The notes under the pieces: model-generated | The model's input: the letters and a program-made list of their open reading frames with translations, nothing else | What the model was told of the DNA's origin: nothing | The model's database searches: none | Position numbers and translations under genes: made by a program | Shown here: in pieces, positions 1 through 64,000 of the stretch | Position numbering within the stretch: the first letter of the stretch is position 1 | Layout: every line of letters begins with the position of its first letter | Assembly (NCBI GenBank): GCA_963807605.1 | Contig: CAWECG010000004.1 | Span: forward strand, 96,001-160,000 | From: Candidatus Bathyarchaeota archaeon | GTDB lineage: Archaea; Thermoproteota; Bathyarchaeia; 40CM-2-53-6; RBG-13-38-9 | DNA: 64,000 bases | Direction of reading: 5' to 3'

Positions 1-175
1 GGGGTGCTGAAGCATTCGCCAGACTATCCTCTCATCTGACCACGTCGAGGAAAGGTCGCAAACACGCGTGCGTCAAGTGACAGAGAGTAGTACTTCTTAA
101 CCACAGCCTTTGCATGAAAAAAGTCGTTTGCTGCAAGGTAACTGATGCGTGCGTAGGAAGTTTTCCACGGAAAAC

Positions 176-877
176 CTAGACGAACATTCCTTGAAGCGAT
201 CTATGTGCTTGCTTCATCCTTTGCTCAATTTCAGTCTCAATTTCTCTGGCATCTCTCTCCAGGTCGGCGACGTTCACTTTCATGTTGTATGTCTTACAGA
301 GACTTCGTATTGCGACCGCGGCAGCCGCTGGATCTGGTCTCGTTAATGATGCGTAAGGAAGAATAGCCATGGCAGGAAAGTTGTGTATCTCAAATTCACC
401 CAGCATTATTGCCAGTGGACCGTAAACGAAGAGTTCCTCCTCAAGCCTGAGAGCGTTCAAGGATCGGTTACGTATAGGATAGGCTTTGGTATGGACGACC
501 CTAAGGGTGGAATTACTGGTCTTGAAACTTGAGTCGAGGCCACCAATCAACACAGCATCTTTGAATCTCTCCTTCACAACCCATTGGGATAGAGTCTTGA
601 CAAACTCGGCTTCTTCGCTCTTGTGAGGTGAGAATTCAAACCTGGCAATGATCATTCTGCCTTTCTTATAGATCTCGAATGGCGTGACTAGTGCCTTAGG
701 TGTCGAATTCACAAAGGGCGGAGGATGTGCAACTTCGATGAACCCAATCCTTTGAGCCTGCAACGCGTGAACCAGAAAAGAGGTGGCAATGTACCCAGTC
801 TCCCCGATTCCATGAAAACCCGTTATCAATGTGGAACCCTTGTAGTTGTCTCTGCTAACGTTTATCTGAACTGTCAT
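176..877 (-). CDS. PAC2-family proteasome assembly chaperone
   Basis: GFHGIGETGYIATSFLV N-terminal motif, LIGGLD and PDPAAA motifs; start taken at MTVQ (ATG 877). Confidence 0.85.
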   Translation of the reverse strand: MTVQINVSRDNYKGSTLITGFHGIGETGYIATSFLVHALQAQRIGFIEVAHPPPFVNSTPKALVTPFEIYKKGRMIIARFEFSPHKSEEAEFVKTLSQWVVKERFKDAVLIGGLDSSFKTSNSTLRVVHTKAYPIRNRSLNALRLEEELFVYGPLAIMLGEFEIHNFPAMAILPYASLTRPDPAAAAVAIRSLCKTYNMKVNVADLERDAREIETEIEQRMKQAHRSLQGMFV

Positions 878-1557
878 CCTAAAGACCGGCCAATGGGCTA
901 GTGGCAAGAGGAAAACCTATCATTAAAGTATTGCTCTGAAGGTTTTCGTTGTGTGTTAATTCGAGCATTTTCGGATTGGTCTCTGGCAGTTCTAGTTTGT
1001 TCTCTAGGCTAAATTCTTGGGGGTCGAAGAGTCTGAGGGTGGAGAGGTCAAATTGAATGATAGGTGTCAGGGGGCGATTGAGGCGTTGGCTAGCCAACCT
1101 TATCCGCCAAGATGTTTATGCCGCTTCCTCGTAAGGAGCGAATCAATCAGCAGAACGCTTAGTTCTTCTCAGACGGTGGTCTTTCTGGGACTTTGGCTTT
1201 TGACCTTTTATGTGTAGGAAAACATGCCTTGCTGATTCGTCCCTTGGTTCTCCTGCTTACGCTGATTTTTTTGGACTCCTCCCCGGATTTTGATATGAAT
1301 CCATACTGGAGCGGCAGTTCTACAGAATCCTAATAATACTGACGAATATCAAAGAAGCAGGAAGCCGTGATGTTGGCTTCGTTTCGCAAAAAAAGTTAAG
1401 CGAAAGTGCAGTTAGGTTTTCAGAAATAGACGACGGCATTGCTGTACGTTGAGCTTCGCTTTCCGGAGCCAACGTACATTCTCGTGAGAATCTCTCTCAC
1501 GGCCGCTACGAATATGCAAACTGAGATGCACTATATAAGCTGATCTCGAGCAATTCA

Positions 1558-1920
1558 TTACCCTGCTGGCGACCTCAGTAGAATTTGTGCCTTGACTTGT
1601 TCGTACTTCACAGCAATTAACAGTAGCACGGCGGCAGCCACCAAGAATCCCAAGCAAAGAATGATACTTTGAGGGCTTGGATTTGGGTTTGCGAAAAGTA
1701 TTATCAAGTCTGCTACTACGAGCGCTACACCAAGAAATCCTGTGACCATCCTCCAAAAATTCGTCACTTTCTGTTCAGCGGCCAGATCAGACTTCAGGTT
1801 TTTGATCCGGTCGCTTAATTGCATCACAGACTGCTCGTGTTGGCGGCTAAGCTCACTTATCTTCTCATCAAACACGTAGCCGATGTGAGAATTGAGTTCT
1901 CTTTTCAACTCCTCCATCAA
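1558..1920 (-). CDS. Hypothetical coiled-coil plus 2-TM protein, possibly 5'-truncated
   Basis: Charged helical N-half, then two hydrophobic segments; frame stays open about 100 nt upstream without a canonical start; lies next to the integrase. Confidence 0.5.
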   Translation of the reverse strand: MMEELKRELNSHIGYVFDEKISELSRQHEQSVMQLSDRIKNLKSDLAAEQKVTNFWRMVTGFLGVALVVADLIILFANPNPSPQSIILCLGFLVAAAVLLLIAVKYEQVKAQILLRSPAG

Positions 1921-2070
1921 AGGTTGTACGGCTTTTCCCTCTTTTCGTGCAGCTGAGACCTTCGACGTATACGCGCGCGCGTTGCGGCTGTCAAGAAAAG
2001 AAGCAGAGATAGATTCATCGATCTATTTTATTGACGATCTCCTAAGCTGAAGCAGGGGCCTTCTAACTTC

Positions 2071-3219
2071 TCAAAAGTTTCCTTCGCCATGTTTCTCTTC
2101 CACGGGGGACAATTTGGCTCCTACACGGTTCTCAAGGGCATCCAGAAGCTTCTCAAATGCGGGCCTGTTCCGTATGATCATTTCGATCATGTCCTCGGCA
2201 TTCTGCAGTTGTGGGCTCATGGAGGATCCTGACATAATGTTGAGGTATTTCTCAGCTACCCGGTAATGCTCCAGAGTGTAGTTCTTGTCCATGTAGAACT
2301 TGTCGTATTGATTCGGATCCGCGGTGTGTCCCATCCAATACTCGACGCAGTCAAGGTCTAAGCCCTCGCCTTTACCCTTCAGGTGTAACAGTGTTCTCGC
2401 GACATCTCTGAACTCGTGGAGATTGTAGCCGTAGCGGGCAGCCTTCGAGTGGCCACGCTGAACATATTTGAGCCGCTCGAGCAGTCTCATGTGGAGCTGC
2501 CGATATGATTTCTTCGTGCAGCCTCGGCCGCCGTTGATCATCAAGATCTGCTCACCCTCTCGAGGCCAGCTGCGGATCCTCTCAAAATACTCCTTCCAAG
2601 CCGCCAGAGCGTCGCGGCCTATGAAGGTCTGAAACTTCTTCTTGTTCTTGTTTCGCTTCCTGCCTGGGTACTCGAACATGAACGGCGTCCCGACTCCCTC
2701 CTTCTTCAGATGCTTAGTCAGCGCCTCACCGCATGAGTTGTTGAACTGTAGAAACCGCTCCAAGTCCATAAGGCCCTGCCACAAAGTCAAATAGAATGCC
2801 TTCCTTCCAAGAGGCGAACTATCAACCAATGTCTTAATGATCTCAACTGTCAACCTCCCGCTTGAGGGAGGCCGATCCGCATGAACCTGGAAATCATCAC
2901 TCGGCAGAGCCGCTCGGTTCTTCTTGAAGAAACTCCTGACAATCGCATACTGAACGATCAAACTGTTGTAGGTTCCATTCTTCCCCTGGAAATAATTCTG
3001 CAAGGCGTCAAGAATCACAAACTGGCTGTTCTTCTCAGCGTTCAACTGAAAATCAATAAGCTCCCTCGGAGTCAAACCCCCAAGCCGCTCATGACCCAGC
3101 AAGAACTCGAGAAACCCAGCCAACTTGTACGCCCGGTTTCGTCGATCGACGGCTGGATAATGGCTTAACCACTTGGCAACCGCTGGATCACCTGACAGCG
3201 GCTCCACCTTGGATGTCAA
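2071..3219 (-). mobile_element. Tyrosine recombinase / site-specific integrase
   Basis: HEFRD (HxxR), MGH and downstream Tyr (NQYDK) catalytic motifs; 382 aa. Confidence 0.85.
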
Positions 3220-3397
3220 CAGTCAAACCACTAACCGTAACAAGATTCAAATTAAATATATAACAAGACTGACATCGTTAAGGTATTACTGAAAACACAT
3301 CGTAGAGTGGCGGTCTGTTGATGACTATTTCACATTCTCGCTCTGTTTAATAGCAAGACGGAATAGTGGAACCTTCATATCGCCTTGTGAAGAGTGC

Positions 3398-4660
3398 ATG
3401 ATTTTGAAGCTTCAATTCCTAGGAGCATGTCGTGAAGTTGGCAGGTCAGCGGTGGCCGTTGAAGTAAATGCAAAACGTCTCTTATTGGATTACGGCGTGC
3501 TTATGGATGAGCCTGTAGGTTTTCCAACACATATATCCCCTAAAGACTTGGACGCCATCTTACTTTCGCACGCCCATTTGGACCACAGCGGCTTATTGCC
3601 GATCTTCTACTTGCGACGTCACCTACCCCTATATGGTGTTCAGCCTACGTTCGACTTCACAAACTTGCTGATCAAGGACTTCATTCATATCAGCGGTTAT
3701 TTCCTTCCCTACGAGTATGTAGATCTTGATACTATGATGAAGAACTCCATCCCCATGCCCTACCGAAGAGAGTTTGAGATTGAAGGGACTAAGATCACCT
3801 TCCTCAATGCAGGACACATACCTGGCAGTTGCCAAATCTTGATCGAAGGTGAAGGCAAACGTATCCTTTATACCGGCGACTTCAATCCTGGCGAGACGAG
3901 AACGCTAGGCTCCGCGGATCGAGACTATGGCGACTTGGATGCGATAATCACTGAATCAACGTATGCGACAGAAGACCATCCTAACAGAGCCGTTGTAGAG
4001 AAAGAGTTTGTTTCAAGAGTGACAGAAGTGGTCGAGAGAGATGGCATTGCTTTGGTTCCAGCTTTTGGAGTGGGCAGATCACAAGAGGTTGCAACAGTAC
4101 TTGCAGCGCACGACTTCAAATATCCGGTATTTATGGATGGGATGGCGCTGGATGCTACCGAGATCCTAACAAACTATCCAAGTTCGCTGAGGGATGAAGA
4201 TCTATTCAAAAGAGCTGTCAAGAAGACTCGATGGGTCGGCAACTGGAACGAGAGGAGAAAAGTCGTCAAGACCCCCTCAGTAATAATCTCGCCTGCGGGC
4301 ATGCTTAAGGGAGGAGCGGCGATGTTTTACATGGAGCAGGTTGCTAAATCGGAGAAGAACGCCGTGTTTCTTGTGAGTTTCCAGATACCTGGAACTCCGG
4401 GGAGCATCCTTCTTGAGAAGAGGAGATTCGTACTGCAAGGCAGGCCCAGAAAAGTAAAAGCAGAGGTCGACAAGTTTGTCTTCACTTCCCACGGAGGTCG
4501 CAGTGACCTCGAAGCTACTCTATCAAAACTCAGTGGAAAGGCAAAGGTCTTCACCGTCCATGGAGCAGAAGCGAACTGTCTCAGACTTGCCAGCTGGGCA
4601 TCGAAAGAACTTGGTCTGGAAGCTTGCGCGCCCAAAGCCGGCGAAAGATTTGAAGTATAA
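3398..4660 (+). CDS. Beta-CASP metallo-beta-lactamase ribonuclease (aCPSF-type)
   Basis: GACREVGRS, HAHLDH, AGHIPGS, YTGD, ESTY, GRSQE, SH and VHG motifs. Confidence 0.92.
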   Translation: MILKLQFLGACREVGRSAVAVEVNAKRLLLDYGVLMDEPVGFPTHISPKDLDAILLSHAHLDHSGLLPIFYLRRHLPLYGVQPTFDFTNLLIKDFIHISGYFLPYEYVDLDTMMKNSIPMPYRREFEIEGTKITFLNAGHIPGSCQILIEGEGKRILYTGDFNPGETRTLGSADRDYGDLDAIITESTYATEDHPNRAVVEKEFVSRVTEVVERDGIALVPAFGVGRSQEVATVLAAHDFKYPVFMDGMALDATEILTNYPSSLRDEDLFKRAVKKTRWVGNWNERRKVVKTPSVIISPAGMLKGGAAMFYMEQVAKSEKNAVFLVSFQIPGTPGSILLEKRRFVLQGRPRKVKAEVDKFVFTSHGGRSDLEATLSKLSGKAKVFTVHGAEANCLRLASWASKELGLEACAPKAGERFEV

Positions 4661-4804
4661 GCTGGGACTTTTACGCTTGTTGTTGTGATCGCAGAAGAGC
4701 TGATTCAACAGTCTGTAGATATCGTCTAGAAGTCGAAGGCATGCTATGAGGTTCCAACAGCGCTGCAAAGACACAAATTAAGATGATGGGAGTGTTCCTA
4801 AAGG

Positions 4805-5674
4805 ATGCAGGAAGAGGCTTCAGATCAAACGGGTGGACGAGCCTTCGAGGTTCGTCTGGAGTATTTGTTTCCCCTAGTGTGGGCACTCGTGCTTACAGGC
4901 GCTCTCTCAATTTACCTAGTGAGAATGGAGAGCTACCGTGAGCTGCTAACACTGTTCCCGGAGACGCCAGAAGGTGCATCCCTAAACTCACTCACGTTCG
5001 TCTTACCACTCTTCGTATCCGCAACGATTATGTACCTTCTAGTAAGGAGTCGCCATCTGAGGGTTGTGAAGCTCGTTGTGAGGATTTCTCTGGTCTTGGC
5101 AACTTTTCTATTAACGACCTGGTATACCTTCAAAATAGTCTGGGGTCTTCCCATATCAATTCCTAGTATGTACGTATCGACTTTGGCGTCAGCATGTCTG
5201 ACTGCCCTGATGCTCCTTGCAGTGTACAGAGCAGGAGGGCTGATGCAAGCCCTCGCTTTGGCATCGATAGGTGCATTAATAGGAACTTTCTTGGCCTTCT
5301 CCATACCAACATTGTCGGCCGTCGTGCTTCTTGGAGCCTTGGTGGTGTACGATATTCTCTCCGTTTACAAGGGCCCGATTGGTAAGCTTGTTGAGAATGT
5401 CAACCTGAAAGACTTCGTTGGTACGGTCTATACTCTAGGGGACGTTACCGTCGGCATGGGTGACATGGTCTTCTATTCGATGCTTGTCTCCATAGCCATC
5501 TCCAACTTTGGTGTTTTTTCATATGTAATGACTTCTTTAGGAGTCCTTGGAGGTGCCTACTTTGGGATGCGACTGCTCCGAAGGTGGGACTATCTGCCGG
5601 GTCTTCCCCTAGCCATACTTGGTGGACTCGTGCTGATGTTTCTGTCTGCACTTATGCTCGGCAAACTCACTTGA
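4805..5674 (+). CDS. Presenilin-family (A22) GxGD intramembrane aspartyl protease
   Basis: Multi-TM; YD (VVYDILSV), GMGD and PGL (PAL-equivalent) motifs. Confidence 0.88.
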   Translation: MQEEASDQTGGRAFEVRLEYLFPLVWALVLTGALSIYLVRMESYRELLTLFPETPEGASLNSLTFVLPLFVSATIMYLLVRSRHLRVVKLVVRISLVLATFLLTTWYTFKIVWGLPISIPSMYVSTLASACLTALMLLAVYRAGGLMQALALASIGALIGTFLAFSIPTLSAVVLLGALVVYDILSVYKGPIGKLVENVNLKDFVGTVYTLGDVTVGMGDMVFYSMLVSIAISNFGVFSYVMTSLGVLGGAYFGMRLLRRWDYLPGLPLAILGGLVLMFLSALMLGKLT

Positions 5675-5949
5675 CAATGAATCCGCGCTAAAGATCTGGC
5701 ATCTATTGGGTTGACGAAAGGACTCGTCTCCCTCCAACCCGAAGATCAGGCCAGCGTCCTCCGTTCTAGTCTTTTTCTTTAAAGGAGCTGCAGGAAATAA
5801 GCATATTCGCAAAACGAAGTATGCGACCTGAATGTAGTCGCGTCGAATGAGGCAGCTCGATTAGGACTAGCTTTTCGAGTTCGGGCTGGAGAGCCTGAAA
5901 ACCATATATGCATACTGTGAATCTGCATTGCCTTACAGGGTCAGACTCC

Positions 5950-6483
5950 ATGCTTGAGAAATTCAATCTACTCGTGTCGACTTCACGTGGTAATGAGCGA
6001 AACGCGTGCAGAGAGATCTGGTATCTGTTGAACGAGCTGGGTGACAAGAATCCCGAGGTTGACACTTCCCCTGCGATAGGCTTGACGGTTGCATTGACAT
6101 CGCTTGAACCGGTAGGGGTCGTATCCAAACTGCGCAGTATTCTCAAGGATAAGCCATGGGAGTTTCGATACATCCTGAAAATCGTCCCTTTAGAGCATAT
6201 GGTCCCAGCAGATCTATCGGAGATAGGGAGAACCTCACGACAGTTGGCTGAGAAGATAGGAACCGACGAATCTTATCGGGTCACTGTAAGAAAAAGACAT
6301 AACGAGTTAAGATCCAAGGACATAATCGAGGCTGTTGCATCCGGCATTGATAGAAGGATTGACCTGGATCATCCAGACAAGACAGTGCTGGTAGAGGTCA
6401 TTTCGGGATTTGCTGGGATTTCCCTAATTACACAGGACAATATCTTGGGGATCGAGAAGGAAAGGCGGACTCTTAAGCGCTGA
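5950..6483 (+). CDS. THUMP-domain RNA-binding protein
   Basis: FNLLVSTSRGNE, YRVTVRKR and IDLDHPDKTVLVEV motifs. Confidence 0.88.
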   Translation: MLEKFNLLVSTSRGNERNACREIWYLLNELGDKNPEVDTSPAIGLTVALTSLEPVGVVSKLRSILKDKPWEFRYILKIVPLEHMVPADLSEIGRTSRQLAEKIGTDESYRVTVRKRHNELRSKDIIEAVASGIDRRIDLDHPDKTVLVEVISGFAGISLITQDNILGIEKERRTLKR

Positions 6484-7042
6484 CTGATAGAAGTGCCATC
6501 ATCTCAACAACGAGTTTCTCCAAAACCACTCTTTCTGAGGAGTCTTGCAGGCCGATAGACCGAAGTTCTGCATCGGATATTCCGAATATTCTTCTTAACC
6601 GATCCAGTTTCTCACGGCTCCAATCGTTGAGAAACGAGCTGTCGAGGTTTAATGTCAGGATTTGAGGGATCGACTCTTTGAGCCTCTCCAGTTCTGCCCT
6701 ATCTTTAGATACCGCTACCAAGATTAGTTGCGCGACATCTCCCTTGACTCCAAGCATTTCAACGCTGTTCTTGATTTGACGTTGAGCCGAAGCGTACACA
6801 AGTATTTCAAGGGAGAGATCATCGCAGATCATCCGGCCGTTTTGTTTAGCTTCCAGCGCATTGAGAACAGCGAAGAGGATATGGTCGTAACCCAGAATCT
6901 TGCTTCCGTCCATAATTTGAATTGTGCTACTCGGGGCAATCTCTCTGAATCTTTCCATCAGTTCTGCGAATTCGATTTTGTCATTTGAGATAAGACCCTC
7001 GATCAATAGCGTCTGGTTGTACTGAGGGAGTTGAGTTATCAT
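6473..7042 (-). CDS. cgi121: KEOPS complex subunit Cgi121
   Basis: SLEILVYASAQRQIKNSVEMLG motif. Confidence 0.88.
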   Translation of the reverse strand: MITQLPQYNQTLLIEGLISNDKIEFAELMERFREIAPSSTIQIMDGSKILGYDHILFAVLNALEAKQNGRMICDDLSLEILVYASAQRQIKNSVEMLGVKGDVAQLILVAVSKDRAELERLKESIPQILTLNLDSSFLNDWSREKLDRLRRIFGISDAELRSIGLQDSSERVVLEKLVVEMMALLSVSA

Positions 7043-7054
7043 GATCTCACTAGG

Positions 7055-7858
7055 TCATTGGTTTTTCAGATTATCTTGGGATGAGAGGAACATGTGGCGT
7101 CCTCTAGTCTCAACAGCAACCTCCAAGTGGCGGATAGCCTCCTTTAGAAGAAGACTGCAAGTTTGCTCATTCTCTCCAAAAGCCAGAATCTCGATAGGAA
7201 GGCCGGTGGCCGGAACATATCCGCTAACCAAGGGCTTTAGGTAAACAGTGCCGAGTTTGCTTTCGATCTCTTCAGTAAGCGGAGTGACTTCCGACTCGAA
7301 CATGTCCACAAACACCCTTTGCGAGCGAGCTCTGTGCTCTCCGTCTTTTCTAATGAGGTCGGATATCGATGCCTCGAATATTGCTTGAACCTCTTTCGGA
7401 GGACCCGGCATCACCACGAGTGTCGTCTCAGCTATCTTGAGAACTGTGCAAGGAGACACCCCCAATGGGTTGGTGACAGCGGTGCCTCCCGAGAGAGTTC
7501 TAGCCATTCTGATAAAGTGCTGTGGCAACTTCTCTTGGGGAATCCCTTTACGCTCTGAAACCTTCTCAAGTGTCAACTGGTTCGTAACTATACTTGAGTG
7601 GGTTAACTTTGAGATCGCGTCTATTGTCTTATCATCTTTTGTTGGACCAAGTCCTCCAGTAACCAGTACAAAACTAGGTTTCCTGCCAAAGGATTCTTCA
7701 AGAACTCTGCAGATTTGGTCCTCATAATCTCTGACGCAGGTTATTCTGGTGACTGTGCCGCCTAGAAGTGTAACCTTATCGGCTAACCAGAATGAGTTTG
7801 TGTCGGCAACCTTGCCATAACAGAGCTCGCTGCCTACAGCTACAATCTCGATGTCCAT
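7055..7858 (-). CDS. CinA-like protein (MoCF-biosynthesis/CinA N-terminal domain)
   Basis: EIVAVGSEL..GKVADTNS, TGGLGPTKDDKT and MPGPPKE motifs. Confidence 0.88.
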   Translation of the reverse strand: MDIEIVAVGSELCYGKVADTNSFWLADKVTLLGGTVTRITCVRDYEDQICRVLEESFGRKPSFVLVTGGLGPTKDDKTIDAISKLTHSSIVTNQLTLEKVSERKGIPQEKLPQHFIRMARTLSGGTAVTNPLGVSPCTVLKIAETTLVVMPGPPKEVQAIFEASISDLIRKDGEHRARSQRVFVDMFESEVTPLTEEIESKLGTVYLKPLVSGYVPATGLPIEILAFGENEQTCSLLLKEAIRHLEVAVETRGRHMFLSSQDNLKNQ

Positions 7859-8091
7859 TGATTTGACTTCCAACCTGCGACTGCCTTGTTTCATGCATTT
7901 TGAACCTATTAATCTTCGCACAAATGTTTGCAGAAGAAAGCTCATTCAGAGAGACAAGGACAGGATCTCGACGATTCTGTCTGTAGTGGAACATTGTAGG
8001 GTAGAAGCGAAGAACGGTCCGATGCCCTTTTGGAGAAGCAGAAATCATAATTAAATCTGGGAGGAACAAATCCCTAACTAAGGAGATTCAC

Positions 8092-8817
8092 TTGGGTCTT
8101 AGAGCACTTCTCTTCGACTTAGGAGGAACCTTGACAACGAGGGATGTTGAAGATCGAGTCGTAGACGAGGCCGCCCTAAGTTCGCTGATGTATTATTTGG
8201 CTTCAAAAGGTATCGAGATCTCTGAAGAAGACTTTCTAACCAGATATTGGGCTCATTACCATATGATTCACGATCTTCGTGAACGTTTCATGATTGAGAT
8301 ACCCATGAGCATCTGGCTCGGCGGATTCGTCTACAGATCATTTCCTAAAGTTGCGAATGAAATCCTGAATACTATTGAGGCAACGATCGTTAATTCGAGA
8401 GTCAAATCAGCGATTCTATTTACGGAAACCGTGAGTGTTCTTGAAGAATTGCAATCCAAATACCTACTTGGCGTGGTCACAAATACGTCATCTGACCAGG
8501 TAGCCCGGCAGATACTAAGATCACTGAGGCTAAACAGATTCTTTGAGTGCGTGATTACCTCAGCAGAATTCGGGGTTCGGAAACCATATCCAGGTATCTT
8601 CCTTTGTGCTCTAAGAGAACTGTATGCAAAAGCCGAGGATGCAATGTTCATTGGCGACTCTTTGAAATATGATATCGTGGGCGCAAAAATGTCTCATATC
8701 AAGAGTTGCTTCATTAATCACAAAGGCGTCAAGCCGCCACGTGGATCCGCCCAGCCGGACTTGATCGTGGAGAATCTGGCTGAGTTGCCGGTAGCCTTAG
8801 AATCAATCTCTCCATGA
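8092..8817 (+). CDS. HAD-superfamily hydrolase
   Basis: LFDLGGTL, VTN, KP and FIGDSLKYDIVGA motifs. Confidence 0.9.
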   Translation: MGLRALLFDLGGTLTTRDVEDRVVDEAALSSLMYYLASKGIEISEEDFLTRYWAHYHMIHDLRERFMIEIPMSIWLGGFVYRSFPKVANEILNTIEATIVNSRVKSAILFTETVSVLEELQSKYLLGVVTNTSSDQVARQILRSLRLNRFFECVITSAEFGVRKPYPGIFLCALRELYAKAEDAMFIGDSLKYDIVGAKMSHIKSCFINHKGVKPPRGSAQPDLIVENLAELPVALESISP

Positions 8818-8945
8818 GTACGAATTACCCCTTCTGTCTCTCTCGCATAGCCCTGCCTTAAGAAGCGGGCAATCCTAGCTGACCATAAACCTTAAAACAT
8901 TCTAATCCAGCCAGATAAATTCCTTAGTTTGTGAGGAGGTTCGCC

Positions 8946-9041
8946 TTGATAATAGACAGAACGAAGTGGAGTGTGGAAGAAGAGCCTGGCGAGGAGGAAG
9001 AGTGGGGCGAGGAAGAAGGTTGGGAAGAAGAGGAGTGGTAG
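8946..9041 (+). CDS. Putative 31-aa acidic Glu/Trp-repeat microprotein
   Basis: GAGGAGGT SD 5 nt before TTG; translates MIIDRTKWSVEEEPGEEEEWGEEEGWEEEEW*; AT-rich promoter-like sequence near 8888-8898. Confidence 0.65.
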   Translation: MIIDRTKWSVEEEPGEEEEWGEEEGWEEEEW

Positions 9042-9107
9042 CCCTACCCTCGCGAGTCTCCTTCTTCAATTTCGTGTAACTTTTAGTTTCTCTACCGGAT
9101 GAATCCC

Positions 9108-10907
9108 ATGGCAAGAGTTGCAGTACTAGACAGGGACGCCTGTAAGCCAAAGGAGTGCGGATCCCTATGTGTCAAGTTCTGTCCTAAGGTTAGAACCAGA
9201 GTCGAGACTATAAAATTCATAGAGCATGAAAAAACGCCCATAATAACTGAGGCGCTATGCACTGGTTGCGGAATCTGCGTGAAGAAGTGCCCTTTCAAGG
9301 CTATAACGATAGTGAACCTTCCGGAAGAACTGGAGGGTGAGTGCAGTCATCGGTTCGGGCCCAATCTCTTCAAGCTCTATCGCCTTCCAATGCCCAAAAA
9401 GGGCCTTGTTACGGGGATCTTGGGCAGAAATGGAACAGGTAAAACTACGGCTCTGCAGATTCTTGCCGGCGAGCTGACGCCTAATCTGGGAGATTTTGAG
9501 ACCCAACCAGATTGGCAAGAGATAATACTGAAGTACAGAGGGTCAAGCCTCCAAACATACTTCGAGAGACTTTCAACAGGCAGACTAAAGGTTGTTCACA
9601 AGCCTCAATACGTTGACAAGATTACATATCCAGTCAAAGGTAAAGTCGCAGAGATCTTGGATGCTGCGGATGAGAAGGGTGTGATGCAGAAGCTCGCTCA
9701 AGACTTGCAGCTCCAAAAGATAATGGATCGGTCGATCGAAGTCCTAAGCGGTGGCGAGCTCCAGAGAGTTGCTATAGCAGCAGCGGCCGCTCGGCGAGGG
9801 GACGTCTACATATTTGATGAACCGTCGAGTCACCTAGATGTCAGCCAGAGGATTCGGGCTTCCAGAATAATCAGGGAGCTTGTCACAGAGAACGTGATTG
9901 TAATAGTGTCAGAGCACGATCTGGCTATGCTTGATTATCTCTCCGATCAGGTTTGCCTCATCTACGGTGAGCCAGGAGTCTACGGTATAGTCTCACACAT
10001 ACATGGACTGGGCGAGGGTATAAACATCTACCTGAGTGGCTTCATACCTGACGAGAATATGCGCTTTAGGGTCGAACCTATCAGATTCCATGTTAAACCG
10101 GCCAGAGAGGCGAGAGAAGAGGGCGGTGAGAAGATCCGGTGGGAAAGAATGACCGAACATCGAGGAGACTTCACTTTAGAAGTTGGGTCTGGTGAGATCG
10201 GTCAGGGCGAAGTTGTTGGAGTGTTGGGTCCTAATGGTATTGGGAAGACCACCTTCATAAAGCTCCTAGCAGGCGTGGACAGCTCGAGCAACACCAATCA
10301 GATACCTCTTTCTTTCCGCACTGTAAGCTACAAGCCACAATACATAGCGACTCAGTACTCCGGTCAAGTCCGTGAATTGCTTTCCAACCTTTCGCCAAAC
10401 AGTTACGGAACAGATCGCTATGAGAGTGAATTCCTGAGGCCTCTTGGACTGACGAAGCTCCTTGACAGAGATCTCAAAGATCTTAGCGGAGGAGAACTCC
10501 AGAGGGTAGCAATAGCAGCCTGTCTGTCCAGAAGTGCAAAGGTATTTCTCCTTGATGAGCCCAGCGCATATCTTGATGTAGAGGAGAGGCTTGTCGTTGC
10601 CAAGTTGATTCGGAGAACTGCAGAAGAACGAAGCGCTTTCGTTTTCGTCGTAGAACACGATATCGTTGCGCAAGACTTCGTTTCAGATCGCTTAATGATA
10701 TTCGAAGGGCAGCCTGGAGTGAAGGGCAAGGCGAATAAACCCGTTTCCTTGAGGGAGGGCATGAATACCTTTCTCTCCATGATGAACATGACGTTCAGAA
10801 GAGATCCAGATTCTGGCAGGCCAAGAGTCAATAAACCTGAAAGCAGACTCGACAGGACGCAGAAAGAAATAGGCGAGTACTACTACATCCCTACTTCTCA
10901 AGATTGA
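9108..10907 (+). CDS. rli: Ribosome recycling ATPase ABCE1 (RLI)
   Basis: N-terminal two-[4Fe-4S] Cys cluster, two NBDs each with LSGGELQR, C-terminal GRPRVNK..SRLDR motif. Confidence 0.97.
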   Translation: MARVAVLDRDACKPKECGSLCVKFCPKVRTRVETIKFIEHEKTPIITEALCTGCGICVKKCPFKAITIVNLPEELEGECSHRFGPNLFKLYRLPMPKKGLVTGILGRNGTGKTTALQILAGELTPNLGDFETQPDWQEIILKYRGSSLQTYFERLSTGRLKVVHKPQYVDKITYPVKGKVAEILDAADEKGVMQKLAQDLQLQKIMDRSIEVLSGGELQRVAIAAAAARRGDVYIFDEPSSHLDVSQRIRASRIIRELVTENVIVIVSEHDLAMLDYLSDQVCLIYGEPGVYGIVSHIHGLGEGINIYLSGFIPDENMRFRVEPIRFHVKPAREAREEGGEKIRWERMTEHRGDFTLEVGSGEIGQGEVVGVLGPNGIGKTTFIKLLAGVDSSSNTNQIPLSFRTVSYKPQYIATQYSGQVRELLSNLSPNSYGTDRYESEFLRPLGLTKLLDRDLKDLSGGELQRVAIAACLSRSAKVFLLDEPSAYLDVEERLVVAKLIRRTAEERSAFVFVVEHDIVAQDFVSDRLMIFEGQPGVKGKANKPVSLREGMNTFLSMMNMTFRRDPDSGRPRVNKPESRLDRTQKEIGEYYYIPTSQD

Positions 10908-10984
10908 TTAAACCTATGCTTAGGCTCACAGCAAAAGACACAAATTAGAGTCCTCCATCAAGGCCTTTGAGATGTATCCAGAAC

Positions 10985-11194
10985 ATGGCCAATTACTGTC
11001 CAGAGTGCGGCGGGGAACTCGGATATGATCCAGTAATCAAACAATACGCCTGCAAGAGCTGTGGATTGACATTCACCTCCCAACAACTCATGGAGGAAAA
11101 AGACAAGATGTTTGACAGGAGGGAGGGCGTTCTAGATCAGAAGAAGAAGAGACAGGATGACTACTTGAAGTGGTGGCTCTCAAAGAAAGATTAA
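10985..11194 (+). CDS. Small zinc-ribbon protein
   Basis: CPECGG...CKSCG, charged C-terminus ending YLKWWLSKK. Confidence 0.75.
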   Translation: MANYCPECGGELGYDPVIKQYACKSCGLTFTSQQLMEEKDKMFDRREGVLDQKKKRQDDYLKWWLSKKD

Positions 11195-11216
11195 GGTCAG
11201 AACTCGTTGGATTAGA

Positions 11217-12089
11217 ATGACCTGTAAAGTGGAACTGCTGTGCATCGGTAACGAGCTGCTCATCGGCAAGACCCTGAATACTAATGCGCAATGGCTGTCA
11301 GAGAGAATAACGAAGCTAGGCGGGGATGTGACCAGGATAACAGTAGTAGGCGACGACATCAAGGCTATCTCATCGACAATCAGGGAGGTCTCGGAAAGAA
11401 AACCCGACGTGGTTATAACATCTGGAGGGTTAGGACCCACATTTGACGACAAGACTCTTCAAGGCTTCTCGAACCTATTCAAGAAGCCGCTAAGGCTCGA
11501 TCAAAATGCGCTTAGACTGGTAAGATCAAGATACTCAAAGATACTGGGAAAGCAAGACCTTCAGCTAACGCGACCTAGATTGAAGATGGCCATGTTGCCT
11601 GTCGGAGCAAGAGCTATACCTAATCTCGTTGGCACGGCTCCTGGGGTGACATTGATTGAAGGAGAAACGAGGTTCATTATTCTCCCCGGCGTCCCCGCTG
11701 AACTTCAATCGATATTCGAAAATAGCATTGCGCGGCTGATCAAGAAGATTGCTGGCAGACAACACTTCTATGAGGCCAGCATCATCGTCTATGGACTGCT
11801 AGAATCACAAGTTGCCCCAATAATAGATCAAGTCATGGCTGCCATTCCTGAGGTGTACATCAAATCCCACGCGAAAGGCGGAGAAGGAAGGGTAGGAGGT
11901 TTCATTGAACTGCATTTCTCATCGAAAGGGACAGAACGCAGAACTGTGAGACACAGAATCATGAGAGCGATCACCATGATGAGTGAGCTTCTGGGCAGAT
12001 CCAGACCGACACAGCAGCCAGCACAGAAAAGGATCTTCAAACAAGTGACGACGCTTTCGGCAGATTACCCTAAGGTCACCCCTAGATGA
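11217..12089 (+). CDS. CinA-like protein (second paralog)
   Basis: GNELLIGKTLNTNA, SGGLGPTFDDKT, GTAPG and LPGVPAE motifs. Confidence 0.9.
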   Translation: MTCKVELLCIGNELLIGKTLNTNAQWLSERITKLGGDVTRITVVGDDIKAISSTIREVSERKPDVVITSGGLGPTFDDKTLQGFSNLFKKPLRLDQNALRLVRSRYSKILGKQDLQLTRPRLKMAMLPVGARAIPNLVGTAPGVTLIEGETRFIILPGVPAELQSIFENSIARLIKKIAGRQHFYEASIIVYGLLESQVAPIIDQVMAAIPEVYIKSHAKGGEGRVGGFIELHFSSKGTERRTVRHRIMRAITMMSELLGRSRPTQQPAQKRIFKQVTTLSADYPKVTPR

Positions 12090-12847
12090 ACCTAATATTT
12101 ATTGTTGGTATGGCTGGATCCGGGAAATCCTCACTCGTCGGATTCTTCCAAGAATGGCTGAGACTCAATGAACAGAACACTGCCACTGTTAATCTCGATC
12201 CAGGAGTCACCAATCTGCCATACAATCCCGACATTGATGTCAGAAGCTACATCAATCTTGGCGAAATAATGGAGAAGTATCAGCTAGGTCCCAATGGTGG
12301 TCTTGTCGTGGCAGCGGATCTCATTGGCGATAATATCGAATTCATAAGTGACGGCTTAAGCGAAATAGAACCCGACATTGTCTTAGTAGACACCCCTGGA
12401 CAGATCGAGCTATTTGCACTGAGAGAGAGCGGACCATTCATAGCCAATGAGATCGCGAAGTGTCCGAAAGCCGTAGTTTACCTATTCGATGGACCATTCT
12501 CTTCCAAACCACTGAACTACATTTCCAATACCTATCTTGCAGCAGCAGTCTACACAAGACTTCTCAAACCCCAAGTGTACGCTCTGACAAAAGCAGACCT
12601 TCTGGACAAAGAGAGACTTCAGGAGACGCTTAGCTGGGCCAAGCGTCCTTCAAGATTGATCGAGGCTCTAGAGAAAGGCCCGAACAAGACCGCTTCACTC
12701 GTGGGAAGTGACCTCTCAAGAGCCATATTCAGAACTAACCTGAGCTTTGATCTTATCCCAACCGCCTCAAAACAGTACTTGGGATTTTTGAATCTAAATG
12801 CGGCACTGACGCGGATTTTGACTGGTGGGGAAGAACTTCGGCCATGA
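12086..12847 (+). CDS. GPN-loop GTPase
   Basis: GMAGSGKS, NLDPG, LGPNGG, DTPGQIE and TKAD motifs. Confidence 0.93.
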   Translation: MNLIFIVGMAGSGKSSLVGFFQEWLRLNEQNTATVNLDPGVTNLPYNPDIDVRSYINLGEIMEKYQLGPNGGLVVAADLIGDNIEFISDGLSEIEPDIVLVDTPGQIELFALRESGPFIANEIAKCPKAVVYLFDGPFSSKPLNYISNTYLAAAVYTRLLKPQVYALTKADLLDKERLQETLSWAKRPSRLIEALEKGPNKTASLVGSDLSRAIFRTNLSFDLIPTASKQYLGFLNLNAALTRILTGGEELRP

Positions 12848-13186
12848 CCGCCAAGAGATGCTTGACCTTGACGAAGCGAATCTCGGATTCTGCAAAAGAA
12901 CTCCCTTGAATGCATAATTATGGCCGGGCCAGCTCAACATAGAAGACATCTGATTAGCTCGCAATTTGCGATAGTTGATATCTCGAAGAATTGCCAAGCT
13001 ACTTTCACCCGAATCGATCACCAAAATGAATAGAGAAATCCTTAAGTGTTGACTTTCTGCACTACCTTGGAAAATGACGGATGGTTGATACATTCCGTCA
13101 ATCAAGTCTTTGCTATACACGTGGTTTTGACTTGACAAGAAATGAACGAAGATATTGCCCGAGCTAAGTATACGGATGTGTATGTG

Positions 13187-13891
13187 ATGGGAAAAACGTC
13201 TACTAAGATAATCGAGAACGCCCTTGATGAAGGCAGACTTAACCTGCTCGAACCAGAGGCAAAGGCCATATGCATAGATTACGGAATTTCGACTCCAGAT
13301 TTCTCCGTAGCCTCGAGCAAAGATGAGGCTTTGGAAGCTTCCAAGAAGTTAGGTTACCCCGTAGTCCTGAAGATCGTCTCACCCGACATTCTTCATAAGA
13401 CGGAGGCCGGGGGCGTCATTGTAGGCTTGAATAGCGCCGAAGAGGTCGAGAAGGGCTACGACCAGATAATCCAAAATTCGAAGCGTTACAAAGTTGACGC
13501 GAAGATAAACGGCGTCTTGGTCCAGAAGATGGCTCCTAAGGGAACAGAGGTAATCGTGGGTGGACTTAAGGATCCACAGTTCGGACAAACCTTAATGTTC
13601 GGTCTTGGTGGCGTCTTCGTAGAAATATTGAAGGACGTCACATTCAGAATAGCCCCTATAGATGAGTCTGACGCACGATCCATGATGGCTGAGATAAAGG
13701 CGTACCCGCTCTTAAAGGGATATAGAGGCCAAGAACCCGTTGACGAGGATGCAATTGTCAAGATATTGCTGCAAGCATCCAAGCTTCTAATGGATCTCCC
13801 AGAGATAAATCAAATGGACCTTAATCCCATCATGGCTTATAACAAAGGAGCCAGCGTTGTAGATGCCAGAATGCTACTGGAAAAGCGGTAG
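13187..13891 (+). CDS. acdB: ADP-forming acyl/acetate-CoA ligase beta subunit (ATP-grasp)
   Basis: GYPVVLKIVSPDILHKTEAGGV, DPQFG..MFGLGG and DLNP motifs. Confidence 0.9.
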   Translation: MGKTSTKIIENALDEGRLNLLEPEAKAICIDYGISTPDFSVASSKDEALEASKKLGYPVVLKIVSPDILHKTEAGGVIVGLNSAEEVEKGYDQIIQNSKRYKVDAKINGVLVQKMAPKGTEVIVGGLKDPQFGQTLMFGLGGVFVEILKDVTFRIAPIDESDARSMMAEIKAYPLLKGYRGQEPVDEDAIVKILLQASKLLMDLPEINQMDLNPIMAYNKGASVVDARMLLEKR

Positions 13892-13963
13892 AGATTCAGA
13901 ATAATTCTAAGATAACGTTGAGTCGTTTATGCCAAAATACGGTCAGATTACTGGAACTGCTCA

Positions 13964-14326
13964 GTGGATCTGACCGTGACCGACTTGAAAGTCTACGTTG
14001 ACGGCTCAGGGAAGAACGGTACCTACTGCTATCTTGTAGCAGGGTCTAACCCTCGAATATTCACAGAAGGAAATCTAACAAACAACCAGGCCGAGTACAA
14101 AGCAATAATTGCAGCACTTAGAGAGCTTCCGGGAGAAGACCTCACAGTGTATTCTGACAGTCAACTGGCTGTAAGACAACTGAACGGCATATACCAAATA
14201 AAAGACCCTGAACTTAGGAATCTGGCTTCAAGGGTTCATGGATTATGTCAAAACAGAGAAATCCACTTCAAATGGCTTCCGCGTGAACGAAATCTGGCAG
14301 GAAAGATACTTGAGAAGTTTGTTTGA
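13964..14326 (+). CDS. rnhA: Ribonuclease HI family protein
   Basis: YVDGS, TNNQAEY, YSDSQL and WLPRERN motifs. Confidence 0.88.
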   Translation: MDLTVTDLKVYVDGSGKNGTYCYLVAGSNPRIFTEGNLTNNQAEYKAIIAALRELPGEDLTVYSDSQLAVRQLNGIYQIKDPELRNLASRVHGLCQNREIHFKWLPRERNLAGKILEKFV

Positions 14327-14398
14327 ACTTGAGCAGCTTCATAGACTGATGAAGAGAACCTGTCATGCCACGACAATAGCGCAGAATATATAGGAAAG

Positions 14399-14593
14399 AT
14401 GACTCAACAGAAAGAAGACCAATCAAAGCATTTTCGAAGGCAGGATAAAGTGAAAAAGGAAGAGAGTAACAAATGCCCGCGTTGCGGAGCAGAACTATCA
14501 AAGAAAGCTTCGATAAGAGATTATAGCTACATGTTTATGCTAGTATGCGAGAAGTGTGGATATACCTCAACGGAAAAGCCTGTAAGTATATAG
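14399..14593 (+). CDS. Small zinc-finger protein
   Basis: CPRCG...CEKCG; start uncertain. Confidence 0.55.
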   Translation: MTQQKEDQSKHFRRQDKVKKEESNKCPRCGAELSKKASIRDYSYMFMLVCEKCGYTSTEKPVSI

Positions 14594-14722
14594 TTACTTA
14601 AATACCCACAGATGATGCACACGATGCAAGTCGAATATCTGCAGGGTCACTCATGGCCATCAAGACTGTAGAGTTCATGAACAGCCTCCACGAACCAACT
14701 AATAGCGAGGGATGAGGCTTCA

Positions 14723-15595
14723 ATGGAAGACAATGAAGCTGAAGCCAGGTATGAGCTGATAGATGCCGTTGAGGCCGGACTCGAAAAGATTAGGACTCAA
14801 CGAGCAAAACTTCAGGATGACTGCAAAACATGGGTCGAACGTCGCAACAACTTCAACGGCGAACTCAAGGAACTGAGCGAAAAGATAAGAAATATCAAGA
14901 ATGAAAGGGATGCTGTGAACTCCGAGGTCAAGGCTCTCAAGGAATCCAGAGACAAGATCCGGGCGGAGATAACAGAGAAACACAACAAGATTGCTTTGAT
15001 TCTAATACCTCTCAAAGAATTCCGTTCACAAGTTCAAGGTACTTTCCATCAGACAAAGAGCTCCTTTGAAGAACTCGAATGGGAATTACAGACATCATGT
15101 CTCGATCCGAAGGAAGAAAGCAGGCTCTTAAGACAGGTCAAAGAACTGGAGTTGCAGCTTGTGAAACATCAGCGAGTGAATGAGCTTAAGGCGATAATTA
15201 CGGAGCATAGAGCTGCCATTGAACCCCTGAAGCCTAACGCTCAATCAATTCACCAGAAGATCCTAGCGACTGCTGAAGTGAGTGCACGATTGCATGGAGA
15301 GATGATGCAGCTTGTTACTAAACTGAAGGAGATTAAGACCGCAGCGGATGAAGCGCATAGAAAGTACGTAGAAGCACGAAATGAGTCCGAACGGTTAGAA
15401 CAGGAGCTTGTGCGCATTGTCTTGGAGAAAAAGAGACTTCGGAGTGAGATCCTAGGAGACGAGGAGACCGAGCGCTTGAAGAAGCGAAAAGAATTCGCTG
15501 ACAGACTTGCCGAGTCAGGCTCAGCAAAGCTGAGTCAAGGAAAGAGGTTGTCTCTTGAGGAGTTCAAGGTTCTGATGGAGCAGAAGAAGATCTAG
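14723..15595 (+). CDS. Archaeal coiled-coil protein (COG1340-like)
   Basis: Long heptad-rich helix; LEWELQT..LDPKEE and C-terminal GKRLSLEEF motifs. Confidence 0.8.
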   Translation: MEDNEAEARYELIDAVEAGLEKIRTQRAKLQDDCKTWVERRNNFNGELKELSEKIRNIKNERDAVNSEVKALKESRDKIRAEITEKHNKIALILIPLKEFRSQVQGTFHQTKSSFEELEWELQTSCLDPKEESRLLRQVKELELQLVKHQRVNELKAIITEHRAAIEPLKPNAQSIHQKILATAEVSARLHGEMMQLVTKLKEIKTAADEAHRKYVEARNESERLEQELVRIVLEKKRLRSEILGDEETERLKKRKEFADRLAESGSAKLSQGKRLSLEEFKVLMEQKKI

Positions 15596-15714
15596 TCACT
15601 GATCATCAATTGACTAGCGTAGTTCAATGAAGCCTCACATCAGTAAGGATCCACGAACAGAATGCCATCATATTCTTCAAGATTCGACGAAGTGTTTGGA
15701 AAGGGGATTTAGGC

Positions 15715-16497
15715 GTGCTCACAGGTTTTCTACGAGCAATAGGTGTCTACAAAGTATACGAAAAATGGTTGACCGAGCAGGTAAAGAGAGCCGATATGCC
15801 CCGGCACATTGGTGTCATTTTAGACGGTAACAGGCGGTGGGCCATAGAAAGGTCACTGACCGTTGCTGAGGGCCATTTTAGAGGCGCAATGAAGGGGGAA
15901 GACTTTCTTGATTGGTGTCTGAGCCTGGGTGTAAGGACAGTAACAATATATGCTTTCTCGGCGGAGAATTTTCAGAGATCATCAGATGAGGTAAAGAATA
16001 TTCTCTCAATTATAGAAAGACAAGCTCTACGACTCACGTCCGATTTGAGAATACATGACAAAAAAGTCAGAGTGAAGGCGCTCGGGAGGCTAGACTATCT
16101 TCCTGAGGGTCTAAGAAGGGTTCTCCAAGGAATTGAGGAGGCGACAATGGCCTACGACGGACACTACCTCAACATTGCGGTAGCATACGGAGGCAGAGCG
16201 GAGATAATTGACGCCACAAGGAATATCGCGCGCGACGTGAGCGAAGGCAAAGTGGCCATCGACCAAATAGACGAGACCTCTTTCATGAAATACCTCTACA
16301 CAGCTCATCTTCCAAACCCCTATCCCGACATGATAATTAGAACATCAGGTGAAGAACGCCTGAGCGGATTCTTACTTTGGCAATCTGCATACAGTGAACT
16401 CTGTTTCATCGATGTCTGGTGGCCTGACTTCAGAAAGATAGACCTACTCCGGGCTATACGAACATATCAGAAGCGCGTGAGGAAACTCGGTAAGTAG
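15715..16497 (+). CDS. uppS: cis-prenyltransferase (polyprenyl diphosphate synthase)
   Basis: HIGVILDGNRRWA, YAFSAENF and IRTSGEERLSGFLLWQ motifs. Confidence 0.95.
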   Translation: MLTGFLRAIGVYKVYEKWLTEQVKRADMPRHIGVILDGNRRWAIERSLTVAEGHFRGAMKGEDFLDWCLSLGVRTVTIYAFSAENFQRSSDEVKNILSIIERQALRLTSDLRIHDKKVRVKALGRLDYLPEGLRRVLQGIEEATMAYDGHYLNIAVAYGGRAEIIDATRNIARDVSEGKVAIDQIDETSFMKYLYTAHLPNPYPDMIIRTSGEERLSGFLLWQSAYSELCFIDVWWPDFRKIDLLRAIRTYQKRVRKLGK

Positions 16498-16677
16498 ATT
16501 AAATCGAGCTTCAATATTGCAGGAATGGACGGCTGAAATTCAATGTGCCTCGCGAGAATTCAAGAGCGAGGAGCCGAAGAGGGGGCATTTGCCACAACCC
16601 GCTTATCAGTTCAGAAGCGAAGAGCCACAACTCAACCTAGAAGTCGCCCAAAGATCTCTGGGCGGTGATTTGGCAAT

Positions 16678-19600
16678 ATGGTTTACATAAAAAGGATCGA
16701 CCTCAGAGGATTCAAAACCTTCGGCAAGAAGGCTACGCTGAAGCTCAGTCAAGGATTGACAGTCATCACTGGGCCGAACGGTTCTGGCAAGTCAAACGTT
16801 CTAGACTCGCTTAGGTTTGCGCTCGGAGAACTGAGCCCCAAGGAACTGAGGGGGTCTTCACTCTCAGACCTCGTATCAAAATCAAATTTTTCGAACCCTC
16901 CCAGATCAGCGCACGTATCAGTCCAATTTGATAACGCTGATAGGAGACTGCCCATGGATGCAGACTCCGTCACAATATCGCGCGAATTCTACAGAGGAGG
17001 AGAAGGCGTATACCGCCTTAATGGTAGAAGAGTCTCTCGAAAACAACTGACCGAACTGCTTTCATCAGCCGATATTCACGTGGCAGGATATAATATTGTT
17101 CCACAACATGCCATAACAAGACTCGCCGAGGTTACCTCCGAGGAGCGACGTAAGATAGTGGAGGACCTCGTAGGTCTGGGGACATATGACCTGAAGAAAG
17201 CTGAGGCCCAGATCCAACTCACTCAAGCCGATACAAACCTCAGGATCGCTTCAGCTAGAGTTGATGAAGTAAGAATTCGAGTGGAATCTCTTGAGAAAGA
17301 AAGAAACGACTTCTTGAGACACGCCCTTCTAACCAAAGAGATCACAAAACTGCAGGCACAGACTATATCAAGTAAAATAGCAACTCTGACAGACGATATC
17401 AAAGCCCTCAGAGAACAAACCGATAGTAAAGAGTCGCAGCTAAACAATTTGAAAGCCGAAAGAGACAGACTCTCTCTCTCACGACTACAAATTGAACAAG
17501 AGATGAGAAACCTCCAAGAGAAGCTTGTGGAGAAGGGAGGACAGAAGATACATGAACTTGAGAGATCTCTAAGCGAGATAAATTCCACAATAGGCAGCCT
17601 CAAGGCAGAAATTGAGGCTAAGAAACTGAATCTTCAACTTCTCAAGAGACAGAACGAGGGCTTAGAACAAGATAAAGGACAATACCTGTCTGAACTTGAA
17701 GCGACAAGGACCGAACTTGCCAAACTTGAAAAGGAAGAAGTTCAGCTTGAAACGCCCCTAAAGGAAAAGGAAACCAGCGCCCACGAGCTCTCAATCAGAA
17801 TCCAAGCAATGAAGAATGAACTGGCAGAAAAGTCTAGAGTTCTTAAAGAGACTGAAGGAAAACTTGAACTAGCAAACAAAGAATTTGTCAAGGCCAGCTC
17901 ACAACTCGAAGCTGAATCAACTAGAATCACTATAGTAGAGGATGAATTCAAGACAGCCCAAGTTCGAGAACTTGAACTTCAAAAGTCTCTTGAAGATGCA
18001 CAGAAAAGAAGAGACGAGCTTAGCGATGCACGGCGACGTCAAGAGGAAACATTGAACAAGACCGATCAGGAAATAACCCAATGCTTGACCCCGACGGAGC
18101 AGAGACAAAAAGAACTGGGTGAGGCCACAGAGATTGCTGAAATGGCCAATGAATCGATACTTGAGTTCGATGCTCAAAAGAAAATCGTGAACATATTAAA
18201 TCCAGAAGAGTTGACTCTGACTGGAATTGAGGAGTTGCGAGCCTCCAATATCCTGCATGGTGTTGTGGGTCGCCTGAGAGATCTTCTACGACTTGACAAG
18301 AGATATGAGAGAGCGGTTTACGCTGCCTGCGGAGATTGGCTAGATTCAATAGTCGTCAAGGATCTTGCTACGGCCATCACCTGCGTCGAATGCCTTAAAC
18401 GTTACAGGCTCGGTCGGATCAAAATAATCCCTCTCGACGTCGTGGCAGGCACGTCTCAGATAAGTGAGACGCCCGATGTTGAAGGCGTGATCAGCCGGCT
18501 AGTTGACTGTGTAAAATACGATGCCTCACTTGAATCTGCGGTGAACTTTGTTCTCGGCGACACAGTAGTGACAGAGAGTCAAAGATCTGCTTACCTGTCA
18601 TCCATCCGAGGGTTCAGAGCAGTCGTTCTGACTGGAGATTTGTATGAGCCTGGAGGCGCTATAGAAGCTGGCTATTATAGGGTGCCACTTGACATAGGCT
18701 CCATAGCGCCGAGAGCCGGGCTCCTCAATGACCTTAAAGAGACAATCGTCTCCCTCAACGATCTCGCTGAGAAGGCTGGAGCCCGCCTACTGAGCCTCAG
18801 ATCAAGAGTTGAGAAACTCAAAGAGGAAAGACACGGAATACGGAGAAGTCTAGACCAAATTCAGAACGACACTGAAGTAGTCGAAACCAAGCTCGTCTCC
18901 GTAAGCGAGGAGATGACGAGAGTAAAGGGTAAGCTCAAGTCTCTGGAAGAGCACATCGAAAAATCTGGAGAAAGCATCAAAACCTATGCGGATAGGAAAT
19001 GTGAATTAGAGAAGACCCTGAGGATTCTCGGGGATGCAAAGAACGCGCTAAATAGTATTGTTCATTCGGAAGAGATCAGGAGCTCTGAAGGGCAACACTC
19101 ACTTTTGATAGACGAACTGAATAGAATAAACGGAATGAAAGCAGTTATTCATTCGAGAATCTCAAGTCTCAAAACGGCCATAGAGTCGAAAGGTCAGATC
19201 TTGGAACGCACAGAATCTCAGTTAAGCTATATTCAGGGAAAAGAGCACGAACTCGCATCAGGACTTGGATCCGCAGAAATCGAGCTTGAGACTTATAGCA
19301 ATAAGCTATCTGAAGTCACACTGGAGAGAGATAACCTTGTCAGGTCACTGGAGTCCTTGAGGGAGGGCACGGCCAACGCCCAAACAAGACTGGATGATGT
19401 AAACGAGTCTCTCCGCAGGGCTGAGCAAGAGTTAGAGCCGCTAAACTCGAATCTAATCATGCTAAGACTTGAACTCAATAAGAAGGAGCTTGAAGAGAAC
19501 TACCTCCTAGAGGAACTTGGCAGGCTTGGATACGAAAGAATCGCTTGAGGTCTCTGATCTAGATCCGAGAACAGTTGAGACTCATCTCTCAACTTTAAGA

Positions 19601-20230
19601 GATGAACTCCAGCAGATAGGCGCCGTAAATGCCCTCGCCGTTGCACACTATGAAGAGCAGAGGAAGAACTACAAGCAGCTATCCATAAGGATAAACCAGC
19701 TCGAAGAAGAGAAACGATCTATTCTGAGGTTTATGGAAGAGATAGATCGAAAGAAACGCGATACTTTCATGGATGTCTTCGATAGATTAAGTCGCAACTT
19801 CGATGAGATCTTCTCAAAAATCACTGATGGCGGTGAGGGTAGACTGGTGCTTGAGAACCCCGAAGATGTCTTCAGTGCTGGCGTAGACATGCACCTCGCA
19901 TTCCCGGGGAAGGCAGAGTTATCCATAGGAAGCGCTAGTGGAGGGGAGAAATCTGTAGCCGCAGTCTGTTTCTTACTAGCTCTACAAGGGATACATCCAA
20001 TGCCGTTCTACGTCTTTGACGAGATCGATGCACATCTGGACATGGTCAACTCCCAAAGACTTGCCGATCTTCTCAAGGATCGCTCAACCAACTCTCAATT
20101 CATAGTCGTCTCCCTAAAAGATACGACCATCTCAAGGGCCAGCGGGGTCTACGGAATATTCATACAGGATGGCTTCTCCCAAGTTGTATCACTTCCAAAA
20201 CCAGAGGCTCAAAATGATGTCAGAACTTGA
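16678..20230 (+). CDS. smc: Chromosome segregation protein SMC, split by an apparent one-base frameshift near 19535
   Basis: Walker A GPNGSGKS, coiled coils and hinge in ORF 16678-19548; SGGEKS and FDEIDAHLD in ORF 19517-20230; deleting one A gives ...LGYEESLEV... and about 1180 aa. Confidence 0.92.
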
Positions 20231-20897
20231 GAAACCCTTCTGGATGAGGCAGCCTTACCTCATCCTCTTTGATCTCTTGAGGCTACACCGCGTCAAGCCT
20301 TGGGATGTGAACATCACGAACCTTCTCCATGCATTTCTGGCCGAGATGAAGCACAGGGGGCATGTAGACTTTTCAGTCTCCGGAACTGCCCTCTTGAGCT
20401 CATCCATAATACACAGAATGAAATCTGAGTTGGTTCTCAAGATGGAGGAACCGCCGAAGCCTCCAATCGAAAAGCCTCAAGAGAATATCCCGCCCCCACT
20501 TCCACTTCCGATCAGGTTCGAGTACACTGCGACCCCGTTGGCCGAAGTCTTACAGGCGATTGAAGAGGTTCTAAAGAGTGAGATTCAACTTTTGTCCAGA
20601 GAGGTTTCAAGCCTAAAACCCTCACCCGTCGTCGAGGCGCTCGACGACTTCGTTACGAACATTCAGGATCATCTAGAGGACTTATACCATCAGCTTATCC
20701 ATCGCTACGAACGTGGAGAGGAAATATCATTCAGAATACTTACAGTAAGAATGAACATCCAGGAGATGGTTAGGACTTTTCTCTTGATACTCTTCTTGGC
20801 AAGTAGAGGAAGAGTCAGACTGATGCAAGAGGAGGAATTTGGAGACATTAAGATCGAGGTGGCTGGATCCAGTGAAGGCGTCGGAGCAATCAGATAG
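20214..20897 (+). CDS. scpA: Segregation/condensation kleisin ScpA
   Basis: PWDVNI, DF..SG.ALL and FLLILFLA..GRV.L.QEE.FGDI motifs; directly follows smc. Confidence 0.9.
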   Translation: MMSELEKPFWMRQPYLILFDLLRLHRVKPWDVNITNLLHAFLAEMKHRGHVDFSVSGTALLSSSIIHRMKSELVLKMEEPPKPPIEKPQENIPPPLPLPIRFEYTATPLAEVLQAIEEVLKSEIQLLSREVSSLKPSPVVEALDDFVTNIQDHLEDLYHQLIHRYERGEEISFRILTVRMNIQEMVRTFLLILFLASRGRVRLMQEEEFGDIKIEVAGSSEGVGAIR

Positions 20898-21498
20898 ACT
20901 CCTCAAGGCTAAAGAGAAGAACCACATCGATCTTATCGAAGCTGCTCTTTATGCGGCTGGGAGACCCCTGGACTTGGAAACCCTCTCTTTGCTAATCAAT
21001 GTAAAATCGAGTGCGATTGTAAAATCCCTCGCCGAGCAACTCATGAAAAGATACGAGGAGACTAATGGGGCTTTGGAACTGCTGAGACTCCAAGACGGAA
21101 GATATGTGATGCAGTTGCGTACCGATCTGGCCCAAGGAGTCATGAAACTGGTCACGAAGAGGCTTCTTACGAGAGGGCCGCTCAAAACCCTATCTTTCAT
21201 CGCGATCAAGCAGCCTGTCACGCAGGCCTACGTCGTGAAGGTGAGAGGAAATCTAGCTTATGGTCACGTAAGGTCTCTATACGAGAAAGGTCTCATATCC
21301 GAGGAACGCCTCGGCAGAACTAAGGTATTGAAAACTACGTCTGCCTTCGCCGATTACTTTAACCTAAGCAACGACCCCAGACTCATGAAAAATCAGCTGC
21401 AGAAGATCTTTGAACAACAAACTAAGAGCACAGGACAATACAAATCAACTCCCGAAATAATGCCTAGGCGCATTGATAAGGACGAAGAAAAGGTCTGA
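20872..21498 (+). CDS. scpB: SMC-Scp complex subunit ScpB
   Basis: IEAALYAAGRPL, LKTLSFIA.KQPVT and TT..FADYF motifs. Confidence 0.93.
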   Translation: MKASEQSDRLLKAKEKNHIDLIEAALYAAGRPLDLETLSLLINVKSSAIVKSLAEQLMKRYEETNGALELLRLQDGRYVMQLRTDLAQGVMKLVTKRLLTRGPLKTLSFIAIKQPVTQAYVVKVRGNLAYGHVRSLYEKGLISEERLGRTKVLKTTSAFADYFNLSNDPRLMKNQLQKIFEQQTKSTGQYKSTPEIMPRRIDKDEEKV

Positions 21499-21580
21499 GA
21501 ATTCAGCGACACACATCCTGCACAACCCTTATATTAATAAGATCTGTGGAAACTCCGAAGTCTAAAGGTGTATGAGAAAG

Positions 21581-21970
21581 ATGCCTCGATGGCATGGCGG
21601 TTTGACAAAGCGCAAGAAATCTGGCGGAAGACGAAGGGCCTACAGAGGGAAAAGAGCATTTGAGATCGGTGGAGAGCCCACAGAGACTGCTGTCGGCGAA
21701 ATTAGGAGAGTCAAGTCCAGAGGTTACGGCGGAAATGTCAAGCCTAGACTTCTGAAGTCCAACGTTGCCAATGTCACAGATCCGTCCACTAACATTACTA
21801 AGAAAGTTCAGATTACACGTGTAATCAAGAACCCATCAAACGTAGACTACCAAAGACGGGGCATAATTACCAAGGGCTCAGTGATAGAGACACCAATTGG
21901 TGAGGCTCATGTGACGTCAAGGCCAGGACAAGATGGCGTCGTGAATGCCCTTCTGCTTAAGCCGCGTTGA
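21581..21970 (+). CDS. rps8e: 30S ribosomal protein S8e
   Basis: RKKSGGRR, RGYGGN.K, IITKG and TSRPGQDGVVNA motifs. Confidence 0.97.
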   Translation: MPRWHGGLTKRKKSGGRRRAYRGKRAFEIGGEPTETAVGEIRRVKSRGYGGNVKPRLLKSNVANVTDPSTNITKKVQITRVIKNPSNVDYQRRGIITKGSVIETPIGEAHVTSRPGQDGVVNALLLKPR

Positions 21971-22282
21971 TTGACGGGTGTCGCCTTGAAGCAGCCGGGA
22001 AAGGCTGTAATCTGGCCTGCAAACTGCGACTCTACGAAAACGACCAAGCAGGGCCGAAGAGTTCGTAAAGAGCTCTGCGTCAACTTCCCAAAGCTGCAGG
22101 AGATAATGGCAGCAGCAGGCAATTTGGGTCTAAGATTTGAGCTTGTGAAGGATTCCTCTAGACCCAATTCTTGGTGGGAAAAGACAGGGAACTTAATAGT
22201 TGAAAAATCTGGACTGAGAAAGAGGGCTCTTCTGCTGGTGTTAGCTAAGGAGATCCGACGCCTGAGAGTAGGTAAGGCCTAG
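21971..22282 (+). CDS. srp19: Signal recognition particle 19 kDa protein
   Basis: VIWPA..DS.KT..QGRRV and P..WWEKTG motifs; follows rps8e. Confidence 0.9.
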   Translation: MTGVALKQPGKAVIWPANCDSTKTTKQGRRVRKELCVNFPKLQEIMAAAGNLGLRFELVKDSSRPNSWWEKTGNLIVEKSGLRKRALLLVLAKEIRRLRVGKA

Positions 22283-22357
22283 GAAGCGCCGAGGTTTTGA
22301 CCCACTCCTCTTGAACTCCTTCGTTACGAACCTACTTTGAAGAGATCTGAAAAGAGA

Positions 22358-24349
22358 TTGAGCGAACGAAAGATCTTCAGGACGTTGATGACACTAGACC
22401 AGGTTAAATCCATACTCGAATCACACGCCCTTATTTCAGTTCCAGATCGAGATATGAAGATGGAAGACTCACGGGGGCATGTCTTGGCCGAGGATATCGT
22501 CTCTACAATAGACGTGCCAGGCTTCGATCGGGCAACGATGGATGGATATGCTCTCAAGGCTCAAGATACATTCGGAGCTAATGAAGTCCAACCGCGCGTC
22601 TTGAAGTTGGTTGGGCGAATCGAACCTGGAGAAGAATCCGTCTTCACACTGAGCAGAGGAGAAGCTTCGGAGATCGCTACCGGCGCAGCTCTGCCAGTCG
22701 GAGCTAATGCTGTTTTGATGATCGAACATAGTAGAAGCTCAGGTGAAGTTGTGGAGATCTTCAAATCTGTTACACCGGGGGAGAACGTGATGGCTGCAGG
22801 ATCCGACCTCATGGCTGGCGAACTGCTGCTCAGAAGAGACCAACCAATAACTTCGCGGGAGGTCGGCATTCTAGCAGCGCTCGGAAAGGGGAGTGTGAGG
22901 GTACATGGTTCGCCAAAAGTTGCCATCATCTCTACAGGAAATGAGTTGGTTGCACCTGGATCAACGTTAGGCAAAGCTAAGATCTACGACATAAATGCCC
23001 CCGCGTTAGCTGCCGCAGTACGGGATTCTGGAGGAGTCCCAATTATGCTTGGCATAGCCCAGGATGATGAGAAGAAGATATCGGAGCTGTTGGAAGAGGC
23101 ACTCAGAGTAGCCGATATAGTTCTGACTTCAGGAAGCACTTCCGCCGGAAGGCGAGATCTCCTACCAAGACTAATCTCTTCTCTCAAGAACTCTCAAATA
23201 CTGGCCAATGGCTTGGCGGTGAAGCCGGGAAAGCCCGCCCTCACGGCTTTAGTTGGGGGAAAACCTCTATTTGCACTTCCTGGAAACCCTACCTCCGCCC
23301 TCATGGTATTCCACGCGCTGGTCAAGCCGACAATAAAGGGTTTGGCTGGAATGGCAACTCAATCCGATGAACATCTAGTAGAGGCTCAGGTCGCATTCAA
23401 AACCTTCTCAGTTCGGGGCAAGCAGGAGTTGTTGCCTGTACATGTGGTAACAGACGAGGTCGGGGCCTATCTAGCCTATCCAACTCTTGCCGGATCTGGA
23501 GCAATAACATCATTCGCGCTAGCTGACGGATTCGTAAAGATTCCTGCTGACAGGGATATCTTGCTTGAGGGCGAGAGAGTCCAAGTACATCTTTTCAGTC
23601 CTACGATCGAAATAGCTGATCTTGTGATAATTGGAAGCCATTGCATTGGGATCGATGTGTTGCTCAGGATAATGTCGAGACATCAGCGACAGGTCTCGAG
23701 CAAGATCATAAACGTGGGATCCCTTGGCGGCCTTCATGCAGTGAAGAGAGGTGAGGCTGACTTGGCAGGAATACATCTCTTGGATGAAACATCTGGAGAT
23801 TATAATACGCCATTCATAAAAAGGCTCAAGCTTGAAGAAAAGGTCGTACTCGTAAGGGGTTATGCTCGCGAACAAGGATTGATTACTGCAAAGGGTAATC
23901 CGAAACGAATACAAAATTATGAAGATCTACTTCGACCTGAAGTCACCTTCATCAATCGCAACGCTGGTTCAGGAACCCGGATCATCATAGATATGAGTCT
24001 TACAGCCCTAGCGAGGGAGAAAGCTATTTCTTTTGAAACGCTCACACAGCGAATCGAGGGCTATGATCTTGAGGCCAAGTCTCACAGTGCTGTTGCGGCA
24101 GCAATTCTACACGGTAAGGTAGATGTCGGCTTAGGAATAAGAACCGTTGCAGAGCAGAATGGTCTTGACTTCATTCCACACTCCCGTGAGAGATTCGACT
24201 TTGCGATTGGCAAGAGTCGTATTCATAAGAATTCCATCAGACTATTCCTTGAAACCTTGAAATCTGAAGAGTTCAAGCAAACCCTTGATAAAGAGGCGCC
24301 AGGACTCTGCGCGGATGATGAGACTGGTAATCAAATTCTCATATCCTAG
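22358..24349 (+). CDS. moeA: Molybdopterin molybdenumtransferase MoeA fused to a periplasmic-binding-protein-like domain
   Basis: PGFDRATMDGYA, ISTGNEL, KPGKP and LPGNPTS motifs, then GSHC, GSLGGL and INRNAGSGTR. Confidence 0.93.
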   Translation: MSERKIFRTLMTLDQVKSILESHALISVPDRDMKMEDSRGHVLAEDIVSTIDVPGFDRATMDGYALKAQDTFGANEVQPRVLKLVGRIEPGEESVFTLSRGEASEIATGAALPVGANAVLMIEHSRSSGEVVEIFKSVTPGENVMAAGSDLMAGELLLRRDQPITSREVGILAALGKGSVRVHGSPKVAIISTGNELVAPGSTLGKAKIYDINAPALAAAVRDSGGVPIMLGIAQDDEKKISELLEEALRVADIVLTSGSTSAGRRDLLPRLISSLKNSQILANGLAVKPGKPALTALVGGKPLFALPGNPTSALMVFHALVKPTIKGLAGMATQSDEHLVEAQVAFKTFSVRGKQELLPVHVVTDEVGAYLAYPTLAGSGAITSFALADGFVKIPADRDILLEGERVQVHLFSPTIEIADLVIIGSHCIGIDVLLRIMSRHQRQVSSKIINVGSLGGLHAVKRGEADLAGIHLLDETSGDYNTPFIKRLKLEEKVVLVRGYAREQGLITAKGNPKRIQNYEDLLRPEVTFINRNAGSGTRIIIDMSLTALAREKAISFETLTQRIEGYDLEAKSHSAVAAAILHGKVDVGLGIRTVAEQNGLDFIPHSRERFDFAIGKSRIHKNSIRLFLETLKSEEFKQTLDKEAPGLCADDETGNQILIS

Positions 24350-24499
24350 GAAGCTAGGATCTGGACGCGTACCACGAAGACGCGTGCGTAACGAGCGATA
24401 AGAGGTGATGTGACGAGCCTAAGCTCAAAAGAGCCAAACGCTATCTTAATATAATTTATCCCACTTCGATTGTCTAAATCACTCGGCAAGTGCGAATTC

Positions 24500-24727
24500 T
24501 TGAGGAGGCTTAACAAGATTATCCATCTCTCAAAGAGCGGCAACTTGATAGTCCGACTTGACTCCAACATGTACCCGAAGCTTGGAGAGAAAGTCTTCGA
24601 CAGCAAACTCAGAGAGATAGGTAAGATCCAAGATATTTTCGGTCCAGTCCTCAAACCCTACATATCCATAAGTCCCACGACCTCTGACCCGTCTTCTTTT
24701 GTCGGGAAGCTTGTCTACTCAGAATAG
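24500..24727 (+). CDS. gar1: H/ACA RNP protein Gar1
   Basis: IGKIQDIFGPV.KPY motif; upstream of tfb. Confidence 0.85.
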   Translation: MRRLNKIIHLSKSGNLIVRLDSNMYPKLGEKVFDSKLREIGKIQDIFGPVLKPYISISPTTSDPSSFVGKLVYSE

Positions 24728-24739
24728 TGGTAGTGAGTC

Positions 24740-25693
24740 GTGTCAGAAGGGAACCCCGGGTCTAGCGGAGTCGAGACTAGTCCTCAGAGAGTTCGGATCT
24801 GTCCTGAATGCGGCAGATCAAGATTCATGAGAGACTACGATGCTGCAGAGGTGGTCTGCATGGACTGCGGGTGCGTAATATTGGAGAAGATAGCTGACTC
24901 TAGCCCTGAGTGGCGAGCCTTCGACGATGAACAGAGAACCAGAAGGGCTAGGGTGGGTGCCCCCATGACCTATACAATTCATGACAAAGGGCTATCGACT
25001 GTAATAGATTGGCATGATAAGCGATCATCTGGTAAGAGGCTCACTTCCGCGCAGAGAATCGAACTCTACGTCTTGAGGAAGTGGCAGAGAAGAGTACGAG
25101 TCTCAGATGCTACCGAGCGGAATCTCGCGGTGGCCCTCTCCGATCTGAGCAAACTATCATCAACCCTCAACTTGCCAAAGAATATCCTGGAGACAGCCTC
25201 AGTGATATACAGGAAGGCGATCAAGAAGCGACTGATAAGAGGAAGATCAATACATAACGTTACGGCTGCAGCGATCTACATGTCCTGCCGTCAATGCGGC
25301 ATACCCAGAACCCTCGATGAGATTGCGGAGGCAGCAAACCTCAACAAGAAGGATATAGGAAGAAGCTACCGATTCATGGTCAGAGAGCTAGAAGCATTCG
25401 TTCCTCCTTCAACCAGCAGACACTACGCCGCCAGATTCTCAAACAAACTCGTAATCTCTGGCAGAGCCGAGGCTATAGCGATAAAGATCCTTGATACCGC
25501 GAAGAAGATGAAATTGACAAGCGGCAGAGGCCCTACAGGAATAGCTGCTGCCGCAACCTACGTGGCCACAGTCCTAACGAATGAGAGGAAAACCCAAAGA
25601 GAGATCGCCGAGATAGCTAATGTGACTGAGGTAACAATTCGAAATAGGTACAAGGAACTTCTTGAACGTCTACTCATAGAGGTCCCACTCTAG
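24740..25693 (+). CDS. tfb: Transcription initiation factor IIB
   Basis: Zn ribbon CPECG..CMDCG, PEWRAF, HDKGLST and cyclin repeats ending TEVTIRNRYKEL. Confidence 0.97.
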   Translation: MSEGNPGSSGVETSPQRVRICPECGRSRFMRDYDAAEVVCMDCGCVILEKIADSSPEWRAFDDEQRTRRARVGAPMTYTIHDKGLSTVIDWHDKRSSGKRLTSAQRIELYVLRKWQRRVRVSDATERNLAVALSDLSKLSSTLNLPKNILETASVIYRKAIKKRLIRGRSIHNVTAAAIYMSCRQCGIPRTLDEIAEAANLNKKDIGRSYRFMVRELEAFVPPSTSRHYAARFSNKLVISGRAEAIAIKILDTAKKMKLTSGRGPTGIAAAATYVATVLTNERKTQREIAEIANVTEVTIRNRYKELLERLLIEVPL

Positions 25694-25758
25694 AGGAAAA
25701 GCTCTCCTCTCCAGAATCCCGGAAACGTTCACGATAAAGTAAATCGATTGTGATTTGG

Positions 25759-26994
25759 ATGGGTCTTGCAAGGGAGGTAGCGATTGTCGGGTGTGGAATG
25801 ACAAGGTTCCACCACAACCTACATTTGGACAAGAACAGCCGTGAGATATTTGCCGAAGCCGCAGACGAATGCTTGAACTCTGTCGATAATGGAATATCGA
25901 CTAAAGAGATCGACGCCCTTGTCATTGGGAGTACAGTAGGAGAATTCTTCGAGAAGCAATCTCACTATGCATCCTTGATGTCTGACTGGACAGGATTGCT
26001 TCCTGTACCTTCATTCCGCATCGAGACTGCCTGCGCTAGCTCATCAACAGCGGTCGAAGTAGCTGCCTTAGGCATAGCCTCGGGAATGTATGACACCGTA
26101 CTGGTTGGAGGGGTAGAGAAGATGTCGACTCTAAAGACTGAGATGATGACAGAGGCGCTAATGTCTGGTGTCGATGTCGCATACGACTATCCTGCGGGCG
26201 CAACCAACCCTGCACTCTACGCCATGATGGCCAACGCTCACTTTCACAAGTACGGATCGACCTGGGAGCAACTCACCGCCATTACAGTGAAGAATCATCA
26301 CAACGCAACTATGAACCCGAAGGCCCAATACCAATCCGAAGTTGTAGCATTAGGAAATAAGATAGGAGCAAAACAAGGCCTATCTTTCAAGGACCCTCTG
26401 AGTTTCCTCAGATCTGCGGTCAACCCGATCGTCGCCCATCCCTTAAGACTCTTCGACTGCTCCCCGACAAGTGACGGCGGTTCGGCTATAATAATGACGG
26501 CATCTAAGAATGCAAAGAAGTACACTGACACACCGGTTCACTTGGTCGGTCTGGGGCACGCTTCCGGAACGATGTCCCTCCATGACAGACCTGACTTGAC
26601 ATCTATCCCTGCCACTATCGAGGCTGCCAGAACGGCTTATAAGATGGCAAAGATCGAGGCTAGAAAAGTCGACCTTGGGATGGTGCATGACTGCTTCACT
26701 GTGGCTGAGATGCTGGCCACGGAAGATCTGGGATTCTTCAAGAAAGGTGAAGGTGGCAGAGCGGCAGAACAGGGAAGGACCGCGATAAACGGTGAGATTC
26801 CCATAAACACCGACGGTGGTCTCAAGGCCAAAGGCCATCCAATCGGTGCTACGGGTGTCGCAATGGTTCACGAGGTATACAAGCAACTGAGAGCAGAAGC
26901 TGGGGAGCGGCAAGTTAAGGACGCTGAGACAGGTCTTATTCACAACGTAGGCGCCACTGGTGGCACCGCGATAGTACAGATCTTCACTACTTGA
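25759..26994 (+). CDS. Thiolase-family protein (SCP-x type acetyl-CoA acyltransferase)
   Basis: ETACASS, HDCFT and GGLKAKGHPIGATG motifs. Confidence 0.92.
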   Translation: MGLAREVAIVGCGMTRFHHNLHLDKNSREIFAEAADECLNSVDNGISTKEIDALVIGSTVGEFFEKQSHYASLMSDWTGLLPVPSFRIETACASSSTAVEVAALGIASGMYDTVLVGGVEKMSTLKTEMMTEALMSGVDVAYDYPAGATNPALYAMMANAHFHKYGSTWEQLTAITVKNHHNATMNPKAQYQSEVVALGNKIGAKQGLSFKDPLSFLRSAVNPIVAHPLRLFDCSPTSDGGSAIIMTASKNAKKYTDTPVHLVGLGHASGTMSLHDRPDLTSIPATIEAARTAYKMAKIEARKVDLGMVHDCFTVAEMLATEDLGFFKKGEGGRAAEQGRTAINGEIPINTDGGLKAKGHPIGATGVAMVHEVYKQLRAEAGERQVKDAETGLIHNVGATGGTAIVQIFTT

Positions 26995-27077
26995 GCAGAC
27001 AAAAAGTACAGATCGAGAAAGCCCCAAATCTCGCAGTCTGCTCGTGCATATCTTGAAGTTCACCTGAGGCGGATTCT

Positions 27078-27569
27078 GTGTCAGAGCTCAAGTTGAAGAC
27101 GGTTGAGATAGAGAGGCCGGAAGGCGTAAACATCATTCTAGGACAGTGTCACTTCATTAAGAGTGTTGATGATCTTTATGAAGTCATTTCAGGAGGCGTT
27201 CCGGGAGCAAAGTTTGGAATCGCGTTTTCAGAGTCGTCAGGTCCGTGCTTGGTCAGACGTGCCGGTACTGACCAGGAACTCGTAGATCTAGCTGTTAAGA
27301 ATATGCTGAATATTTCAGCAGGCCACACCTTCATCGTCATGCTTAGGAATCTCTATCCGATAAACATCTTGAACTCGGTAAAGAACGTTCCAGAAGTCTG
27401 CAACATCTATTGTGCAACAGCAAATCCCGTGAGAGTCATAGTTGCGGATATCGGCGAGGGAAGAGGCATTCTTGGAGTTGTCGATGGCTACTCGCCAAAA
27501 GGAGTGGAGGATGACGCAGAGACCGAGAAAAGAAAAGCGTTTCTCAGAAAAATTGGATACAAGCTTTGA
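27078..27569 (+). CDS. DUF355 / adenosine-specific kinase family protein
   Basis: NIILGQ.HFIK, FGIAF.ESSG, CATANP and GILGVVDG motifs. Confidence 0.9.
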   Translation: MSELKLKTVEIERPEGVNIILGQCHFIKSVDDLYEVISGGVPGAKFGIAFSESSGPCLVRRAGTDQELVDLAVKNMLNISAGHTFIVMLRNLYPINILNSVKNVPEVCNIYCATANPVRVIVADIGEGRGILGVVDGYSPKGVEDDAETEKRKAFLRKIGYKL

Positions 27570-27629
27570 TGCCTATGCAAAGACGGTACTCCAAGAACAT
27601 GATATGACTAAGATAAATGGTGCAACACA

Positions 27630-29045
27630 TTGGTTTTGCAAGTATTCAACACAATGACTGGAACCGAGGAAGAGTTCAAACCCATCCACGGAAACAGGGT
27701 GAATATGTTTGTATGCGGTCCGACAGTGTATGACCACGCGCATATCGGCCATGCGAGAACGTATCTGGCCTACGACGTGATAGCTAGATATTTGCGATTC
27801 AAGGGTTACAGCGTCTTCTACTTGATGAATATAACTGATGTCGATGATAAGATCATCGACAGAGCCAAAGAAAGAGACACCCATCCTCTAGCTCTCTCTA
27901 AGCACTTCACGCGAGAATTCATTCGCGATCTAATGCTGCTTAATGTATCATCTGTAAATCTCTTTGCAAAGGCTTCGGAGCACATTCCTGAGATAATCGA
28001 TCAGGTCAAAGTACTCCTGACGAAAGACTGCGCCTACGTGGTTGACGGCGATGTCTACTTTAACATCTCAAAATTCCCAGACTATGGTAAGTTATCTCAC
28101 CAAAGACCTGAAGAGCTGAAGAAACATAGGATCGAACCAGATCCCAGAAAGAGAGATCCTAGTGACTTCTCACTGTGGAAGAGTCGAGAAAAGCGCGAGT
28201 TGGGGTGGGATAGCCCGTGGGGTTGGGGAAGGCCAGGGTGGCATATAGAAGACACCGCAATAACTGAGACATACTTTGGTCCCCAATACGATATTCATGG
28301 AGGCGCTATCGAACTCGTATTCCCACACCATGAAGCAGAGATTGCTCAAGAGGAGTCTGCAAGCGGAAAAAAGCCGCTGGTCAAGTACTGGATACACACA
28401 GGGATGGTGAATGTAAAAGGACAAAAGATGTCGAAGTCGCTGGGGAACTTTGTAACAATCAGAGAAGTACTCGAAAAGTACAGTCCAAACGTCCTAAGAG
28501 TCTTCTTCGCCTCAAGCCACTACCAGAGTCCCATAGACTACAGCGAGGCAAATCTCCGGAATGCTCAAGATAACTATCTCCGGATAGCAAATGCTCACTC
28601 CGAAACCCAGAAGTCATTGGCTACCGCAAAGTCCAAGGAAAATCCCGAAGAGGTCAGCTTCCTGAAGATAACCGAAGATTTTGCGAAGCAATTCATTGAA
28701 GCAATGGACGACGACTTCAACACTCCTGTCGCCCTCTCAATCATGCTCTCCTTCGCAAAAAAGCTTGAGAATTATGCTAAGGAAAACCCGGAGAAGAACA
28801 CACTCTCCAAGGCACTAGGCATCCTCAACGATTTCACCTTAATACTCGGAATCGAGTTCTCTGGAAACCATGTTCCACAAGTGGGAATTGTCGAAGACCT
28901 TATGGACCTAATTGTGGATGTGAGAGAAGTGGCTAGAAAGAAGGGTGATTGGGAAATGGCTGACGAGATAAGGCGAAGGCTAGACTCTCTCAAAATAACT
29001 CTTGAAGATACCTCCGCAGGGACGCGCTGGCGAAGAATGGACTAA
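27630..29045 (+). CDS. cysS: Cysteine--tRNA ligase
   Basis: CGPTVYD..HIGH, GRPGWHIE, FPHHE and KMSKS motifs. Confidence 0.97.
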   Translation: MVLQVFNTMTGTEEEFKPIHGNRVNMFVCGPTVYDHAHIGHARTYLAYDVIARYLRFKGYSVFYLMNITDVDDKIIDRAKERDTHPLALSKHFTREFIRDLMLLNVSSVNLFAKASEHIPEIIDQVKVLLTKDCAYVVDGDVYFNISKFPDYGKLSHQRPEELKKHRIEPDPRKRDPSDFSLWKSREKRELGWDSPWGWGRPGWHIEDTAITETYFGPQYDIHGGAIELVFPHHEAEIAQEESASGKKPLVKYWIHTGMVNVKGQKMSKSLGNFVTIREVLEKYSPNVLRVFFASSHYQSPIDYSEANLRNAQDNYLRIANAHSETQKSLATAKSKENPEEVSFLKITEDFAKQFIEAMDDDFNTPVALSIMLSFAKKLENYAKENPEKNTLSKALGILNDFTLILGIEFSGNHVPQVGIVEDLMDLIVDVREVARKKGDWEMADEIRRRLDSLKITLEDTSAGTRWRRMD

Positions 29046-29179
29046 TTCTAGATCCCTCGCCACATTTCATAGCTCTTGAGCTTTTTCGAACCGGATGAGA
29101 AAATCTAATAGACGAGCATAGTGAACTGTAATGTTTAATAATTATATTGTCTTTCTATCACTCAGTAACGGTGTTTTTA

Positions 29180-29542
29180 TTGGCAAAAAGAGGTTCGATG
29201 GAGCAAGACGTCCTCAATATGGTTATGAATGCAGGCGACAACGGGCTTCTCCAGTCAGAGCTTTGGAAGATAATCACGGCTGACAGTAGAGAAGGCTCAC
29301 GAGCCATACTAAGGCTTGAAAGAAAGAGGCTGATCGAGCGTCGAAAAGAACTGTTTGATGGAAGATGGACCTATAGGATCTTAGCCAAGAGAAAGATTCC
29401 AAGAGTGGACTCTATAATAGCCATACCATGTGCATTCTGCGATCTCGAAACTAGATGTAGTCAATCGGGTCTTGTCTCCCCTGCGAAATGTGACAGATTA
29501 ACTGTCTGGTTGAAGAATCTCGCAACAGCTAAGTCTGCTTAA
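29180..29542 (+). CDS. tfeB: Transcription factor E beta subunit (RPC34-like winged helix plus FeS cysteines)
   Basis: GLLQSELWK...SREGSR..GRWTY winged helix, then PCAFC-x5-C...C. Confidence 0.8.
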   Translation: MAKRGSMEQDVLNMVMNAGDNGLLQSELWKIITADSREGSRAILRLERKRLIERRKELFDGRWTYRILAKRKIPRVDSIIAIPCAFCDLETRCSQSGLVSPAKCDRLTVWLKNLATAKSA

Positions 29543-29664
29543 GTATCATCCTTCGCGGAAGCACTTACGATTCCTGCAACTTCGCTGACACAGTGTATAG
29601 TCTTACGTGGGCACTAAGAGATGATCCCCTTCAGGGAACACGTTCCAAAGTCGGAATATTGTAA

Positions 29665-30324
29665 ATGACCAAAAACTCCTCTTGGATTCAAAGACGGCGC
29701 AAAGACCAGTACTATAAACTGGCGAAAGACAAAGGCTATCGAAGCAGGGCCGCCTTCAAACTTTCACAAATGATTGAAAGCTATCGATTCATCCAGAGGG
29801 GTGACCGGGTTATCGAACTTGGGGCCGCCCCCGGAGGCTGGACTCAAGTAGTTGCTAAGACAGTTGGAACGGGGGGCTACGTCCTAGGAGTGGACATCAA
29901 ACCGATTGAGCCACTTGACCAGCCCCAAGTAGAATTTCTAAAGCTCGATATAACTTCCGATCCCATAATCGAAGCTCTCACAGAGAAGTTTCCCAATAAG
30001 GTTGACGCCATTATTTCGGACGTCTCGCCGAACATCTCCGGCGCATGGGATGTTGACCATTCGAGACAGATTTACTTGGCTCAGAAATCACTTGAACTGG
30101 CACGAACTCTTTTGAAGCTGAAGGGAAACTTCCTTGTTAAGATCTTTCAAGGTAGCGAAACGGATCAATTCCTGAAGGAAATTAGAGAGAATTTCCGCAT
30201 AGTCAGAATCATTAGGCCGCGTGCTACCAGAACATCTAGTTCTGAAATCTACGTTCTAGGTTTGGTTTTCCTCAACCGACCTAGATCACAGATGGAACCC
30301 ACAGATCCTAACTCGCTTTCCTAA
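29665..30324 (+). CDS. rlmE: 23S rRNA Um2552 methyltransferase RlmE/FtsJ
   Basis: GYRSRAAFKL, LGAAPGGW, SD.SP and SSEIY motifs. Confidence 0.95.
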   Translation: MTKNSSWIQRRRKDQYYKLAKDKGYRSRAAFKLSQMIESYRFIQRGDRVIELGAAPGGWTQVVAKTVGTGGYVLGVDIKPIEPLDQPQVEFLKLDITSDPIIEALTEKFPNKVDAIISDVSPNISGAWDVDHSRQIYLAQKSLELARTLLKLKGNFLVKIFQGSETDQFLKEIRENFRIVRIIRPRATRTSSSEIYVLGLVFLNRPRSQMEPTDPNSLS

Positions 30325-31435
30325 TCAAAGCCTCAATAGAATCAACAGATGCATTCGTCTTGAAAGCCCTTCCGTCAAAGTGAGTTCTCGTTGCAATATG
30401 GCCTTGGCTCTTCAAACCCTCAATTATTACACTTGGACTCGGAGTAGCCAAACCTAGCCTGTCGCAGATTGCATCGACTGTGTAAAAGGTTGGAGGGGAA
30501 TTGGCTTCCTCCAATTCTAGAAGAAGCAGCCTAGAGAGCCTATTATTCTTCTCTCCCCCTATGTGAAATGCGATCAACCTTTTGCAGAAATCTTCGTCTG
30601 ATAATCTACCCAGAAAGAGCGGTCCTGCCAAAGTAGTTGGGCGATCACATCTTGTGCATTTGTTGTATTTGATCGGGCCAGCGAAGGTCGTTCGCGCGAG
30701 ACAATTGAAACAATGAGATATGTGCCCCATCTCAACAAGATTCTTATCAGCGCCTTTGGCTGACCGGCTTACTCTAACGTATGTACGAACATAATGGTCT
30801 GTGCTGTGTGAGAATTTTACATCAACTGCCATATTATGTCTGGCAGCTGTCACTATCAGTGATCCGAGGAGTAACCTCAGTGCAACTTCACGTGAGTACT
30901 CACTTCTCAATGGTCTGCCTCCATATCTTCTGTAGCAGGTGCGAGGTTTGGCTCCACAGAGAACGGCCATATCGGTAGCCGTCATGGCCAGAAATCCGCC
31001 ATTGATCAATGCTCTGAGGGCCGAGTCCATGTATGGTACGGGCGAGCCGTACGGATCAAGGTCTATGAGGTGCAGTCTCTTTCCGGGTACTGAGTGTAGG
31101 TTAAGGAAGACATTTGCATCCATGCACTGGACATCGATCTTACTTGCGAGGTTATTGACAACAGAATTGTAGTAAGTGACTGCAGCCGCGTTTGGTTCTA
31201 TGTCGTTTAGTAAGATCTGTTCTGTATCCGCCACTTCCGACGCATACCTCAACCCGCGTATTCCTGAACCAGTCATGGGATCAGCGATCCTCAGTTTTCT
31301 CTTGAAATCGGACCGAAAGGATCGGGCGACTAGAATCGAGATATCTCTGTTCAAGATCATTCTCGGATTGTAGAACACGTTTGAGCTGTCACCCTTAGAT
31401 TGCAGTACGAACTTAATTGAGCTCTCAACTAACAT
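30308..31435 (-). CDS. trm1: tRNA (guanine-26-N2)-dimethyltransferase
   Basis: VFYNPRM..NRD, GSGIRGLRY, DLDPYGSP and TATD motifs. Confidence 0.95.
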   Translation of the reverse strand: MLVESSIKFVLQSKGDSSNVFYNPRMILNRDISILVARSFRSDFKRKLRIADPMTGSGIRGLRYASEVADTEQILLNDIEPNAAAVTYYNSVVNNLASKIDVQCMDANVFLNLHSVPGKRLHLIDLDPYGSPVPYMDSALRALINGGFLAMTATDMAVLCGAKPRTCYRRYGGRPLRSEYSREVALRLLLGSLIVTAARHNMAVDVKFSHSTDHYVRTYVRVSRSAKGADKNLVEMGHISHCFNCLARTTFAGPIKYNKCTRCDRPTTLAGPLFLGRLSDEDFCKRLIAFHIGGEKNNRLSRLLLLELEEANSPPTFYTVDAICDRLGLATPSPSVIIEGLKSQGHIATRTHFDGRAFKTNASVDSIEALIRKAS

Positions 31436-31565
31436 TCGCGTTCCGAATGAGCGATTTAGAGCGACAGATGAGCACCTCAGATGAGAGTTGGGTTTGCGCT
31501 GGTTCTATTAGGGTGTGGGTGGATAAGCCCTTGATAAAAGCTCTGCCAAATAGGATACGGTCTCG

Positions 31566-32138
31566 TTGTTTGAAGCTATTCTGGTCACCGGGGTTCCAGG
31601 TGTAGGCAAGACCACCTTAACCCTGAAGATTGTAGAAGCCGTTAGAGCCGAAGGGTACGTCGTCGGAGGAATGATTACAGAAGAGATTAGGGAAAACGGG
31701 GTAAGGACTGGTTTCGAGATACTGGATCTGCTCACTGGTTCAAAGGGATTACTGGCGCATGTGGATGTTGAAGATGGTCATAGCGTCGGAAAATACAAAG
31801 TTGATGCTAAGAGCCTTGAAGGAGTTGGAGTCGCTGCAATTGTTAACAGTCTTGAGCGGCAGAATGTCGATCTCCTCGTGGTCGATGAGCTGGGTCCTAT
31901 GGAGTTCTCTAGCAAGAAGTTTAGAGAAGCGGCGAAAGAGGCATTGACTGGAATCAAGCCTTTTCTTGGAACGGTTCAATTCAGACTTCGTAAGCAGCTC
32001 CCTGAGATTCTGCTCTTAAGCCAGATTCCTCTGACACTTGAGTTAACTCATGAAAATCGAGTTGAGCAAGTCCGAACAATAACTGAGAAGATAACGTTGC
32101 AATTGATTCAAAGAAAATCGCTTAGGCAGACGCTGTAG
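31566..32138 (+). CDS. Nucleoside-triphosphatase (THEP1 family)
   Basis: TGVPGVGKTT, EIRE.G.RTGF, VGKY.V and DELGPME motifs. Confidence 0.92.
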   Translation: MFEAILVTGVPGVGKTTLTLKIVEAVRAEGYVVGGMITEEIRENGVRTGFEILDLLTGSKGLLAHVDVEDGHSVGKYKVDAKSLEGVGVAAIVNSLERQNVDLLVVDELGPMEFSSKKFREAAKEALTGIKPFLGTVQFRLRKQLPEILLLSQIPLTLELTHENRVEQVRTITEKITLQLIQRKSLRQTL

Positions 32139-32184
32139 GGGGCTGAGATTGACAAGATCTATTTACGGTGCGGAGCTGCAATAG

Positions 32185-32855
32185 ATGGTTGAGATCGCAG
32201 GCGTGGACGAGGCTGGGAGAAAGCCAAGCTGTACGGCTTCCCAAGAGGTCCACTTCTCGGTCCGCTAGTAATCGCGAGTCTGACTCTAAGAGATGGTCCG
32301 GCATCTCGCCTAAGCGGGCTTGGTGTTAGAGACTCAAAGCTACTTACCAGATCGGCAAGAAGCTTGCTGGTCCCAAAAATTCTCAATCTAGCAGAGAAAC
32401 ACCTTCTTGCAGAGATTGAACCGCCAGAAATTGATTCCGTGGTTTTAAGAGGTCGACCACTGATGAGACTGAATCTACTTGAGGCAAGATATGCTGCGAA
32501 GATCCTAAACGAGCTTAAACCCGAGACAGCCTATGTAGACGCTCCCGACACAAGCCCGGAGAGATTCGCCTGCCAAATCCTTCAACGCCTAGACGCCCCT
32601 CTCAGAATAATATCAGAACATCATGCTGACAAACTATACCCCATTGTCTCCGCGGCCTCCATTTTGGCAAAGGTGAGAAGAGACGAGATCGTCCGCGAAT
32701 TACACAAGGTCTACGGTGATTTTGGATCAGGCTACCCTTCAGATCCCAGAACAATCAAGTTCGTTAAGCAATGGATCCTAAGTAAGAGGTGTGATCTGCC
32801 TATAATGAGGAGAACATGGACTACCTTTCGAAATCTGGAACGCGAGCTGCTATAA
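32185..32855 (+). CDS. rnhB: Ribonuclease HII, two exons (32185-32219 and 32246-32855), 214 aa after splicing
   Basis: Spliced product MVEIAGVDEAGRGPLLGPLVIA...GVRDSKLL...YVDA..ADKLYPIVSAASILAKV.RD..FGSGYPSDP; next to fibrillarin/nop5. Confidence 0.92.
32220..32245 (+). other. 26-nt bulge-helix-bulge (BHB) intron in rnhB
   Basis: Central helix TGGG(32214-17)/CCCA(32240-43), two 3-nt AGA bulges, inner stem AAGCC/GGCTT; canonical cuts restore the reading frame. Confidence 0.85.
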
Positions 32856-33278
32856 CTCTGATGCAAGACCTTCCGGCGTTCCAAAGCCGATGATAATCAA
32901 AGAGTGAATTTTGCGGATCAACTCGGACAGATAAGGCTTGTAAATGTAGAAAGGCTCTTTTGCCTTGTAGTTGCTAAAGTCTTGTTCTGCAAGTCCAAGG
33001 AGGGATTTCAGCACGAATTCCTCAATTTCACCTCCAGACACGGTGTAGACAGCTCTTCCGAGATCGAATCTTCTCTGAATGACTATCGGAAGTTGAAGCC
33101 TCTCCTGCAGATGGGGAGGCAGTATGCCGGCTAACCCCTCAAGCTCTTCCCGTTTCATCAGAATCCTTCCCCCATCGATAGTCTCAACAAATGGAGTTTT
33201 CTCCTCCAAGAGAGTCTTCAGTGTCTTTCTTGACTTCGGCAAATGTTGATTCAGCTTCCTGACTTCCTCCTTCAACAT
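32850..33278 (-). CDS. DUF61 family protein
   Basis: LNQHLP..RKTL..LL.E and LQLPI motifs; downstream of fibrillarin; start may lie upstream (ATC 33314). Confidence 0.75.
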   Translation of the reverse strand: MLKEEVRKLNQHLPKSRKTLKTLLEEKTPFVETIDGGRILMKREELEGLAGILPPHLQERLQLPIVIQRRFDLGRAVYTVSGGEIEEFVLKSLLGLAEQDFSNYKAKEPFYIYKPYLSELIRKIHSLIIIGFGTPEGLASEL

Positions 33279-33320
33279 AGCTCTAAACGCTCTCTCTAAA
33301 TGGCTCTCAGCGATGTTCCT

Positions 33321-34019
33321 TCACTTCCTGAATATCGCAGTTACCATAGCATGATCCTTATCATAAGGCTCAAGCCGAATGGCTTGAAGCACTTGGAACC
33401 CGCTTTTCTTGAGTACTTCAATCTCCTTGTCGAAAACCTCAACTGGCCTGAGTGTTACGTCGATGCTCCTTGACTTCACAGAAAACATGACTCTTCCATT
33501 TTGTCGCAGAAACATCTCGGAGTTACGCACCAGAATCTTCGCCTGCTCTGGTTGCGCCACGTCACAGTATATGGTATCGACGAAATTGACTATCAGGCGA
33601 TATTGCATTGGAATTCTAGCATCGGCAAGAATTGGGTGAACGTTGGTTCGGTGCCTACAGACTCTCTCAATAAGGTCTCTCATGCTCCTTTGCGAGAATT
33701 CTACCGCATAGATTTCCCCCAGGTTCCCAAGTATGTCGCTGACATGGCTCACAGTGGTTCCCGACGCAGCCCCGAGGTAGAGGACTTTCCCACCCAACGT
33801 TATGGGTAATTCTGTAAGCCCCTTGTTTATGGCTGCTGCAAGTTTGCTTCTGTACGGGTCCCAAATCCTGTACTCAACACCATCGGCATGGATAAGTTCC
33901 TCCCCATAGACGCTTACGCTTGCAGCCAGATTACGGGTAGCCAGTCTACTCTGCCCACTTACCGTTACTCGGAAGACATCCGGAAACTTCTCATGTTCAC
34001 GGAGTTCAAGAACGCTCAT
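33321..34019 (-). CDS. flpA: Fibrillarin-like rRNA/tRNA 2'-O-methyltransferase
   Basis: EYRIWDPYRSKLAA, LYLGAASGTTVSHVSD and DVAQPEQA motifs. Confidence 0.97.
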   Translation of the reverse strand: MSVLELREHEKFPDVFRVTVSGQSRLATRNLAASVSVYGEELIHADGVEYRIWDPYRSKLAAAINKGLTELPITLGGKVLYLGAASGTTVSHVSDILGNLGEIYAVEFSQRSMRDLIERVCRHRTNVHPILADARIPMQYRLIVNFVDTIYCDVAQPEQAKILVRNSEMFLRQNGRVMFSVKSRSIDVTLRPVEVFDKEIEVLKKSGFQVLQAIRLEPYDKDHAMVTAIFRK

Positions 34020-35190
34020 CTCTCTTTCTCACCGAAGGTGGGGAGGGATATCTTTCTCGTATCTCCTTGATTCTCTCCTCAAGGGCCTCTTTGAGTTTGT
34101 CGCCCAGGAACTCGCCACCGAATGAGTCTATTCGTGCTGCGATCGAGAGTTTGTTTGAGAGTGCCCTGGCTATTTTTCCTCGTTGCCATCTCGGCGCGTT
34201 GTGGAGGGATTGATGCTGGAATATGATGCCGTGCTTGGGGGGCCTAGAACCAGTCTTTATAGATCGAAAGAGAGCTTTCTCGGCTCCCAAAACCTGAACC
34301 GTGCTTGCGGGCATCTTAGCGAGTCTATCTAGGCCCCCAGCGATTGCTATCAGCCTGGCTGATAGTAAGGGGCCAAGAACAGATGTCATGTTGGGTGCAA
34401 CTTCCTCCATTAGAGAGTTGAGGGACTGCTCAGACACCTCCCTGCACCTGCTGAGTTCCAAGGTATCTCTTGAAAGAGTCTGAAGTACTTCGAGATCGCT
34501 CAAATTAGAAGCAAAACCTATGGAACTCCGAGCCTTTTCAGACACAACCTTCGCCTTATCAGTTGACAATCCTTCGGATTCAAGCCGATCAAGTGTGTAG
34601 TTCTCTCTGACCACTAGATCCGCTACGAGTCTCGCATAGGTTTCGTGTTTTTCGATGAGTCTGTCGAGCTCCGGAAAATGTAACCCGTACCATTCTCGAA
34701 TTCTTCCAGCGAAGAGGTTGAGCGTCTTATCTAAATCATCGAGGGTTCGAATAACTTGTATCGCGTGGAGATCTCTCCTCTGAGCCGCCTTGGTAACGCC
34801 CACCTCTGCCATTGCGACAGTTACGTTGTGCACATACTCTCGGTAAGCTTGGAGATCTTTGAATCTCCCTAGCTCAACTGCTGCTCCGGCTAGTCCTTCT
34901 CTAAGACCTACAACTGTATGCGGTTCTTCAGCAACCCTACACTTGATGCCGACTACCTTTTGGACGCCTAAAGCCAAGCCTTTCTCTTCGAAGATCAAGT
35001 CGTCATACCCCTTTTGCTGGAGCATCTTCGAAAGCTGAAGGAGTTCATCAACTACCTCGCCACCTTGAAGCTTTTCGAGTTTGCTCGCTGTTTCTTTAGG
35101 ATCGGCTGAAAAGAACCGCGCCTCTATTGTCTTCCCCTTGCTATCAAGGGCAAATATCCCAACTGGCGTGATTGCTATCGTTGCCTCCAA
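34006..35190 (-). CDS. nop5: C/D box RNP protein Nop5
   Basis: REWYGLHFPEL and MPASTVQVLGAEKALF..PKHGIIF motifs. Confidence 0.96.
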   Translation of the reverse strand: MEATIAITPVGIFALDSKGKTIEARFFSADPKETASKLEKLQGGEVVDELLQLSKMLQQKGYDDLIFEEKGLALGVQKVVGIKCRVAEEPHTVVGLREGLAGAAVELGRFKDLQAYREYVHNVTVAMAEVGVTKAAQRRDLHAIQVIRTLDDLDKTLNLFAGRIREWYGLHFPELDRLIEKHETYARLVADLVVRENYTLDRLESEGLSTDKAKVVSEKARSSIGFASNLSDLEVLQTLSRDTLELSRCREVSEQSLNSLMEEVAPNMTSVLGPLLSARLIAIAGGLDRLAKMPASTVQVLGAEKALFRSIKTGSRPPKHGIIFQHQSLHNAPRWQRGKIARALSNKLSIAARIDSFGGEFLGDKLKEALEERIKEIRERYPSPPSVRKRDERS

Positions 35191-35337
35191 ATACTCCGCT
35201 CCAAATACAGGCTAATTGGCGAGAATAACTGAGAGTAACGTTGTAGGACGAATAAACCTTTTCGCGATACTCTTATCGATGAGTTACCTTCAAAAACCCT
35301 CAAGACTTCTCTACTGTCCGTAAGGAGCGCTGTTAGC

Positions 35338-36258
35338 TTGGGGCTGGCAAGAATTGACCTTTCAGTACAACCTGCTGGATTGAGGCTGAGTAATCCCATG
35401 ATTCTAGCTTCTGGCATACTTGGAATTTCTGGTGCGATGTTGATGCGAATTGCTCAGGAAGGAGCTGGGGCTGTTGTCACCAAATCCTTCGGCGTTACAT
35501 CTAGAGAGGGTTATCCTGGACCTGTCATAACTGAAGTCTCAGGCGGCTTCTTGAATTCACTGGGATTGCCCAACCCCGGTGCTGAAGAGATGAAGAATGA
35601 AATAATGGCAGCCAGGAAGGGTGGGGTACCCGTCATAGCCAGCATCTACGGATTCAATGAAGATGAATATGGAAGAGCGGCTTCACTAGCCAGTGAGGCT
35701 GGGGCCGACGCCCTTGAATTGAACGTATCTTGCCCTCACGTGAAGGAGGTCGGCGTCGAAATAGGGCAAGACCCCTACTTGGTTTCAAAAGTCACTCAGA
35801 AAGCCAAATCAAATTTTGGCGGGCCGCTTATTGTGAAGCTTTCACCAAATGTCTCCGATATAGTTGAGATTGCTCAAGCTGCAAGCAACGCAGGAGCTGA
35901 TGCTCTCACGGCAATTAATACGGTGAAAGCTATGGCTATAGACATCGAGACTAAACGCCCAATTCTTGGCGGCAAGTTTGGTGGGCTTTCGGGCCCTGCG
36001 TTGAAACCGGTTGCCTTAAGGTGCGTATACGAGATCTATGAACAGGTAAAGCTGCCAATAATCGGTTGCGGTGGCATAAGCAGATGGCAGGATGTCGCGG
36101 AGTTCCTGCTTGCTGGAGCCTCAGCTGTCCAGATAGGTTCTGCCTTGATCGATAAGGATCTCGCTATTTTCAAGGAGCTGAACGAAGGGCTGAGAAACTA
36201 CATGTCGATGAACGAAAATGTAAGACTGAGAGATATTATAGGAGCAGCCCACATCTAG
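35338..36258 (+). CDS. pyrD: Dihydroorotate dehydrogenase (family 1)
   Basis: NP.ILASG, ELNVSCPH, VKLSPN, INT, GGLSG and IIGCGGI motifs. Confidence 0.95.
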   Translation: MGLARIDLSVQPAGLRLSNPMILASGILGISGAMLMRIAQEGAGAVVTKSFGVTSREGYPGPVITEVSGGFLNSLGLPNPGAEEMKNEIMAARKGGVPVIASIYGFNEDEYGRAASLASEAGADALELNVSCPHVKEVGVEIGQDPYLVSKVTQKAKSNFGGPLIVKLSPNVSDIVEIAQAASNAGADALTAINTVKAMAIDIETKRPILGGKFGGLSGPALKPVALRCVYEIYEQVKLPIIGCGGISRWQDVAEFLLAGASAVQIGSALIDKDLAIFKELNEGLRNYMSMNENVRLRDIIGAAHI

Positions 36259-36345
36259 ATGGAAATGAATTCAGGATGTCTAGCTAGCAGACTCATGACA
36301 GTATCTCCTTGCCTGACAGCGCGTAGGTTTCTTCAATTCATTCGC

Positions 36346-37521
36346 CTATAGAGAGCTGGATGTCTCTATGTCAGTTTCTTGCGAGAGTATTTGTTCGTAA
36401 ATCTTCTCGACGAGACCCGCAATTCTCGACCAATCTCTTTGACGGGCTATCCTGGAGCCATTCTCGATCAGTTTCTGTTTTAGTTCTTGATTGTTCATCA
36501 GCATGACTACTGAATCTTCCAACATCTTTATGTCTCCTGGCTCGAAGAGCAAGCCGTCTCTGCCGTTCTTAACAAACTCTGAGATAGTTGGTAATCTTGA
36601 CGCAACGACTGGTTTTTCTGCAGCCATCGCTTCGAGGATTGTGAGGCCTGTAGCCTCTCCAAGAGATGGCAAGATTACAAGCTCACAGAGGCCATAGGCC
36701 CTTAATAGTTCTTGTTCGTCAAGTTCCCCCGTGAATATGACCTGATCTCTAATCCCTAGTCTACTCGCGAGCGATTCGAGCTCTGCTCTGTATCCCCAGT
36801 CAGGGCCAACAAGGAGAAACTTGACATTAGGGATTCTTGCCTTGATCCTTGGTGCTGCTTCAAGCAAGAAGTGCAACCCTTTCTTCCTTTCGATGCGCCC
36901 TACAAAAAGTACCACTCGGCTTCCACGGAGCTGATACTTGGAGATCAGCGGCCCTGAACTAGGTAAGTCTCTGAACTTGGAGTTTTCAACTCCATTAGGA
37001 ATGATTGAAACTTTCTTGTCTTCGACTGAGAACTTTGATGTCAATAGCGCCTTTTCGTAGCTTGTGGCCGCTATTATATGAGTTGCAAGGTTTAGAGTCA
37101 GTCGCCCAATCAGGTTATCATAGAGTGTGCGGAGGATGCTTTTTCCAATTGAAGTGACTTCACTTCGATCGTAATGGGTGGTAATGACTACGGGAATCCC
37201 TCTGGTGTTACCAATCAGGGAGGCGAGATCGGTGTGTGCGAAACCATATGTGTGAGCATGAATTATATCTGGATGGACCTTAATGAGATGGTTTACCATA
37301 CTCCAGCTTAGCACTGTAAACCCACTTCCCCATTTTATCTCGAGGCCTTTGTATGCCTCGACATTTATTCCGTCAACTGTATAGGAAGAAGTCTCAGAAC
37401 CGAACGTCAACACTGAGATCTTACAGTTTCTTGAGAGGTGTTTTGCGAGTTGGAAGAGATGATTTTCTGCCCCTCCTATAGAGGGTAGAAACTTTTGTAT
37501 CAAGAACAATATTTCCAACAA
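36346..37521 (-). CDS. GT4-family glycosyltransferase
   Basis: GGAE, IIHAH, IIPNGV, FVGRI..KKG and E.TGLTILEAMA motifs. Confidence 0.92.
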   Translation of the reverse strand: MLEILFLIQKFLPSIGGAENHLFQLAKHLSRNCKISVLTFGSETSSYTVDGINVEAYKGLEIKWGSGFTVLSWSMVNHLIKVHPDIIHAHTYGFAHTDLASLIGNTRGIPVVITTHYDRSEVTSIGKSILRTLYDNLIGRLTLNLATHIIAATSYEKALLTSKFSVEDKKVSIIPNGVENSKFRDLPSSGPLISKYQLRGSRVVLFVGRIERKKGLHFLLEAAPRIKARIPNVKFLLVGPDWGYRAELESLASRLGIRDQVIFTGELDEQELLRAYGLCELVILPSLGEATGLTILEAMAAEKPVVASRLPTISEFVKNGRDGLLFEPGDIKMLEDSVVMLMNNQELKQKLIENGSRIARQRDWSRIAGLVEKIYEQILSQETDIETSSSL

Positions 37522-37542
37522 CGTCGCCTGCTTCAGTTGTGG

Positions 37543-38415
37543 CTATTTTACTATTCCTCGAAACCCCCGAAGGTAGCCGAGTCTGAAAGCAAATTCGATG
37601 AAGACAAGGTACGCGGGGTAGAGAAGGAAGGTGGAGAAATTGCCTTTGACTGCCACTCGTGTTATTCTCTTTAGATAGCTTATGATTGAGTTGAGGGAGA
37701 TCGCTTTTTCTGCTCCTTCGTCCAGCTCACTGTTAAGCAACCCCTTGCCATAACCGTGAAGGTAGTGCTGAAGGTAGACCCCTCGGGAATCCTCACGATG
37801 ATAATGGTAGACTACGGGATTCCGGGCCATGAGTACCTTTAGACCCTTATCACGGAATTTTGAAAGCAATTTAAGATCTTCAGCATACGGATACTTCACG
37901 TCGTATCCATCTATGTACTCGAGCATACGTTTCTTGAAGAGGCCACAAATGGTTGGGTCCGCGTCGCATTCAACTACATCAAAAGATTTGAACTGCTCAG
38001 CATATATTTGTTGGAAGTAAAAATCCTTCAGCCGAGGCAGCAATTTATTCCTATTAGCACAACCAACACGGCATGCAACTCCGGCGACGTTAGGTTCCTT
38101 AAGTAACGTGAAGAGACTGGACACAGTATTGTTGGTTATATATGCGTCAGCATCGAGAAACAGTACGAAGGTGCTATTTGAAGATCTCCATCCCAAATCT
38201 TTGGCTCGGGCTATTCCCTTGATTCCCCTTATGATCTTGACATCTTTGTACTTCAATGCCTTCTCTAAGGTTCTGTCAGAGGAACCTCCATCAACAAGCA
38301 TGATCTCTTCGGAGCCGTTGTTTCGAAGGCTCTCCAGCGCCTCATCTATGGTTTTTTCATTGTCTCTGCTAGCGACAACCGAAGAAAAGCTTCCCAATCG
38401 AATGCCTCCAGTCAA
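37543..38415 (-). CDS. GT2-family glycosyltransferase
   Basis: VDGGSSDRT, FLDAD and AED motifs. Confidence 0.88.
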   Translation of the reverse strand: MTGGIRLGSFSSVVASRDNEKTIDEALESLRNNGSEEIMLVDGGSSDRTLEKALKYKDVKIIRGIKGIARAKDLGWRSSNSTFVLFLDADAYITNNTVSSLFTLLKEPNVAGVACRVGCANRNKLLPRLKDFYFQQIYAEQFKSFDVVECDADPTICGLFKKRMLEYIDGYDVKYPYAEDLKLLSKFRDKGLKVLMARNPVVYHYHREDSRGVYLQHYLHGYGKGLLNSELDEGAEKAISLNSIISYLKRITRVAVKGNFSTFLLYPAYLVFIEFAFRLGYLRGFRGIVK

Positions 38416-38935
38416 ATTATGATACTCACTGCCAGTGCTGAATACTCGTTTCAGGTGAAAACCTCGTAAAGCAGTATTAGATCAACCCTCTTTCTCATAC
38501 CATTATTTCTATGTGATCTTGGTTGAACCCTTGAGATGAGTCTGCGAATTTTGGCGCTATCAGCTTAATGCAGGAAATCTGCAAAGAGGTCGCTACTATC
38601 AACGTACCCGTGCGTAACGTAAAAGTGATGCCCAAACCGCTGAGAATCAACGTTGTGGCTGTAAGTATGGTTGACTAACCTACTCATATCCTTCTGCTAA
38701 TGGATTCCGCAGGTGTTCTTCCTAAGAATCCTAGCGTGCAGAGTCGTTTCCTATCGAGCCACGGCAAAGCTAGGAAGAGCACACGCTTAATTCTACTTCA
38801 AGAAATACTGCTCACCGTGAGTACTAGATCGAACTCCATGGAACAAAGAGTCCTTCTGAATTGCACATCCTAAGCTTTGGGTGGCGGGCACTGTCGTGAA
38901 AAAATGGTGGAGGGAGAGTTCTTGGGATCGTCTAG

Positions 38936-39301
38936 TCAGTAGAGGCGGTATGGTGGCTGCTGGACAAGATACCTGAAGGGCGGGGGTTGATAGCAATACT
39001 CCTGTGGAGGGGGCAGATACGCTACAGGTTGTGGTGGCGGCTGGACTAAATATTGGACTGGGGGCGCCTGATAGGCCATCATCTGTGGCATCGTTGGGAC
39101 GAGGTATTCCATAGGAGGTGGTTGATACAAGACCTCAGGAGGCTGAGGAATGATACATTCCTGAGGTGGCGGTTGATAGTAGTTTAGTTGCGGAGGTTGC
39201 TGCACTGCGACGTAAGCTGGTGGTGACGGCACAAGGTAGGGCTGAGGTGGCTGAACGTAAGTGGCTCTCTCTGCAGGCCTAGGAACAAGATAATATGACA
39301 C
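38936..39301 (-). CDS. Pro/Gln/Tyr-rich low-complexity repeat protein (121 aa)
   Basis: GAGGGA 8 nt before GTG; repeated YLVP/YLVQ and YQPPP motifs. Confidence 0.7.
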   Translation of the reverse strand: MSYYLVPRPAERATYVQPPQPYLVPSPPAYVAVQQPPQLNYYQPPPQECIIPQPPEVLYQPPPMEYLVPTMPQMMAYQAPPVQYLVQPPPQPVAYLPPPQEYCYQPPPFRYLVQQPPYRLY

Positions 39302-39527
39302 GGCTATATTCCCTCGACTTGTATGAACTAGATTCCTATCTCGAAATAAGAAGCTTTCGTAAATGATAGGTTGGATTGAAGACTCGAATAAGTTAAAGCA
39401 CCACTAGAGGATTGTTAGACAAAGAAAATACGTTTCAGTTCGCCATGTCTTCGTGGTCTAGCTTCCATCGTGAATCTGCAAAGATTCAAAAGGGATTTTC
39501 ACGGAGGTCTGAAAGGGAAGTCGAGTG

Positions 39528-40042
39528 ATGTTTCGAAATTATCTCGTCTGCACGCTCTTTCTGACAACATTGGTTGGGGCATCGGTAGTTGCTGCTTCCT
39601 TGGGAACGACAGAATTTGTGGCCAACGGCGGATTCAAGTCGGACCTTGACGGTTGGAGGCCATATGTTTACGACGACACATGCGGACGGGTGAATGAGAC
39701 CTAAGGAACCAGTCATTCAGCGCGCGCTTTTGGGATGATATAAGCGTCATTGCCGAGACTCAACCACCAACTTCCCTTGTGCCAACACAGATCGCACCCA
39801 CCGTAACTTCACCAAAATCTCCCTTTCCCAAGCAAGTGAGCGAGACAAGCTCTTACACGGAGAGAGACGCGTTACCCATTGTTTTGTTTGTAGCAATAAT
39901 TATTGGGTTGACGCTGGTCGTTCGGAGGATAGGATCTCATAAGAGTTCGAAAACTGATGCTGCCACGAACTACTGCTTCAATTGTGGCGCAGAGACTGCT
40001 CTCAACATTAAATACTGTACACATTGCGGAGAAAAGCAGTGA
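39528..40042 (+). pseudogene. Probable remnant of a secreted, membrane-anchored protein
   Basis: 39528-39704 encodes a signal peptide plus NGGF....GW (CBM4/9-like start) then stops; 39779-40042 encodes a Ser/Thr/Pro linker, a TM helix and a double Zn ribbon (CFNCG..CTHCG). Confidence 0.55.
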
Positions 40043-40054
40043 GTTTGCGGTTGT

Positions 40055-41041
40055 CTAAACAGGTGGAGGTTCAACGCGCCGTTTATTCTCTGGTAGTCTT
40101 GTCCAAGCTGTGAATTCTTGACTCGGAGGCTCTTCAGCGTACAAATCTTTCCTTCTACATTCCAACAGTCTAATAGGTGAACCCTTGTAGTCAGCAGCTG
40201 ATTGCACAGTGTTCTTTCTGGAATGGGCCGCCTGCAATATTGGGTCGACAAAGTCTCTCCAATCAGGACTTCTCATCAAGTGGTGATCCACTACTGTAGT
40301 TGGCACCTTTTCGCAAAGCCTAGCGAGGTTAACTCCAGCAAGCCTGATGAGTTCCTCCTTCACCAGAGTTCCAGACAGGTAGATTGGAGGACCCCCGACA
40401 ACAAGAAGATTCGGATTCTCTGAAAGAATGCTATCTAAGGATGTCTCGTCGATCGGTCCTTGAACATCGGAAGCATGCGTAATGCTTTCGTCGTCGCGGC
40501 TTACTGTAAGCATTATGACCCAGCCCAATCCGGATCCAGTTTCGCCATGGAAAACAGGCTGAGAGAATCTCAGCGACGTACTCCCAAAGTGGAATTCTCT
40601 TTTGTCTGCTGTGAGAATCTTTTTGGCGTGTTTTTCTGCAAATTTCCAGAAAAGCCAACCCCTCCGTCTCTGAGTTGTGTTTACAGATGTATGGTAGTCT
40701 TTGACAAGTAAGATTTTATCTTGGATGATTTTGGTCGCCTCTTCTGGACTGGAGCCGATGAGTGCGCTGTCGGTGAAGTTGGGGGTATAGTGGTCGTGGT
40801 GATAGTGTGAGATTGTCACCACGTCGGCTTCTTGAGATTTTTCCACAATAATGTTGCGAAGCTCAGCTCGAGTCCGATATTCTGCAGGATGGGGAAGCAG
40901 CCCAAACCTTATCCCGAGAGAAACGCCAGGATCGATCAGAATTCGAACGTCAGGGGTCTCTATAAAAGATGACATCGACCTTGCTCCAAGGCTCTCAAAC
41001 GCCAGCGGATCGAATGATATCTTCCCCATTATGTCTCCCAC
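40055..41041 (-). CDS. UPF0282 MBL-fold metallo-hydrolase
   Basis: ESLGARSM, IDPGVSLG, ISHYHHDH, ASDVQGP and DHHL.R motifs. Confidence 0.88.
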   Translation of the reverse strand: MGDIMGKISFDPLAFESLGARSMSSFIETPDVRILIDPGVSLGIRFGLLPHPAEYRTRAELRNIIVEKSQEADVVTISHYHHDHYTPNFTDSALIGSSPEEATKIIQDKILLVKDYHTSVNTTQRRRGWLFWKFAEKHAKKILTADKREFHFGSTSLRFSQPVFHGETGSGLGWVIMLTVSRDDESITHASDVQGPIDETSLDSILSENPNLLVVGGPPIYLSGTLVKEELIRLAGVNLARLCEKVPTTVVDHHLMRSPDWRDFVDPILQAAHSRKNTVQSAADYKGSPIRLLECRRKDLYAEEPPSQEFTAWTRLPENKRRVEPPPV

Positions 41042-41314
41042 AATAGACGTTGACTGGGAAGCCTAAGATCTCGACTAGCTATCAAGACTATCTACTGGCG
41101 GCTGCCAACTTTTTCGATGCGGGGAAGTAATCTCAGGTGTTGGGAGACTCTCGAGGAAACGCATAAGAACTGCTCTATTCTTCTTAATTGATGGTAGGCA
41201 ATGACGAGTCTGGCCCAATTGAATGAATGATATGGATCTTGAGTGCGGGAGCCTACCGCTTTTACTTTAGCAAATCTATATAGTGAGATCATCCAGTCTT
41301 CTTCGCAGGTCTTG

Positions 41315-42346
41315 ATGATGCGAAGCTTCCCAATAGGCAAGATTCCTGCCCGTGATCTTCAGAGAATTGTCTTTGAGAACTTGGGCGTTTTTAGCAAAAG
41401 TCTACTGGTCGGACCTGGAATCGGTGAAGACGCGGCTGTGGTTAGAACGGGCGGGAATCTGATAGTCTTGTCCACAGATCCTATTACAGGTACGTCAGCC
41501 AACATTGGTTGGCTATCGGTTCACGTAAATGCAAATGACGTTGCAACGCGGGGCGCAAGGCCGGCTTGGTATCTGTGCTCCATCATGCTTCCCAAGAATA
41601 CAAAGGAGGCAGTCCTAAGAGAGATTATGAAGCAAACAGACCAAGCTTGTGTTGAACTTGGTGTGACAGTGGTGGGGGGCCACTCTGAAGTGACGCCGCT
41701 GCTGGAACAGCCAATAGTTGTAGGATTCATGATGGGGGAATGCAAAACAAGAGAGTACATCACTTCTGCAGGTGCGGTAGTAGGTGATGTATTGATACTT
41801 ACAAAAAGCGTTGGAATAGAGGGAACAGCTATAGTGGCTAGAGATTATGCAAGGTTATTGGAGAAGCACTTGCCCATACGGACGTTGAGGAAAGCCCAAC
41901 AGCTTTACAAGAGCATCAGTGTAGTTGAGGATGCTATGGTGGCCGTTGGCGTTGGAAACGTAGATGCCCTGCATGACCCTACTGAAGGCGGCCTCCTTTG
42001 CGGAGTCTGGGAACTTGGAGAAGCGTCCCACCTAGGAGTAAGAATATACACTGAGCAGATTCCAATATCTGGAGAGACTGACGCCGTATGTCGGAGTCTC
42101 AAGATCGACCCTTTAAGGATAATGAGTTCCGGCTCGCTTCTGATAGCTGCTAAACCATTTTCAGTGAAGAAGATAATATCTAGGCTTTCAAGGAGAGGGA
42201 TCGCTGCGACGCAAATAGGCAAATTCACTGAGTACGACCAAGGCAGAACGGTGATCGACCGCGATGGTAGCAGGACAGAATTGAGACCACCTTTCCCTGA
42301 AGAGGTTTACGAAGTGAAAGGAAGGCTGGAATCGTCGAACGAATAG
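41315..42346 (+). CDS. AIR synthase-related protein (PurM/HypE/ThiL fold)
   Basis: GEDAAV, STDPITG, NANDVA, GGHSE and HDPTEGG motifs. Confidence 0.9.
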   Translation: MMRSFPIGKIPARDLQRIVFENLGVFSKSLLVGPGIGEDAAVVRTGGNLIVLSTDPITGTSANIGWLSVHVNANDVATRGARPAWYLCSIMLPKNTKEAVLREIMKQTDQACVELGVTVVGGHSEVTPLLEQPIVVGFMMGECKTREYITSAGAVVGDVLILTKSVGIEGTAIVARDYARLLEKHLPIRTLRKAQQLYKSISVVEDAMVAVGVGNVDALHDPTEGGLLCGVWELGEASHLGVRIYTEQIPISGETDAVCRSLKIDPLRIMSSGSLLIAAKPFSVKKIISRLSRRGIAATQIGKFTEYDQGRTVIDRDGSRTELRPPFPEEVYEVKGRLESSNE

Positions 42347-42359
42347 AGGGACTGACAAA

Positions 42360-42893
42360 TTGAATGTCCTTCGAAATAGATGGTTGATCCTTTCGCTTGG
42401 TTCCGGATTAATCACAACAGGGTTGGTCCTATACTATATCTGGAAGTATCCCCAACCATCGGTATACGGTGAACAATTCATTAAAGACGAGTTTTCACCT
42501 TTGCTGTTTGTGCAGTTTAAACCGATTACCTTGATCTTCATCTTCGGCTTTCTATTTTACGCCTCGCTGATTCAACATTTTGAGAAAAGAATAACTGCCG
42601 TAAGTCATGATGTTCGAATCTTCCTTTTCATGCTCTCTTTCCTGATAACAGTTGGCTCTATCTACGAATTATTCTTCAATTTCGCACTCTGGGGATCTCT
42701 GATGTCGATTACGGGAGTGGTTAATCCCGATATGCTAGTCAACAGATTTCCAAGTCCTAAGACTGCTGTCTCGCTAGTCTACGCCAGCAAAATCGTGATT
42801 CTCGTCTTTGCTGTTTCGTCGTACTCAATGTACTTTCTACATAGAATTGAGCGAGCTCCTGAAGCTCGATCGCGGACAAGTTCTGAACCCTGA
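42360..42893 (+). CDS. Hypothetical multi-pass membrane protein
   Basis: Four hydrophobic segments; 177 aa. Confidence 0.7.
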   Translation: MNVLRNRWLILSLGSGLITTGLVLYYIWKYPQPSVYGEQFIKDEFSPLLFVQFKPITLIFIFGFLFYASLIQHFEKRITAVSHDVRIFLFMLSFLITVGSIYELFFNFALWGSLMSITGVVNPDMLVNRFPSPKTAVSLVYASKIVILVFAVSSYSMYFLHRIERAPEARSRTSSEP

Positions 42894-43122
42894 CTTTGAC
42901 TGATGAACTATTCTCTTCAAAGGGCCAGAAGGAGAAGGTTCTAGACATGGGTCATGAATCTGTGTCCCGTCTGGCATCGTCTTAAATTAACGGCATGTCG
43001 AAATGGAGTGCGTTTTAAGGGGGAGTCGAATTAACGTTCAGATTGATACTTTCGTCGTTCTCTACTGTTTATATCCTTTAAAATGTACAAAGGCTAGCTA
43101 TTTGCGATTAGCCCCGATAAGG

Positions 43123-44379
43123 GTGAACGGTACGGTTGGAGCCACAAAAGCCAGAGACAACCTGATAAGACAGGTTCTACTCAGACCGACGGTTTTCAAA
43201 GATGAAGCACCACTTTCGCTAGAATATATTCCGGCAAAGCTCCCTCACAGGGAAGATAAACTAACCTTCCTAGCACATCTTTTCAGATCCCTCCTTGAGA
43301 AGCCCGGCTCTACAAGCCCGAGAGCCCTGATAACAGGTCCTGTAGGTACAGGAAAAACAGTAATCGCCCAAAAGTTTGGCCTAGACATAGTCAAAACTGC
43401 AAAGGAAAAAAGAATAGGTCTGCACTACGTCCATGTAAATTGTCGTGAGTGCAAAGGAAGCCTGTTCGCAGTCCTGAGGAAGGTAATGAATGAATTTGAA
43501 GGGCAGTTTCCAAAAAGAGGCTTCTCGTCAGAAGAACTATTACAAGCAATCATGCATATCATGGATAAAAGGGGCCTCTTCTTAATACTGGCTTTAGATG
43601 AGCTTGAGGCTTTACTTGAGGCTGATAAATCGGCCCTCTATACCCTTACAAGGGTGCAGGAAGACAGAGTCACATCACCTGCACGCCTCTCACTGATATG
43701 TATGCTTAGAGATCCCAGATACTTGGAAAGCCTTGACCGAAGCACTGTAAGTACACTCCAACAGAATTTCATCGAGCTAAGACCATACGCATCCAGCGAA
43801 CTTCTCACAATTCTCAAAGACAGGATTTCTCTAGCCTTCAAAGAAGGCTCAGTTCAAGACGGCACAGTGGAGATAGCGGCAGATGTAGCCTCATCGAGTG
43901 GAGATGCACGATACGCCATAGAGCTTCTCTGGAGGGCAGGTAAGTATGCTGACTCTGAAGAGAGTAAGGAAGTCAAACCTGAACATGTAAGAAAAGCCGC
44001 TGGAGCAGTCTACCCAACCCTAAGAAATGAATACTTAACCTCGCTCTCCCTCACTGAGAAATTGTTTCTCCTAGCGCTGTCAAGATTTCTAGAAGAGACC
44101 AACATGGCCTATGCGAGCATGGGCGACCTAGAGAACGCATACAAGATCGTCTGTGAAGAATACAATTCCCCGCCTAGGGCGCATACACAGCTTTGGAAGT
44201 ATATGCGACTCTTGAGCGCAACAGGCTTGATCTCGACCAAGCTTTCAGGAAAGGGCACCACAGGAAGGACCACACTAATAGGTTTAACATCCACACCTGC
44301 CTCTACAATGAAGAAATGCATCGAATCTGCTCTGGAAGCGCTCTCAGAAAATGCCAAAAGAGAAAAACTTCGAGCTTGA
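43123..44379 (+). CDS. cdc6: Cdc6/Orc1 replication initiator
   Basis: LSLEYIP..LPHRE, GPVGTGKT, LDE and GDARYAIELL motifs, C-terminal winged helix; start uncertain. Confidence 0.93.
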   Translation: MNGTVGATKARDNLIRQVLLRPTVFKDEAPLSLEYIPAKLPHREDKLTFLAHLFRSLLEKPGSTSPRALITGPVGTGKTVIAQKFGLDIVKTAKEKRIGLHYVHVNCRECKGSLFAVLRKVMNEFEGQFPKRGFSSEELLQAIMHIMDKRGLFLILALDELEALLEADKSALYTLTRVQEDRVTSPARLSLICMLRDPRYLESLDRSTVSTLQQNFIELRPYASSELLTILKDRISLAFKEGSVQDGTVEIAADVASSSGDARYAIELLWRAGKYADSEESKEVKPEHVRKAAGAVYPTLRNEYLTSLSLTEKLFLLALSRFLEETNMAYASMGDLENAYKIVCEEYNSPPRAHTQLWKYMRLLSATGLISTKLSGKGTTGRTTLIGLTSTPASTMKKCIESALEALSENAKREKLRA

Positions 44380-44653
44380 CGAGATCCTGTCCTGTCGAGG
44401 GAAGACTCGTATATTGATGTTGCTCTCGGAGACGGGCGAGTTGAATATCACAGAGATAGCGAAGAGCGTAGGTCTTAATCATTCAAGCATAACCAATCAT
44501 CTCAAACAACTTGCAGAGACCGGGCTTGTTGAAGAGAAGAGATTTGGCAGAATCAGAATCTATAAGTACCGAGATGATGACCCAAGAGCTCAAGCACTAA
44601 GAGCGCTAATCAAAGTCTGGGACGACGTGAGCAACCAGAAATTCAGGGATTAA
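44351..44653 (+). CDS. ArsR-like winged-helix protein
   Basis: GELNITEIAK..GLNH...HL..L...GLVEEKRFGRIRIY; overlaps the end of cdc6. Confidence 0.85.
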   Translation: MPKEKNFELDEILSCRGKTRILMLLSETGELNITEIAKSVGLNHSSITNHLKQLAETGLVEEKRFGRIRIYKYRDDDPRAQALRALIKVWDDVSNQKFRD

Positions 44654-44656
44654 GCG

Positions 44657-45112
44657 ATGCAACAAACAAGCAGATTCAAGATGGTCGACATATCCACTAA
44701 GGATACAGTTACTAGGGAAGCAGTCGCAGTTGGCAGGCTAAAGCTAAGATCGGAAACCGCAAAGAAACTCAAAGAGGGAAAGATTGAGAAGGGCGACCCG
44801 ATCGCCGTAGCGGAAGTGGCGGCCACACTAGCGGCAAAGAATACAAGCCAACTAATACCTCTTTGTCACAACATCCCCATATCGAGGGTAGAGACATCTG
44901 CGTCCGTTGGCGAGGACTACATAGATGTGGAGGTACGTGTCAAGGCCACCGCCAGGACAGGAGTGGAAATGGAGGCTCTCGTTGCAGCCTCGCTATACCT
45001 ACTGAACGTCTGGGATATGGTCAAGAAAGTTGAAAAGGACGAATATGGCCAGTACCCGGAAACCTGGATTGAGTACATTAGAGTAAAAGAGAAACTGAAG
45101 GCCCCGAAGTAA
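44657..45112 (+). CDS. moaC: Cyclic pyranopterin monophosphate synthase
   Basis: MVDIS.K, LIPLCH, TGVEMEAL and WDMVK motifs. Confidence 0.96.
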   Translation: MQQTSRFKMVDISTKDTVTREAVAVGRLKLRSETAKKLKEGKIEKGDPIAVAEVAATLAAKNTSQLIPLCHNIPISRVETSASVGEDYIDVEVRVKATARTGVEMEALVAASLYLLNVWDMVKKVEKDEYGQYPETWIEYIRVKEKLKAPK

Positions 45113-45645
45113 TGAGTAAGACCTCCGAACTTCACAAAGCAGGAGCCAACCCCGGGAAGGGGATTTTCATAATAACCTGCAGCACCTCAAGGTACAATCT
45201 CTTAGAGTCCGGAGCGGAGCCCGAGGATCCCTCAGGTGACTTGATTGAAAGCAAAATGAAAGAGCACGGTCACACTGTATGCGGAAGAAAGCTACTGCCA
45301 GATGATCAAACGATTCTCTCCTCAGTCCTCTCAGACGCTCTTCGAAATCCCGACATCGACTCTATAATAGTGACTGGAGGAACGGGCATCTCTCCGGATG
45401 ATGTTACTGTGGAAGTTGCTGAGAGAATGTTTGACAAGAAACTCCCAGGCTTCGGCGAAATTCTCAGGAGGATAAGCTACGATGAGATAGGTTCTTCAGT
45501 GGTCTTGACTAGGGCAACCGCAGGAATAGTGTCGAAGAAACCAATATTCTGCATCCCCGGTTCGCCAGACGCGGTCAAGAGATCACTTGACAAACTGATT
45601 CTACCAGAACTCCCCCACATACTCAAGCACGCTCAAGGGCGTTAA
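45112..45645 (+). CDS. moaB: Molybdopterin adenylyltransferase MoaB/MogA
   Basis: TGGTGISPDDVT, PGFGE and PGSP motifs. Confidence 0.92.
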   Translation: MSKTSELHKAGANPGKGIFIITCSTSRYNLLESGAEPEDPSGDLIESKMKEHGHTVCGRKLLPDDQTILSSVLSDALRNPDIDSIIVTGGTGISPDDVTVEVAERMFDKKLPGFGEILRRISYDEIGSSVVLTRATAGIVSKKPIFCIPGSPDAVKRSLDKLILPELPHILKHAQGR

Positions 45646-45652
45646 GAGAAGC

Positions 45653-46588
45653 TTGACTACTGACAGGTACGGTCGACCCCTCATCAATCTGCGAATATCC
45701 TTGACACAGAAATGTGACCTAGAGTGTTTCTATTGTCATAGGGAAGGTCAGGAACATTCGCACGTTGAGATGACTCCTGAGGAGATTTTCAGAATAACGA
45801 AGGTTGGAACTAATTTTGGGATAAGAAAGATCAAGCTTACGGGGGGAGAACCACTTACCCGAGGAGATCTTGGAGAGATCATTCGTCTCCTTGCAACTCT
45901 GTCAAGTATACAGGAGATCTCCCTCGTCACCAACGCTCGGCAACTCACATTCGAGCGGGCGCTGGAGTTGAAGCGTTCAGGACTCAATAGAGTCAACATC
46001 AACCTTCCCTCGATAAACGAGAAGACATACAAGAAGATAGTTGGCAAGGATCTGGACACAGCCTTGGCAGGAGTCAAATCCGCGGTCCAAGCACAACTTA
46101 ACCCTGTCAAAATAAACATGGTTGTGCTCAGAGGACTGAACTCAGATGACATCCAATCCATGATGAATTTCACAGAGGATATCGGCGCCGTGCTTCAGCT
46201 GATAGAGCTTGAGCCGATAAAGAAGGCTGAGAGCTTCTACCGGCAATACCATTATTCACTTGACGAGTTTGAACGGGAAATATCCTCTAAGGCGAGTCAG
46301 ATCAGAGTGAGGCACTCTATGCAGAAAAGAAAGGTCTACACACTTGGCAAGCTAGACGTAGAGATTGTAAAGCCCGTGGAGAATACGGACTTCTGTATGC
46401 ACTGCACAAAGCTGAGGCTGACAAGCGATGGTAAGTTGAAACCTTGCCTCATGACTCAGGACAATCTGCTAGATATTCTGATCCCACTTAGGAACGGAGA
46501 GGATCCCACGGTGCTGCATCGGATCTTCAGTGACGCGATAACCGGTCGCAAACCATACTACCCAACTGTTCGACTTGGTCCCACATAA
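45653..46588 (+). CDS. moaA: GTP 3',8-cyclase (radical SAM)
   Basis: CDLECFYC, LTGGEP and C..C.KLRLT.DGKLKPCL motifs. Confidence 0.95.
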   Translation: MTTDRYGRPLINLRISLTQKCDLECFYCHREGQEHSHVEMTPEEIFRITKVGTNFGIRKIKLTGGEPLTRGDLGEIIRLLATLSSIQEISLVTNARQLTFERALELKRSGLNRVNINLPSINEKTYKKIVGKDLDTALAGVKSAVQAQLNPVKINMVVLRGLNSDDIQSMMNFTEDIGAVLQLIELEPIKKAESFYRQYHYSLDEFEREISSKASQIRVRHSMQKRKVYTLGKLDVEIVKPVENTDFCMHCTKLRLTSDGKLKPCLMTQDNLLDILIPLRNGEDPTVLHRIFSDAITGRKPYYPTVRLGPT

Positions 46589-46647
46589 TCCGAGAGGGAA
46601 GAGACTCTGAGACCTCTTGGAGCCATGCACATGAACCTATCTTCAGG

Positions 46648-48390
46648 CTAGTTATGTGCGTAGTAGATCCTTACTGATTCATCCTTAATCTCGTCTATTC
46701 GCCCAAACCCAAATCTGACAAGTTGGACCATTCTATCCGGTTTCTCTTCAGCCAGCAAGGGTTCACATAATCCAGATATTGTCATCGCATCCGGCATCAA
46801 AACCTCCAACTTAATGTTACCTTCTAGAGGTAGCCAATGGATGAGTGGAGCACCCGTCCTTCGGGCCTCAAGGTAGTCTGTGCTGTGTAATGTAGCCCAA
46901 ACGGTCTTCCCATCTGACCTGACGTACTCGACATTGAAGAGCTCCATAAGTCTGACAAAGCCTCTCTTCAAGGTCTCCAAGTCACTCCTCGAAACAAGCA
47001 ATCTCGCCGTATGGTCATTGCACTTGACATTGAGGGTACGGTGTCCCTTAGATCGATCGTTTGGGTTCACCAGTGGCTTGGAGACATAGTCTTCATTCAA
47101 ACCCTCTACAACCAGTTCTAATGGCTCGTGAATGAAGAAGTATCTGTTAGCTATAGGATCGATGATTTTTCTGTTGATTGCATATATGTTCTCCCAACTT
47201 AGTGTTGCATCAACTGGTCGGGGGCCTATCTCCAAAGCGATCCTGCGTAATGTCTGTGGAGTGATGCCTCTTCTCCTCAAGGCTATTAGTGTGGCCAGTC
47301 TCGGATCATCCAGGCTCTTGACTAAGCCGTCAGAGAGCATCTGCATTATCTTGGATTTACTGAGGGTGGTTCCCTCGACCTTGAGTCTCCCATAATGGAT
47401 TGTTTCGGGATAAATCCATGCGAAATGCTTGTACATGTAGATTTGCCTAGTCTCATTTGTAAGATGCTCTTTTCCTCTTATGATGTGTGTTATGCCCATC
47501 AGGTGATCGTCTATGCCTGTTGAGAAGTTGTAGAGCGGCCACACTTTGTACTTAGAACCAACTCTTGGGTGTGGGTTCTTTTCCGTGTCAATTATTCTAA
47601 GGGCAGGCCAGTCCCTTACAGCTGGGTTTGGATGAGAGAGTTCTGTCTTTACCCTCACTACAGCCTCTCCTTCACGAAGGTCACCATTCAGCATTCCTCG
47701 CCATCTCTCCGCCTGCTCTGCCTTGGGGAGATCCCTGCAACCGCAGGCCTTCATAGCGAGTACGTTTTCCCTGAAGGACTCAGGCTTACATGTACAGACG
47801 TAAGCCCCTCCGATCTGAAGGAGCTTTGTTGCATGTTCATAATAGATGGGTATCCGGTCGCTCTGAATAAACTCCGAATCCCATCCGCAGCCCAGCCAGG
47901 AGAGGTCCTTCCTTATCATGTCATAAAACTCGAGTGCAGATTTCTTCAATCGTGGATCCGTGTCTTCGAATCTAAGGAGGAACTTCCCCTCATACATTCT
48001 GGCATAGTCGTGGGACAGAATTACCGCTCGAATCGAGCCCAGATGGAGGGCACAGTCAGGGTTTGGTGAGAATCTTGTAACAACTTCTTTGTATTTCTCG
48101 ACGTTGGCCAAAGGAGGAAGGGTTTTTGGCCTTTCAGCCTTGGCTAACTCATGCGCCTCAGGCCAGCTTTTTGCCAATATGGCTTTCTGCTTCGCAAGAG
48201 TAAGAGTGTTTATCTCCTTAACAATCTCGGAGACGAGTTTGGCAACCTCTTTAGCATCCTTTCGAAGCTCGGCTCTCTCTCCGAGGACCTTGCCAACAAC
48301 TGGTCCAACATCAGCATTGCCGTCATGCGCAATCGCGTTGAGGAGTGAGTACCGCCTAATGATCCCTCTTAGCTCCTCGGATTCCCACAA
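46648..48390 (-). CDS. gltX: Glutamate--tRNA ligase
   Basis: RFSPNP...HLGS, RFEDTDP, THIIRGKEH and LSKS motifs; start approximate. Confidence 0.96.
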   Translation of the reverse strand: MWESEELRGIIRRYSLLNAIAHDGNADVGPVVGKVLGERAELRKDAKEVAKLVSEIVKEINTLTLAKQKAILAKSWPEAHELAKAERPKTLPPLANVEKYKEVVTRFSPNPDCALHLGSIRAVILSHDYARMYEGKFLLRFEDTDPRLKKSALEFYDMIRKDLSWLGCGWDSEFIQSDRIPIYYEHATKLLQIGGAYVCTCKPESFRENVLAMKACGCRDLPKAEQAERWRGMLNGDLREGEAVVRVKTELSHPNPAVRDWPALRIIDTEKNPHPRVGSKYKVWPLYNFSTGIDDHLMGITHIIRGKEHLTNETRQIYMYKHFAWIYPETIHYGRLKVEGTTLSKSKIMQMLSDGLVKSLDDPRLATLIALRRRGITPQTLRRIALEIGPRPVDATLSWENIYAINRKIIDPIANRYFFIHEPLELVVEGLNEDYVSKPLVNPNDRSKGHRTLNVKCNDHTARLLVSRSDLETLKRGFVRLMELFNVEYVRSDGKTVWATLHSTDYLEARRTGAPLIHWLPLEGNIKLEVLMPDAMTISGLCEPLLAEEKPDRMVQLVRFGFGRIDEIKDESVRIYYAHN

Positions 48391-48672
48391 AACAACCACT
48401 ACAATTGCCCGGTTGGCAGATTGTGAACTGAATAACATCAGAACCCGATTTAAATAATCATCGAATTTCCAATTACCGAGCTTCAGCAACTTACATGGAA
48501 GCTACATTTGTCGATGATGTTCTTTTATTTGCCAAGCTAAGTAATTTATGAGACGCCTATAAGCACCCTTAAAGCGCTAGGGTTGTAGACCGATCTCTTA
48601 TTACATTAGCGTATGAATTCTGCTCGTGCCCTTGAAGGCGCGCGCGTAATCTCAGTATGCGCTATGGTCAAT

Positions 48673-49935
48673 CTATGTGCCTGACTTCCAGCTCTTCAGG
48701 TACTTGGCCTGTTCCTCAGTTAACGTGTCTATAATCATTCCCATGCTCTCAAGAGCCATGTGAGCAACTTTCCTATCGATTTCTTCAGGAACCCTGTGAA
48801 CTATCTTCCCAAGAGAACGTCCACTTTTTGCGATGTACTCTGCACAGAGCGCTTGGTTTGCGAATGACATCATCATGACCTCACACGGATGACCTTCCGC
48901 TGCGCCAAGATTGACCAACCTACCTTCGGCAAGAAGGTACAGCTTCTTTCCCTCTTTCAGCGTATATTCTTCAACGTTAGGTCTAACTGTCCTTTTGGAT
49001 CTCGACATTGACTCCAGTTCGTCAACTTTGACCTCAATGTTGAAGTGACCTGAGTTAGCCAGGATTGCGCCGTCCTTCATCTTCTCCATCTCTTTTCTTG
49101 TGATCACGCCAACATCGCCTGTAGCTGTAACAAATATATCTCCAATCTCGGACGCTTCCAGAATCGGCATGACACGGAAACCATCCATCGCTGCCTCAAG
49201 CGCTCTCAGCGGGTCAACCTCTGTGACGATAACGTTTGATCCCATTCCTTTGGCTCTTGTCGCTATCCCCCTGCCGCACCAGCCGTAGCCGCACACAACG
49301 AAGTTCTTCCCTGCAAGAAGTAACGAGGTTGCCCTCAGGATGCCATCTATTGTACTCTGTCCGGTTCCATACCTGTTGTCGAATAGATACTTTGAGTAGG
49401 CATCATTAACCGCTATTATCGGATAATTCAATGCGGCAGAATTTGCCATAGCCCTAAGCCTGATTACTCCGCTGGTCGTCTCCTCTGTCCCAGCTATCAC
49501 GTTCTCGCCAAGCTGAGGAAACTTGGTGTGAAGGAGACTAACTAGGTCCGCTCCATCGTCCAAGGTTATGTCGACATCATGTTCGGCTACCTTTTCAAGA
49601 CACCAGTAGTATTCCTCATTGTTCTCCCCGCGCCAGGCGTAGGTGTGTACTCCTTCTCTGGCCAGTGCGGCAGCAATATCATCCTGGGTGGAGAGTGGGT
49701 TCGACCCACAAAGTGCGACCTCTGCTCCTCCAGAGATCAGGGTACGTACAAGGACTGCAGTCTCCTTGGTCACATGCAAACATGCGCCTAATTTCAGATT
49801 TTTTAGCGGTTTTCTCTTCTTAAAGTCCTCTCTTATAGTCATCAGAACGGGCATGTGTGCTTCTGCCCAGTCAATGGACTTTAGTCCTTCCTCAGACAGT
49901 GTCTCGTCCTTAACCTTGTATTTCATCAAGATCAT
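48673..49935 (-). CDS. ahcY: Adenosylhomocysteinase
   Basis: [32 protein letters not shown] and GYGWCGRG motifs. Confidence 0.97.
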
Positions 49936-49944
49936 TACCTCTAT

Positions 49945-51078
49945 TCAACTGGGTTTTGTCTCAAGATAAAACTCGATTTTGTTTGGGTCAAACTCCTCGT
50001 CGTTTAGAACATTGATTATGAAGTTGAAGATCTTTCTTCTCCTGGCGGTCTCTAGTTTCGGATAGTAAAGTGGATGAGCAACAACTGCACCTCTGAATGC
50101 ATAAAAAGGGGCCATCACCTTAAGGATCTCCCAATCTTCTGTCCTCTCCAGATATTGATTCAAAAAAATATCGAAGAGCTCCTTAAATGGCGGAACCAAT
50201 TCTCCGTGTTTCCACACACTGAAGAAGAGATAGTTGATGCTAATACTGGTAAGATCATCTGCCGGTTCACCATACTCCTCCCTCGCGAGATCAAGAGCCA
50301 ACAACGAGTTGTCTTCCTTGAATCTTACATTTCCAAAGGGATGTATGTCCCCGTGAATGCGGCTGCATCTGTGAGATAAATATTTGATTCTATTCCTCCA
50401 GTGGACAGCTTCGGTTTCTATTCTCTCAAGCTCTTTAGCTGAGGTGAAATCCAAAGTTTCAGGATGGGGATAGGTATCTATTACCCCCATCAGCATTTCA
50501 CCGTGACCTATCAAGTCGCGGACGTGCCGCATGTACAATTTTGGATCAGGCTTCTTGACTGAGTGCAAGTTCGCCAAGTAATCCGCTATAGCTCTGACAC
50601 GAATCTTATCATTATCCAACAGACTTCCTCTATCAGAGACTTTGAACAGATCATTTGAGTATGAGATCCATTCCGCATCCTGTACTTCCTCGACAAAATG
50701 GAAGAACTCAATCGAATCGCCGAGCGATGTGATTGACCCACTTGATGTCAAAGCAGCTACATCAAGCGATTTTGAGCATGTCCCCGGAGGAGCCATTTCA
50801 AACAACTTGTGCTGGAGCAAAAGAACGCCGCCACGATCTCCTAAGTAATCATGCCCCCAACCAGTATCCCCCCGAACGACTCTCATAACGAGCCTCTCAG
50901 TACCGGTATCCGTAGACAGGACGATTAGAAAGCCGGCATTATGGAACCCCTCACCCAACTTCTTTGAAGATACTAGCTTCACGGGGCGCTTCAGCAACCG
51001 GCCAAAATAAGCCTCCAGACTCTCAGGTGTAACCTCGTAAGTGACCGAGCCAACGGGAAAGCTCAAACTCATCAGCAA
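49945..51078 (-). CDS. Aminoglycoside phosphotransferase / kinase-like protein
   Basis: LGEGFH glycine loop, IHGDIHP Brenner-like motif and LD..R.EYGEPADD. Confidence 0.8.
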   Translation of the reverse strand: MLMSLSFPVGSVTYEVTPESLEAYFGRLLKRPVKLVSSKKLGEGFHNAGFLIVLSTDTGTERLVMRVVRGDTGWGHDYLGDRGGVLLLQHKLFEMAPPGTCSKSLDVAALTSSGSITSLGDSIEFFHFVEEVQDAEWISYSNDLFKVSDRGSLLDNDKIRVRAIADYLANLHSVKKPDPKLYMRHVRDLIGHGEMLMGVIDTYPHPETLDFTSAKELERIETEAVHWRNRIKYLSHRCSRIHGDIHPFGNVRFKEDNSLLALDLAREEYGEPADDLTSISINYLFFSVWKHGELVPPFKELFDIFLNQYLERTEDWEILKVMAPFYAFRGAVVAHPLYYPKLETARRRKIFNFIINVLNDEEFDPNKIEFYLETKPS

Positions 51079-51214
51079 CTACGCCTCAATTCTTTCTGAA
51101 ACCAAGACTCTATCGCATGATCGGAATTGATAACCCTAATCGGCTGATCTCTAAGACCCATATTACTTAGGCTCCTCTTATTAGGGCCTTCAACAGCATG
51201 CTGAAATGGTCTAA

Positions 51215-51787
51215 TTGGAACGCCCCAAGACTAAGGGTTGGGCAATCTGGATCACTGGATTGCCCGGCAGCGGAAAATCTACTGTGGCTCATCTATTGAA
51301 GAACACTCTATCTGAGAAAGGCATTATGACGCAAATGCTTTCCTCAGATGCCGTCCGAAAAGCACTGACGCCCACCTCGACTTACACCGAAGAAGAAAGG
51401 GAGTTAGTGTACCGCGCGATCACCCTCCTAGCTAAGATACTGACCGAAAATGGACTTGGCGTCGTAATCGATGCGACCGGGAACAGGAGAAGGTATAGAG
51501 ACAGCTGCAGAGAGCAGGTGCCTCTATTCTTCGAGGTCTACCTTAAGTGCCCATTAAATGTGTGCATCGAAAGAGAGCAGTCCAGGAAAGAGACCTACCT
51601 GGCTCCCAGAGATATCTATCGAAAAGCCAAGACTGGTGAGAGCAAGACAGTCCCGGGAGTAGGTGCTCCATACGAAGATCCTGAAAAACCCGAGATAACC
51701 GTCAATGCCGAGAAACAGTCTCCAGAAGAGATAGTTCACGTAATAACAAGCAAACTATTAGAACGGCTTGGGGCTCCTCGCCAATGA
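51215..51787 (+). CDS. Adenylyl-sulfate kinase-like P-loop kinase
   Basis: WITGLPGSGKST, EVYLKCPL..C..R and PG..APYE.P..PE motifs. Confidence 0.85.
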   Translation: MERPKTKGWAIWITGLPGSGKSTVAHLLKNTLSEKGIMTQMLSSDAVRKALTPTSTYTEEERELVYRAITLLAKILTENGLGVVIDATGNRRRYRDSCREQVPLFFEVYLKCPLNVCIEREQSRKETYLAPRDIYRKAKTGESKTVPGVGAPYEDPEKPEITVNAEKQSPEEIVHVITSKLLERLGAPRQ

Positions 51788-51909
51788 ATCGACATATTCA
51801 GTTCGTTCCATAGGCACTGAGTTACAGTGACTTCCTGAAAACATTAAAGGCAGTTCAACAGTAAGTTTTCGCCTCAAGCAGCACTTGCACATGTAGGAGA
51901 TACGCGTCG

Positions 51910-52302
51910 ATGTCTGTAGAGAAACCGTTCACAGTAAAGTCGTATTATGATTTCCTGAGAGAGAAAAAACTGATGGGTAATCTATGCGAGGACTGCAAAA
52001 CTTTCATGGTTCCTCCGAGGATAACCTGTATGAAGTGTAGAGGAAAAAGACTCAGGTGGACTCAGTTTAGTGGAAAGGGATCGCTTGAAAGTTTCACTGT
52101 TGTCCACGTGGCTCCAACCTTCCTAAAGGACAAAGTTCCTTACGCAGTAGGTATAGTCAGACTGGAGGAAGGCCCCATGCTAACGGCCAGATTGGTGGGT
52201 GTTGACGTGTTGAAGCTTGAAACGATAAAGATGGGGATGGCGATGGTGGCTGATTACGTGGAGGAGGATGGAAAGCCTCTTCTCGTATTCAAACCGTTGT
52301 GA
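51910..52302 (+). CDS. DUF35 Zn-ribbon/OB-fold protein (thiolase-associated type)
   Basis: CEDC..PPR..C.KC, G.LESFTVVH and PY.VGIVRLEEG motifs. Confidence 0.9.
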   Translation: MSVEKPFTVKSYYDFLREKKLMGNLCEDCKTFMVPPRITCMKCRGKRLRWTQFSGKGSLESFTVVHVAPTFLKDKVPYAVGIVRLEEGPMLTARLVGVDVLKLETIKMGMAMVADYVEEDGKPLLVFKPL

Positions 52303-52437
52303 GGGATCGTCTTTTTTACACTAATCTAGTAAACTAAATTCTCCTCAGATCTCAACTTCACATATTTATTCTGAATTGCAGACGCTCAACCTGAAACGAA
52401 CACAATTCTCTACTCCGTCTCGGTCTATCGCCTCAGG

Positions 52438-52543
52438 AATTGCTCCTCAATAGTTGATAAGGGCAATTGGTCCTTGGTTTTTTTAACAAATTCCTTTCAC
52501 AAATTCTCAAGTGTTGTTCTACTCTATTGGTTTTTCACAACTT
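52438..52543. promoter_or_regulatory. Putative operator region of the cdv operon
   Basis: Imperfect inverted repeat AATTGC..GCAATT (52438-52468) and three TTT(C/A)ACAA(A/C)TT direct repeats. Confidence 0.4.
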
Positions 52544-52580
52544 AGCTTGTATGATATACAGTTGCAGAGGAAATGGTTGA

Positions 52581-53246
52581 ATGCCAAGAAGTATCATTGG
52601 AAACTGGGACGGCGATAGTAAGGAGCCCATCATACCATTGTCACGGTTGTCAGGGCGTATTCGCCCCCAGATGCCCCTCAAAGAGAAGATCGCTCAATCA
52701 ATCTATCGTTTGAAAGTTCAGCAGAGCAAACTTGAGAACTCGTCTCAAAGAATGCAAAGGCATGACAAGAACCTCTTCGATAAATGCATCTCCGCTCAGA
52801 TGACAAAGGACAACTCCAGGGCAGCATTGTACGCCAGCGAATGCGCCGAGATCAGAAAAATGGCATCAACGGTTTTGCGATGCGAGCTGACCTTGGAGAA
52901 GGTTATTCTGAGGCTTGAGAACGTGCAGATGTTCGGCGATACGGCTGCGATGCTTGGGCCTGTAGCAGGTGTGGTCAAATCTATTAAGTCTGAGATTAGC
53001 GGGGTCATGCCTGAGGTCTCTTATGCTCTTGGTGAGATCGGTGAGACTCTAAACGGCGTAGTCATTGAAGTCGGTGAAGCCACCGGTCAACAATACGATG
53101 ACTTCGCATCCAGTTCTGAGGCTCAGCAGATACTCGGCGAAGCGTCAGCCGTGGCTTCACAGAGAATGACTGAGAAGTTCCCTGATCTGCCGAGAGTTTC
53201 AGTCCCGATCGGTTCAAGATTTACAGAGACAAGTTCGACCCAGTAG
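52581..53246 (+). CDS. cdvB: ESCRT-III/CdvB paralog without winged helix
   Basis: Snf7 core RD..LF.KC....A.LYASECAEIRK..LE...LRLE; MIM2-like EKFPDLP. Confidence 0.92.
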   Translation: MPRSIIGNWDGDSKEPIIPLSRLSGRIRPQMPLKEKIAQSIYRLKVQQSKLENSSQRMQRHDKNLFDKCISAQMTKDNSRAALYASECAEIRKMASTVLRCELTLEKVILRLENVQMFGDTAAMLGPVAGVVKSIKSEISGVMPEVSYALGEIGETLNGVVIEVGEATGQQYDDFASSSEAQQILGEASAVASQRMTEKFPDLPRVSVPIGSRFTETSSTQ

Positions 53247-53288
53247 CCCTGACTCAACATTGGAGGTTGAAAGAATACGAGCCTAACA

Positions 53289-54017
53289 ATGGAGGACCTA
53301 AAGAAATTCGTAGGGAAGACTGTAAAGGATCCTTATGGAAAAGATCTCGGCAAGCTCGTAGGAGTCACTTCCAGCATAAAGGGCGAGATTAGCAACGTGA
53401 GTATTGAGCTCTACAATGGAGATTTCGCAATCTTTCCCAGCAGACAGCTCTCAGTAAACGGAACGATACTATCCCTGGCGCAGGACTGGGCTGTTGAGGC
53501 AGATGAACTTACCAGGGAACTTGACTTACTCAGACGAAGAGACAACGCACTAAATGAGCTATCTGTAAGCGGCGATGTCGAGGAGACTATGTACAAACAA
53601 CTGAAAGAACAATTCAGACAAGCAAGAGGCGATTTGCTGAAGAGGAGCGAGGCAGCCGTTGAGAAACTTGCGGAAACCTCACAGAAGCTCGATGAACAGA
53701 TGAAGATCATCCAAACCATAATGGCCAATAACAAAATGCATTATACTTCAGGAGAGCTGGGAGAAGAGGCCTATAACTTGGCGAATGAGACAATTCAGAA
53801 TGGTCTGCGCCACTTCTCCTCTGAGAAAAAGAACATCGAAGACAAGATCAACACTCTAATAGCCTCAAGGGATAGCGCTGAAGACATCGGGACATCAAGA
53901 ATTGAGCCACAAACCAAACCCCCACCGGTGGCAGAGCCTACTGTCTTGACAAAGACTCCCGGACTCACGAAGACTGGAGGCCCAAGAGATATAGTCATAG
54001 TCCGAATGGAGCCGTAA
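53289..54017 (+). CDS. cdvA: Cell division protein CdvA
   Basis: PRC-barrel start FVGKTVKDPYGK.LG, coiled-coil domain, Pro/Thr linker and beta-strand tail DIVIVRM. Confidence 0.88.
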   Translation: MEDLKKFVGKTVKDPYGKDLGKLVGVTSSIKGEISNVSIELYNGDFAIFPSRQLSVNGTILSLAQDWAVEADELTRELDLLRRRDNALNELSVSGDVEETMYKQLKEQFRQARGDLLKRSEAAVEKLAETSQKLDEQMKIIQTIMANNKMHYTSGELGEEAYNLANETIQNGLRHFSSEKKNIEDKINTLIASRDSAEDIGTSRIEPQTKPPPVAEPTVLTKTPGLTKTGGPRDIVIVRMEP

Positions 54018-54029
54018 GAGGGATCAGCA

Positions 54030-54824
54030 ATTCTTCTGTCCAGACGGAAAGGCTGGAGGAGTCGCATCCCGCCTTCCCTGAAGGAACGTCTCTCGGACAT
54101 ACTGTATAAACTAAACATCCAGAAGGATAAGCTCGAACAGACAACAGAGAGACTCTATCAGAGAGATAACGAGATCTTCCAGAGATGTATCGGCGCACAG
54201 ATTGGCGGCGACGAGAACCACGCTAAGATATACGCTAACGAGTGCGCTGAAATCAGAAAAATGTACCTGACCGCAAAGAGCGTTCAGCTCGCACTGGAAA
54301 AGGTAACTCTCAGACTCGAAACAGTAGAGCAGTTCGGGGAGACTATTAGCCAGTTAGCTCCTATAATGGAGGTTGTGAAGGAAACTAAAGGTGAGATAGC
54401 CGGTCTAGTTCCAGACGTGGCAGGCGAACTGGACAGAGTCACATCAGTGCTCGTTGAACTAAGTGCAGAGACCGGCCAGGTGACCCCAAGTGACTTTGAG
54501 GTCCAAGTTACAAACAACGAGGCAAAGAAAATTCTGGACACTTCTCGAAAGATAGCAGATGAAAAAGCACGGGAGAAGTTCCCAGAACTGCCTTTTGCGC
54601 AATTTGAGGTGCCCGCTTCCGAAATTAGGAGTGAGCAACCTTCAAGTGGTCAACTGGATCCTTCAATTCTTGAACAAGTCCTATTCTACATAGAATCTCG
54701 TGACGGAAGGGTATCTGTCTCTGAATGTGCTAGTCGACTTTCAAGACCCCCCAGTGACGTGATCAAGGCGATAGACCAGTTGAAAGAGAAAGGAAGGCTC
54801 GCTTTGGAACAGGAAATGGAGTGA
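54030..54824 (+). CDS. cdvB: ESCRT-III CdvB with C-terminal winged helix; probable non-canonical start (ATT 54030 or CTG 54036)
   Basis: Frame open upstream of ATG 54261 encoding PSLKERL...RDNEIFQRC...YANECAEIRK; MIM2-like EKFPELP; winged-helix tail. Confidence 0.88.
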   Translation: MLLSRRKGWRSRIPPSLKERLSDILYKLNIQKDKLEQTTERLYQRDNEIFQRCIGAQIGGDENHAKIYANECAEIRKMYLTAKSVQLALEKVTLRLETVEQFGETISQLAPIMEVVKETKGEIAGLVPDVAGELDRVTSVLVELSAETGQVTPSDFEVQVTNNEAKKILDTSRKIADEKAREKFPELPFAQFEVPASEIRSEQPSSGQLDPSILEQVLFYIESRDGRVSVSECASRLSRPPSDVIKAIDQLKEKGRLALEQEME

Positions 54825-54866
54825 GCCGATCTGGAATCTGTTATCAAAGACGATGGTTGTTGAGCT

Positions 54867-56006
54867 TTGTCAGCATCTGAAGAACTTGAACGAATAGCAG
54901 TGAAGTATGCTACCGAGGCCACTCGACTTGATAAGCAAGGATCAAGGGGTCTTGCAATAGCGAAGTACCAGAGAGCCGTCGAAATCCTTCTGAAACTGTG
55001 CGCACTGTACCCAAACTCCTCACAGAACTCCATCTACATGGAGCACGCGGAGTCCTACAGAAAGAGAATAAGAGAACTCCAGAACCAGGAAAATCACCAA
55101 GAACCCGTAGAGACTGCACCTTCGGGGGCGGAGGCTAAGTTTGAACAACTCGTTCTTAATGAGAAACCAAGCGTCAGATGGGAAGATATCGCCAACCTGA
55201 ATGCCGCAAAGAGAGCTATAGAGGAATCGATAATATTTCCTGTCAAAAGACCTGATCTTTTTCCGTTAGGGTGGCCCAGGGGCATACTCTTCTTCGGTCC
55301 GCCAGGATGTGGCAAAACGCTCCTAGCCGCGGCAGTCGCAACGGAGATCGATGCCACATTCTTCTGTATCGACGCCGCATCGATAATGTCAAAGTGGCTA
55401 GGCGAGTCTGAGAAGAATGTTGCACATCTATTTGAAGAAGTCAGACGGATGAGCTCAAACGGCAAGCCTGCAATAGTCTTCATAGACGAAATCGACTCTC
55501 TGGTTGGAATCAGGTCCCAAGAGGTCGGAGGGGAAGTCAGGGCTCGAAACCAATTCCTGAAAGAGATGGATGGCGTAATCGACAAGAAGAGATTGCTTCA
55601 CGCCTATGTTATTGGCGCCACAAACAAGCCTTGGGTTCTGGACGACCCGTTCAGAAGGCGATTCCAAAAGAGGATCTTTGTGCCCCTCCCAGAAGCAGAT
55701 GCAAGGCTCGAAATGTTCAGAATATTCTCAAAGAATCTCAACATGGGCGAAGATGTGACTTTCGAAGAACTAGCGAAGATAACGGACGGGTACTCTGGCA
55801 GCGACATATACGACAACTTCCAAGCAGCCCAGATGAAAGTCGTAAGGGAGTTCTTCGAGAAAGGCAATCCAGAAGATAAGCAGGCTAAGCCCAGGCCAAT
55901 AATTATGAACGATTTCAGAGACGTATTTCGAATACGGAAGCCCAGCGTAGACCAAAGCACGATGCGTTTCTATCACAAATGGTCAGAGGAATTCCAAGCC
56001 GCCTAA
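54867..56006 (+). CDS. cdvC: Vps4-type AAA ATPase CdvC
   Basis: N-terminal MIT domain; FPLGWPRGIL.FGPPGCGKT, SKWLGESEK, DEID and RRFQKRI motifs. Confidence 0.95.
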   Translation: MSASEELERIAVKYATEATRLDKQGSRGLAIAKYQRAVEILLKLCALYPNSSQNSIYMEHAESYRKRIRELQNQENHQEPVETAPSGAEAKFEQLVLNEKPSVRWEDIANLNAAKRAIEESIIFPVKRPDLFPLGWPRGILFFGPPGCGKTLLAAAVATEIDATFFCIDAASIMSKWLGESEKNVAHLFEEVRRMSSNGKPAIVFIDEIDSLVGIRSQEVGGEVRARNQFLKEMDGVIDKKRLLHAYVIGATNKPWVLDDPFRRRFQKRIFVPLPEADARLEMFRIFSKNLNMGEDVTFEELAKITDGYSGSDIYDNFQAAQMKVVREFFEKGNPEDKQAKPRPIIMNDFRDVFRIRKPSVDQSTMRFYHKWSEEFQAA

Positions 56007-56030
56007 AGGTGTGATCGAAGGACGACAGTC

Positions 56031-56495
56031 ATCAACTCCACTGACCTCAAGATCTTAGCTGAGCTTGTGCACAACTCCAAGGCCACGCTAGCTGATATCG
56101 GCAAGAAGATTGGGCTCCACCCGAATGTAGTCGCCTACAGAATAAACAAGATGGAGAATCTCGGCATAATAAGAGACTACACAGTCAATCTTGACCTTGA
56201 GAAACTTGGACTGACAGAACAAATCTATCTCGGCACAACTTTTCCTGCCCACTCTGAACGTGATACATTGCTGAAACAGATATCAGCCCTGCCTCAAAGC
56301 ATCACAGTGGTAAGCTCCTTCGGATCCCCAGAAGGGATAGTTCACCTCGTAGGTAAGAGCAAGGAAGACATAGACAAGGTCATAACAAGACTGAGAGAAC
56401 TGAACGTAAAGATCGAGTACGCTGCCCCTGTCATCAAGACCTATCAAAGTGGAAACCTCGGTAATTTCCTCAAGATGATGGCCGAAGCACACTAA
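56031..56495 (+). CDS. Lrp/AsnC-family transcriptional regulator; start probably upstream of GTG 56067
   Basis: INSTDLKILAEL..NSKATLADIGKKIGL..VVAYRI.KME..GII.DY HTH. Confidence 0.85.
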   Translation: MNSTDLKILAELVHNSKATLADIGKKIGLHPNVVAYRINKMENLGIIRDYTVNLDLEKLGLTEQIYLGTTFPAHSERDTLLKQISALPQSITVVSSFGSPEGIVHLVGKSKEDIDKVITRLRELNVKIEYAAPVIKTYQSGNLGNFLKMMAEAH

Positions 56496-56516
56496 GCCAC
56501 CGGCAGGTTATGAAAA

Positions 56517-57008
56517 ATGCCCCTTTCCAAACTGCTTATGAGACTCCTCACGAGGCCACAACGGCACACACTGTTCTCCATGGTTACCGCTACCATTCTG
56601 ACTGTAATCCTTGTGGTGATCCTTCCTAAACCCAACGACTCCATTATGACAATCGCCATTCAAGTGATGATCTCTGCAGCCATCTCATCCGTGGTACTGA
56701 ATGAGCTCTTCCTTGGACTGGTAGACAGGAAGCGTGACATGGCTATTCTGCTGGTAATTGGAGTTCGGAAGCATCTTTTAGGAGCTATCCTGCTCGGAAA
56801 AACGATTCTATATGCTTCCGTTTCCTGTTTCCTCGGGGTAGCTCTTGGATACATACTGATGCTGTATAATGGCGGGCACCTGACCTTGACGCTCAATTCT
56901 TCCATGACCTTGTCTTCTTTAGCGATCTTCGGTCCTGCTCTTCTAGCTGGTGCATACACCACATTGTACATATCCCGCCTGAATGTCTCTGAGGTGCTCA
57001 GACATTGA
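56517..57008 (+). CDS. Minimal FtsX/MacB-type (type VII ABC) permease, 4 TM, no large extracellular domain
   Basis: RKRDMAILLVIGV...ILLG..ILY....LGVALG motif; C-terminal RLNVSEVLR. Confidence 0.8.
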   Translation: MPLSKLLMRLLTRPQRHTLFSMVTATILTVILVVILPKPNDSIMTIAIQVMISAAISSVVLNELFLGLVDRKRDMAILLVIGVRKHLLGAILLGKTILYASVSCFLGVALGYILMLYNGGHLTLTLNSSMTLSSLAIFGPALLAGAYTTLYISRLNVSEVLRH

Positions 57009-57700
57009 CAGAGAACTCAGCCATAATTTCCGTGAAAAACCTACACAAAGCCTTCAGGGACGGGTCTTCCACAATTCGGCTTTTCAACGGACTTACCTTC
57101 GAAGTATCGAAGGCTGATTTTGTTGCTGTTACAGGTGCCTCAGGAACCGGAAAGACCACTCTCATCAACCTTATCTCGGGTCTTGAAAAACCAACTCAAG
57201 GCTCAGTCAAGGTTCTTGGCAAGGAACTCTCGTCTTTAAGCTCAAGTGATCTCGCGGTAATCAGGGCGCATTCAATAGGCATACTATTCCAGACGTTTGG
57301 GCTGATAAACGACTTGACTGTTCAGGAGAATATCGAGCTCGCTCAGGATCTTTCAAGAAATAATGGGTCGAGGCGAGATAGATACGCGTCTGAGTTACTT
57401 GAGTTCTTCGGCATCCAGGACAAGGCGAACTTCAGCCCCGCCAGCCTCAGCTTCGGCGAAGCCAAGAAAGTTGGAATAGCAAGAGCTCTTGCAGCCGAGC
57501 CAGAGATCCTCTTGCTTGACGAACCAACCGGAAACTTAGATCCGCCCTCAGTGAATGTCCTCCTACCGATCCTTAGAGGGTTGAGGCACATATACGGAAA
57601 GACTATAATCATGACTACAAACAGTCTTCGCGCGGCGAAGATTGCAAACCGCGAGATTCGTTTGGAAAGGCCCACAATGATGATGAACCAAATTATGTGA
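57005..57700 (+). CDS. FtsE/LolD-like ABC ATPase with degenerate motifs
   Basis: GASGTGKTT, FQTF.LI..LTV.ENI, LSFGE and LDEPTGNLD motifs; H-switch region reads MTTN. Confidence 0.9.
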   Translation: MTENSAIISVKNLHKAFRDGSSTIRLFNGLTFEVSKADFVAVTGASGTGKTTLINLISGLEKPTQGSVKVLGKELSSLSSSDLAVIRAHSIGILFQTFGLINDLTVQENIELAQDLSRNNGSRRDRYASELLEFFGIQDKANFSPASLSFGEAKKVGIARALAAEPEILLLDEPTGNLDPPSVNVLLPILRGLRHIYGKTIIMTTNSLRAAKIANREIRLERPTMMMNQIM

Positions 57701-58320
57701 TGTATATGTTCAGATATAAACCAACATTGGGAGAAAGAATAAGAGAAACCTTTCACCCGACACCAGTAAAACGGCGACTAAACCATACCATCCACCGACT
57801 GCAGATCCAAATGCGACGACTCGAATCGAAGACCTATCAACTCCAGTCTAGAGACAAGGCTCTATACGCAAAATGCGTCTCAGCAATACAAGGAAAGAAC
57901 AATACCCAGGCATCGATGTACGCGAGCGAATGTGCAGAGATCAGAAAGATGGTCCTCACCACTCTGCGCAGCCAAATGGCAATAGAACGCGTATACCTAC
58001 GACTTGAGACAGTCAGGGACTTTGGAGAGATAGCATACGCAATGAGCTCAGTAGGAGCTGTCCTAGGCAAAGTGAGGACCGATCTCCAAAACTTGATGCC
58101 TGAGATATCGACAGAGCTCGCTGAAGTTAACGATACACTGCAGTCAGTAGTCCTCGAAGTAGGTCAGGCAACGGAACAGACCCTCGATTTCAACGCACCC
58201 ACAGAGGAGTCCGAGGCGATAATGAAAGAAGCCGGAACCCTGGCGGAGCAGAGGATGAAAGAGAGATTCCCAGAGATGCCCAAGATTCCGACAGCTGAGG
58301 AAGGCTCTTCCCTACCATGA
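57697..58320 (+). CDS. cdvB: ESCRT-III/CdvB paralog
   Basis: RD..LY.KC...A.MYASECAEIRK..LRLETV; MIM2-like ERFPEMP. Confidence 0.92.
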   Translation: MMYMFRYKPTLGERIRETFHPTPVKRRLNHTIHRLQIQMRRLESKTYQLQSRDKALYAKCVSAIQGKNNTQASMYASECAEIRKMVLTTLRSQMAIERVYLRLETVRDFGEIAYAMSSVGAVLGKVRTDLQNLMPEISTELAEVNDTLQSVVLEVGQATEQTLDFNAPTEESEAIMKEAGTLAEQRMKERFPEMPKIPTAEEGSSLP

Positions 58321-58323
58321 TAG

Positions 58324-58941
58324 GTGGAAAAGCCAGGTAAGATGTCGCAACTTTCTGAGTCCGAGCTCAAGAGCTTCCTGGGAAAGAGGACCACCGACCC
58401 CTATGGTCGGAACCTCGGAAAGATCATAGGAGTGACGCTGAACGACTATGGTGAAATGGAAGCGGTCGAGGTGGAGAAGGGAACAGGGGAGCTTGAAAGA
58501 ATTCCAGTGGATCAACTCAGTTTTAGCCGAGAAGGAATAACGGTCGTCTCCAAGTGGAAGATCGAAGTCGAATCCCTGATTAAAGAGATTGAGTCGGCAG
58601 AACGTCGCCTCACCGCACTCAACACCCTTCTAAAGAAGGAAGAGATTCCAAGAAACCTATACGAAGAACTGTCCGGAAAACAAAAGAGAGAACTTGAAAA
58701 CCTACAAGCGAAGAAGAATCTCGCTATCAACATACTGCAGAGAAGAGGCAAAGAACTGGACGGGCAGATCGAGGAGTTAACAAAAGTTCTCATTGAGATC
58801 AGAGCTGGGAAATGGTCCAGTGACTTCTCCGACAAGGCGTACGAATTTGCATCAAAATCAATTGAACCAAACCTCAGCTTTGCGGCCAAAGAAAAGAGAG
58901 AGCTTGCAGACAGCCTCGCCAAGCTAACCAAGCTAATCTGA
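58324..58941 (+). CDS. cdvA: Second CdvA-like protein, lacking the C-terminal tail
   Basis: FLGKRTTDPYGRNLGKIIG PRC barrel, W..E...L.KEI...RRL.AL..L coiled coil. Confidence 0.82.
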   Translation: MEKPGKMSQLSESELKSFLGKRTTDPYGRNLGKIIGVTLNDYGEMEAVEVEKGTGELERIPVDQLSFSREGITVVSKWKIEVESLIKEIESAERRLTALNTLLKKEEIPRNLYEELSGKQKRELENLQAKKNLAINILQRRGKELDGQIEELTKVLIEIRAGKWSSDFSDKAYEFASKSIEPNLSFAAKEKRELADSLAKLTKLI

Positions 58942-59031
58942 CTGTTGCTGCAGATCTAGTTGGAATCATAAAGATGTGGGCTTCGCCTAGACAACGTTTT
59001 CCATTCAGCTAAACGGCAAATGGGAACATGC

Positions 59032-60324
59032 CTACATGAACTGTTCGAGACCAGTCTTACTCACGGTTTGTTCGTCTGATTCATCGATGTTAGAAGTAGA
59101 GAGTTCAATCCGGCCATAAACCCCATCGTAGCCGGGGATCACCTTGACCCTATTCTCCCTGACCCTTATTATGGCTTCAGCTAGATTAGGTCCCACCGCA
59201 TCATTAAGCGAGTCTCGGCTGGCATCCAACAGGACACTGTATTCACTGCCGAATCTTGCAATCAACTTATTGTAGGTTTCCCAAACCCTTGGGCTTGACG
59301 GCTGTTCAACTCTAATGACCGCCGCAACGACCTCGGAAAGTGGCAGCAAACACACAAAACCCGGTACTCCCTTCGGCTGGTATCCTTCAGGTCTGTCAGC
59401 AAGTTCTTCGACTCTTTGTTCAACGCCCTTGGTCAGAGGACGACGACACTCGGGACAGATATTCTTAGATTGAATCGCTTGGCGAGGGGACAATGACACG
59501 CCACAGTTCCTATGTCCTGTCCAGTGATACTTGCCGTAGGCAGGATCCGTCTCTATTGTAAACTTCAGTCTGCTACTATCCTTCTTCCTTATCGCTTCGG
59601 TTATTCCTGTAAAAGTCGGTCGCTCAAGTTCGAAGACATTAGCTTCCCTACCCATCCTCCAAGGCCAAGCTGAATGGCTATCAGAATTGGAGACCAGCGT
59701 GTAACGGTCAAGCTTGCTCAGCCGCCAATTCATCCTTGGATCAGAGGAGAGGCCGGTCTCAAGTGCGAAGATGTGTCTGGAAGTATCACCGTAACACTCC
59801 TCGATGCTGTCAAATCCGGAGTTGGCAGCTAGCACACTGAACCAAGGCGTCCAAGCATGAGCGGGAAAGATGAGATTCGCGGATGACGTCTCCATGACCT
59901 TTTCAACAAGCTCAGAGGCCGAGATGTCGAGTATGGGCCTCCCGTCAACTGAGAGATCTCCGTATTGCTTCAACCTGTCCGCTATCTGCTCAGCAACCTC
60001 GATTGAAGGTGACAAGACTACATGGTGGATCTTCTTTGTCCTGCCATTAAAATCAAAAATAGTGCAGAGCTCAGCTGTAATCATGAGACTAACTCTTTGA
60101 CTGCCTGAAGGTAGGATGTAAAGTCCCGTGTCTTCCAAAGGCTTGAGCTCAGTCTTCAGCTCTTTCATCCAGAGCGGGTGTGTAAAATCCCCAGTGCCTA
60201 CTACTGAGAGGCCTTTGATCTGGCCGTACCGCTCAATCTCTCTAAGAGTCATATTCTGACTTGTAGCTCGGCTGAACCTTGAGTGAATATGCAAGTCCGC
60301 GATAACTCTCAATACGTAAACCAC
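59032..60324 (-). CDS. Endonuclease Q family (PHP domain) DNA repair nuclease
   Basis: DLHIHSRFSRATS, GTGDFTHP, PAHAWTPW, ETGLSSD, NSDSHS, Zn finger and PGYDG.YG motifs. Confidence 0.9.
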   Translation of the reverse strand: MVYVLRVIADLHIHSRFSRATSQNMTLREIERYGQIKGLSVVGTGDFTHPLWMKELKTELKPLEDTGLYILPSGSQRVSLMITAELCTIFDFNGRTKKIHHVVLSPSIEVAEQIADRLKQYGDLSVDGRPILDISASELVEKVMETSSANLIFPAHAWTPWFSVLAANSGFDSIEECYGDTSRHIFALETGLSSDPRMNWRLSKLDRYTLVSNSDSHSAWPWRMGREANVFELERPTFTGITEAIRKKDSSRLKFTIETDPAYGKYHWTGHRNCGVSLSPRQAIQSKNICPECRRPLTKGVEQRVEELADRPEGYQPKGVPGFVCLLPLSEVVAAVIRVEQPSSPRVWETYNKLIARFGSEYSVLLDASRDSLNDAVGPNLAEAIIRVRENRVKVIPGYDGVYGRIELSTSNIDESDEQTVSKTGLEQFM

Positions 60325-60517
60325 GCATGCCGAATTGGACAGAACCTTACATTCAGATGAGTTAAGTCATTCTGTCCGATGTTTCCAGAAAAAACCCTCA
60401 CGCACGGGCGTTAATGGGAATTTATATCTGCAACCCTGCCAATAGGGGTCGAAAAGTAGATAGACTCGAGGAAATCGGATTAATCTTCCAAGAGACTCTG
60501 GGAGGGCATGAAAAGCA

Positions 60518-61966
60518 ATGAGCACGAAGGACATTGGAATAACGGTACGCAAGTCTCAAGACTTCTCAGAATGGTACACCCAAGTCGTAACAAAGGCAGG
60601 GCTTGCAGACTACTCAGTCGCCAAAGGCTTCATGGTTCTGATGCCCTACGGATACTCGATGTGGGAGAAGATACGCGAATTCATAGACGCAAGAATCAAG
60701 GAGACAGGACATAGGAATGCCTACTTCCCGGTATTGATCCCTGAGAGTCTGTTAAAGAAAGAGGCTGAGCATTTCACAGGTTTCACACCTGAAGTATTTT
60801 GGGTCACCCACGCAGGTGACACGGAACTCGGGGAGCGGCTGGCTGCAAGACCTACCTCCGAGACAATAGCCTACTACTCATATGCGAAGTGGATCAAAAG
60901 CTGGAGAGATCTACCTCTTCTGCTCAATTTCTGGAACTCTGTGCTCAGGGCAGAGATTACGGCTACGAGACCTTTCATCAGGACGAGTGAGTTCCTCTGG
61001 CAAGAGGGTCACACAGTTCATGAAACCAAAGAGCAAGCAGATGAGGAGGTCATGATGATCCTTAGACTCTACCGTGAATTGATAGAAGACTTCTTAGCCA
61101 TTCCGGTCGTTGTGGGGAAGAAGACGGAGCGCGAGAAGTTCCTCGGAGCACTCTATACAACAACACTTGAAGCTATAATGGGCGATGGCAGAGCGCTCCA
61201 AATGGGCACCTCACATAATCTCGGTCAAAATTTCTCGGTTCCATTTGAGATCAAATATCTCGGCCGCGATGAGAAGGAACACTTCGCCTGGCAGGCCTCT
61301 TGGGGGGTCTCATGGAGGCTGATAGGAGCGGTCGCCATGGTTCATGGTGATGATAAAGGCTTGGTTCTTCCACCAAAGATCGCTCCGATTCAGATAGTTA
61401 TAGTCCCCATCTTCTTCAACGACGAGGAGAAGAAGATAGTCGACGCCAGGGCTAGAGAAGTCTATAACATGCTTAGAGAAGCACGGCTGTCCGTCGAGTA
61501 CGACTCTAGAGAACAATTAACGCCGGGCTGGAAGTTCAATGAGTACGAGATGAAAGGCGTTCCCTTGAGGATCGAGATAGGGCCAAGAGATGTCAGAGAA
61601 AGTAAAGTTGTAGCTGTAAGAAGAGATACGAGAGAGAAATCGTCAATCAACTCAAACGACTTATTGAGAGAAGTCTTGAGTCTCTTGGATTCCATTCAGA
61701 ACAATCTGTTCCAGAATGCTAAGCGATTTCTGGAGGGCCACACGGAGATGGTCAACAGTTATGATCAGTTCAAGAGGGTCCTTCGTGAGAGAGGCGGATT
61801 TCTTAAGGCCTGCTGGTGTTCAGGACAAGAATGCGAAGATAAGATAAAAGAAGAGACTGGGGCGACGATAAGAGCCATCCCACTCGAGCCTGAACACGTC
61901 TGGTCAACATGTCTTTACTGCGGGAAGACGGCTGACAAGGCTGCGTACTTCGCTCGTGCGTACTAG
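60518..61966 (+). CDS. proS: Proline--tRNA ligase (archaeal/eukaryotic type)
   Basis: FSEWY, RPTSET, EFLWQEGHT, GTSHNLG and HGDDKGL motifs; ends FARAY. Confidence 0.97.
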   Translation: MSTKDIGITVRKSQDFSEWYTQVVTKAGLADYSVAKGFMVLMPYGYSMWEKIREFIDARIKETGHRNAYFPVLIPESLLKKEAEHFTGFTPEVFWVTHAGDTELGERLAARPTSETIAYYSYAKWIKSWRDLPLLLNFWNSVLRAEITATRPFIRTSEFLWQEGHTVHETKEQADEEVMMILRLYRELIEDFLAIPVVVGKKTEREKFLGALYTTTLEAIMGDGRALQMGTSHNLGQNFSVPFEIKYLGRDEKEHFAWQASWGVSWRLIGAVAMVHGDDKGLVLPPKIAPIQIVIVPIFFNDEEKKIVDARAREVYNMLREARLSVEYDSREQLTPGWKFNEYEMKGVPLRIEIGPRDVRESKVVAVRRDTREKSSINSNDLLREVLSLLDSIQNNLFQNAKRFLEGHTEMVNSYDQFKRVLRERGGFLKACWCSGQECEDKIKEETGATIRAIPLEPEHVWSTCLYCGKTADKAAYFARAY

Positions 61967-62168
61967 TGCACGCGCGGGTACGATTGCTTATCCGAAGCTA
62001 GAAAGCTCCAAAGTGTAACGTAAGCGATATTTTCAGATGTCAATCCCTAGCGAAGTTGGGTCTAAAACAAGTACTCAAGGGTGAGGTCGCGCCTGCCTTG
62101 TGGCAGGCTCTGTCAAGTCTTCGTCTGATCGTTGGGACTGTAAAAATTCGTCGGATAAGCCCGTTCGT

Positions 62169-62405
62169 TCAAGTCTCTTGTGCTTTTCTTATGAGTGGCA
62201 AGCTCTCCGAAATCAGTTTGTAAAAGGCCTCTAAGTCGGGAAGGGACATGTGAATGTTTGCATATATTCTAGGAGGCTTGTATACGGCTTGTCCAAATGA
62301 GAGCCGAATCATTCCCTTCTTCCAATTAACTATAAAATAATCGGCGTAGGAATCAAACCTAATGTCTTCAATGGGTTTCTCTTTTTCTGTTGCCAAAGCC
62401 CTCAT
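62169..62405 (-). CDS. Small hypothetical protein (DUF3467-like), probable cargo
   Basis: Y.D.F.V.....IRLSFGQ......ANIHMS pattern. Confidence 0.5.
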   Translation of the reverse strand: MRALATEKEKPIEDIRFDSYADYFIVNWKKGMIRLSFGQAVYKPPRIYANIHMSLPDLEAFYKLISESLPLIRKAQET

Positions 62406-62588
62406 TCCTTGCGACTACATTTATAAGTACGCGATTCCGAGAAAGATAAAGGGTGCGGTGGCTTGGAGACATTTAACGGAACTGATGAAACGCCCGTGTC
62501 TGCTTATTCAATGTCTGCACCTCCTCCAATACCTCCTTCGTGGAAAAGTTCATGCGTTCCAGAACGTCCTTGGAACAGCAAGGTGGAG

Positions 62589-62783
62589 ATGTCAACGATG
62601 ATTGAACAAAAGGCAAACCTCGTCCTTGATACTTGGAGGGTTCGCTATGAATCACCACCGTTGACCGAACAAGAGTTAAAAGATATTCACAGTGGAATCG
62701 AAGAAATCCGTTCCGGTAAGGCCAAGCATTTTGTAAGTATTCGTGAGACACTTGAGTGGCTCCATCGCAAACGCACAGAGTAG
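62589..62783 (+). CDS. Putative type II antitoxin
   Basis: SD-like AGGTGGAG immediately before ATG; LTEQE...I..G.EEIRSGK.K.F.S..E.L.WL; overlaps the toxin gene. Confidence 0.65.
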   Translation: MSTMIEQKANLVLDTWRVRYESPPLTEQELKDIHSGIEEIRSGKAKHFVSIRETLEWLHRKRTE

Positions 62784-63054
62784 CATTTGGAGTTTCGACA
62801 TAACTAGAACTTTCGACGCTGGCTACGCATCAAAGGACAAGGAGAACCAGCTTCGGGTTGACGATGCCCTAACGATGTTAAGTTCCAGCAAACAACCGCA
62901 AAGACTAGGAGAACTCAAGAATACGCCAGACGGGCGTGTTCTCGTCTATGATATCGGGCTTAAGTACCGTCTCAGTTATCGTGTCGCATTCACTACTCGA
63001 ACAATCCAACTTCTTCGTGTCTGTGACCACAAGACGGTTTACGGCAAGGATTAA
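62743..63054 (+). CDS. RelE/ParE-superfamily toxin
   Basis: About 90-100 aa; TRTF...Y, P..LGELK, YRLSY.V and I.LLRV.DHK.VY motifs. Confidence 0.75.
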   Translation: MRHLSGSIANAQSSIWSFDITRTFDAGYASKDKENQLRVDDALTMLSSSKQPQRLGELKNTPDGRVLVYDIGLKYRLSYRVAFTTRTIQLLRVCDHKTVYGKD

Positions 63055-64000
63055 GTCTTTTTGATTTTTGCGTTTTGTATTAATGTCATCCATTTGTCTT
63101 GCCCCTCAACTCTGATTCCACACGCTTCCGCTGGTGTTCTTCCTTCTAGGGCTTCGTGTGGTCTGATGTAGTTGTGAAAGATTTGATAACCTGTCAGAAT
63201 TGGTGTATCAGACTTCTTTAGACCTCGCATAACCTTCTCTCGGTCTCGAATCTCACCGTTGAGCCGTTCCATCTTGTTATTGTTCCTGTCACCTTGAATC
63301 CTGATGTGACTGACGTGTTGAGGTCTCGGCTGTCCGTGTTGCCAAAACTCCTTACGATAAGCATCATGATACGCTGGCAGTCCGTCAGTGATTAACAACA
63401 TAGGCTTCTTACCTGCAATTTCCTTGCCCATTCGAAATAGTGCCCTAGCATCATGGGTGAATTTGGTTTCAGCTACTTCTTGAGCTATCCAGAAGCGTGT
63501 CTCATCATCCATCAACGCAAAGAGGTACTTCATATTGCCTCTGACTTTCAAGTAGAGTTCGTCGGCTCTCCAAGTGTCTGACACTTGAGGTTGAATCTTG
63601 TCGAGATACTTCTTCATAAGAGCCATGTACTTGCCTATCCAGTTGTGTATAGTTTGGTGACTAACGCTTACTCCGATAAGCCTCAGAGACTTTGAAGTAT
63701 TACGCAGTGACTCTCCACTGAAGTACAGTTGCATAGCGGTTGTGATTCCTTGCGGGCTATGCTTCATCTTCTCGAAACCAATATTAATCGTGAAGTATTT
63801 TCTGCAATCTTTACAGTTGAACTTCTGAATGTCACCATGCCTGTTATGTCTGACTCCATCCCTCACGACCTTGGATGAACCGCAGAAGATACAACTGTGA
63901 ATGTCAGAAATCGGCTCGATAACCCTAGCTTGAACTTCCCTTCTTAACTTACGGCTGAATTCAACTGCCCAAATATGCTTGCACTTTACGCCTCTGTGGA
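63051..64000 (-). mobile_element. IS6-family DDE transposase with N-terminal SWIM-like and Zn-ribbon motifs; 5' end outside window
   Basis: WRADE, ITDG, NNKMERLNG and HNYIRPH..L.GRTPAE motifs; upstream frame continues as KCKHIWAV...CIFCGS. Confidence 0.9.

Follow-up and report, generated by a model that had tools for sequence, protein, structure and literature searches.

Analysis of the rnhB gene showed a reading frame interrupted by a 26-nt insert, which, judged from DNA comparisons, is in all likelihood a genuine bulge-helix-bulge (BHB) mRNA intron of the EndA/RtcB type. The gene is located in the window, that is, the whole 64,000-nt stretch of DNA that was analysed. The ATG at 32185 opens the reading MVEIAGVDEAGR, and the unspliced frame contained 27 aa followed by a TAG at 32266-32268. 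Excision of 32220-32245 (26 nt) gave a 645-nt coding sequence for a 214-aa RNase HII. The insert interrupts the codon of Arg12 in the DEAGRG (GRG) active-site motif, and the arginine of GRG has a role in sensing the ribonucleotide 2'-OH. The initial annotation had described this start codon, the short unspliced frame and the 214-aa product, together with a TGGG/CCCA helix, two AGA bulges and an inner stem with a 9-nt loop, and all of these were reproduced at the same positions. The features, numbered from the first letter of the window, were as follows.

32185..32219 (+): rnhB exon 1, with codons 1-11, D8 and E9 of DEAG among them, and the first two bases of codon 12 (Arg)
32203..32253 (+): outer pairing between the exons; the C32213-G32247 pair is invariant, 32203-32208/32248-32253 poorly conserved
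32214..32217 (+): central helix, 5' (exon) strand, TGGG; 32214, the wobble base of codon 10 (Ala), co-varies with 32243
32218..32220 (+): 5' bulge AGA, invariant in 24/24 intron-bearing genes
32220..32245 (+): putative BHB intron, 26 nt, predicted to be cut between bases 2 and 3 of both bulges
32221..32239 (+): inner hairpin, 5-bp stem (32221-32225/32235-32239) and 9-nt loop; loop length variable among relatives
32240..32243 (+): central helix, 3' (intron) strand, CCCA
32244..32246 (+): 3' bulge, AGA in this genome; seven variants in relatives, ATG, ACA and AAG included, each with A or G at its end, where the Arg codon is completed on splicing
32246..32855 (+): rnhB exon 2, the closing base of codon 12 followed by 202 codons and the stop TAA
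32266..32268 (+): TAG terminating the unspliced rnhB reading after 27 aa

The rnhB product and the BHB element

Exon 2 corresponded to positions 9-198 of the 199 positions of the Pfam RNase_HII model (PF01351) and aligned with known structures of archaeal RNase HII starting at residue 12 of these, so the absent N-terminus is exactly exon 1. The joined product contained the PF01351 domain and the DEAGRG, DSK and C-terminal acidic motifs of RNase HII, and exact protein look-ups returned no match. The rnhB gene is single-copy in the host genome (2.65 Mb, 5 contigs, 94% complete). The host belongs to the class Bathyarchaeia, as a locus of a genome in its class (L103, G071) matched a record named Candidatus Bathyarchaeia (L031) at 100% identity along 2,206 nt. 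Its neighbours are an NTPase (NTPase_1) upstream, and DUF61, then fibrillarin and Nop5 on the opposite strand. An RNase HI gene (PF00075) is found at 13982-14278 (+) in the same window. Ribonucleotide repair had been proposed in the initial annotation to depend on splicing; this would hold for the excision of single ribonucleotides by RNase HII but not for all RNase H activity, since with an RNase HI gene present the removal of RNA:DNA hybrids need not depend on rnhB splicing.

Soil metagenomes contain DNA nearly identical to the rnhB locus; in runs X1, X2 and X5, contigs carry the insert and cross its site gap-free, with one change, the loop variant C32234T, in the X1 and X2 contigs. The insert is thus not an assembly error, because it was found in independent DNA contigs, and the expectation that DNA would confirm it was borne out.

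The core of the element is a 4-bp helix flanked by 3-nt bulges, one on each strand, and a single mismatch was seen in it over the 24 genes. Of 200,000 shuffles of the insert, 0 produced a BHB that restored the frame with 4 Watson-Crick pairs in the helix and at least 5 bp in the inner stem. The AGA repeat in this genome allows four adjacent cut registers to yield an identical mRNA. The minimum-energy fold from RNAfold showed a one-base slip of the register (z = -0.08 against shuffles), with the strict BHB 1.0 kcal/mol above it; folding energy by itself gives no evidence for the rnhB BHB, whereas the comparative data do. Rfam showed nothing for the insert region at E up to 1, and a self-splicing group I or group II intron was rejected on this blank result and on length, 26 nt against a ribozyme core of hundreds of nt. 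At the rnhB locus, no endonuclease ORF of the kind expected for a mobile intron was found within or adjoining the intron, and a sequence search showed no similar second copy elsewhere in the host genome.

Distribution, covariation and history of the insert

Among 60 relatives, an rnhB match was obtained in 50 and the junction was read in 49. The insert was located at the same base in 21 of the 49 order-level relatives examined, distributed over the host's own family (11/11), f9 (5), f7 (4) and f4 (1), and the gene was continuous at the junction in 28 (f2, f3, f5, f6, f8 and f10). Two further named records, L058 (Bathyarchaeia) and L032 (labelled Nitrososphaerales), contained the insert, giving with the host genome a total of 24 intron-bearing genes. 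A further set of 30 class-level loci (L094-L123) was chosen by best Pfam score and is therefore biased toward intron-free genes. Insert length ranged from 19 to 31 nt across the 24 genes, with all three frames represented, and unspliced translation ended within 3-40 codons in every one; both in-frame inserts (21 and 27 nt) contained a TGA 3-4 codons in. Inserts of 22-27 nt were also present in all of 10 more metagenome contigs, mostly close to the 24 genes. An exact-pattern scan allowing 0-30 nt at the junction showed a joined junction in 0/10 of these DNA contigs, a count that is uninformative on splicing.

Covariation was computed on 20 distinct junction sequences, in which the central helix was paired at 98.8% and the inner stem at 91.9%. 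Two-sided changes occupied 28 cells against 10.3 in shuffles (reached in 0/500 shuffles), figures that are not probabilities, as the related sequences are not independent and kinship inflates the counts. Such changes were seen in all five inner pairs and one central-helix pair, and controls in which the partner was slid demonstrated 30-58% pairing against 82% in the true register. In the first pair of the helix, between the Ala10 wobble base and a base of the intron, UA was seen in 12 sequences, CG in 6, GC in 1 and GU in 1. The comparison of sister genomes suggested in the initial annotation thus yielded both presence/absence and compensatory stem changes. Its outer pairing stood in part: the C-G pair and the 6-bp stem are present in this genome and the C-G pair is invariant, but the 6-bp stem was just 61% paired across relatives and is not a conserved element, so that a single C-G pair closes the outer side and the flanking helices have a relaxed form.

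Cutting after the second bulge base restored the frame and the conserved residues in 24/24 genes. A register shifted by +1 (cut after the whole bulges) also gave GRG in 24/24, so protein alone leaves the cut register unfixed. The first inner pair in f9 and f7, a G-C pair, is incompatible with the slipped register in these families. The A or G at the end of the 3' bulge would be required if this base completes an AGR arginine codon, as with a cut at bulge position 2; a purine preference of the enzyme could account for it as well. The Gly11 codon was GGG in 23 of the 24 intron-bearing genes, compared with 20 of 93 intron-free genes.

Exon 2 was of full length with conserved motifs in 23/24 genes, the remaining one stopping at a contig edge, and dN/dS was 0.08-0.57 in six unsaturated pairs. 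These values indicate that exon 2 is under purifying selection, and the pseudogene decay that would have spoken against an intron was absent. On the RNase HII tree (116 rows), the intron trait needs 7 changes, at least 4 of which are forced by well-supported branches. The tree backbone is weak, and both a single ancient gain followed by several exact losses and recurrent gains at the same site fit.

Some individual records showed other features. The same-genus relative L003 (G001) would give a spliced product with DEAWRG (GGG to TGG) and a central-helix mismatch, either a damaged allele or an assembly error. In L032, a 26-nt insert is located at the same site with a stem resembling that of family f9, while its RNase HII protein branches separately from the intron-bearing Bathyarchaeia; transfer or mis-binning is possible. 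The f8 RNase HII genes (L083, L087 and L090 from G036, G022 and G030, respectively), which are without the intron, contained an in-frame mini-intein of ~205-211 aa near the C-terminus at GDFG|SGYP (Pfam Intein_splicing, E 1e-20), starting with Ser and ending with His-Asn. The literature search returned no paper combining RNase HII, an intein and an intron.

Splicing machinery, companion inserts and rival explanations

The host genome encodes two EndA-family genes (PF01974, ~188 codons each; C4:303386 and C3:661701) and one RtcB, and therefore has the endonuclease and RNA ligase genes that a BHB intron calls for. Judged by eye, the residues of one EndA follow the catalytic-subunit pattern Tyr/His/Lys, and the other is without the His. 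Two unlike paralogues suggest an enzyme of the (alpha-beta)2 type. Such enzymes accept relaxed motifs (PMC5829648). ARAGORN gave 31 tRNA calls for the host genome, 25 with an intron and with unreliable boundaries, and several calls had odd anticodons; the low count and the odd anticodons point to multi-intron tRNA genes misparsed by ARAGORN. An identical stretch, probably an insertion sequence, recurs at at least 7 places (C1:152278, C1:415313, C3:532456, C3:1122137, C3:768963, C3:313205 and C4:9327), and one copy is ~1.5 kb from rtcB.

The initial annotation had guessed that the genome holds more mRNA micro-introns, and BHB scans and checks revealed BHB inserts in five further genes; excision of each brings back a conserved motif.

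C3:1143681-1143699 (+): cbf5 (L124), 19 nt, directly after base 1 of the catalytic Asp codon
C1:148050-148014 (-): aIF5B, 37 nt, in the P-loop codons; removal restores GHVDHGKT
C1:210688-210718 (+): EF-2, 31 nt, just before the G1 motif; removal restores RNIGIIAH
C1:88060-88030 (-): argF, 31 nt, inside the STRTR carbamoyl-phosphate motif
C3:875125-875156 (+): nadE (L158), 32 nt; removal restores GYFTKFGDG

The cbf5 gene is split at the site experimentally proven in Crenarchaeota (PMC2738675), which provides an internal positive control for the rnhB intron in the same genome. The cbf5 insert (17-23 nt) was present in 30/30 loci read, the best-scoring of the order with the host's own included (L124, L129-L157). 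Family models matched argF and nadE as two consecutive pieces, and EF-2 and aIF5B solely from the junction onward; for aIF5B, EF-2, argF and nadE, the evidence is from the host genome alone. The strict genome scan returned 8,643 hits, mostly chance, and missed cbf5 through a G-U pair. Relaxed scans listed mostly noise and missed EF-2 and, in one setting, rnhB itself; since known cases were missed, six BHB introns is a lower bound. The candidate at C3:900287-900318 was rejected as the gene is continuous in one frame, and several others that resembled gene junctions were dismissed. All six inserts are in or beside conserved motifs, a location that may partly reflect ease of detection. Taken from the sequences, mRNA splicing very probably affects several genes in these archaea.

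Following established archaeal RNA processing, applied to an rnhB intron known here from DNA, the pre-mRNA would fold so that exon-1 bases 32214-32217 pair with the 3' end of the intron. A two-subunit EndA, probably (alpha-beta)2, would cut both 3-nt bulges behind their second base (after 32219 and 32245), and RtcB would ligate the exons and rebuild the Arg12 codon, with the 26-nt intron released and perhaps circularised. RNase HII would be made from spliced mRNA alone, and the unspliced message would give a 27-aa dead peptide. Most likely the intron is retained as a nearly neutral passenger, in a lineage very rich in tRNA introns and equipped with an EndA of broad specificity, and it is hard to lose because exact deletion alone restores the active-site motif.

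Three other explanations of the insert were weighed. Ribosomal recoding, in which the RNA stays uncut and, as in the bypassing of T4 gene 60, the ribosome hops or shifts over a hairpin from one AGA codon to a matching one, would suit the AGA found at both insert ends and the hairpin between them in this genome. It is nevertheless very improbable, as the 3' triplet is AGA in only 3/24 genes, insert lengths in all three frames mean that no single shift suffices, and the exon-intron helix co-varies, which bypassing would not need. A pseudogene, broken by a short insertion that duplicated AGA, or else a faulty assembly, with RNase HI compensating, could draw on the RNase HI gene in the genome and on the Gly-to-Trp change in G001. 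Against such damage or error, which hardly deserves credence, stand the insert in independent contigs and in 23 other genomes, and an exon 2 that is intact (but for the one cut off by its contig edge), conserved in its motifs and constrained by selection. EndA might also cut the BHB and mainly destroy or silence rnhB mRNA, with ligation of the exons rare, just as yeast TSEN cleaves some mRNAs for decay instead of splicing (PMC10485636). This too is extremely unlikely, because there is no second rnhB copy and exon 2 alone is without D8 and E9, so the full-length enzyme under selection could arise only via ligation.

A wider reading would treat the six spliced mRNAs as a coordinated EndA/RtcB checkpoint gating translation, rRNA modification, ribonucleotide repair and NAD/arginine synthesis. 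We regard this as doubtful, the regulation being conjecture and the six inserts being observed in DNA. Such a checkpoint would be an archaeal counterpart of regulated non-spliceosomal splicing. A near-neutral intron locked in an active-site motif is favoured over a regulatory switch.

Meaning and comparison with known systems

Reviews from 2020 and 2023 gave only cbf5 (coding) and HVO_1309 (5' UTR) as EndA-processed archaeal mRNAs, with the cbf5 intron limited to a small group. In the literature searched, with subscription papers mostly outside the search, no rnhB intron was described, the cbf5 intron was reported solely for Desulfurococcales and Sulfolobales, and splicing of an archaeal coding sequence had been shown for one gene only. 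An rnhB intron across several families, with five more in the genome, would make mRNA splicing an everyday process in part of the Bathyarchaeia, a class abundant in sediments. Such genes are truncated or overlooked by gene callers: rnhB loses its catalytic D and E, and EF-2, aIF5B and nadE appear defective, so that annotation and metabolic reconstructions are distorted. The genes also offer a system for studying how introns spliced by proteins come to lie in coding genes and why their sites are in active-site motifs.

Archaeal tRNA and rRNA BHB introns have the same motif and enzymes; the rnhB intron differs in its mRNA substrate, its want of a match elsewhere in the genome and of a homing endonuclease inside. 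Non-spliceosomal splicing of HAC1/XBP1 mRNA also uses a protein endonuclease and an RNA ligase, with ligation by RtcB, and removes a short frame-shifting intron, which is 26 nt in XBP1. Unlike rnhB, HAC1/XBP1 is cut by IRE1 at two stem-loops and is stress-regulated, and the shared 26-nt length is a coincidence, because insert length varies among relatives of the host.

In Haloferax volcanii, HVO_1309 carries a BHB intron in its 5' UTR (PMC7714728; PMC10485636) and is likewise an mRNA substrate of the archaeal splicing endonuclease; in contrast to rnhB, no reading frame is interrupted, and the host EndA is homodimeric. The cbf5 pre-mRNA intron of Desulfurococcales and Sulfolobales measures 16-44 nt (Watanabe 2002; Yoshinari 2006; Yokobori 2009, PMC2738675). 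Both it and the rnhB intron (19-31 nt here) are short and without an ORF, have BHB junctions with the cut between bulge bases 2 and 3, split an active-site codon, are patchy in relatives and occur in hosts with a two-subunit EndA. They differ in gene (rnhB) and class (Bathyarchaeia), in that splicing is proven for cbf5 and deduced for rnhB, and in that the rnhB intron is one of at least six in one genome, cbf5 included, unlike the crenarchaeal cbf5 intron. The rnhB intron would thus appear to work like the cbf5 intron, of whose kind it shows every feature testable in DNA.

Follow-up and report, generated by a model that had tools for sequence, protein, structure and literature searches.

A short FtsX-domain ABC pair linked to a CdvA paralogue in the cdv loci of Bathyarchaeia

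RESULTS

A cdv locus with an embedded ABC pair

In Bathyarchaeia, a short FtsX-domain permease and an ABC ATPase are encoded as a pair whose conserved genomic partner is CdvA; in the genome studied here, this partner is the tail-less second CdvA paralogue (58324-58941). The window, a stretch of 64,000 nucleotides from a Candidatus Bathyarchaeota archaeon, carries the pair within nine co-oriented open reading frames (ORFs) on the + strand (52581-58941), in the order cdvB, cdvA, cdvB(wH), cdvC, lrp, permease, ABC ATPase, cdvB, cdvA. Judged from sequence, the locus is best read as a Bathyarchaeia version of the cdv operon for ESCRT-type division, extended by further genes. New here are the cdvA-permease-ABC arrangement in a second order, the loss of the pair together with cdvA paralogue 2, and the ABC clade with its motif changes; we found no description of a cdvA-linked ABC pair in the literature searched. 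The features are as follows.

52303-52580, + strand: 278-nt intergenic stretch 5′ of the cluster, which probably holds its promoter
52581-53246, + strand: cdvB paralogue 1, CdvB1/B2-like, no winged helix, 221 aa (NF041005, E 3.3e-62)
53289-54017, + strand: cdvA paralogue 1, PRC barrel, coiled coil and C-terminal tail, 242 aa (PF18822, 53.1 bits, cut-off 30)
54018-54824, + strand: main CdvB with C-terminal winged helix, cdvB(wH) (NF041008, E 5e-26, profile positions 89-259 for the ATG-started part, 54261-54824)
54867-56006, + strand: cdvC, a Vps4 AAA+ ATPase, 379 aa, with MIT, AAA, AAA_lid_3 and Vps4_C domains (NF041006, E 6.6e-154)
56031-56495, + strand: Lrp/AsnC-type regulator, lrp (HTH_24, 25.5 bits, cut-off 21.9)
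56517-57008, + strand: FtsX-domain permease, 163 aa, four TM helices (PF02687, 27 bits, cut-off 25.5)
57005-57700, + strand: ABC ATPase of the MacB/LolD/FtsE type, 231 aa (ABC_tran, E 6.6e-31)
57697-58320, + strand: cdvB paralogue 3, CdvB1/B2-like, no winged helix, 207 aa (NF041005, E 2.5e-50; Snf7, 31.1 bits)
58324-58941, + strand: cdvA paralogue 2, PRC barrel and coiled coil, no C-terminal tail, 205 aa (PF18822, 56.8 bits, cut-off 30)

The earlier note had described a nine-gene cdv cluster with an embedded ABC pair and lrp. Every ORF was found where that note had placed it, and the arrangement is kept in relatives. Its two 4-nt overlaps are also real: TTGA at 57005-57008 joins permease and ATPase, and GTGA at 57697-57700 joins ATPase and cdvB. 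The remaining intergenic gaps in the cluster span 3 to 42 nt, and the only + strand run of at least five T's inside it, at 55258, falls within cdvC. T-runs in the upstream region (T6 at 52312, T7 at 52478 and T5 at 52531) could be terminators of the preceding gene. The genes 5′ of the cluster, one APS-kinase-like and one DUF35/ChsH2-like, are both unrelated to cdv.

The cdv genes and lrp

CdvB paralogue 1 occupies the same position in all loci compared; its Snf7 (Pfam) score of 27.0 bits lies just below the cut-off of 27.3. Paralogue 3 starts at GTG 57697 or ATG 57700, either of which overlaps the ABC stop. The ATG-started part of the main cdvB covers only the C-terminal two thirds of CdvB. 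Its frame is open from 54018, right after the cdvA stop; the part 5′ of 54261 has no ATG, GTG, or TTG and codes for a conserved N-terminus of the ESCRT-III type. Translation likely starts at ATT 54030 (or CTG 54036), 3′ of the Shine-Dalgarno-like GAGGGATC. This cdvA/cdvB(wH) junction is kept in 10 loci of family f1, where the stretch either lacks ATG, GTG, and TTG or, in five loci, holds an in-frame TTG only.

In cdvC, the MIT (30.4 bits), AAA (128.4 bits), and Vps4_C (23.6 bits) domains all score above their cut-offs, and NF041006 gives 512 bits, below its cut-off of 650. The adjacent lrp likely starts at ATC 56031, in a frame open from 56007. A start at GTG 56067 would cut the helix-turn-helix: in the ORF that begins there, residues 3-36 already match HTH_24 positions 15-48, which places the beginning of the domain upstream of 56067, and the Lrp proteins of relatives align from query residues 8-10. 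AsnC NF008384 matches the product at profile positions 19-125 (E 1.7e-8), far below its cut-off.

The two CdvA copies differ in their C termini. The tail of paralogue 1, which ends in RDIVIVRMEP, is kept in relatives, and in the tree this protein groups with the first-position CdvA clade. The second CdvA forms a monophyletic clade of its own (support 99/95), and its profile matches the solved Sulfolobus islandicus CdvA 9s9g over residues 7-200 (E 2.3e-36). The NCBIfam CdvA equivalog gives 91 and 75 bits for the two copies against a cut-off of 350, so both are divergent members.

The permease and the ATPase

PF02687 (FtsX) is matched by 27 of the 33 permease orthologues. The loop between TM1 and TM2 has about 7 residues in the window permease and about 7 to 10 in all 33 orthologues; by alignment, no extracytoplasmic domain is present in the window protein or in any of these orthologues, and an AF2 model of the window protein (pLDDT 84.9) agrees, with a direct helix-loop-helix at residues 35-43. 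When this model was searched with Foldseek, the best 40 matches were all type VII ABC permeases, with TM-scores of 0.5 to 0.7, a probability of 1.00, and weak E-values (4.7e-3 or worse). The model thus indicates a four-TM MacB/FtsX (type VII) fold lacking an ectodomain. The best fold matches are the MacB, LolCDE, HrtBA, BceAB, and YtrEF permeases, which differ in carrying periplasmic or extracellular working domains of 100 to 250 residues where the window permease has its short loop. Lacking any extracytoplasmic domain, the permease is unlikely to serve in export or in mechanotransmission to the outside. Public annotation of close homologues reads "ABC-type antimicrobial peptide transport system permease" or "hypothetical protein."

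The nearest solved structures for the ATPase include LolD and MacB (E 1e-37 to 1e-39). Its best NCBIfam matches are LolD TIGR02211 (176.9, cut-off 307.75) and FtsE TIGR02673 (172.7, cut-off 264.85), so a MacB/LolD/FtsE type holds and assignment to either equivalog does not. Walker A (GASGTGKTT), the Q-loop (FQ), Walker B with the catalytic Glu (LLLDEPT), and the D-loop (GNLD) are conserved in all orthologues. Two other motifs have changed. The signature is LSFGE in the window and LSxG(E/Q) throughout the cdvA-linked ATPases, the first Gly of LSGGQ being replaced in 38 of 38, while MacB/LolD-like and most other ABC proteins of the same genome have (L/M)SGG(E/Q). At the H-loop, the window has TTN in place of TH, and the His is replaced in all 27 orthologues from the window's order, by Asn in families f1, f6, and f9 and by Ala in f2. 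Among the order-level relatives, family f14 keeps the His, and with it a complete catalytic set, and f13 has Arg. In the tree, the 38 cdvA-linked ATPases all group in a single clade (SH-like support, 0.944), and the MacB/LolD-like ATPases of the genome itself are sister to it. The other MacB-like systems of the genome have long permeases and fall outside this clade.

Distribution of the pair

The earlier note had proposed a synteny survey of relatives. The pair does recur in cdv loci: the nine-gene order is found in families f1 (all eight genera), f6, and f9, in three genera of f2, and on one contig of f5, five families that all belong to the window's order. The outcome that the note had named as refuting, a pair missing from the cdv loci of relatives, does not apply to these loci. 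Protein identity in f1, f6, f9, and the f2 genera is 25 to 85%; recurrence in relatives whose proteins share as little as about 30 to 50% identity with those of the window puts the arrangement far beyond chance. Conservation is incomplete, as about half of the genomes of the order have no ABC pair. None of the 16 informative pair-less loci has a second cdvA, and within about 20 kb of them neither an ABC gene nor a short permease is present; genome-wide, the pair-less genomes give a single CdvA match and generic ABC scores only. Beyond the order, relatives at the order level, f14 (11 loci) and f13 (1 locus), have the pair directly after cdvA or after cdvA-cdvB(wH). The cdv locus of f14 is split, with cdvA, permease, and ABC genes together and cdvB-cdvB(wH)-cdvC elsewhere in the genome. 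The pair was missing from all sampled genomes of another class and from Sulfolobales.

Because about half of the order's genomes do without it, the pair is an accessory of one CdvA paralogue and not of Cdv in general. Nor is it a general CdvA tether, since pair-less relatives, the other class, and Sulfolobales manage without it. Few independent gains or losses are involved, and their number is not well resolved: three changes are needed on the tree, of which its well-supported branches force only one.

The earlier note had taken ESCRT-III as the partner to which the pair is coupled. Were this so, the pair would anchor or activate polymers of the downstream CdvB paralogue instead of acting on CdvA. 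Such a role would fit the window, where the ATPase stop overlaps the cdvB start and not cdvA, which counts against the CdvA reading; cdvB also follows the ATPase within 35 nt in all type I loci, and in f13 the pair comes after cdvB(wH). The overlap itself is confined to the window, however, with gaps of 13 to 35 nt in relatives. Pair-less loci all keep this same cdvB and lose the second cdvA, and in the split loci of f14 the pair stays with cdvA, with no cdvB adjacent. Furthermore, Sulfolobus CdvB paralogues bind membranes unaided through N-terminal amphipathic helices (PMC12818579), so these paralogues have less need of an anchor. ESCRT-III thus does not hold as the conserved partner, and we regard action of the pair on CdvB as unlikely.

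Other Thermoproteota have short FtsX and ABC pairs with no Cdv neighbour, and the short architecture alone is therefore no sign of a Cdv role. Short pairs elsewhere adjoin a gene resembling GGGP synthase, which we identified by eye from its N-terminal sequence only.

DISCUSSION

The permease and ATPase have, in our estimate, an even chance of tethering CdvA at the membrane, or of regulating it, in an ATP-gated manner, a proposal drawn from gene linkage only. They would probably assemble as a stripped-down type VII complex, a permease dimer with an ATPase dimer, and act under nucleotide control as a tether at the membrane or a regulator of assembly. Closure of the ATPase dimer, driven by ATP, would alter the cytoplasmic face of the complex, and CdvA filaments would thereby be recruited, nucleated, or released at the membrane. 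These filaments could then act as the template for the adjacent ESCRT-III paralogue, in division or in vesicle budding. Where the H-loop His is lost, as throughout the window's order, hydrolysis would be slow, an expectation that has its basis in published H-loop mutants, and the complex might then act as a switch and not as a motor.

In a structural study of Sulfolobus CdvAB, filaments of CdvA showed no binding to membranes in vitro, and as yet unidentified tethering partners were postulated (Drobnic et al. 2026, PMC12818579). Co-loss with a CdvA paralogue, and linkage that persists through operon rearrangements, make the pair a concrete candidate for a CdvA partner, one that can be cloned and tested by reconstitution. 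More tentatively, the pair may be the membrane partner so far missing for CdvA in these archaea: a tether, gated by ATP, on which the CdvA scaffold is nucleated or positioned at the membrane. If that is true, an ESCRT-type division machine would for the first time have an integral-membrane component, and the pair would be the archaeal counterpart, of independent origin, to the link between FtsEX and FtsA/FtsZ.

An alternative is that the pair works in the membrane itself, for example by moving or extracting a lipid or an embedded molecule at the division or budding site, being co-regulated with Cdv and not bound to it. The closest folds, LolCDE and HrtBA (type VII ABC), take their substrates from the bilayer, the f14 orthologues retain all catalytic residues including the H-loop His, and a GGGP-synthase-like gene, as judged by eye, lies next to short pairs elsewhere. 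However, the permease has no ectodomain to receive an extracted substrate, absence of the H-loop His from the whole of the window's order speaks against a high-turnover pump, and the strict tie to one CdvA paralogue would be left unexplained. We consider this proposal improbable, to the same degree as action on CdvB. Less probable still is a passenger role, in which the pair would be a common small ABC system for export or resistance, possibly under Lrp, that hitch-hikes in the operon with no functional tie to Cdv: its homologues are annotated as antimicrobial peptide permeases or hypothetical, its closest sequence families are of the MacB/LolD type, and the permease gene lies directly 3′ of lrp, but the cdvA linkage persists across three gene arrangements and a split cdv locus, loci that have lost the pair have lost cdvA paralogue 2 as well, the pair forms a clade apart from the genome's long-permease MacB-like systems, and lrp, which follows cdvC in most cdv loci of the window's order with or without the pair, remains in pair-less loci and is absent from those of f14.

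Bacterial FtsEX is among the closest known systems, and the earlier note had called the module FtsEX-like. FtsEX communicates with the cytoplasmic division proteins FtsZ and FtsA. The likeness stands at the level of fold and analogy: the ATPases belong to the same broad subfamily, both permeases have four TM helices and an FtsX domain of the same fold, and both systems are tied genetically to the cell division machinery. It goes no further. The neighbours of the window pair are Cdv genes; genetically it is linked to CdvA/ESCRT-III and not to FtsZ; its ATPase scores below the FtsE and LolD cut-offs and, in the window's order, lacks the H-loop His. Having no extracytoplasmic domain, the pair would also lack a hydrolase activator such as EnvC or PcsB as its partner. 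It is an analogue of FtsEX, not an orthologue. With only the membrane and cytoplasmic parts of a type VII ABC complex left, and in one order a degenerate H-loop, the pair would exemplify the conversion of an ABC engine to a switch inside the cell.

The locus shares with the canonical cdvABC of Sulfolobales and with "minimal" TACK ESCRT systems a PRC-barrel/coiled-coil CdvA, a CdvB with winged helix, CdvC/Vps4, and additional CdvB proteins lacking the winged helix. Unlike the canonical cdvABC (Lindas 2008; Samson 2008), it gathers all paralogues together with a second CdvA, Lrp, and a membrane ABC pair. TACK ESCRT systems have been called minimal, with only extra CdvA-like proteins outside the locus described for Bathyarchaea and no ABC component mentioned (Makarova 2024, PMC10936438); the present locus shows that they are not uniformly so. 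The only tubulin-family match of the genome, outside the window, is an apparently frame-broken gene.

The cdv cluster contains an ABC permease-ATPase pair

The cluster at 52581-58941 consists of nine ORFs in one orientation. Pfam and NCBIfam searches identified them as follows.

Genes of the cluster, in order, all in the same orientation
Gene 1: CdvB1/B2-like ESCRT-III protein
Gene 2, 53289..54017: CdvA (first paralogue)
Gene 3: CdvB with a winged-helix tail, cdvB(wH)
Gene 4: CdvC/Vps4
Gene 5: Lrp/AsnC regulator
Gene 6, 56517..57008: FtsX-domain protein, 163 aa (the permease)
Gene 7, 57005..57700: ABC ATPase, with LolD and FtsE as top family matches
Gene 8: second CdvB1/B2-like protein
Gene 9, 58324..58941: second CdvA

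Neighboring genes are 3-42 nt apart, except for two overlaps, TTGA between the permease and ATPase genes (57005-57008) and GTGA between ATPase and cdvB (57697-57700). Both the tight, co-oriented packing of nine genes and the two overlaps are thus as the earlier note had described them. The flanking genes are unrelated: an APS-kinase-like and a DUF35-like gene upstream, and a convergent unknown gene followed by prolyl-tRNA synthetase downstream. On the + strand, the cluster has a single run of at least five T's, inside cdvC, a distribution that fits a single transcript.

The pair resembles FtsEX in fold

We aligned 33 short permeases. They keep the FtsX motifs that follow TM2 and those at the C terminus, the loop between TM1 and TM2 is only about 7-10 residues, and 27 of the 33 match Pfam FtsX. 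In the AF2 model of the permease (pLDDT 84.9), the top 40 structure matches are exclusively type VII ABC permeases (HrtB, YtrF, BceB, LolC/E, FtsX, and MacB), with TM-scores of 0.6-0.7 against TM-only chains. Public annotation calls the homologues "hypothetical protein" or "antimicrobial peptide ABC permease." Whereas the ectodomain defines how FtsX, MacB, and LolC work, the permease of the window has none. Its ATPase fails both the FtsE and the LolD equivalog cut-offs. Given these two results, sequence and model indicate that the pair is FtsEX-like in fold and by analogy and is not a member of FtsEX; its mechanism is not the classic FtsEX one. All 38 cdvA-linked ATPases fall into a single clade (SH-like support, 0.944), whose sister group is the genome's own MacB/LolD-like ATPases. 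The cdvA-linked ATPases share the signature LSxGE, in place of the (L/M)SGG(E/Q) of those MacB/LolD-like proteins and most other ABCs of the genome.

Walker A, the Q-loop, Walker B with its catalytic Glu, and the D-loop are all retained. The H-loop His is replaced by Asn or Ala in all 27 ATPase orthologues from the window's order. By analogy with published H-loop mutants, the ATPases of this order are predicted to bind ATP and dimerize, with slow hydrolysis. The H-loop residue is His in the ATPases of f14, a family of another Bathyarchaeia order.

The pair and a second cdvA occur or are missing together

Within the window's order (including families f1, f2, and f4 to f10), we mapped 45 loci centered on cdvC by tblastn and found three types.

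Types of cdvC locus in the window's order
Type I, all nine genes: all eight f1 genera, f6, f9, three f2 genera, and one contig of an f5 genome
Type II, cdvB-cdvA-cdvB(wH)-cdvC-lrp-cdvB: two other f2 genera, f4, f5, f7, and part of f10
Type III, as type II and also without lrp: f8 and part of f10

The pair is therefore found in cdv loci of relatives, those of type I, and types II and III lack it. Every type I locus has a four-TM ORF of 154-172 aa between lrp and the ATPase gene, including loci in which tblastn did not pick up this ORF. Sixteen type II/III loci had enough flank for profile searches, which revealed neither an ABC ATPase nor a short permease and a single CdvA within about 20 kb; across the genomes of these loci, CdvA was matched once and the ABC scores were all generic. 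Within the operon, the pair and the second cdvA occupy separate places but are jointly present or jointly absent. In the f5 genome (G040), a 3.5-kb contig (C196, locus L033) bears the type I fragment and contig C187 has a separate cdvC; both congeners of this genome are type II. The fragment may reflect contamination or a second locus.

Sequences of the second CdvA group in one clade covering f1, f2, f6, and f9 (support, 99/95). Such monophyly would make it ancient in the order and lost more than once, always with the pair, the number of losses being poorly supported. On a concatenated CdvC+CdvB tree, co-loss needs three changes, only one of them forced by well-supported branches, and the backbone is too weak for counting independent co-losses statistically.

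The C terminus of the second CdvA differs among families. The f9 and f6 proteins keep a short strand-like tail (EPIVLQLEG and SLTLHVRE, respectively) similar to the tail that ends the first CdvA (RDIVIVRMEP). In f1 the protein stops at the end of the coiled coil, and in f2 it carries only a short unrelated tail. From this distribution, loss of the E3B-like tail seems secondary.

The pair stays with cdvA in another order

A profile of the cdv-linked ATPases separated type I genomes cleanly, at 276 bits or more. Its next-best matches included ATPases adjoining the sole cdvA in genomes of another Bathyarchaeia order. Eleven f14 loci have a Zn-ribbon gene followed by cdvA, a short four-TM FtsX-type permease (168-198 aa), and the ATPase. 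One locus of f13, from the same order, reads cdvA, cdvB(wH), permease, ATPase. In f14, cdvB-cdvB(wH)-cdvC lies away from cdvA, at a distance of about 33 kb in genome G108, so the pair stays with cdvA when the cdv locus splits.

The f14 Zn-ribbon gene encodes about 100 aa with four cysteines and is always 5′ of the cdvA-permease-ATPase genes (L066:9310-9612; L067-L075; L082). Divergently oriented weak homologues lie upstream of f2 and f6 cdv loci (L031, L032, L040, L041, and L045); the window's genome has no homologue.

No ABC gene was found near cdvA in the other Bathyarchaeia families sampled. In another class of the phylum, 30 cdvA loci (±1.5 kb) and 8 cdvA loci (±6.5 kb) had no linked pair, and none of 11 short permeases examined from elsewhere in the phylum has Cdv neighbors. 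A homologue search with the permease profile returned mostly a 155-aa form from soil Bathyarchaeia and reached no wider taxonomically. Three loci of other Thermoproteota (L086, L090, and L091) carry a stand-alone short FtsX-type permease (195-217 aa) with an ABC gene and no Cdv neighbors; in two of them, a GGGP-synthase-like gene and an Elf1-like Zn-ribbon gene adjoin the pair. Type VII ABC pairs lacking an ectodomain would thus be a wider archaeal group. In a class-level search with the window's CdvA, none of the 71 genomes of f22, a large Bathyarchaeia family, gave a match, unlike most other families of the class.

A proposed role at the membrane

A comprehensive ESCRT survey (PMC10936438) describes the TACK system as minimal and names no ABC component in it. 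Among the papers searched, a single one contains both FtsEX and CdvA, in passages that are unrelated. The pair in the cdv locus is a novel form of two known systems, type VII ABC and Cdv.

In vitro, CdvA filaments are reported not to bind membranes, and tethering or activation of CdvA by partners yet to be identified has been speculated (Drobnic et al. 2026, PMC12818579). Taken with cdvA being the gene that accompanies the pair in every arrangement seen, this points to the permease-ATPase complex as a nucleotide-gated tether or regulator of CdvA at the membrane, a reading that we regard as having an even chance of being right. In the window's genome, its target would be the tail-less second CdvA, which would in turn template the neighboring CdvB that lacks the winged helix. 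Lacking any part outside the membrane, the complex would be limited to acting within the membrane or at its cytoplasmic face. A role inside the bilayer where the cell divides, for example on a lipid, would also suit such a complex, but we think this unlikely. Direct action on ESCRT-III, the link drawn in the earlier note, is improbable too: the linkage itself is real, but the linkage data tie the pair to cdvA rather than to ESCRT-III. That the pair is a hitch-hiking exporter is disfavored by the same data and is very doubtful. The interest of the pair is that the question of CdvA's membrane partner becomes directly testable.

Noncanonical starts and a nearby tubulin-family gene

The frame of cdvB(wH) is open from 54018, in phase with cdvA, and has no ATG, GTG, or TTG before 54261. 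Upstream of that position, about 80 conserved codons (region 54015-54263) encode the ESCRT-III N terminus. After the cdvA stop comes a conserved SD-like GAGGGATC, with ATT 54030 well positioned to be the start. The likely start codon is ATT or ATC, and TTG or CTG in some relatives. The junction is kept in 10 f1 loci, which suggests that initiation is deliberately weak and coupled. Since the two frames are in phase, we considered a CdvA-CdvB fusion by stop-codon read-through; consecutive stops (TGA TAG) in genus g3 rule it out, and a second in-frame TAG in one g5 genome also contradicts it. For lrp (region 56007-56070), the open frame reaches back to the cdvC stop, and the HTH begins upstream of GTG 56067, the first canonical start. 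ATC 56031 is the likely start and, if so, the second noncanonical one in the operon.

About 13 kb past the end of the window lies the genome's sole tubulin/FtsZ-family match (G000:C4:172872-174257). It is split over three reading-frame pieces, with GGTGSG in the middle one, and either a frameshift or small introns may explain the break-up.
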